From Catajapyx aquilonaris (lineage: Eukaryota): a DNA stretch of 33,045 bases. A program made the translations under genes and the position numbers. The notes beneath the pieces were generated by a model that saw only the letters and a list, made by a program, of their open reading frames with translations, searched no databases and was not told the DNA's origin. The DNA lies in NCBI GenBank assembly GCA_000934665.2, contig KZ539137.1, forward strand, positions 1 through 33,045, read 5' to 3'. Positions 1 through 33,045 of this stretch are shown piece after piece (the stretch's first letter is position 1; the number at the start of each line of letters is the position of its first letter).

Positions 1-686
1 GGGGGGGGGCAGATCTTTTCGCCATACATGTATCTCCACAAAAAAAGCCAGTCGAGCTAAGATCTGGGCTTCTGGGAGGGCTAGGCATCGGGAAACTTCT
101 CATTCAAGACTTCGCACACTGGGAAGTTGAACAAATGAAACTTTCCTATGGCAGGATTATTTCATGGATGATGTGACTTTTTTATGTGCATCATCAAGAA
201 CAGTGTTGTGGTGTAAATACCCATAATCTCCAGCACCTATGTCCTGCTGGATACAATTGCAATGGTAACTCCAGATATTCTTGAGCAGGTTTGGCTCGAG
301 ACCAAATACAGTATTTTTTTTGTTTTCTGAGCACCAAATGAAGCTCATATCAAAACAAACTATGGTGAGACCAAAACCTGAGACATTTCTTGGCATTTCA
401 AAACTTAAATCATTAAGATATGTCTACAAGTTTTCGAGTTATAGGGTTTTTTAAATTGGGGCACTCTTTTTCAATGACCCTGTATTGCTGCAAAAATATG
501 AAGGTGACACTTATTGCAAGGCTTCATTGAGTTCACTGGAATAGCTTTGAGTGTATTTTGCAACAATATGTTCAAAACTTGGGGACACTTTCAAAATCCA
601 AAGATGAGTGAACTTATCAGGGTACCAAAGAATTGGGAGACTACACAAAATACACAATCATGGCTTTCACCATATGTGATATGACT

Positions 687-1143
687 AATACCGAAGCAGT
701 TTGGTGGAGTGGATAAGGTGTTCGACTGCTAATCGGGAGGTCCTGGGTTCGAGTCCCGGGGCTGGCAATCCTAACCATGGTTTTCTATGGTTTCCCACGG
801 TCCCTCCAGGAGAATTCCGGGATTGCTTCCTAAATAATAGGCCACAGCCGCTTCCTTCCTTTCCTATCCTTGTCCCGTCCATGAGGAGGTGCGGTGTCAG
901 TGAGGGGTTTCTGATCCGCATCTAGGGGGGTCATCTTGGCGAACAGGCCCCCTGAGGGACTGAACACGACCCCCAAGTTGAGACATTGCACCTGCACCAG
1001 TGTCCCCCCCNCCCCCTCATTATCCCTATCCTGTCCCCTTGCACTGGAAGAAAGAAAAATAAGACAAGAAAATTGATGGTGGTGTACCACCCCACAACAG
1101 GGCCTATGTAGGCCTATCACGGGGTAAAACAAATGAAGAAATT
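687..1143 (+). mobile_element. tRNA-derived SINE, family A, copy 1
   Basis: A-box-like TGGTGGAGTGG and B-box GGTTCGAGTCCC in a tRNA-like head; ~180 bp nearly identical to 4608-4787; 12-bp TSD TGTGATATGACT at 675-686 and 1144-1155. Confidence 0.9.
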
Positions 1144-1394
1144 TGTGATATGACTTAGATGTGCAAGAAATTGCACAAAATTCGAATTTGTAACGATGTT
1201 TATAGAATTCTCATATGTGAGCAAGGTTTTGGACATTTCAGTTGATGCACCCTGTATATTACAGTGTTCAAAGAAACTAACATCATGTGTGACTTCTAGC
1301 AAGCCTGGCTATATTAGCATGATGGTGAAACTTATTATACAGTGTGCTGTCCAACAAGGAAAGTATGCTCCATACGGAAATTCTGAGTTTTAGG

Positions 1395-2150
1395 TGTTTT
1401 TCAATAAGCAGAAAGTATTGAGGTGCTTGTAACAATTGAAAGTACTGCTCCACTTTTCTTGCCCATTGGTGCCCACTCCTCATCACAATTTTATCAGCTC
1501 TCCTACATATTGATGGAACAGCAGCCTACAATGATTTATTAATCAGTTTTTTATCCATGTGTAGCTCGTGCCTTGATCTGGTGAATGGCATTGGTGCAGC
1601 AGAATGTTATGCTGATGACATGAAAAAGGACATGGCCCACACGTTTCGCAACAGCTGCAGTGAACGTGAGAGACGTGCAACACCAAAAGATGGTCTGATA
1701 TATGTGGATGTCATGATTGTACCATCCAATGGCGAAGGAGCCAGAGAACAACCAATTTCTTGCGCAATGTGTCCTGGGAAGTTATTTAAGGATCAAAAGC
1801 AACTCCAAGAGCACCTGAAATACCACAAAACAAATGTGCATGGATGTTCCCAGTGTGGGAAAAAGTTCAGATCCCAACGCATTTTGGAGGAGCACTGGAA
1901 CACCCACACAGGAGTGAAGCCTCACGGATGTGGTGAGTGTGGCAAGACATTCTCCCTAAGCAGCAGCCTTCGAAATCATCTCAAGTATCATCAGGGAAAT
2001 GGCCCGGGGCATACCAGATCTCACCAGGTCATGCATGGAGGAAATGGGGACACAATGCAAAGGGTGGAGCAAGTGAGTTCATATCATTAAGATGATGTAG
2101 GCCTTCTAGTCATGGAAAGGCCATAGCAGAGAAAAGCATCCTGGCAGCAT
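1395..2150 (+). pseudogene. ZAD-like/C2H2 zinc-finger coding segment, probably decayed (or an internal exon of the downstream ZNF gene)
   Basis: ORF 1557-2090 has CSSC (ZAD-like second Cys pair) and three intact C2H2 fingers (CAMC..HLKYH, CSQC..HWNTH, CGEC..HLKYH; TGVKP linker). In-frame TGA at 1419 and 1437 upstream. The fourth finger lacks its CxxC (GNGPGHTRSHQVMH), and degenerate finger-like peptides follow in other frames. Possible donor AA|GTGAGT at 2072/2073. Confidence 0.55.
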
Positions 2151-2364
2151 GGAATGAGGAGTTGGGTGAGGGGGTGATGGGAGAGGCTTGGGTCAATTGG
2201 ACGGTGTTATGCAATAATGAGTCAACTCACATAAGAACCATTTTGAGAAAAAGTGCTTTGAATGTCACACCTGCCAAATTTATTCAGTGTCCTTTTCGAT
2301 CATTTATGGCAGAAGTATGCAGATTTCGCCAGCCTGATTTTAACTGTATGATCCTTTGGGAATA

Positions 2365-2773
2365 CAGGGTGACCAGCGGTCAGGGAAAACACGGAAAACA
2401 CAGAGAAATTGGAAATTAGCCGGTAGACAGGGAAAATACAAGGAAATTCGTGTCAGTGACTCAAAATATCCTAAAATTACACTAGGCAGCAAAATTTTAA
2501 TTTTGTTGCCTGACAAATTTGTTGACAAATTTTTTGTGTTGATCTGGAAGGATATTTTGATGTTGTTTCTTTATTTAGTTTGGTGTGAGATATCAAATCC
2601 AACGGTGGTATTGTTTTTTTTTTTGTATCAAGATTTTTCTCGTTTACTTAAATTTTGTGAAATTTGCACAGAGGTTCCGAAAAATACGAAAATGAGGCAT
2701 GGAAAAAGTCAATGCAGACACGGAAAACGGAAAACACAGGGAAATTGTGTTTTAGTCACTGCTGGTCACCCTG
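2365..2773. mobile_element. Non-autonomous DNA transposon (MITE) with 5-bp TSD, hAT5-like
   Basis: TIRs CAGGGTGACCAGCGGT / ACTGCTGGTCACCCTG; GAATA duplicated at 2360-2364 and 2774-2778; subterminal GGAAAACAC repeats. Confidence 0.8.
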
Positions 2774-3631
2774 GAATATGTTCCTGGGATTTGTGGGTTG
2801 ACACATTATTGCATAACACCATCCAATTTAGGACAGCAGATAGCATGGCAGTGAAAAAACAGAGAAATTGGTGTAGCAGAGCAGGACAGGCAATGAGTGC
2901 TAGTATTGTTTAAATTATGAACAGGTGCTTGTGAGGTAGATTTGTTGCAAAAGCCAACACACAAATAACAACAAATACAGAAATCCATCAATCACCACCC
3001 CCCCACACACAGTCTTGCTGTTTTCCAACCAAAAATAGTCCCCTTCCTCACAAGTATTGTCAAGCTAGCAATTCCAGGAATATATTATGAGACATAGTGT
3101 GGTGTCGGATGGTCCAGAAAGGGTTACTCAGAGGCTTCCTTGGAGGGCCGAGAGTAAACCCGGCTGTAGTTTCTATTTTTGTGACTCGCAGGAAATAATG
3201 CGAACCTTTTTATTTCCATTATGAACATATTTTCTCTGAAGGGAGCCAAAAATCCCTTCCGTTTCCGCATTGGTTAGATTCCGTCATATCCATCAAAAAA
3301 TACGTTGCATGCCCTATGCATACGCCCGTTCCCAGAAAAAGTTCTGCAATGGATAGCTTTCCGCTATACCCAGGGTCTGTAATGGGCAGGTTTCACTGCA
3401 TAACCACTTGTTTGGAGTTTACCATAGATCATGCTGGCCCTGGATAGTGTGAGCTAGCAACTACTCCCAAAATGCATTAGGATTAGGGTCAAGTTTTAAC
3501 ATAGTTGGTAGTAGGTGTACTCTTTCTGCAATGGAATACTTCAGGAGCATTTTTATGGGTCCCCTAATTACTGGCTGCTTGCTTAAACTTAGCCTTGATG
3601 CACTTGTTAATGCTGAATCCCTTTTTTTCAG

Positions 3632-4447
3632 ACTCATTCTGCCCCAACCCCTCCCTCTAGAGACCAACCTACGGTTCCTCCAGGTGATACAAAAGATCTC
3701 GCCAACCCCCGTCCTCATAACTGCTGCTACTGCACCCGTGCCTTCTCTCGCCGTGTAGAACTTCATCGCCACGAGCGCACCCACACTGGAGAAAGGCCAT
3801 TCCAATGTGAAGAATGTGGAACCACCTTCTCACAGAAATCGAACCTACAGTGGCACAAGCGCTCACTCCACTCAGATGAACGACCCTTTGTTTGTATGCT
3901 ATGTGATAAAAGTTTCAAGAGGAAGGAAATGCTACGTTATCATACCATGAGTGCTCACACCAATGAGAGGCCTTTCAAGTGTAGCCTTTGTGGTGCTACT
4001 TTTGTTTACCCATGGCATTACAAAAAGCACCTTCAAATTCACACTGGAGAAAAGCCTCATGAATGTGAGGTTTGTGGGAAAGCCTTTGCATGTAGACAAA
4101 ATCGAAATGCTCATAGATTTATTCACTCTGAAAAGAAGCCTTATGAGTGCAGGGTATGTGGTCAAAGTTTTATGCGGAAGGCTGCTCTGTACATCCACAT
4201 GCAAAACGAAGAGCATGTTGAGGATATCATAGTTGTCAATCAGCTGCAATTTCCACCTACTGATGTAGTTACAAGTGAAGTAGGGGATAGCCTTATAGGG
4301 AAGGATATGGTTGATCAAGACCTTAATGATGAAGATGCATCTGCAGTGAGGGATATTTTGCAGGATAGAGTTCCAGATCTGGCAGCTTTGGTTGAGGAGA
4401 GCCAAGTTGAAGTTGTGTTGGTCCAACCAAACAATGAAAGTTTGTAA
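3632..4447 (+). CDS. C2H2 zinc-finger protein, terminal coding exon (six fingers plus acidic tail)
   Basis: Strong acceptor CCCTTTTTTTCAG at 3631. Open phase-0 frame THSAPTPP...RPHNCCYCTRAFSRRVELHRHERTHTGERPFQCEECG... continuous with ORF 3896-4447. TGEKP-type linkers; AATAAA at 4495-4500. Confidence 0.9.
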   Translation, partial: THSAPTPPSRDQPTVPPGDTKDLANPRPHNCCYCTRAFSRRVELHRHERTHTGERPFQCEECGTTFSQKSNLQWHKRSLHSDERPFVCMLCDKSFKRKEMLRYHTMSAHTNERPFKCSLCGATFVYPWHYKKHLQIHTGEKPHECEVCGKAFACRQNRNAHRFIHSEKKPYECRVCGQSFMRKAALYIHMQNEEHVEDIIVVNQLQFPPTDVVTSEVGDSLIGKDMVDQDLNDEDASAVRDILQDRVPDLAALVEESQVEVVLVQPNNESL

Positions 4448-4604
4448 TGCTGAATGGGACTGTCACTTGTTTATGTGGTAATATACCTGGACAAAATAAA
4501 TCTTTTTCTATGTTCACCTATTATTTAGATTTATAGGATCATCGTCAGCAGCAATCATAGCATTTCCCCCCAAAAATTTGGTGCCAGCAAATAACGAGGA
4601 AGAG

Positions 4605-4904
4605 TAACTGAAGCAGTTTGGTGGAGTGGATAAGGTGTTCGACTGCTAATCGGGAGGTCCTGGGTTCGAGTCCCAGGGTCAGCAATCCTAACCGTGGTTT
4701 TCTGTGGTTTCCCACGGTCCCCCCAGGTGAATTCCGGGATTGCTGCCTAAATAATAGGCCACAGCATCTTACTTCCTTTCCTATCCTATCCCAAAAAGCT
4801 AAGTAAAAATGAAAGCGAAGAGTTCCAGTCAAAACAAAATTGGGATGAACTCCCCCCCTAAAGAGCCGCCAGCTGATAACGGGGTATGAATTATTATTAC
4901 ATGT
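4605..4904 (+). mobile_element. tRNA-derived SINE, family A, copy 2
   Basis: Same head as 692-870; (ATT)n-like tail; 14-bp TSD ATAACGAGGAAGAG at 4591-4604 and 4905-4918. Confidence 0.9.
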
Positions 4905-6138
4905 ATAACGAGGAAGAGCTCCTTGTTACCTCATATGACAAATAGAAAAAATTATGGAGCACTGCACTGGTCAGATTTACAGGATGATTTTACAATTGGA
5001 AAGTTCAAATCTGACCTTCAATGGTATAAGCACAAATTTTTAGTATCCATGGTAGGCCTGTAAGTATTTTTTCCCATTTTTAAAGCATTTGAAATCGGCA
5101 TGATATGCAACCCCAGTATATATAATCAGGCCATTACATTTGGTTGTCATAAATGGATTCTCAGATTCTCAGATTGTTGTCTGATTAAGTCTGATGCAAG
5201 TATTATTGACCATAGTCAGGTTTGTGCTTGCTGCCAGAAAACATTTTCCTGCTGGAAGAGAACCAGAAAAACTTGTTATTCATATTATTTTGTCAAAAGC
5301 TTTTCTGGTTAATTCCAGCCTGAAAATGTTACCTGGAGATGGTCAATGCAACCTTGTGCATAATTTAAAAGTTCATTCTGCATTGAGTTGTTACAACATC
5401 TGCATAAAATGAAGAATGATTATTGTCCCCGGCTTGGTTGAATGCAGCAGTGAAGGAAGACCATGGATGGATTTACTCTTGCTATTGTCATGTTATTGTT
5501 GCCAGTTGCCAGTATACAACAATAATACTTTGATAATAAATCATAACTGTTTATTTACTTTTGTAGCTGCATATTAAGCATCTGTACAAATCCATGGTCA
5601 CTAATGCATATGGTATACCACTAATATATTCATGTGACATCATGTGTCACTAGTAAATTCAATCCAAGAAAGGACTTTCAGAAAATTGTCTGATAGGGGC
5701 CTTAGCATCATTCCAGTGTCAACTAATCTAAATTCATTTCCAAAATTAATTCTGCATCATAGTATACCAACAGATACCAACATTGGGGTAGCGAGTGATG
5801 ATGAAGGAACCGCAAGGGTTCCTAATGTTATTACATGCATCACTCCTCTTAATAACTCTTAATAACTCTTAATAACAATGATTCTCTGGTGCATACGGAG
5901 GGGTAATGTGTTTGATGTTATTGTATCTAACAGCTGACATCAGGTAATCAGTGATTGATGTAGACTCAGTGCCAGATTAAAACCTGTGGAGGCCTCTAGG
6001 CCGTTCAAATCTCCGAGGGGCCCTCGCAAATTATCTAATACGTTTTTGATTTTACCAACCAACAATTTTAATATATCATTTTTTGCACTAAAACAAATGC
6101 TAACAATTATTATTGCTATTCAATAAATTATCATATTA

Positions 6139-6726
6139 CAGTAAAACTTCTATAAGTTGAATATCCATGGGACCTGGAAAAAACTTCGAGTTATAGAAGA
6201 TTCGAGTTAGAGAAGTTCAGATTTTTTTAAGCACAAAACTCTGTAAGGAAGCCTACCTTTATATCCAGCGACGAAAGGTGTTCAAAACTTAAAAATAGCT
6301 GTCACTATCACATTTACAATGTTCCTCATTGTTTTGTTGTAAAAAAGAACTCCATTATGGACATTTATCTACTCTTAGACTCAAGGATTCAATTGTCACA
6401 ATCGAGTCAAACACTTCTTTCCGTTCATCTGGTAGACGGAGATCAGGAAATTGAGCCTTTCTGTATATGTGGCCTACTTTGGACCCTTCGGCTGGGAAAT
6501 GAGAAAATTTTCCGTACTTGCCAACATGAACTTCGACTTACCCTAGGGAGACTGAAAATGCATTGATATCCCATCGTAAGGCCCTGCCTGCACTTCGAGT
6601 TATAGAAATTCGAGTTGGAGAAGTTTATTTCCTATTATTTTACATTGTGACCAACCAAGCTCATCATTTTCTTCGACTTATAGAGAACTTCGACTTAGGG
6701 AAGTTCGACTTATAGAAGTTTTACTG
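6139..6726. mobile_element. pogo/Tigger-like MITE nested in the hAT element
   Basis: TA TSD; TIRs CAGTAAAACTTCTATAAGT; TTCGAGTT subterminal repeats; close copy at 15123-15670. Confidence 0.9.
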
Positions 6727-7617
6727 TAGCCTATGTTAGTACACACTATTACACAACATTATTATACTTTTATTTGAATAAACCAAGAAAACTTGAAACA
6801 TTCAACTTTCCTCAATTTTTTAGTCATGAAATCTTTCAGGATATCTTGGAAGCCTGCCTTTTGCAAGATGGCATATTCAGTGGGCCATGATGGCAAGTGA
6901 GTTCAGGCGTTCTTGTGTCATTGAAGAGAGATGACAATATTTCAGCAGTTTTAGCTTTGAAAGGTTACTTCACTTGTACCGTTCGTGATCATGTGACACC
7001 GATAAATTCTTAACACAGTCATAAGTCATAACATTTGGGAACATTGATTAGGCCTACATATAAGAAATTTAAGAATATTTAAGAAAATTAGTTTTCATGA
7101 TCGTGATGCTTGCACTGTTTCATCAGCTTTGAAATCTTAGAACTGCAATATGATATGAAATACATGAAATGAACCATTTCATCTGCAAACTCCAAATAGT
7201 GTATTATGTCCTCAGGATAATTGAGGGGCTGAGATCCTGGGTGCATGAAGGGCCCATCCCACACAACGTAACTGCCGAGAAATGAAGCTGTACTGCGGGA
7301 AGTTCTCCTTACATCCTGCTAGTAATAATGATTTTTTAATGTCTCCAGGACCTATCCAAACTGGCGGAGGTTTTGCATGCCACTAACAGACAGAGTAGTA
7401 GCTACACAACAGTGGAAAAATCTCATTTTTGCTCAGTGCGGGATGGGCCCTTGCACCCAGCCCCTAAATTCTCGCTATATCTTTGAGCAACTTCTCTCAT
7501 TCCGGTGTCTGTATTCTCAACGAGGAACCCAAATGGAGAATTAACTTTGTCATACCATATGCTTCCATATGCCAGGAAAGCTCTGCACATAATGTATTCA
7601 ATATTGGTAGGTAAGTT

Positions 7618-7842
7618 CAGCGGCGTAGCCAGGAAATAATTTGTAAGGGGGGGGTTATGTGAGGGAAGAACGAAGAGGCCCGCCGCAGGCAAAATTTTTT
7701 TATGCTGTTCAAGCTCACACGAGCTACAATATTGGCGCATGTGCGTTTTAACACCTTCAAATTGCGGATTGGAACTATATTTTTTGGGTCCCGGGGGGGA
7801 GGGGGTGTTACAAACCACCCCCCCCCCCTGCCTATGCCACTG
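7618..7842. mobile_element. hAT-type MITE nested in the hAT element
   Basis: Ends CAGCGGCGTAG / CTATGCCACTG; 8-bp TSD GGTAAGTT / AGTAAGTT (7/8). Confidence 0.8.
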
Positions 7843-8121
7843 AGTAAGTTTCAATACTGAACTTTTCCTCGAAGCACAGCCTCCTCTGCATCACCATCGC
7901 AATGATGTCTTTTTCTTATGCTTTAATGTACATAAAATTGTCATTTCTTTGAGTTGATTGTTTCTATCTTCTGGAAACAATATTTAAGAAAGCTTGATAG
8001 TAATTTTCTTTCAATATCAAACCAATATCATTTTGATCTGTTGTGGCGGGCCCCCTAAAAGGTGTGGGGCCTGTAGACCGGTGCCTACTCTGCCTATATT
8101 TGGTAATCTGGCACTGTATAT

Positions 8122-8183
8122 TTATTTATTTATTTATTTTATTTATGTAACCTCGTTATGGGGCAGCGCCCCTATAGGGGGAC
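8122..8183 (-). mobile_element. 5'-truncated retroelement 3' tail
   Basis: (TTTA)n tract plus ~40 bp, flanked by the 16-bp duplication ATCTGGCACTGTATAT (8106-8121, 8184-8199), which copies the hAT right TIR end. Confidence 0.7.
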
Positions 8184-8939
8184 ATCTGGCACTGTATATA
8201 GATTCCAGCTAAACACCAATATATGTCAACAAGAAGGTAACTCACCAATGGCCTCAGTCAGTATAGTGGAGCCAATAGTTGTGCGGGTGTCCTAGGTGTG
8301 ACTATAGTTCCACAGCAATTAGTTTTGCTAATTCTGTGAATTGTACCTGTTATTACGGGATATGCTATCCCTATTGCCTGTGAATCTATTCACCACTGTT
8401 AATATAAGGACAGATTTGTCACCAAAAATGTTGTCTTTATGGAAGTTGTTTGAATGCTTCACATTTTATGTGATGCTGATTTTCAATTTTACCAAATTAA
8501 TTGGCAAAGGGTTCACTAGTTACAACTGACAAAAAGAGGGGGTGGGGGAGGTTCAATTAAGTTAGCAGCTAATAATGTAATTAAACTTTTTTTCCAGGGA
8601 GGAGAATAATTGCTGGTGTTACACTGAGGACACTGAACCAACACTGCAAACCAGAGACACGAAACTCATGCTGTGAAGACCTCGGGGAAGAACGCTCAAG
8701 ATCCACTTAATTTTTGTCAAAAATGAGTTACATATCTCAGAAGATAGTTTCCCTAGTGTAGAATATGATGGTTTGGTCGTGGTTGTGGAGTAATGATCAT
8801 AGGTCACTATGGAAGGCCCTGAAAGTATTCGGCAAAATAATGATGTATTTATAGAATACCGTACCGTATCTGCCTAATGTCACTGATGCATACCTAGAGT
8901 AAATAGCAGTCGTAAGAGCCGCTACGCTAAGTCGCGTGG

Positions 8940-9124
8940 AGAAGGTACTTCCGGTTGCCGAGTGGCAGAGAGGGCGCTCGTGTCACAGTCTCTTCGCGGC
9001 GCTGCCATTGGTGCCTGCACTGGGGACGTGGTGTGAGGCTGTGTGCTGAGGGCCTGCCGGAACGCATCACTTTTTCGTCGGGCTTTTGGAAAAGTTATGG
9101 TGCTGTGAGCTAACCCAGGTACGT
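8940..9124 (+). promoter_or_regulatory. RpS9: Probable RpS9 promoter and non-coding first exon
   Basis: CpG-rich stretch; ETS-like ACTTCCGG at ~8947; pyrimidine TCT/TOP-like starts (TCTCTTC ~8989, CTTTTTC ~9070); candidate donor CAG|GTACGT at 9118/9119. An upstream exon is needed because an acceptor lies 7 nt before the ATG. Exact TSS and donor are uncertain. Confidence 0.55.
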
Positions 9125-9842
9125 GCCCGTCCCCACCTCTGGCCCTCCCGGCTGGCATGGCATAGTCGATGTAGATTGATCTCATCGCGTCGTTACAGAT
9201 TTTGACGGATTATGATTCGCCTCGTGGCCGGTACGCATTCGTTAGGGAAATTCTTTGACCGGGCGGGGAGAACAGACGTTCATGTAGAAGGTATGGCATG
9301 GCACGCCTTCTTGCTGGCAAGGCTGACCACAGTGTGGCATTGGCTTGTGTGGTCCTCGACATACCACCCACCAACATTGCTTCAACCAAAGGTGTACGGA
9401 CTTTATAGTAGGTAGCAAGGATTATCACTAATGTCGGCAATGAGACTTACAAAGGACTGTGATGTCAATATCATACTTGTGATGAACCTATTAGTTAAAG
9501 ATTCTTAGAGGTGAGTGTTGGTTCTGGGTAAGGATTTTCTGCCGGCCGTCCCCTGCCCTCCTCGACCATCTAAGCCTCGTTGTGCAAAGCCAGAGTGCTA
9601 CAATGTAAGCTGTTTCTGCCCATGTCTTTCCTATGCATGCCATTGTCTAGTTACTGCCTGACCTAATTGCAGGAAAAGTGGATTTTCTGCCTACTTGACA
9701 AAAATGCCAGTAATGATATGGTTTTGCTCGGAACACAAATACCAAAGAGTTGAAGCATTTTACTAGGACACGTGATGAGATCCATATTTTAGTAGTGGGA
9801 AAATATTGCTAGGAAATCAGGGTGGTATTAGCATTTTCATGT

Positions 9843-9922
9843 GTCCCGTGATGAGAACTGAGCTTAATATCCGATACCTCTCAACTGAACAGTGGTGTTG
9901 AGAAGCCCAGATGCCTGAGGAC
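9843..9922 (+). ncRNA. Box C/D snoRNA candidate, copy 1
   Basis: Terminal stem GTCC/GGAC; C box GTGATGA 9848-9854; D' CTGA 9885-9888; C'-like GTGGTGT 9892-9898; D box CTGA 9915-9918; 78/80 identical to 12814-12893; sense strand in a ribosomal-protein intron. Confidence 0.8.
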
Positions 9923-9957
9923 TTGATGCAATGTCTTGGTACAGATACTTGGTTATA

Positions 9958-10369
9958 CAGGCTGAAGGGAAACTTGCTGATAGTACTGCTGATAGGCTGA
10001 TAGTACTCGCAAAACTAAGTTACATAGTTAATGCGTACAGCACCCTTAAAGTGTAGAGGGCCGGTTGGTGGAATATGAGCAAAAACGACAAAGTGCATGG
10101 GCGCCGTACCCGGATTCATACTCGGATGGGATTTGATTGCCTTTTGCACATGGACGATGTGTTACGGGAACCAAGGCAAGGGACCGGAGGCCCTCGAACT
10201 GACTTTTGCTTCTCAGAAGCTGGTGGAATGGACGTGACGTCACGAAACTTGAACGGCGCCATATGCATTACTACTCAACGGAGCCCAAAACTAATTGCAC
10301 ATCCCTATATTAGTTTTGCGAGTACTATCAGTCTACCTGGCGATTGTACGTGAGTTTCCCTTCACCCTG
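9958..10369. mobile_element. Tc1/mariner-type MITE
   Basis: TA-flanked TIRs CAGG(C/G)TGAAGGGAAACT (16/17); absent from the paralogous site at ~13050. Confidence 0.85.
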
Positions 10370-10373
10370 TATA

Positions 10374-10538
10374 CAGGGTGTCTAAACTTTTTGTCCAAAC
10401 AGTTATTGGAAAAGCCTATGTATCTTCTAGCTATGTAGCCAGAATATGCCAGGAATGTTGGGGCATATTCTGGCTACATAGCTAGAAGATACATAGGCTT
10501 TTCCGATAACTGTTCAGACAAAAAGTTGAGACACCCTG
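10374..10538. mobile_element. Palindromic Tc1/mariner-type MITE
   Basis: TA TSD, CAGGGTGTCT ends, near-perfect ~78-bp arms. Confidence 0.9.
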
Positions 10539-11913
10539 TATAGTCGCAGGTTTACATACATGCTTTCGTAGATTGAGAGAATATTGTGCACTCCTCTTGA
10601 GCTGTTGCAAGCATGAAATGTGTGAAAGGCAATGCTGTGCCAGAAAATGGCAGTATAGTTGAATTTTAGTTATGCTTTCTGTATCCATGTATTTCCTATG
10701 TGCTTCCAATACTGCCATCCCTTAAGGAAACAAGCCCTACCTGCAAATCTGGTAAGGATGAAAGTCACATGTAGTTTTAGTCTGGACCAGTTTTGCAGGA
10801 GGGCTTTTTCCCATGGGAAGGCATAATAGGACAAACCTACCATATTGTGAATTGACCTGAGTTTCTGTAACATGGCAGTAACAGCAATATGCTATGATAC
10901 TAGGTAAGGGAAGGTTAGTATGGTGGTGATGACATTGTTTGGCCGTTACAGGTACAGTCGGGAGCAGAGAGATGTGAAAGGTAGACCAGAGGAAGAGCTC
11001 TGGTCTACCATTCATATCTTCATGCTTGTGGCTGTACCTAGTTATGATGGGCTTTTTTTCTGTGACCCAAAGAAAGTTGCAAACAGTTGTAGAAAACTAT
11101 TAACAAATATTAGTGCATTTGTACCAGTGAGTATATTAGGAAGCACCTTACCTGTAACAGCATCATACACAGGGCAGTGGGAAAGGGTGTAATCTAATTT
11201 AATAATATGAGAAAATAGAGGCGTGAAATATTGTATGAACCATAATTACCATTGTACTTCATCTAAGAATGTATCAAAGTAACGTGCTGTGGCAATGCAA
11301 CTCCTTCTTACAAGCTTTGTTGTTGTAAACAGTGGTTAATCATTAGCGTGAGGCATCTACTGTCAGGTAGCAGCAGAATTCGCAGTGGAATGTACAAAAA
11401 AGATTTGGCATTTCTGTTGTGTTAGGTTCTTGCAGGACTTCCAAACTCACAGCAACCTTGATGTGGACATCCTACACAACATAGGGCAGGGTCAAAGGGA
11501 AAGGGTGTAAAGTCACCAAGTAAGATAACAATGTAGAGGCATAATATGCTTTATGAACCCTGTCTGGTGAGGAATATCTGAATAAACAACTCATTTTCGA
11601 CTGAATTTCTGCAACAATTAGAAGTTCCATCCTGTTGAGTCTTGGGCTTTTAGGCATAGTAAGAAGGTGGATATATGTTTCAGCAGAACAGCCAGTTTTT
11701 TTTGCTAATGTTAGCAGAAACATGAGTTACGCACATGGGAAAGTATTTCTGAAGAGGAAGAAAAACCACTTGCAATCGAGGGGGAGGAAACACATTCATA
11801 TTAATGAGGCTTAACATGGCAATATGATTAATTTGTCTTGTACCTCATTGTGTGATATGAATTATTTGTTGACCAATTTGAGCGTTGATATAAATGCCCC
11901 TTTCAGGTTAAAC

Positions 11914-12136
11914 ATGGTGAACCATCGCATCTTGCCTGTCTACAGCAAGGTCTTCACGACCCCCCGACGTCCTTATGAAAAGGTTCGTCTTGACCAGGAG
12001 TTAAAGACCATCGGAGAGTTTGGTCTAAGGAACAAGAGGGAAGTCTGGAGGGTCAAGTACACCTTAGCCAAGATCAGGAAGGCGGCCCGAGAGCTGCTTA
12101 CCCTTGACGAGAAGCACCCAAGGCGACTCTTTGAAG
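11914..12136 (+). CDS. RpS9: 40S ribosomal protein S9 (uS4), coding exon 1
   Basis: [31 protein letters not shown]...[11 protein letters not shown]...RLFEG; acceptor TTTCAG at 11906; phase-1 donor G|GTAAGA. Confidence 0.97.
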
Positions 12137-12813
12137 GTAAGATATAGTGTTGGTTTGGAACTGGAGGGATGAATTCAATTACCAGAGTTCTGCTTTGCAA
12201 TTAGCTTTTAGGAGAGCTTGTAATTATTTGTGTCTTCAGTTATATCATCAGGTTTTCATTTCTCTGTAGCAACTGGTCACTAATATTTGCATTAATACTG
12301 GCTGAATTTCTGAGTGTGGTGTGTTTGAAGTTTTTAAAAGCCTCTGAATTCTGCCCTCAATGTGACATGGGGGAAGAACCTGTGTCAGTTCATTCTAGTA
12401 AAATTAGTTTTTAAGTGCCACTTCATATGTCTTTAACTTGCTATATAATTGTCACTTTATATAGCCAGTTGGTCTTCGTTATTTTGGCTTATTCCCAGAC
12501 AAGAAATTTGTTATATCCAAGAACTCGTGGCTGGTTGTATGAATGCAAACTTCCCAAATTCCAAAATTTTATGGGTGTAAAATTGTATGAACTCACTGCT
12601 GTACAAGTATGAGGGGACATTGTCAAATCTAAAGAAATCCCATTTAAATTCATGGCAGGAATTCATGAGGCATTTTCAGAGACAGACCATATTGGTTGTG
12701 AATTTGGTAAACTACTTGTTTTGTCCCCCATGTAAAAGGCATGTGATGAGATCTTTATTTTAGTAGTGGGAAAACATAGCTAGGAAATCAGGGTAATATC
12801 GGCATTTTCCTGT

Positions 12814-12893
12814 GTCCCATGATGAGAACTGAGCTTAATATCCGATACCTCTCAACTGAACAATGGTGTTGAGAAGCCCAGATGCCTGAGGAC
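12814..12893 (+). ncRNA. Box C/D snoRNA candidate, copy 2
   Basis: GTCC/GGAC stem; C box ATGATGA 12819-12825; D box CTGA 12886-12889; differs from copy 1 only at the purine starting C and C'. Confidence 0.8.
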
Positions 12894-12914
12894 TTTATGC
12901 AGTGTCATTGGTAC

Positions 12915-13030
12915 TATCAGTCCAACAAGAATTGTCGCAGCGGCAGCGCACGAACTACAATCTACGAGCACAGGGACACGAGAGACTGTAGTTCGTGCGC
13001 TGCCGCTGCGACAATTCTTGCTGGACAGCA
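12915..13030. mobile_element. Small palindromic MITE
   Basis: ~40-bp arms (GTCCAACAAGAATTGTCGCAGCGGCAGCGCACGAACTACA and its complement); GGTAC on both sides; empty site GGTACAGATAC at ~9938. Confidence 0.85.
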
Positions 13031-13141
13031 GGTACAGATACTTGGTTATATGTAGTCTCAGATTTACATATACGCTTTAGTAGATGTGAGAATGTTGCGC
13101 ACTTTAACTAAAATCATGTCAGAAATTTAAGCTTTCTTCTA

Positions 13142-13929
13142 CGAGGTGCAGTCAAAAATTACTTGCGCGTATTTTTTTTTAGCCATTGCGCATGACATTT
13201 ACATATTTGCACTTCAAGGAACATGAAATCCAGCCCATGTGGGATTTTTTGATAAAGGTTTCAAATTTCGCACTGACCGGACGCCTGTTTCGCAGCCCTG
13301 CAAACAGAGGGCCTTACCGACACTAGCAAAATGGCGGACTTCAGCAAAGCCGATCAGCATGTTGTGGTGCGATTTCTTTTTCATTTTGGACTTTGGACAT
13401 CTTCAGATGATCGTGCATAATGGTATGAACAGAACCATGCGAAATGTTAATGACATTGGCTATAGCGTCCACAGTGCGCCACAGTGATCCGCCTGTCGCC
13501 CATGACAAGTTCCTCCACACGGCTGACAGTGGCGGTCAACGGGCGGCCAGCCCCTGAGGAATGCGTCACACTTGTACGCCCTTCCTTGAACTCCTTCACC
13601 CACCACTGGATCGTCCATAAGGGCATGACGGAGTTCCCACATATGGCCTGCATGTCTTTAAGGATCACAGGAGCACTTTTCTCTTGCAGAAAAAGAAATC
13701 GCACCACAACACGCTGATTGGCTTTGCTGAAGTCAGCCATTTTGCTAGTGTCGGTAAGGCCCTCTGTTTGCAGGGCTGCGAAACAGGCGTCCTGTCAGCG
13801 CGAAATTTGAAACCTTTATCAAAAAATCCCACATGGGCTGGATTTCATGTTCCTTGAAGTGCAAATATGTAAATGTCATGCGCAATGGCTAAAAAAAAAT
13901 ACGCGCAAGTAATTTTTGACTGCACCTCG
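13142..13929 (-). mobile_element. mariner-derived element with 240-bp inverted arms and truncated transposase
   Basis: TA TSD; arms 13142-13381 and 13690-13929. The minus strand from 13740 encodes a mariner N-terminal HTH (QRVVVRFLF...WWVKEFKEGRTSV...GRP), then after a frameshift TVDAIANVINISHGSVHTIMHDHLKMSKV. Confidence 0.92.
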
Positions 13930-13957
13930 TAAAATTCACCAATAATTCTCTCCACAG

Positions 13958-14144
13958 GAAATGCATTGCTGCGTCGCTTGGTTCGTGTGGGTGTTCTGGA
14001 TGAAAACCACATGAAGCTTGATTATGTCTTGGGCCTGAAGATCGAGGACTTTCTGGAGAGACGACTCCAGACCCAGGTGTTCAAACTTGGGCTGGCTAAG
14101 TCCATCCATCATGCTCGAGTGCTAATCCGCCAGCGGCACATCCG
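13958..14144 (+). CDS. RpS9: 40S ribosomal protein S9, coding exon 2
   Basis: (G)[59 protein letters not shown]; acceptor CCACAG at 13957; phase-2 donor CG|GTAATT. Confidence 0.97.
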
Positions 14145-14180
14145 GTAATTAAAGATACCATTTGTATTTTCAAAGTGGTT

Positions 14181-14318
14181 GCCTTGGAATTGGGCAGGAG
14201 GCATCCAACAACATGGATTGCCCTCTAATTCCTCCGAGGCTAGATGAAATTCGCCCTTGGTTAATCCCAGTCGATTTTGCTTACCTATGCTAGACTGGTT
14301 CATGACTCGGGTACATTA
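14181..14318 (+). ncRNA. Box H/ACA snoRNA, dual guide (18S site equivalent to human Psi1643; 28S site equivalent to human Psi3818)
   Basis: Hairpin - H box AGATGA (14242-14247) - hairpin - ACA (14313-14315) + 3 nt. Pocket 1 ATTGG/ATTCCTC matches 18S GAGGAAU-UC-CCAGU. Pocket 2 GTTAATC/TTCATG matches 28S CAUGAA-UG-GAUUAAC. Each 3' pocket strand starts 14 nt before its box. Confidence 0.88.
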
Positions 14319-15122
14319 TAAATTAGGCTTGGAAAGTGGACATCGCCTAGCACTAGGCCCGTGTTAACTTGTCACTTGTAACTGAAAACTAATGGATGAC
14401 ATAATGAACATACAATTTGTCTTGATGTCATGTACATTATTGCTGGCACAGAACGCTTTGCAGTTCTTATGCACCTTGTGCATGAGTAGGTTGCTCATGG
14501 TAATTTAAGTTTGCTAGTAGTTTGGTGATGCGGAACTCCCTTATCACAGCAGGAACCCATTTAAAACCTGCCAGTGGTTTCTTGTAGCAATTAGTTAGCT
14601 TTGATTACTCTTGGAGTCGAGGTGATCTTAGTTTCAAGTTGGTAGTGTCAGCAGACACAATAATTGAGTGGTAATAATTTTTATTTTTTTGCATGGAGAT
14701 GGAGGAATTAGTGGGCGTCAAAGGAGGATAGATCAAATGTTTTTATATGATGTAACTTGTTAACCATGCAAACTTTAACACTTCATTGGCAAGATCACTT
14801 CCAGAAATAGGAAACCAGTGTTTTGGCAGTGTGACTGCTGAAAATGATCATTTTTTTACCATTACGATTAAGTGCAATGTCGACCTGTGACTGCTCCAAT
14901 TAGCCCCAATGTTGCATTAATTATTTGAACAGTTGAGATTTTGAGATGAGTGCTTTTGAAGATGTTTCCCTCTGCAGCTGCAAGTGTCACATTAGCACTG
15001 ACTTGGCAGAATTGCAAATCTCCTTCTCATGCATTTCATTTCATTTTTTTCTTGGCTGGACCATATGGAAGTGCCAAGAACACGATGCAAACATTATGCT
15101 TGCATGAAGCAGGTTGAGACTA

Positions 15123-15670
15123 CAGTAAAACTTCTATAAGTCAAATCTCTATGGGACTGGAAAAAAAACTTCGAGTTCAAGAAGTTTGGATTTTTTAAAG
15201 CACAAACTCTAACAAGGAAGCCTACCTTTATATCCAGCGACGAAAGGTGTTCAAAACTTAAAAATAGCTGTCACTATCATTACAATGTTCCTCATTGTTT
15301 TGTTGTAAAAAAGAACTCCTTTATGGACATTTGTCTACTCTTAGATTCGAGGATTCAATAATCACAATCGAGTCAAACACTTCTTTCAGTACATCTGGTA
15401 GAAGGAGATCAGGAAATTGAGCCTTTCTGTATATGTGGCCTACTTTGGACCCTTCGGCTGGGAAATGAGACTTTTCCGTACTCGCCAACATGAACATCGA
15501 CTTAGGGAGACTGAAAATGCATTGATATCCCATGGTACGGCCCTGCCTGCACTTCGAGTTATAGAAATTCGAGTTAGGGAAGTTTATTTCCTATTATTTT
15601 ACATTGTGACCAACCAAACTCATCATTTTCTTCAACTTATAGAGAACTTCTACTTACAGAAGTTTTACTG
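15123..15670. mobile_element. pogo/Tigger-like MITE (same family as 6139-6726)
   Basis: TA TSD; CAGTAAAACTTCT TIRs; colinear high similarity to 6139-6726. Confidence 0.9.
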
Positions 15671-16038
15671 TATATTCTAGACCTCGGGCCTCTGCAACTA
15701 GAAGGGTTGCAACTACTAGAATTTTTCTGCATCATTCACGTGATCCAACAAGAAATGATTGAATTGTTATGCCATGACATGTATTGCCCGCCATGCAACT
15801 TTGATTCTTAGGCCCAGTTGTATTATTGCAATGCAGAGAATCTCATTGGGTAGGCGTTCACAATCAGATTTCATTTTTAATTTGTGTTGTGAGAGGTTGT
15901 GACCTTTGCCAATTACCCTTTCTGTTGCATGGTAAGAGCTTGAATTGTTTTCATTCTTGACCAATAAGGAAGGAAATTCTCTTAATGCTAATGGCTCGAG
16001 TGATTCCATTTTAAAATTTTGGATCTATCTTGTTTCAG

Positions 16039-16210
16039 TGTAAGGAAGCAGGTCGTGAACGTGCCAAGCTTCATTGTGCGCCTGGACTCCCAAAAGCATA
16101 TTGACTTCTCGCTGCAGTCACCCTTCGGTGGTGGCCGCCCCGGACGCAAGAAGAGGAAGAAGATGCGTCTGGCCACAAGTGGCGGAGCCGCCGATGAGGA
16201 CGACGAGTGA
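16039..16210 (+). CDS. RpS9: 40S ribosomal protein S9, last coding exon
   Basis: [36 protein letters not shown]...DEDDE*; acceptor TTTCAG at 16038; spliced CDS 582 nt = 193 aa; AATAAA at 16230-16235. Confidence 0.97.
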
Positions 16211-16289
16211 AAGCTATGTGGATGCACATAATAAAAATCGACATTGGATGCTGCGAAACTGGTTTTAATCATGATTGCTTGGTACATGT

Positions 16290-16922
16290 TTAAGTAACCA
16301 CCCTCTTGGGCTCAGTGAGTTTGGGCAGGTCAACAAACTCTGTGCCATTCCTGACAACAAAGAGCAAGCTGGCAAGAACCATTGTTCCCCAGAACATTAG
16401 GAATAACATAGTCGATGCAGAATATTCCTGAGGAATAAGGACAGTCATTAGCCACATACAAATAGCAAAGAAGGTGACTGCAGGTAGAACAAAGAACTTC
16501 CATGCCCTCTCCTTCTGCAGTGGGCAAGGTCGAGTTAGGCCTTCAGACTCGTTGACAACATAGTTCCCCAGGAAAAGGTCGATGGCATCTTGTCGGGAAC
16601 CATCAAGGAAGTTGTTTTTGACGTAACGGACCAATGCATTCTTCCCATCCTGCAGCAGTCCCAGATTTGTTCTCCTCCCAGTGCGAGTGAAGTCTGCTTT
16701 CAGAGCACCAGTACCTGCGTACTGGAAGCTGCATGCATCGCCATTGTCAGCCCACACATTCTTGAACAAGAACTCAAATGCTGGGTGCTCAGGTGTGTTC
16801 TCCCCCTCCTGCAGTACACCTAGTCGCTGCAGGACTGATTCCAGGCTGCGGCGAGCCAGCAAGGACTGAACTACGTTGGTACGGTCCAGGCAATCGATGC
16901 AATTGGTGCGAAATACTCCTTC
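16290..16922 (-). CDS. Sac1: Phosphatidylinositol phosphate phosphatase SAC1, coding exon 4 (last)
   Basis: EGVFRTNCIDCLDRTNVVQ (catalytic CX5RT), WADNGD, QYAGTGALK, two C-terminal TM segments; acceptor TTTCAG ending at 16923. Confidence 0.96.
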   Translation of the reverse strand, partial: EGVFRTNCIDCLDRTNVVQSLLARRSLESVLQRLGVLQEGENTPEHPAFEFLFKNVWADNGDACSFQYAGTGALKADFTRTGRRTNLGLLQDGKNALVRYVKNNFLDGSRQDAIDLFLGNYVVNESEGLTRPCPLQKERAWKFFVLPAVTFFAICMWLMTVLIPQEYSASTMLFLMFWGTMVLASLLFVVRNGTEFVDLPKLTEPKRVVT

Positions 16923-18541
16923 CTGAAATCAAATGCATGAATATGACTACTTGTTATTCCTAATAAAATATGAACCACTGCTGTTGAAGGTTCTTGTCAC
17001 ATGTGTGTCACACAGAAAGCATGCAACCTGAGAGCATATCTAAACTGCTCCACCAATCCCTCTCCTCATCAGATTTTTCAAGGTAGCATGGTTGGAGTCT
17101 AGGCTATGGAATCATGGCTTAGCTTGCAATGGCAGCAAAAGCTGCCACAAGCTGGGATGCACACGTGACAGTGCCTTGACATTTGTGACTGCATAATATG
17201 AGGCAGTTCATTTGCACAGAAGCAATTACAGTTATGTTATACCTTTGCCTGCCTGCTTTCAGATGTCAGATACTGGATGAATTTACCTAACATCGGCAGA
17301 GAATTTCTAGTTTTCCAAATGTAGTTTAGTACTGGATTATAATTTTCAATTTTGCAATTTTCTTTACTGAGATGTCCAAATGAACATACACATTATTTCC
17401 TGTTTTGCAAGGTTTTCTCTGGAGACATTTGTGCACTTTTCTCACCATTTATTATTCAGTGTCCCTATCAGAAGGCGGCTTCTTGTGCATAAAGCCACCA
17501 CCACACCCCCTTTCAATGAGTTCTTTTTCTTTTTTACAACCAGAGCATTTCAAAATCAAACTGCAACCCCATTGTCACTCATTATTTCACGTTATTTCAT
17601 TGGTCTCAAGTCTCAACCAAAATCTTAAAAAATGATGTGGTTTCTTCTGTTCACTCCCCTAATGCTGTTTCATGTACACAATAATTATAATCTGTATATT
17701 TTCCTACAATTTTCCTTCTGCAAGATGGCAAGTTAACACATACATTCTTGTTCTGCAAATCTACATTTTCCCTGGAAACAGGCATTCCCTTGAAAAGGAT
17801 TCCATTCACCCTAAGCTGTTGGTGCAATGGTCATGGTCATCCATAGATTATAGGCATTGCTTTTTGGTGAGCATAATCTTAATGAATGGCAAAGAAGGTC
17901 AGTATCACCCTAAGCTAATGCTAATTTTCTAATTGGGCCAAGTGCCCAAGTGGGCTGTGGTCAAAAAACATTGTGTGTGCATGGAGAACACACCTATATT
18001 TCTCAAGACAGAAATATTTCCTGCCTGCAAGCTGCATCTCCAACTCCGTAGTATGAAAACTTATGGGAATTTTTATTCAGTTTTGTGTCTCAAAACACTA
18101 TTCTTCTGAGTACCATGCCCCATTAAAAAAAGGCCTTGTTCATGCCAGGTACCTAATTTGTCGGTGCAAGTGCCAGATGATTATATCTGCTGGGACTGCT
18201 ACTAGTGAGAATTCTAATTCCTTCATATTATCACCACTGCCATAAAGAAAAGTTCCTCTGCAGTTACATCTAGCAGCCAAAATCAAACAAGTGCCTAAAA
18301 CACTGCAATCAATACCCTAAGATTGTGTGAAAATGTCAATTTCAGGAACCAGAAAAGTCACAATCAAAACAGCTGCTGTTTGGAGTGATAATGCTGGGGA
18401 AAAAAAGGGCTGCTTAGGAGGTTTAGATTATTCTTGCCTGTATCTTAAAATAACATATGTAGTATTGCTACAGGGTTCAGACAGACCTTCAAAAATGTAG
18501 GATTCACTTTCCCTTCTTCCATATCATCCCATAGTTCTTAC

Positions 18542-18778
18542 CTGCTGGTTACGTACAACACCATCGCGTGTGAGGAGGAAATATCCGTGATCTTCCATGT
18601 CAGGACTAACACGTTGTATCAGATTTTCCAGGCGGTCCCATTTCATATTCCGGCACTCTGAATGGAAGTCAAATCCCTCGTAGCGGATGTCAGGCAGGCC
18701 AATTGCAGCCACCAGTGTTGACAATGCATGCTCTAAGTCGCCCTCTGCACCAGTGTGGTTCACCAAGTTAATTATCAC
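18542..18778 (-). CDS. Sac1: SAC1, coding exon 3
   Basis: VIINLVNHTGAEG...FDFHSECRNMKWDRL; phase 0/0 with canonical AG/GT. Confidence 0.95.
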
Positions 18779-19333
18779 CTGAAATTGCATGGTTATTAGC
18801 ATGGTGGTGTTGGTGTTTGTGACTTTTAATGTTCTCCTCTCATTTTGTTCACTTGGTGCAAAAACAGCTTGGGCATTGTTTGAAATGGCTTCCTTCTCAC
18901 CAGGAAGAACAAACTGAATGGATTAGATGGGAACATTACAGAATTATTTCCCCTGGTGTGTCACTAAACACATCTGTGCACATTAATAATACAAAAAAAC
19001 TACACATACTATGAAAGCAAAATTTACACAAGCCCACCTCATAAATAAGCAAATCGCACAACTCCAGATAATAAATAGATATCACCTTTTTCTTGCCAAT
19101 TTTTTATCCCCCTTCCTTCCTTATCAGTTGCCATCACAGAAGTTGCCCTTCTTTGATGTGACTGTCATTTTTCCACCCCTTTTTTGGTTGACATTAATGT
19201 TGAATAACAAGAAGTTCTATCTATACAACCATGAACAAACAGTAGTGCAGACTGGGTCAAATTTACTTTTAGTTCTCCTCTAGTCTATGGATAACAAGAA
19301 AGGATGGCAACACCAAAGATAAGACTAGTTTAA

Positions 19334-19921
19334 GGGTGGGATCGAGGTCCCGGTGCTTATGGAGGTTGACATGTTAAATGTCGGGCCTAATAACTCCGTA
19401 ATTACTGAACAGAATTAAGGCCCATACACAGAGGCCGTCGACGGTTTTGGTTTTTGGTTGTGTTGACGCCGCGGATCAATCATGACCCATGTAAACAAGC
19501 TGTAAACAATGGGCTGCGCTTGTTTACATGAGTCATGATTGATCCGCGGCGTCAACTCGACCAAAAACCAAAACCGTCGACAGCCTGCGTGTATGGGCCT
19601 TGACATGAAATTTTTGACACAACACGACACAACAACCCTTGTCCCGGCTATGTTGAGCGAAACCTGTTTTAGGGATTCAGTTGGTCCTTATTCTTCACAG
19701 GACATTATTTCCTCATATGGCTTCAAATTCCTCTCAGTTTCGTGGTTTTCATAATTAACTGAATCCCTCAAACAGGTTTCGCTCAACATAGCCGTGACAA
19801 GGGCTGTTGTGTCGTGATGTGTCAAAAATTTCATGTTATTCTCAGTTCAGTAATTATGGCGTTATTAGGCCTGACATTTAACATGTCAACCTCCATAAGC
19901 GCCGGGACCTTTATCTCACCC
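19334..19921. mobile_element. Palindromic TTAA-flanked MITE (Kolobok-like termini)
   Basis: TTAA|GGGTG...CACCC|TTAA; long inverted arms, with the left arm interrupted by a nested MITE. Confidence 0.8.
19418..19600. mobile_element. PIF/Harbinger-type palindromic MITE (nested)
   Basis: AGGCCCATACAC / GTGTATGGGCCT ends; 3-bp TNA flanks; the opposite host arm shows the empty site (AGAATAACATG). Confidence 0.85.
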
Positions 19922-19997
19922 TTAATCACCAAAAGGAGGCATTATCACAGACCCTTTTCTATCCTGCCAAAGTGATATCATTTGTGAAAAACCATAA

Positions 19998-21064
19998 CAC
20001 AGGACACTATCCAAGTGTCACTCACAGATTTTCTTGAAATTTGGTGCATTGGTAGCCCACCCCAAGAGATGAAAAACGCACCTGAAGTTACCTGCTCAAA
20101 ATGACCCTGTGATCCATTTTTTAGGGGGGCAGAGGTCAACTCATAAAATTCCGAAAACTCAAAATTCCCATTTTTGTCGGCGTTTTCAAGTAAATTTAAT
20201 GGGAAATCATTACCTGGTGCACCACTTGACATGAAATATCATGAAATGTTTGAAATATCAAGCAGTTTATACCCAGAATGTGCTGATGACCAAAACGAAA
20301 GTCATAGTGAGGCCTATTTTGGCAACATTTCAGGATGGCGTGAAACCTGTCACAAGTTTCTGTAATTGTATCTTACATCATCTAATTGTAAGTGACCAAG
20401 GCACAAGTTTGAGGTGTGCCAAGAGATCTCGGCTAGTAACGTACTGGTGGCTGATCGCATGGTGGCATGTCTGTCACCAGATGTATACAAGCTTTCCCGA
20501 CAGTGCTACATGTCGCAAAAGGAGAACAGAAATAGGGACATAGCCTACTACAGTACAACTTAAGAACAAAGGAAAATATTTTTGGACTTCTAAAGAATTA
20601 CATTTTTTCAGTTTCATGTCACTAAAGCAATGTTTGACACAAACAAAATGCTATTATACTAGACGATACTTTCTTGCGAACCAAAAAAACAACGAGAGAA
20701 AATTTTAAAGACAAAATGAAACAAATCTAAATAAAACATAACAGATCCTGTAGTCACACCATGAAAAACAAATCACAAACTAAAGGCTAAAAAAAAACAA
20801 CAACAAATAAATGGTTACAAGGTCATTTTGAGCAGGTAACTTTTGGTGCGCATTTCATCCCTTGGCATGAGCTACCAATGCACGAAATATCAAGAAAATC
20901 GGTGAGGTCGGAATTTTACGAGTTGACCTCTGTCCCCCTCAAAAATGGGTCACAGAGTCATTTTGAGTAGGTAACTTTCCATGCGTTTTTCATCTCTTGG
21001 GGTGGGCTACCAATACACCAAATTTCGAGAAAATCGGTGAGTGACACTTGGGTAGTGTCTCTTG
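19998..21064. mobile_element. Long-inverted-repeat non-autonomous DNA element, unclassified
   Basis: ~160-bp arms (20000-20160 vs 20910-21062) plus an extra tandem sub-repeat at ~20810-20910; termini and TSD unclear. Confidence 0.7.
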
Positions 21065-21361
21065 TAAGTGCAAGAAAGTTGTTAGTTGTGATATTATTAA
21101 ACTAAACTGGGCACTTTGTAGCCTACTGTTCTAAATTAGAAGGATGCATTTGCCTGCTTGTTATCAATTATCATCAATGTGATATGATCAACCACCGCAT
21201 CCAAAGAAGACTGGGGGAAAGCAGTTATCAACAACACATTTTCAATAGGATGTAGGTATGTCACCATCTGGCAAATGTCTTCGATGAATATTACATGGTT
21301 CTTATTTCCCATAACATCATGTAGTTAAGACTTCAAATAAGACATAGGCTAGCACCAATAC

Positions 21362-21798
21362 CTGTTTTCCATAATGAAACAGCTGAGCTTGGAAGTGCTT
21401 AATGAATGCTTCTGCATGGTTCTCAATGGTGCTGATCAACGGCCTAGGCTTATATTTCAGGTTAGGCTTCTGTGACCAGAAAAGAGGTATGGAACCTCGA
21501 GTCTGCACAAAGGAGCTTCGGTCTCCCTTGTATTCCACCACCTGCTCTGTCTCCACATAATTAGCCACGTTGCCCTGTGCATCAATTCCTCGTGTGTATA
21601 GCCTGGTTCCTGCCCGTTGACAACCGCGACGAGATATCAGGCTCCAAGTAAAATTCTTCCCATTTAGGGTGCAGTTGTTGATGCTGATGAATCCATGCAT
21701 TATAGGGAGACAGAAGCGGAGCAGCTCAGGGCGAGAACTCAGAGGTGCCAACAAATGACTGTTCCAGACAAAGCGGGGGTCTGCTCTCTCAAGAAGAC
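21362..21798 (-). CDS. Sac1: SAC1, coding exon 2
   Basis: (G)[12 protein letters not shown]...[33 protein letters not shown]...[20 protein letters not shown]; phase 1/0 canonical sites. Confidence 0.96.
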
Positions 21799-23076
21799 CT
21801 GTAAAGAAAATACCAGAGGTATGTATGTAAATGAAAATTTGATAACCCCTGTAAAAAAAATGTGCTACCCTGCAACGAAAAAACCGTTTAATAGGCTTTT
21901 GTTTTCTCATGAGACACGGTTCAATATGAGTTGTTTTCTTGGTGCACAAGAATGACGTGGGGTATTGCATGCCATCCGGCCTGTAACCATCCACCAATGA
22001 CAATACACCAAGTTACATTCAATATCATAACCGCCGCCCAAGAGCTATACCGGCAGTAGCTTCGTCTAATGGCAGGGTCTCCCAAGCCGGACAGGTCTCT
22101 CAAAGAGATACCAGTCTTTCCTCTCTTTTTTTTCTCCTTGTTTCTGCCCCCATCTATCCCACCTTTGTATCTTCTAATAGCCAGATAGCCATTGTTGCTT
22201 TGGCTCCTTCCCATTTAAAAAAACAATTTAATTATTTGCCTACAATGATAGCCTGCTAGTACAGTACGCCATTAAGGAACAGTCAGTGCAATTATTCGGA
22301 AAATCACATTTTCCCTGTGACCTTTCCAGGCCCTGATGCCACTATGCCACTATGGCAACATAAAATGTGACTGTTGTTCAGCGAAAAAAATTGCAATTTT
22401 TACATTTATAAGATTATAATGAAAATGGTGTTACTCAGCAAATCTAGGATACAGGGAATCACCTTTCTCGTACTTTTAAACATGAAAATTTTATTTTGTC
22501 TGCATACCATCTGCACCATTTGAAGCTCATCTTCTTTATAGAGAATACTGATAAATCCAAAATAAAATATTTTTTCATCAACCCCATAAATTTGCAATTT
22601 ACCATGTGTATAACACATCCCAACTTTGAAAAGCCACATGGTGTCTCACACATGCAACTGTAATAAAAATATATTAAGACCTTTTCAGAGATTAGTCATT
22701 TAAGAGTAGTCTATTACACGATTCGGCAAGAGCGACTCAGAAATAACTTGAGGAAAGTTGCCTATACCTTTCCCCCGACATAAAATAACTCAAAACTGCA
22801 AAGTCATGAAAGAAACGTAATTACACAACATGCATCTCATGTTTTTGTAAGGCAAAATAACGTAATCACAAAATTTCCTTGTTTTCAGGAGTGACATGAT
22901 TTACAGCCTTGCTCTTGTCGGCACAAATAAATGCTGACATAAGTTATATTTTACACAAGTCGTATAGAAGTACTTATCAGGATTTTGTTCAAACAGTTTA
23001 CAGTTGCAATTAGATTGGTGTCTGCATCATCTTTGGCAATTTTACGAACACAACAGCCTATCTCAGGTGACAAATA

Positions 23077-23345
23077 ATAATAATCATAATAATGGATGCC
23101 CTGTGATAGGACTCCTTGGGCCTCTTAGGGGATCATCTTTTCGCGAACCATCTTTAATCATTCCCTGCGCTGTGATGGATCTTGATTGTGGGAGGAAATG
23201 GGAGAACCCCGAGAAAATCCACGCGAACATGGAGATAACCCATCGAAACTCTATCCACATAAGTATCCTCTGTCCGACCCGGGGATTGAACTTGGGACCT
23301 CAGAGGTGGAAGGCTGTGGTGCTAACCACTGCGCCACCGTCACCC
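23077..23345 (-). mobile_element. tRNA-derived SINE, family B, with V/Meta-domain-like core
   Basis: Minus-strand head GGTGGCGCAGTGGTTAGC...AGTTCAATCCC; core GTTCGCGTGGATTTTCTCGGGTTCTCCCATTTCCTCCCACA; 16-bp TSD TCTCAGGTGACAAATA (23061-23076, 23346-23361). Confidence 0.88.
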
Positions 23346-23392
23346 TCTCAGGTGACAAATACTATTTACTGATGATCCTTCAACATACTGAC

Positions 23393-23882
23393 CAGCTCTG
23401 AGGAAGTCAGGTGCTGTATTGTGCAGCCGCTGCAGGGTATGCGTCACATCATAGGTGTAGGAAAAATAGAAACTGGGCGTATCCATCACTGAGTGCATCA
23501 TGACCAAGTATGTTGTGTTGCATCTGTCCTGCTTTTCTGTCAGATGGGTCATAGACTTGGCAAAAGAAACGCACTCAGCCTGCTCCATGACCCACACTGC
23601 CTGGCCATTGATCTCTCCAACCTTCTTCCGACCAGTAACTACCACCAAGTATGGGCCCGCGATTAATGGGACTATTCCTAGTATTCCATAGATTTCTCTG
23701 GTGGCGGCAACAGCAGGCACCTGGTCAATCTGGTTTGGCTCAAGGGTAATCTCATGGCTCATCCGGTTGACCACCAGCATTGGAGGTGGGGTGGGAACCG
23801 TCGGGTCACATGGCTCCACATAAAACTTTTCTGGTGTAATGTGGAGGCGGTACGATGTGTATACTTCTGGGGTTTGAGCCAT
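23393..23882 (-). CDS. Sac1: SAC1, coding exon 1
   Basis: ATG at 23882; MAQTPEVY...IYGILG..L..GPYLVVVT...FYFSYTYDVTHTLQRL; phase-1 donor G|GTCAGT; upstream acceptor at 23918 implies a 5' UTR exon. Spliced CDS 1797 nt = 598 aa. Confidence 0.94.
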
Positions 23883-24245
23883 AGCTGCCAACTTGCATTC
23901 AATCTACCAGCAGAAACCTGAAACCCACGAACACTCTGTTAACACAATATGCGAAAACAACAACCATTCAAATGAACATGACAAATGCATCAATAATAGT
24001 GTCTGACAGTCACAAGACAGTGTGCCATGGTCAATTACCAGAGTCCAACTGGTCCATCACCTACACTTCAAGAGGGCAATCTCAACATATAACCCAGCAC
24101 AAACTAAATACTGCAGAAGGCATTCAATCAACCAACCCGAACCACCCAGTGCAGAAACTGCAGATCCAGTATCAGGCCAGTGCAGTATCGCTAAGCTATT
24201 ACGTCACTTTTGTAGTAAGTTATTTCTGCTGATATATTAGTTTAC

Positions 24246-24997
24246 CTTGTGACGCCTCCTTGTCGCTCCTTGTAGCCACTTGTCACAGTTTGTTTTGCAT
24301 TTAAAATATTGTTCATGAAAGATGAATACTTGGCCTTGGGTGCGGGTGTAGATCTTTAGATTAGTGGCTTCGTTTTTAGCTGCTGCGTCCTCGCTAACCC
24401 AATTCCGAAAGCTCCGAACGTGGCAACTTGCTCCCAACAACAGTTTGCATTAGAAGATATGATAAATTTAGACCACGGTCCATGTACTAGGCCCCGGCTT
24501 CAAGAAATTTTTGCAAGCAGCAATGTAGTGGAAATATTAGGCGCATTTGAAATTAAAACTGTTGTAATTTTGTAAATATAAAGTACAAATCGAATAGTGA
24601 GGCTTCCGGAGACAGCCGGAACAACTACTCTTGTTCTACATGGCGCCAGATGGCATGTCGCTGCCTGTGTTCGTGTTGCCAAATGCACTATAAATGTACT
24701 TAAATGAGGAAACCCAGTCAAGTTAGAAAAACAATGGAAATAGTATCCGAAATAAACATTATGTCTATATAAATATATAGGACATAAAAGTGAAACCAAG
24801 CCGAACCAAGCAGACATAAAACCTGTTTCACTTGAGCACCTGACTCTGGTAACCCTGCTCATCGATCAGCTTCGTTATTTTGTAATGGCCGCCTACTAGA
24901 TATAGCTTATGGGCAGCACCTGCCGGCTGGATTGGCTTTTGGTGCTGGTGATCCGACAGCATAGTTTGTACTGGTGGTTGTAGGAGAGGAAGAAAAA
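24246..24997. promoter_or_regulatory. Putative bidirectional promoter region Sac1/ERGIC2
   Basis: Divergent start codons ~1.1 kb apart; candidate Sac1 UTR-exon donor AAG|GTAAA at 24246; CTTCCGG (~24603), ATGGCGCC (~24640), ATCGAT (~24861) and ATGGCCGCC (~24885) motifs; no TE recognised. Confidence 0.55.
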
Positions 24998-25106
24998 ATG
25001 ATGCAGCTGAGGAGGCGTAGGGTGGGGGTAAAGGACATCAAGCAACTGGATGCCTTTCCCAAAATTCCGGAGGCGTATGTCGAGACCACACCATACAATG
25101 GGACAG
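24998..25106 (+). CDS. ERGIC2: ER-Golgi intermediate compartment protein 2 (Erv41), coding exon 1
   Basis: MMQLRRRRVGVKDIKQLDAFPKIPEAYVETTPYNGT (LDAFPK motif); phase-1 donor G|GTACAG; not in the ORF track. Confidence 0.92.
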
Positions 25107-26199
25107 GTACAGTACAATGACAATGACCACTTTTCAAATGGTGTGGTGGGCATGAGGTTTGAAATATGACACGTATTGCCCATCTCCATTGAAGGAACAG
25201 TAGCAGATGTGTTGGTGTGTGCATATTGTTAGTGCCACGCACTTGGGGTGCAGCTGTCAGACTCGCCCTCCCACATTATACAGGAGATTGTAAATGAGTC
25301 GTTTCTTCCAAAGAGTAGCAAAGTAGGGGTGAATAGGGCGCTGCTTACCCACCCCCATCAGTCTTGGGCCATTCCTGAGGACTCACTGCTATTACTCAAA
25401 ACATTCAACAAAATGTGACCATTCTCCCACTCTCTGAATAAAGTTTAATTTTTATCCATAAGCATAAGTTCACGTTTATACTTCTAATTTGTACTTGTTT
25501 TGGCTTTCCACACAAGGCACAGAAGTTTGTTGACATGACCTGCCTGATACCTGCATGCTTCCAGGCAGCTGGCTAGAATTTAAGTGACTTTAACTCCCCA
25601 AAATAATGCCCATTCAAGTATGTTGATGGGGACTTTTTCCTATGGAATGATGCCAATTTCAAGAAAATTGGGCACAAACAGTGGACCCCATTCCCAGCGT
25701 TGGAATGCGCATTTAGTCTCTTATTACTTGCATCAAGACTTTCAACAACACTTCATGTAATCTAATTCCTCCTTTTAAAAAAAGAGAAAGAAAGTTTATT
25801 TTCTGCTTGCTATGATTGAAATGTTGGTTCAATGCACAAGGTTTGCTGAGAAAGCTCTCTGAAGCATGCTAATGATTTTGTAAGAGATCATCTGCACCTC
25901 TGTAAAGGTGCCTTTACATATGAGCAATTTGACGAATGAAACCTTTGCCGAGGCTGCAATTAACAATCGATTTTCGCCTCAAACAATATTGGTTACTTGG
26001 GTTACTCAGCCTCACCAAAGACTTTGCTCCGCTTTGCTCGTCAAATCGCTCACATGTAAACACACCTTGAACGCTCCCCAATTTTCTGGAATGTAGCCTG
26101 GTCACATAACAAGAACTGCTTGTAGATGTAATATCCATTTGTAACCATTATCTCATTTATGAAATACATTTGAAGTGTAATCTGTTATATTTATTTCAG

Positions 26200-26355
26200 T
26201 GTCAATCATCACATTTGGACTCATCTTGTGGCTGGTTGTGCTTGAGTTCTATTACTTTTGGGACCCACAATTCAAGTTCCATTTTTCGCCTGACACTGAT
26301 TTTGATGCCAAACTGAAGATCAACGTTGATATTACCATTGCAATGCCTTGTGACA
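26200..26355 (+). CDS. ERGIC2: ERGIC2, exon 2
   Basis: TM segment then FSPDTDFDAKLKINVDITIAMPCD; phase 1/1 canonical sites. Confidence 0.94.
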
Positions 26356-26432
26356 GTAAGTTGAAACAGTTTTGCCTGGTGTGGCATGCAATTATATTAT
26401 TGTATTATATAATAGAAAGTGATTATGGTTGT

Positions 26433-26434
<2 letters not shown>

Positions 26435-26498
<64 letters not shown>
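26435..26498. repeat. (AAT)n microsatellite
   Basis: About 21 perfect AAT units. Confidence 0.98.
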
Positions 26499-26499
<1 letters not shown>

Positions 26500-26517
26500 A
26501 GCCAACTCCAGATATAA

Positions 26518-26956
26518 GGGGCCGTCCATAATCCGCGCGGACAGATTTTTTCACTTTTTTACCTCCCCTTTGCGGACAGAAGTGGACAATTTCTTACCTC
26601 CCCCCCTAAAAATTGCGCGGACATNNNNNNNNNNNNNNNNNNNNNNNNNNNNNNNNNNNNNNNNNNNNNNNNNNNNNNNNNNNCCCTGCCCCCGCTTCGC
26701 CACACTGAAAGTGTAATTTTCAATATATTGGTATTTTTTATTTTTTGATATCTACACACAATTCCTTTTTTCAGAGGCATTACGGTATATTTGAGAGGTC
26801 TGACTAAAAAAACGGCCGAGTCCTTAATATTCATTTGACGTTTATTGTCCGCGCGTACAACTGACTTCTACCCCCACCCCCCTGTACGGACAAAAGCGGA
26901 CAAAGTGCAACCCCCCTCCCCCCCTTCACTTGTCTGCGCGGATTATGGACGGCCCC
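26518..26956. mobile_element. PIF/Harbinger-type MITE (contains an assembly gap)
   Basis: TAA TSD; TIRs GGGGCCGTCCATAATCCGCGC; N-run at ~26625-26683. Confidence 0.9.
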
Positions 26957-28313
26957 TAAGAGATGTCAAGGGAGTGCGGACGTCGGTGTCCTATAACTGA
27001 GGTTTCTTATATCCAATACACAGGCCATATATGGAAGTATGCTGGGACCAGCCTGTCGAGTTGCCTATAACCATGGATTCCTTATAGCTGGGGCTCTTAT
27101 ATCTGGAGTTGTCTGTAACAATAACAATAGTAGGAATGAAAATACCTTAGGTGTATGGATTTTATTTGGTTTAAGATATAACATGAGGAACCTTGATGCA
27201 CAGTGTTTCAGAAATGAGCTCATATTTGTATTGGCAGAAATGTCACCTCTCTCCTCTTTCTGTCCTGTTGGTGTCCTGAGAGAGGGAGGTAAGGGGATGA
27301 GGGGAGTGCACCTGCAATTTTTCTGACCTACAAACTCTTGACCTTAGGTAACTCTTCTAGTTTCTATGTTCATGAGTATTTGAGCCACTCGTGTGATATT
27401 TTTAATGGCATGACATCATAGGCCAAAGGTCTCATTTATTGTTAACAAACATTACTGCACGAATTTAAATAGATATAGCTCCCTGCCGCATATTTTCCGG
27501 TAAGTGGACGTGCAGCTGAAAACCATAACAAATTCCCGAAATTCTGCAACTTACTTTTCACCAGGGGGGGAAATCAGAACGATAGGACAACTCCCCCACC
27601 GCCATTTTGGGTGTAAAAAGTGTCCTTGCTCCTGATTCGCTTGACCGAGTGCTCCGAGCTGCGGGGAAGTGGCCGCTTTTTGCACCTGGTGGCTCATATT
27701 ACCTCCTTTTAAACCAGACCTTTAAAAATTTTTAGACGGACACTTAATATTTTTATAATTCATCAGAGGGAGTGGGCAATCATATAGAATTATCTTGGAT
27801 TTTTACGAGGGGTGGAAGACACCTTTAAAAAACCCCGTAGATGTCGCAATTGGATGACGTCACCTTCTCGTGCATAGCATATGAGGCGGTACATGGCTCT
27901 CTCAAGATGCAACTCGGGTTTGTAGGTCTCGGACGCTTCAGCCCCATCTTGTGCATGAATCAAGAGTTAAACCAATGGTGCCAGATCCAGTGATTTTCAC
28001 CTAGTGTGCTATTATTAAACCCCCACCCAAAGAGTGCGGAATCCACCGGGAGACAAACAATTAAAGGGAATATGGAAATCTTCTAGAATTAGTGACATGA
28101 ACCCTCCATCTGGGGAATCTGTAGCAGCCTTAATCAGTCACTTGTGCATGTAGCTGGGAAAGCATGCTAGACTGCCTTTATTTGTTATTGCCTCCCCCTC
28201 ATGCCACCCACTTACTTATCATCTCCTTTATCCCAGTGTTGTAATATTAACTGCCTGGTTATGGGTTCAGTAAGGGTGTTATTGTCAATATCTAAAGTTG
28301 TCTCAAGTTTGTG

Positions 28314-28474
28314 CAGGGTATTCCAACTGAAATGCCTGAAGTGGGTGGTGAGTTTTTGGCACTAAGCTGCTTATTTTAACTACTAAAAGCAACTTCAAAA
28401 GTTACTTTTTAAAATGTGCAGCTGAGTGCCAAAATATCACTACCCACTTCAGGAATTTCAGTTGGAACTCTCTG
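28314..28474. mobile_element. Palindromic MITE-like element
   Basis: ~55-bp imperfect arms (TTCCAACTGAAAT.CCTGAAGTGGGT.GTGA...TGGCACT.AGCTGC); no clear TSD. Confidence 0.7.
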
Positions 28475-28638
28475 CCTACTTTGCTCTCTACCACTTTGCG
28501 ATTAGAGTAACTCCCTGACAGTCCCCATTTACTGGTCAAATTTTTTGCAGTCATGGGTGATTTAATTTGTGAAAATTAGCTCATAATATTTAGACCATTC
28601 TGACATGACTTTTTATGTGAAGTTAATGCACCGATGTA

Positions 28639-28949
28639 CAGGTAGCCAATGGCAGTCAGAATATTCCTTGGGCCAAAACAAGTCTAAAATGTAGGGGAGG
28701 AAAATGTTGAGGGACCAACCGTTAACGAGGTAGACGACCAGAAACATTGGCCTACCCATAGACATACAGCAACACACATGATGCCTCTTTGTAGGGAGAT
28801 CGCCTGGCAGATGGACCTGCACACCTTACAGGTGTACGAGTCCATCTGCCAGGTTGGTCCCTCGACATTTTCCTCCCCTACATTTTAGACTTGGTTTGGG
28901 CCAAGGAATATGCTGACTGCTGTTGGCCATACTAGTAAGAAACACCCTG
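28639..28949. mobile_element. Tc1/mariner-type palindromic MITE, left end partly deleted
   Basis: Right end CATACTAGTAAGAAACACCCTG|TA identical to that of 29864-30239; ~90-bp internal inverted arms. Confidence 0.85.
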
Positions 28950-29069
28950 TATTATACACTGTACTATGTTTTTTATTAACCAGTTTGTGTAATGAAGTTT
29001 TGCTCAGATTAAGAAAGTAAACCAGTATCACATAAGGCTGCAGAGAAGTAACTGAACTTACCCTTACAG

Positions 29070-29537
29070 CAATTGGTGCAGATATATTGGACACAACCAA
29101 TCAGAATGTGATGAGCTTTGGGAAGCTGCAGGAGGAGGACACTTGGTTTGAGCTCAGCTATGAACAACGGGCTCACTTTAATTCGATGAAGCATGTGAAT
29201 TCCTACCTGCGAGAGGAATTTCATGCCCTGAAGGACCTGCTGTGGAAGTCCCGTTATTACTCCTTTTACAATGCTCTGCCTCAGAGGGAATATATTCCAG
29301 ACAGACCAACTGATGCTTGCCGGATACATGGTAGCCTTGTGCTAAACAAAGTTGCCGGGAATTTTCATGTGACGGCAGGAAAGACCCTGCCAATCCCCCG
29401 TGCTCATGTACATGTGTCAGCATTTATGGCTGATAATGACTTCAACTTCTCCCATCGCATTGAGCGTTTTTCATTTGGAGACAGTAGTCCTGGGATTGTG
29501 CACCCACTGGAAGGTGATGAGAAACTGGCCAACCAGA
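29070..29537 (+). CDS. ERGIC2: ERGIC2, exon 3
   Basis: IGADILD...DACRIHGSLVLNKVAGNFHVTAGK...NFSHRIERFSFG...HPLEGDEK; phase 1/1. Confidence 0.96.
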
Positions 29538-29863
29538 GTGAGTCCATATTTTTAATATGTATTGGTTTGTTAAGTAGTCAACATTTAGAGAAAATATTGG
29601 CCAAGCTCTGCAAAAATTAGTGGTTCAAGATAACCCCATGCATGAAATATGTGCAGCGGCAGTCAGTCCAAGAAGGCTCCACTATTTCAGGTGATATTCT
29701 AATTTTGTCTCATTTTCAGTGCCAAGAGAAGGTTGGCTTAGTTTCTTATTCACATGTTCCCTATTTGTCCTCATTTGTGTGTCAGACTCTTTGACCTCAT
29801 ATGTAGATACCTCATGTCCCTTAGATAATGGTGGTCTGGCACCTCATTTTAAGCTTTGTTATA

Positions 29864-30239
29864 CAGGGTGTTACTAATATGGCCAACGGCCATCAGCGTA
29901 TTCCTTGGGCCAAAACAAGTCGAAAATGTAAGGGTGAGAAATGTCAAGTGACCAACCGTTAACATGGCAGGTGACCAGAAACATTGGCCAGTGGTTGCCT
30001 AGGGAGCAGGATATGAGTGTGATAATTGTGACTGTTGGGGTTTGCGATGTCACCTCTTTCACAAAAGTGATTATTATCAGCACTATGTCCTGTTCCTTAG
30101 TGAACCACTGGCCAATGTTTCTGGTCATCTACCTCATTAATGGTTGGTCCCTCGACATTTCTCCCCCCTACATTTTTGACTTGTTTTGGGCCAAAGAGTA
30201 CGCTGATGGCCATGGGCCATACTAGTAAGAAACACCCTG
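29864..30239. mobile_element. Tc1/mariner-type palindromic MITE
   Basis: TA|CAGGGTGTT...AACACCCTG|TA; arms >150 bp; same family as 28639-28949. Confidence 0.9.
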
Positions 30240-30429
30240 TATTTATCCAACTTTGGATGTAGAATGGAGGTGAAGTGTAAATACATTAGGTTTGTCCCCA
30301 GTCACTCAGTAAGCAACAGTTTCACTTTCAACCACACTAATCACCCGCAGACTTAAAATTTTGCGTGTGACTCAAATGTGTGTATTAATATTTAAGCACT
30401 ATATGCTGTCCTTGAATCGGAGGATGTAA

Positions 30430-30553
30430 GCGACATGGTGGTGTAGTGGTTATCGCCACAGCCTTCCACCTCTTGAGGTCTCGAGTTCGATCCCCGGGTC
30501 GGACAGAGGATGCTTAAATGTGACTAGTACTTCGATGGGCTCTCCGGTTTCCA
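30430..30553 (+). mobile_element. tRNA-derived SINE, family B, second internally deleted copy
   Basis: Shares CCACAGCCTTCCACCTCT..GAGGTC..GTTC.ATCCCCGGGTCGGACAGAGGAT with the reverse complement of 23270-23345; 3' limit uncertain. Confidence 0.8.
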
Positions 30554-30769
30554 CCCTTAGTGCAGAGCAAAATAGGCATCCTACAGATTCCCTTTTGTGC
30601 CAGAATTCTTTTGGCTTTCTTGCCACATGATGTTTGATATTAATAATTATCCTTAAAACCTGCATATAGTCTAATACTGACTACTGCCTCCACTCTCCCT
30701 ATGACCATATTAACATGTTGCTAATTAAAAAGTTTGAAGACATAATATAATGCAGATATTTCATTGCAG

Positions 30770-31030
30770 ATTACATGTTGTACCAGTACTTCATCCAAGT
30801 AGTGCCAACAGATGTGGACACAAAACTGACGAGGGTCCAAACTTACCAGTATTCAGTGAGAGACTATGAAAGGCCAATTGATCATGATAAAGGATCACAT
30901 GGAGTGCCAGGCATTTACTTCAAATATGACATGAGTTCACTGAAGGTGCGGGTCACTGATGGTGGAGAGTCATGCTGGCAGTTTCTGGTACGACTCTGTG
31001 CTACTGTTGGCGGAATTTATGTCACTACTG
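30770..31030 (+). CDS. ERGIC2: ERGIC2, exon 4 (the gene continues; terminal exon not identified)
   Basis: YQYFIQVVPTDV...TYQYSV...GSHGVPGIYFKYDMSSL...FLVRLCATVGG; donor G|GTGAGT. Confidence 0.95.
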
Positions 31031-31922
31031 GTGAGTTACAGCTTTAGGGTGGATCTCAACATTGCCTTCTTTAAACAAGGCAGTCCTACTACATTATGAT
31101 GCCACAATAGGCTGTGGTTAAAACTTAAACTGATCCTAGAATGCTTATGGATGCTGCAAGTTCAACGTGTTGTGATGAGAGTACATTTGGTCACATGTGT
31201 ACTCCTCATTTTTAATTAAAACCAGTATGCAAGAAAGAGCAGAAGGTGCTGAGTCTGGCGATGTTGGTCATTTCCCGTATTGGTGGCATTGTAGGATTGA
31301 ATGATATGTGTCGTTGGACTCGGCACTGCCTAAAGGGGGGTTTACACTAGCTGACGGTAGCATACGAAAAGAACGAACCGAAAGAGTGGACCAATCAGAA
31401 ACGGAAAAATATGAAAGGAATCAACTTTTGACGGACACGGAATATGGTGGCCTACGGACCTATCCACCAATGGAAGAGCCAGGAAAGCGGCAGGGGTGTG
31501 GCGAGCGAAAGTGAAAGTGAAGGGGAAAGTGGGGGCAGTGCCTCTGGCGGGAGCAGGACAAAGGACCTTAGTCGTGACACGGGAGCCGGGGGGAGCGGGC
31601 CTGGGGAGACGGGAGAAGAGAAGGGTACCGGTCCGAAGGGAGGGAGAGCCCCAGGGAGAGTCCTGCCAGAGAGTTCAAGCACAGCGCATGGGCTGCGGGA
31701 TACGGGGGCCCCTCGCTTTTGTCTTGTTGTTATTGTTGCAAGTGTGGGATGCGTATTACGTTCATCAAGAAAAGTAGCCTCTCTTAGCGATGCTTGGTGT
31801 GTCGAGATGGAAGTAACTGATGGAAAAATTGAGGGGTCTGAGATAAAAAACGGCCAAGACCACTTGGGGGGGGGGGNGGGGGGGGGGCGTAGCGCAAATA
31901 CGTACATCAATTATGCATTTTA

Positions 31923-32278
31923 CGGAGGCAGAGTGGTGCTGTGGTAATGTATGCGCCCACGGATGTGAGGGTCCTGTTTGATCCCAAGCCCGGGCATTCC
32001 CCCCTTCATCTCGTGCAGAGTTAGGTCGTCTCTGGCTTCGTCTCAGGCAGAAATTCCGACAGACTAATCCACCCGGGGGAGTTCACAAAATGTACCGTTT
32101 GAGACACTGTACTTGCACATACTCTCCTAGTCACCCTGCCCGTGGATCCGTGCGATTCGCTAAAAGGTACCCATATGTACAATGTACACAAGACCTAACA
32201 ACTAAGTAAAGGTCCGTGCAATACTTCCTGAGAAGGAGGTCCCTCTTCCTACTACCCAAATTATTATATTATATACAG
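31923..32278 (+). mobile_element. tRNA-derived SINE, family C
   Basis: Degenerate A box TGGTGCTGTGG and B box GTTTGATCCC; AT-rich tail; 15-bp TSD CAATTATGCATTTTA (31908-31922, 32279-32293). Confidence 0.8.
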
Positions 32279-33045
32279 CAATTATGCATTTTAATGTCAT
32301 GGGGTATTAATTGCACATGACTGTGTGTATGTAGTACCTGAACTCTGGCACCATATGGACGCACCCAGATAATCGGGAGTACAGTGTACTTCCATAAAGC
32401 CCTGTGTATTTATACTCCTGATGTAACAGACTCATTTTACCTGAACTCTGCTGTAACAGCCAATTTCTTGGCCCCTTGAAGGGAAAATAGCTTTTTCTGG
32501 CATATAATTGGCAACAAGGAGATGACAGAAGAAAATTACAGGTTTTTTATGTCCTGCATAATAATTTTTGGGTGAGATAATTTGCATTTTTGGTGGATTT
32601 CATTAGTAGTGTGCATTATAGACATGGAAAGCAGAAAACTTCGTGTATTTGTTGCATAAATGGCGATTTGGTTATAACAGACCTCAGTTATAACTGGAGT
32701 CTGAAATTTTAGGCATGAAAAAACCCTGAAATAGGCGCAAAAATTTTACTTTTGTGGGAATATGGAGGATAATGTTACAGAAAATAAGCTTAACAAATTT
32801 TATAGGCCTAAAGTATAAATATAAGGTCACAAACCGAATAACAATGATAAACTGACAAAATTGCAAAACTTGGACAAAGACACAAAGTGCAAGCAAGGAG
32901 AGCCGGCCTTAGGGGTGGGCAGTCCGGGCGACCGCCCGGAGCCCCGCGCCGTGTGACCTTGAACCCCCTTAGGGGTCGTCCATAAACCACGTGACCGATT
33001 TTGGGGCACTTTTTGACCCCCTCGTCCCCCCCAGTGACCGACCGT

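Follow-up and report, generated by a model that had tools for sequence, protein, structure and literature searches.

A predicted box H/ACA snoRNA in an RpS9 intron of Catajapyx aquilonaris resembles human SNORA48 and nematode ceN84

Human rRNA is pseudouridine-modified at 18S position 1643 and at 28S positions 3674 and 3797 (the last being Psi-m), which lie in the sequence contexts GAG(m7G)AAU-Psi1643-CCCAGUAAG, GUGAUU-Psi3674-CUGCC(Cm)AGUGC and GCGCAUGAA-Psi-m3797-GGA-Psi-GAACGAG, respectively (Taoka 2018, Table 1 and Supplementary Fig. S2). For yeast 25S rRNA, the supplement of Taoka 2016 gives AUU-Psi-CUG at 2189 as the site of snR32 and AA-Psi-G at 2312 as the site of snR86. Human SNORA41 (ACA41; RF00403), located in an intron of EEF1B2, is listed in the supplement of Jorjani 2016 as guiding 18S-1644 by its hairpin 1, a position equal to Psi1643 of Taoka 2018, while hairpin 2 is listed there with no reported target. 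Human SNORA48 (ACA48; RF00554) has its 3' pocket aimed at 28S-3797, although its function was still described as a prediction in a 2021 paper. No guide for human 28S-3674 is named among the searched rows of the Jorjani 2016 table, nor in usable form in the literature searched. In nematodes, the family ceN84 (RF01655) represents H/ACA RNAs of Caenorhabditis.

The stretch of DNA analysed here (33,045 nt of Catajapyx aquilonaris; hereafter the window) carries on its plus strand the gene of ribosomal protein RpS9 (uS4), in which Pfam identifies the Ribosomal_S4 and S4 domains. One intron of this gene contains a predicted box H/ACA snoRNA, whose elements are listed in Table 1. The RNA begins 34-36 nt downstream of the intron donor, and inclusion of the UU at 14179-80, which forms part of the alignment to ceN84, brings its length to 140 nt. 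The exon upstream of the host intron matches the 40S S9 chains of solved ribosomes in the PDB (E 5e-33), and the reading frame crosses the intron by joining CG and T into an arginine codon, followed by VRKQVV. Boxes, hairpins and exon-intron structure thus agree with the claim of an earlier note on this DNA that a canonical H/ACA layout lies 36 nt past the RpS9 donor.

Table 1. Positions of the predicted snoRNA, its guide elements and neighbouring features in the window
Feature	Position	Strand	Remarks
Predicted box H/ACA snoRNA, 138 nt	14181-14318	+	
5' hairpin	14181-14240	+	lower stem GCCTTGG(A)/(T)CCGAGGC; upper stem 14197-14226
5' pocket, 5' strand ATTGGGCA	14189-14196	+	
5' pocket, 3' strand AATTCCTC	14227-14234	+	
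H box AGATGA (ANANNA)	14242-14247	+	in hinge between hairpins
3' hairpin	14253-14312	+	lower stem GCCC/GGGT
3' hairpin, upper stem CCAGTC / GACTGG	14267-72 / 14293-98	+	
3' pocket, 5' strand GTTAATC	14260-14266	+	pairs with 28S GAUUAAC
3' pocket, 3' strand TTCATG	14299-14304	+	pairs with 28S CAUGAA
ACA box	14313-14315	+	adjoins 3' hairpin; followed by TTA (RNA: UUA) to predicted 3' end
RpS9 coding exon	11914-12136	+	
RpS9 (uS4) coding exon, upstream of host intron	13958-14144	+	translation, Pfam S4 domain, PDB 40S S9 chains
RpS9 host intron, 1894 nt	14145-16038	+	GTAATT...TTTCAG, phase 2
RpS9 coding exon	16039-16210	+	VRKQVV follows the split Arg codon
Box C/D snoRNA candidate	12813-12894	+	preceding RpS9 intron; terminal stem GTCC/GGAC, ATGATGA, internal CTGA, terminal CTGA
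Long hairpin	12911-13035		53-nt arms, 89% complementary, 19 nt between
Foldback element	13137-13934		preceding RpS9 intron; 246-nt inverted arms 13137-13382 / 13689-13934, 98% complementary
Open frame, 212 residues	16290-16928	-	convergent with RpS9

The predicted RNA shows the features of the H/ACA class, namely two hairpins, a single-stranded hinge with the ANANNA element and internal-loop pockets. Its 138 nt fold with a minimum free energy of -45.7 kcal/mol, against -35.0 +/- 3.8 kcal/mol for 200 dinucleotide shuffles (z -2.78), two of which fold as well as the real sequence. The base paired next to the target uridine is 14 nt from the box in the 3' pocket, where the first T of TTCATG is the 14th base upstream of ACA, and also in the 5' pocket when this is paired with 18S rRNA, while the distance to the H box is 15 nt when the 5' pocket is paired with 28S rRNA. 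Counting of the bases to the H box and to ACA bears out the proposal that both pockets obey the 14-nt rule, and the guide words quoted with that proposal (ATTGG/ATTCCTC for pocket 1 and GTTAATC/TTCATG for pocket 2) are present in the sequence. Each pocket pattern occurs only once in the window.

RpS9 behaves as a snoRNA host, since the intron preceding the host intron bears a box C/D snoRNA candidate, which matches SNORD96 weakly but over its full length, with 27.2 bits against a gathering score of 43 (E 0.0015 for a 131-nt query). On either strand the long hairpin gives a mir-228-like match of about 36 bits; instead of a microRNA, it may represent a small foldback element. The arms of the larger foldback element flank a minus-strand reading frame in which Pfam identifies HTH_48, the domain found in mariner transposases of the Mos1 type, and the element ends 23 nt upstream of the acceptor of its intron. 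The possibility that the predicted H/ACA RNA belongs to the repeats of this neighbouring intron was rejected, as it lies outside both inverted repeats. On the other side of the gene, the minus-strand open frame ends about 80 nt from the RpS9 stop codon and has, by eye, the look of a C-terminal portion of a phosphoinositide phosphatase of the Sac1 type, the type to which the motif CxDCLDRTN belongs. It has no match in Pfam at E<=0.01.

The targets were checked on metagenome rDNA together with human and yeast data. Metagenome contigs fetched with the proposed 18S word provided a sample of 116 loci, of which 13 contain the word in a plain 18S context, and three of these 13 reach and carry the 28S word CATGAATGGATTAAC. 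In one of these three, L025, Rfam recognises an entire eukaryotic rDNA unit, with 18S, 5.8S and 28S all full-length (18S 1756 bits, 28S 2977 bits). The 1467 uridines of L025 were scanned for bipartite pairing with each pocket, where the paired base next to the uridine had to be 14-16 nt from the box and the second arm was free to begin at any place on the 5' side. The three predicted target words in rRNA are GAGGAAUUCCCAGU, GAUUUCUGCCCAGU and CAUGAAUGGAUUAAC. Bipartite complementarity around a uridine is found on L025 rDNA at three sites, all of which are Psi in human, while the two in 28S are also Psi in yeast. A distance of 123 nt separates these two 28S sites in L025, and equally the human (3674/3797) and yeast (2189/2312) ones. 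When the pocket letters are shuffled, this permissive scan finds an equal or better site in the rRNA for 75 of 150 5' pockets and for 36 of 150 3' pockets, and the pairing score, being not above chance, is therefore not counted as evidence. The support comes instead from where the best matches fall, namely on established Psi sites and with the geometry expected of a guide: the leading site of the 3' pocket and both leading sites of the 5' pocket are pseudouridines in human rRNA, with matching sequence context. Pseudouridines occupy about a hundred sites in these rRNAs, or roughly one uridine in fifteen. The case is accordingly a joint one, in which complete architecture and pocket geometry are taken together with the nature of the matched sites and the comparison with known guides.

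The 3' pocket has its top site at nucleotide 2691 of the L025 28S rRNA (CATGAA[TG]GATTAAC), with 6+7 Watson-Crick pairs, no G-U pair, a distance of 14 and a score of 13.0, compared with 10.5 for the runner-up. This site, CAUGAA[U]GGAUUAAC, is the one proposed for pocket 2 by the earlier note, and equals human Psi-m3797 and the yeast snR86 site. It lies in the helix 71 region of 28S rRNA. The guide strand GTTAATC fits GAUUAAC of the rRNA used here, whereas human SNORA48 has GTTCATC facing GA-Psi-GAAC, and human GGA-Psi-GAAC corresponds to GGATTAAC in the metagenome loci. The single change in the guide (C in human, A here) therefore matches the single change in the rRNA (GAUGAAC/GAUUAAC), which amounts to a compensating guide-target change, and the view that the guide follows the GAUUAAC variant rather than the human one agrees with the metagenome loci and with the human sequence given in Taoka 2018. 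The supplement of Jorjani 2016 assigns 28S-3797 to hairpin 2 of SNORA48, which upholds the SNORA48 function that had been proposed for the 3' pocket. Complementarity and geometry are what point to the guiding of the 28S-3797 uridine by the 3' hairpin.

The 5' pocket has two near-equal best sites, one in 18S and one in 28S rRNA. Register a is on nucleotide 1745 of the L025 18S rRNA, GAGGAAT[TC]CCAGT, with 7+5 pairs including one G-U and a distance of 14, and corresponds to 18S GAGGAAU[U]CCCAGU, the site of human Psi1643; here ATTGG pairs with CCAGU and ATTCCTC with GAGGAAU, while GCA (14194-96) and one A stay unpaired beside the upper stem. Register b is on nucleotide 2568 of the L025 28S rRNA, GATT[TC]TGCCCAGT, with 4+8 pairs including two G-U and a distance of 15, and corresponds to 28S GAUU[U]CUGCCCAGU, the site of human Psi3674 and of yeast snR32; here all eight bases of ATTGGGCA pair with 28S UGCCCAGU and AATT pairs with GAUU. 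The 18S frame proposed for pocket 1 by the earlier note is thus the top L025 match of the 5' pocket and stands, but a second, geometrically cleaner register on the 28S site was missed. The likeness of the guide words to SNORA41 also holds, with ATTGG/ATTCCTC here and ACTGG/ATTCCTC in the human RNA according to the supplement of Jorjani 2016.

The 5' target is ambiguous, and possibly dual. Complementarity, as the top match of the pocket, is what suggests guiding of 18S-1643 by the 5' hairpin, and it is somewhat likely that register a is used, while for register b the same question is evenly balanced. Whichever register is taken as given, the odds that chance alone supplied the additional bases required by the second one are put at about one in a hundred (an estimate, not a computed value), and the use of both is therefore taken seriously, even if such double use appears unlikely. 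Overlapping registers that both fall on conserved pseudouridines would be of modest wider interest, as the 5' pocket would offer a natural case for the tolerance of an unpaired spacer and a short arm by H/ACA RNAs, and bears on how guides switch targets between rRNA sites with the common word CCCAGU.

It is possible, though on the unlikely side, that the 28S site equivalent to human Psi3674 is the sole target of the 5' pocket, as the ceN84 consensus would suggest for that RNA. In this case both uridines guided by the RNA would belong to the large subunit, with 123 nt between them, and complementarity to 18S would simply follow from the AUU[U]C...CCCAGU common to both targets. Register b does begin right beneath the upper stem on either side and fills the pocket 15 nt from the H box, and its 8-bp arm is strong (-12.2 kcal/mol); the other arm, however, the 4-bp AATT/GAUU with its G-U pair, is negligible and has no stability alone (+0.6 kcal/mol), whereas the arms of register a are better balanced energetically (-7.5 and -9.0 kcal/mol). 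The ceN84 consensus of the 5' pocket (CUGGgCA / AAuCC) fits register b and not register a: the 3' strand of this pocket is AAuCCac in ceN84 against AATTCCTC here, and AAuCCac pairs with the GAUU of register b but is unable to pair with the 18S word. The orphan 5' hairpin of human SNORA48 likewise retains CTGGGTA, able to pair with the UGCCCAG beside 28S Psi3674, while its other arm is unfit. Against a 28S-only pocket, the CCTC that completes the 7-bp 18S match, and thereby the SNORA41 word, would be expected by chance in roughly 1 in 100 cases (estimate).

No Rfam family reaches its gathering score over the whole window. A permissive search (E<=10) of 601-, 154- and 81-nt stretches and of each half of the RNA gives two matches of interest, both full-length and weak: ceN84 scores 27.0 bits (E 0.009 for the 154-nt query), and snoR137 of plants scores 25. 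The alignment to ceN84 runs end to end (model positions 1-130 of 130), at a score far below the gathering score of 80. The 5' half alone matches ceN84 (18.8 bits), SNORA49 (11.5) and snoR144 (10.4), and the 3' half alone gives only a 7-bit match to sR30. The models of SNORA41 and SNORA48, against which a search of the hairpins had been proposed, are both unlisted at E<=10 for the whole RNA and for either half. No paper on an RpS9-hosted H/ACA snoRNA or on ceN84 was found in the literature searched; an insect RNA with an equal guide pair may already be described elsewhere.

One of the two origins offered in the earlier note was a fusion or hairpin shuffle, by which a SNORA41-type 5' hairpin was joined to a SNORA48-type 3' hairpin. 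Such an origin is very improbable, for although the two pockets have their guide words in common with hairpin 1 of human SNORA41 and hairpin 2 of human SNORA48, respectively, the 5' hairpin is unlike the SNORA41 model beyond these words, has the 5' half of ceN84 as its best model, and is by eye nearer to the 5' hairpin of SNORA48 itself. Furthermore, ceN84, judged by its consensus, already pairs a similar 5' hairpin with an equal 3' pocket, and shuffling is not needed, since a single old two-hairpin lineage accounts for the hairpin likenesses. That the RNA is non-working, either as a chance H/ACA-like fold or as a decayed, unexpressed copy, is hardly credible, for although no Rfam family is above threshold in the window, the dual-pocket pattern (verified on the window) gives 0 stretches in the metagenome contigs and thus no orthologue, and the pairing scores are matched by many shuffles, the boxes, spacing and two stable hairpins are complete, each of the three uridines with the best match is an established Psi site, the guide tracks the rRNA variant, and the RNA sits in a ribosomal-protein intron adjoining another intron that bears a snoRNA candidate.

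The RNA is an ordinary, previously unlisted H/ACA guide of known type. With good confidence, its sequence identifies it as a probable genuine intron-encoded box H/ACA snoRNA, the arthropod counterpart of the SNORA48/ceN84 lineage hosted in RpS9, and among invertebrates it appears to be what SNORA48 is in human, rather than a new kind of fusion. Most likely, it is a guide that marks two or three conserved rRNA uridines for pseudouridylation. As expected from its class, splicing of the RpS9 pre-mRNA and subsequent trimming by exonucleases would free the snoRNA, which would then be packaged as a stable nucleolar RNA with the complex of dyskerin, Nhp2, Nop10 and Gar1, where the 3' pocket would put the large-subunit uridine of its target into the catalytic site.

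The proposed lineage would be an old two-hairpin one, represented by SNORA48 in vertebrates, by ceN84 in nematodes and by this RNA in an arthropod. Its 3' pocket would have served the 28S-3797-type site throughout, while the original target of the 5' pocket would have been the 28S-3674-type site. The 3' strand of the latter pocket also reads ATTCCTC in the present RNA, completing a full SNORA41-type 18S match. A split of an ancestral multi-target RNA in vertebrates, the other origin offered in the earlier note, would fit the complementary orphan hairpins of SNORA41 (3') and SNORA48 (5'). It is distinctly doubtful, though conceivable, that one 138-nt RNA specifies three conserved Psi by means of a two-register 5' pocket, and is near an ancestral bilaterian state whose functions were divided in vertebrates. 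In that event, after a vertebrate duplication, SNORA41 would have kept the 18S register and lost the 3' pocket, and SNORA48 would have kept the 3' pocket while its 5' pocket decayed.

The results add an unlisted H/ACA guide to the annotation of an arthropod genome, and suggest that the SNORA48-type 3' pocket, entered under 'Vertebrates' in the supplement of Jorjani 2016, has a non-vertebrate counterpart in which the guide follows the rRNA variant. No new mechanism is implied, and H/ACA RNAs commonly connect the modification of the small subunit with that of the large one. A two-target RNA is in itself normal for the class: 89 of the 190 canonical human H/ACA RNAs in Jorjani 2016 are double guides, and guide pairs for 18S and 28S exist, snoRA56 being an example tabulated in a 2018 review.

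Among the known guides, human SNORA41 has guide words equal to those of the 5' pocket here save for one G-U, while its stems and host gene differ. In yeast, the two large-subunit sites are guided by snR86 and snR32, which are two separate RNAs. Besides plant snoR137, ceN84 is the only family of interest with a full-length alignment, and it shares with this RNA the words UUGCC..., UGGGCA, UAAUCCC and UUCAUGA...ACA (8 nt before ACA); the 3' pocket words of its consensus are equal to those found here. Human SNORA48 shares the aim of its 3' pocket and the arrangement TTCATG + 8 nt + ACA. Alignment by eye of the 3' hairpins of SNORA48 and this RNA gives 14 of 16 identical columns on the 5' side and 17 of 21 on the 3' side, and the 5' sides of the 5' hairpins agree in 12 of 17 columns with the common sequence.TGGG.AG..GGCATC, where GGCATC belongs to the upper stem. 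The differences are that the guide of SNORA48 has C where this RNA has A, in line with the rRNA difference, that its host is a SENP3-EIF4A1 intron (supplement of Jorjani 2016) instead of RpS9, and that its hairpin 1 is entered in the same supplement with no reported target, whereas the 5' hairpin here has two good candidates.
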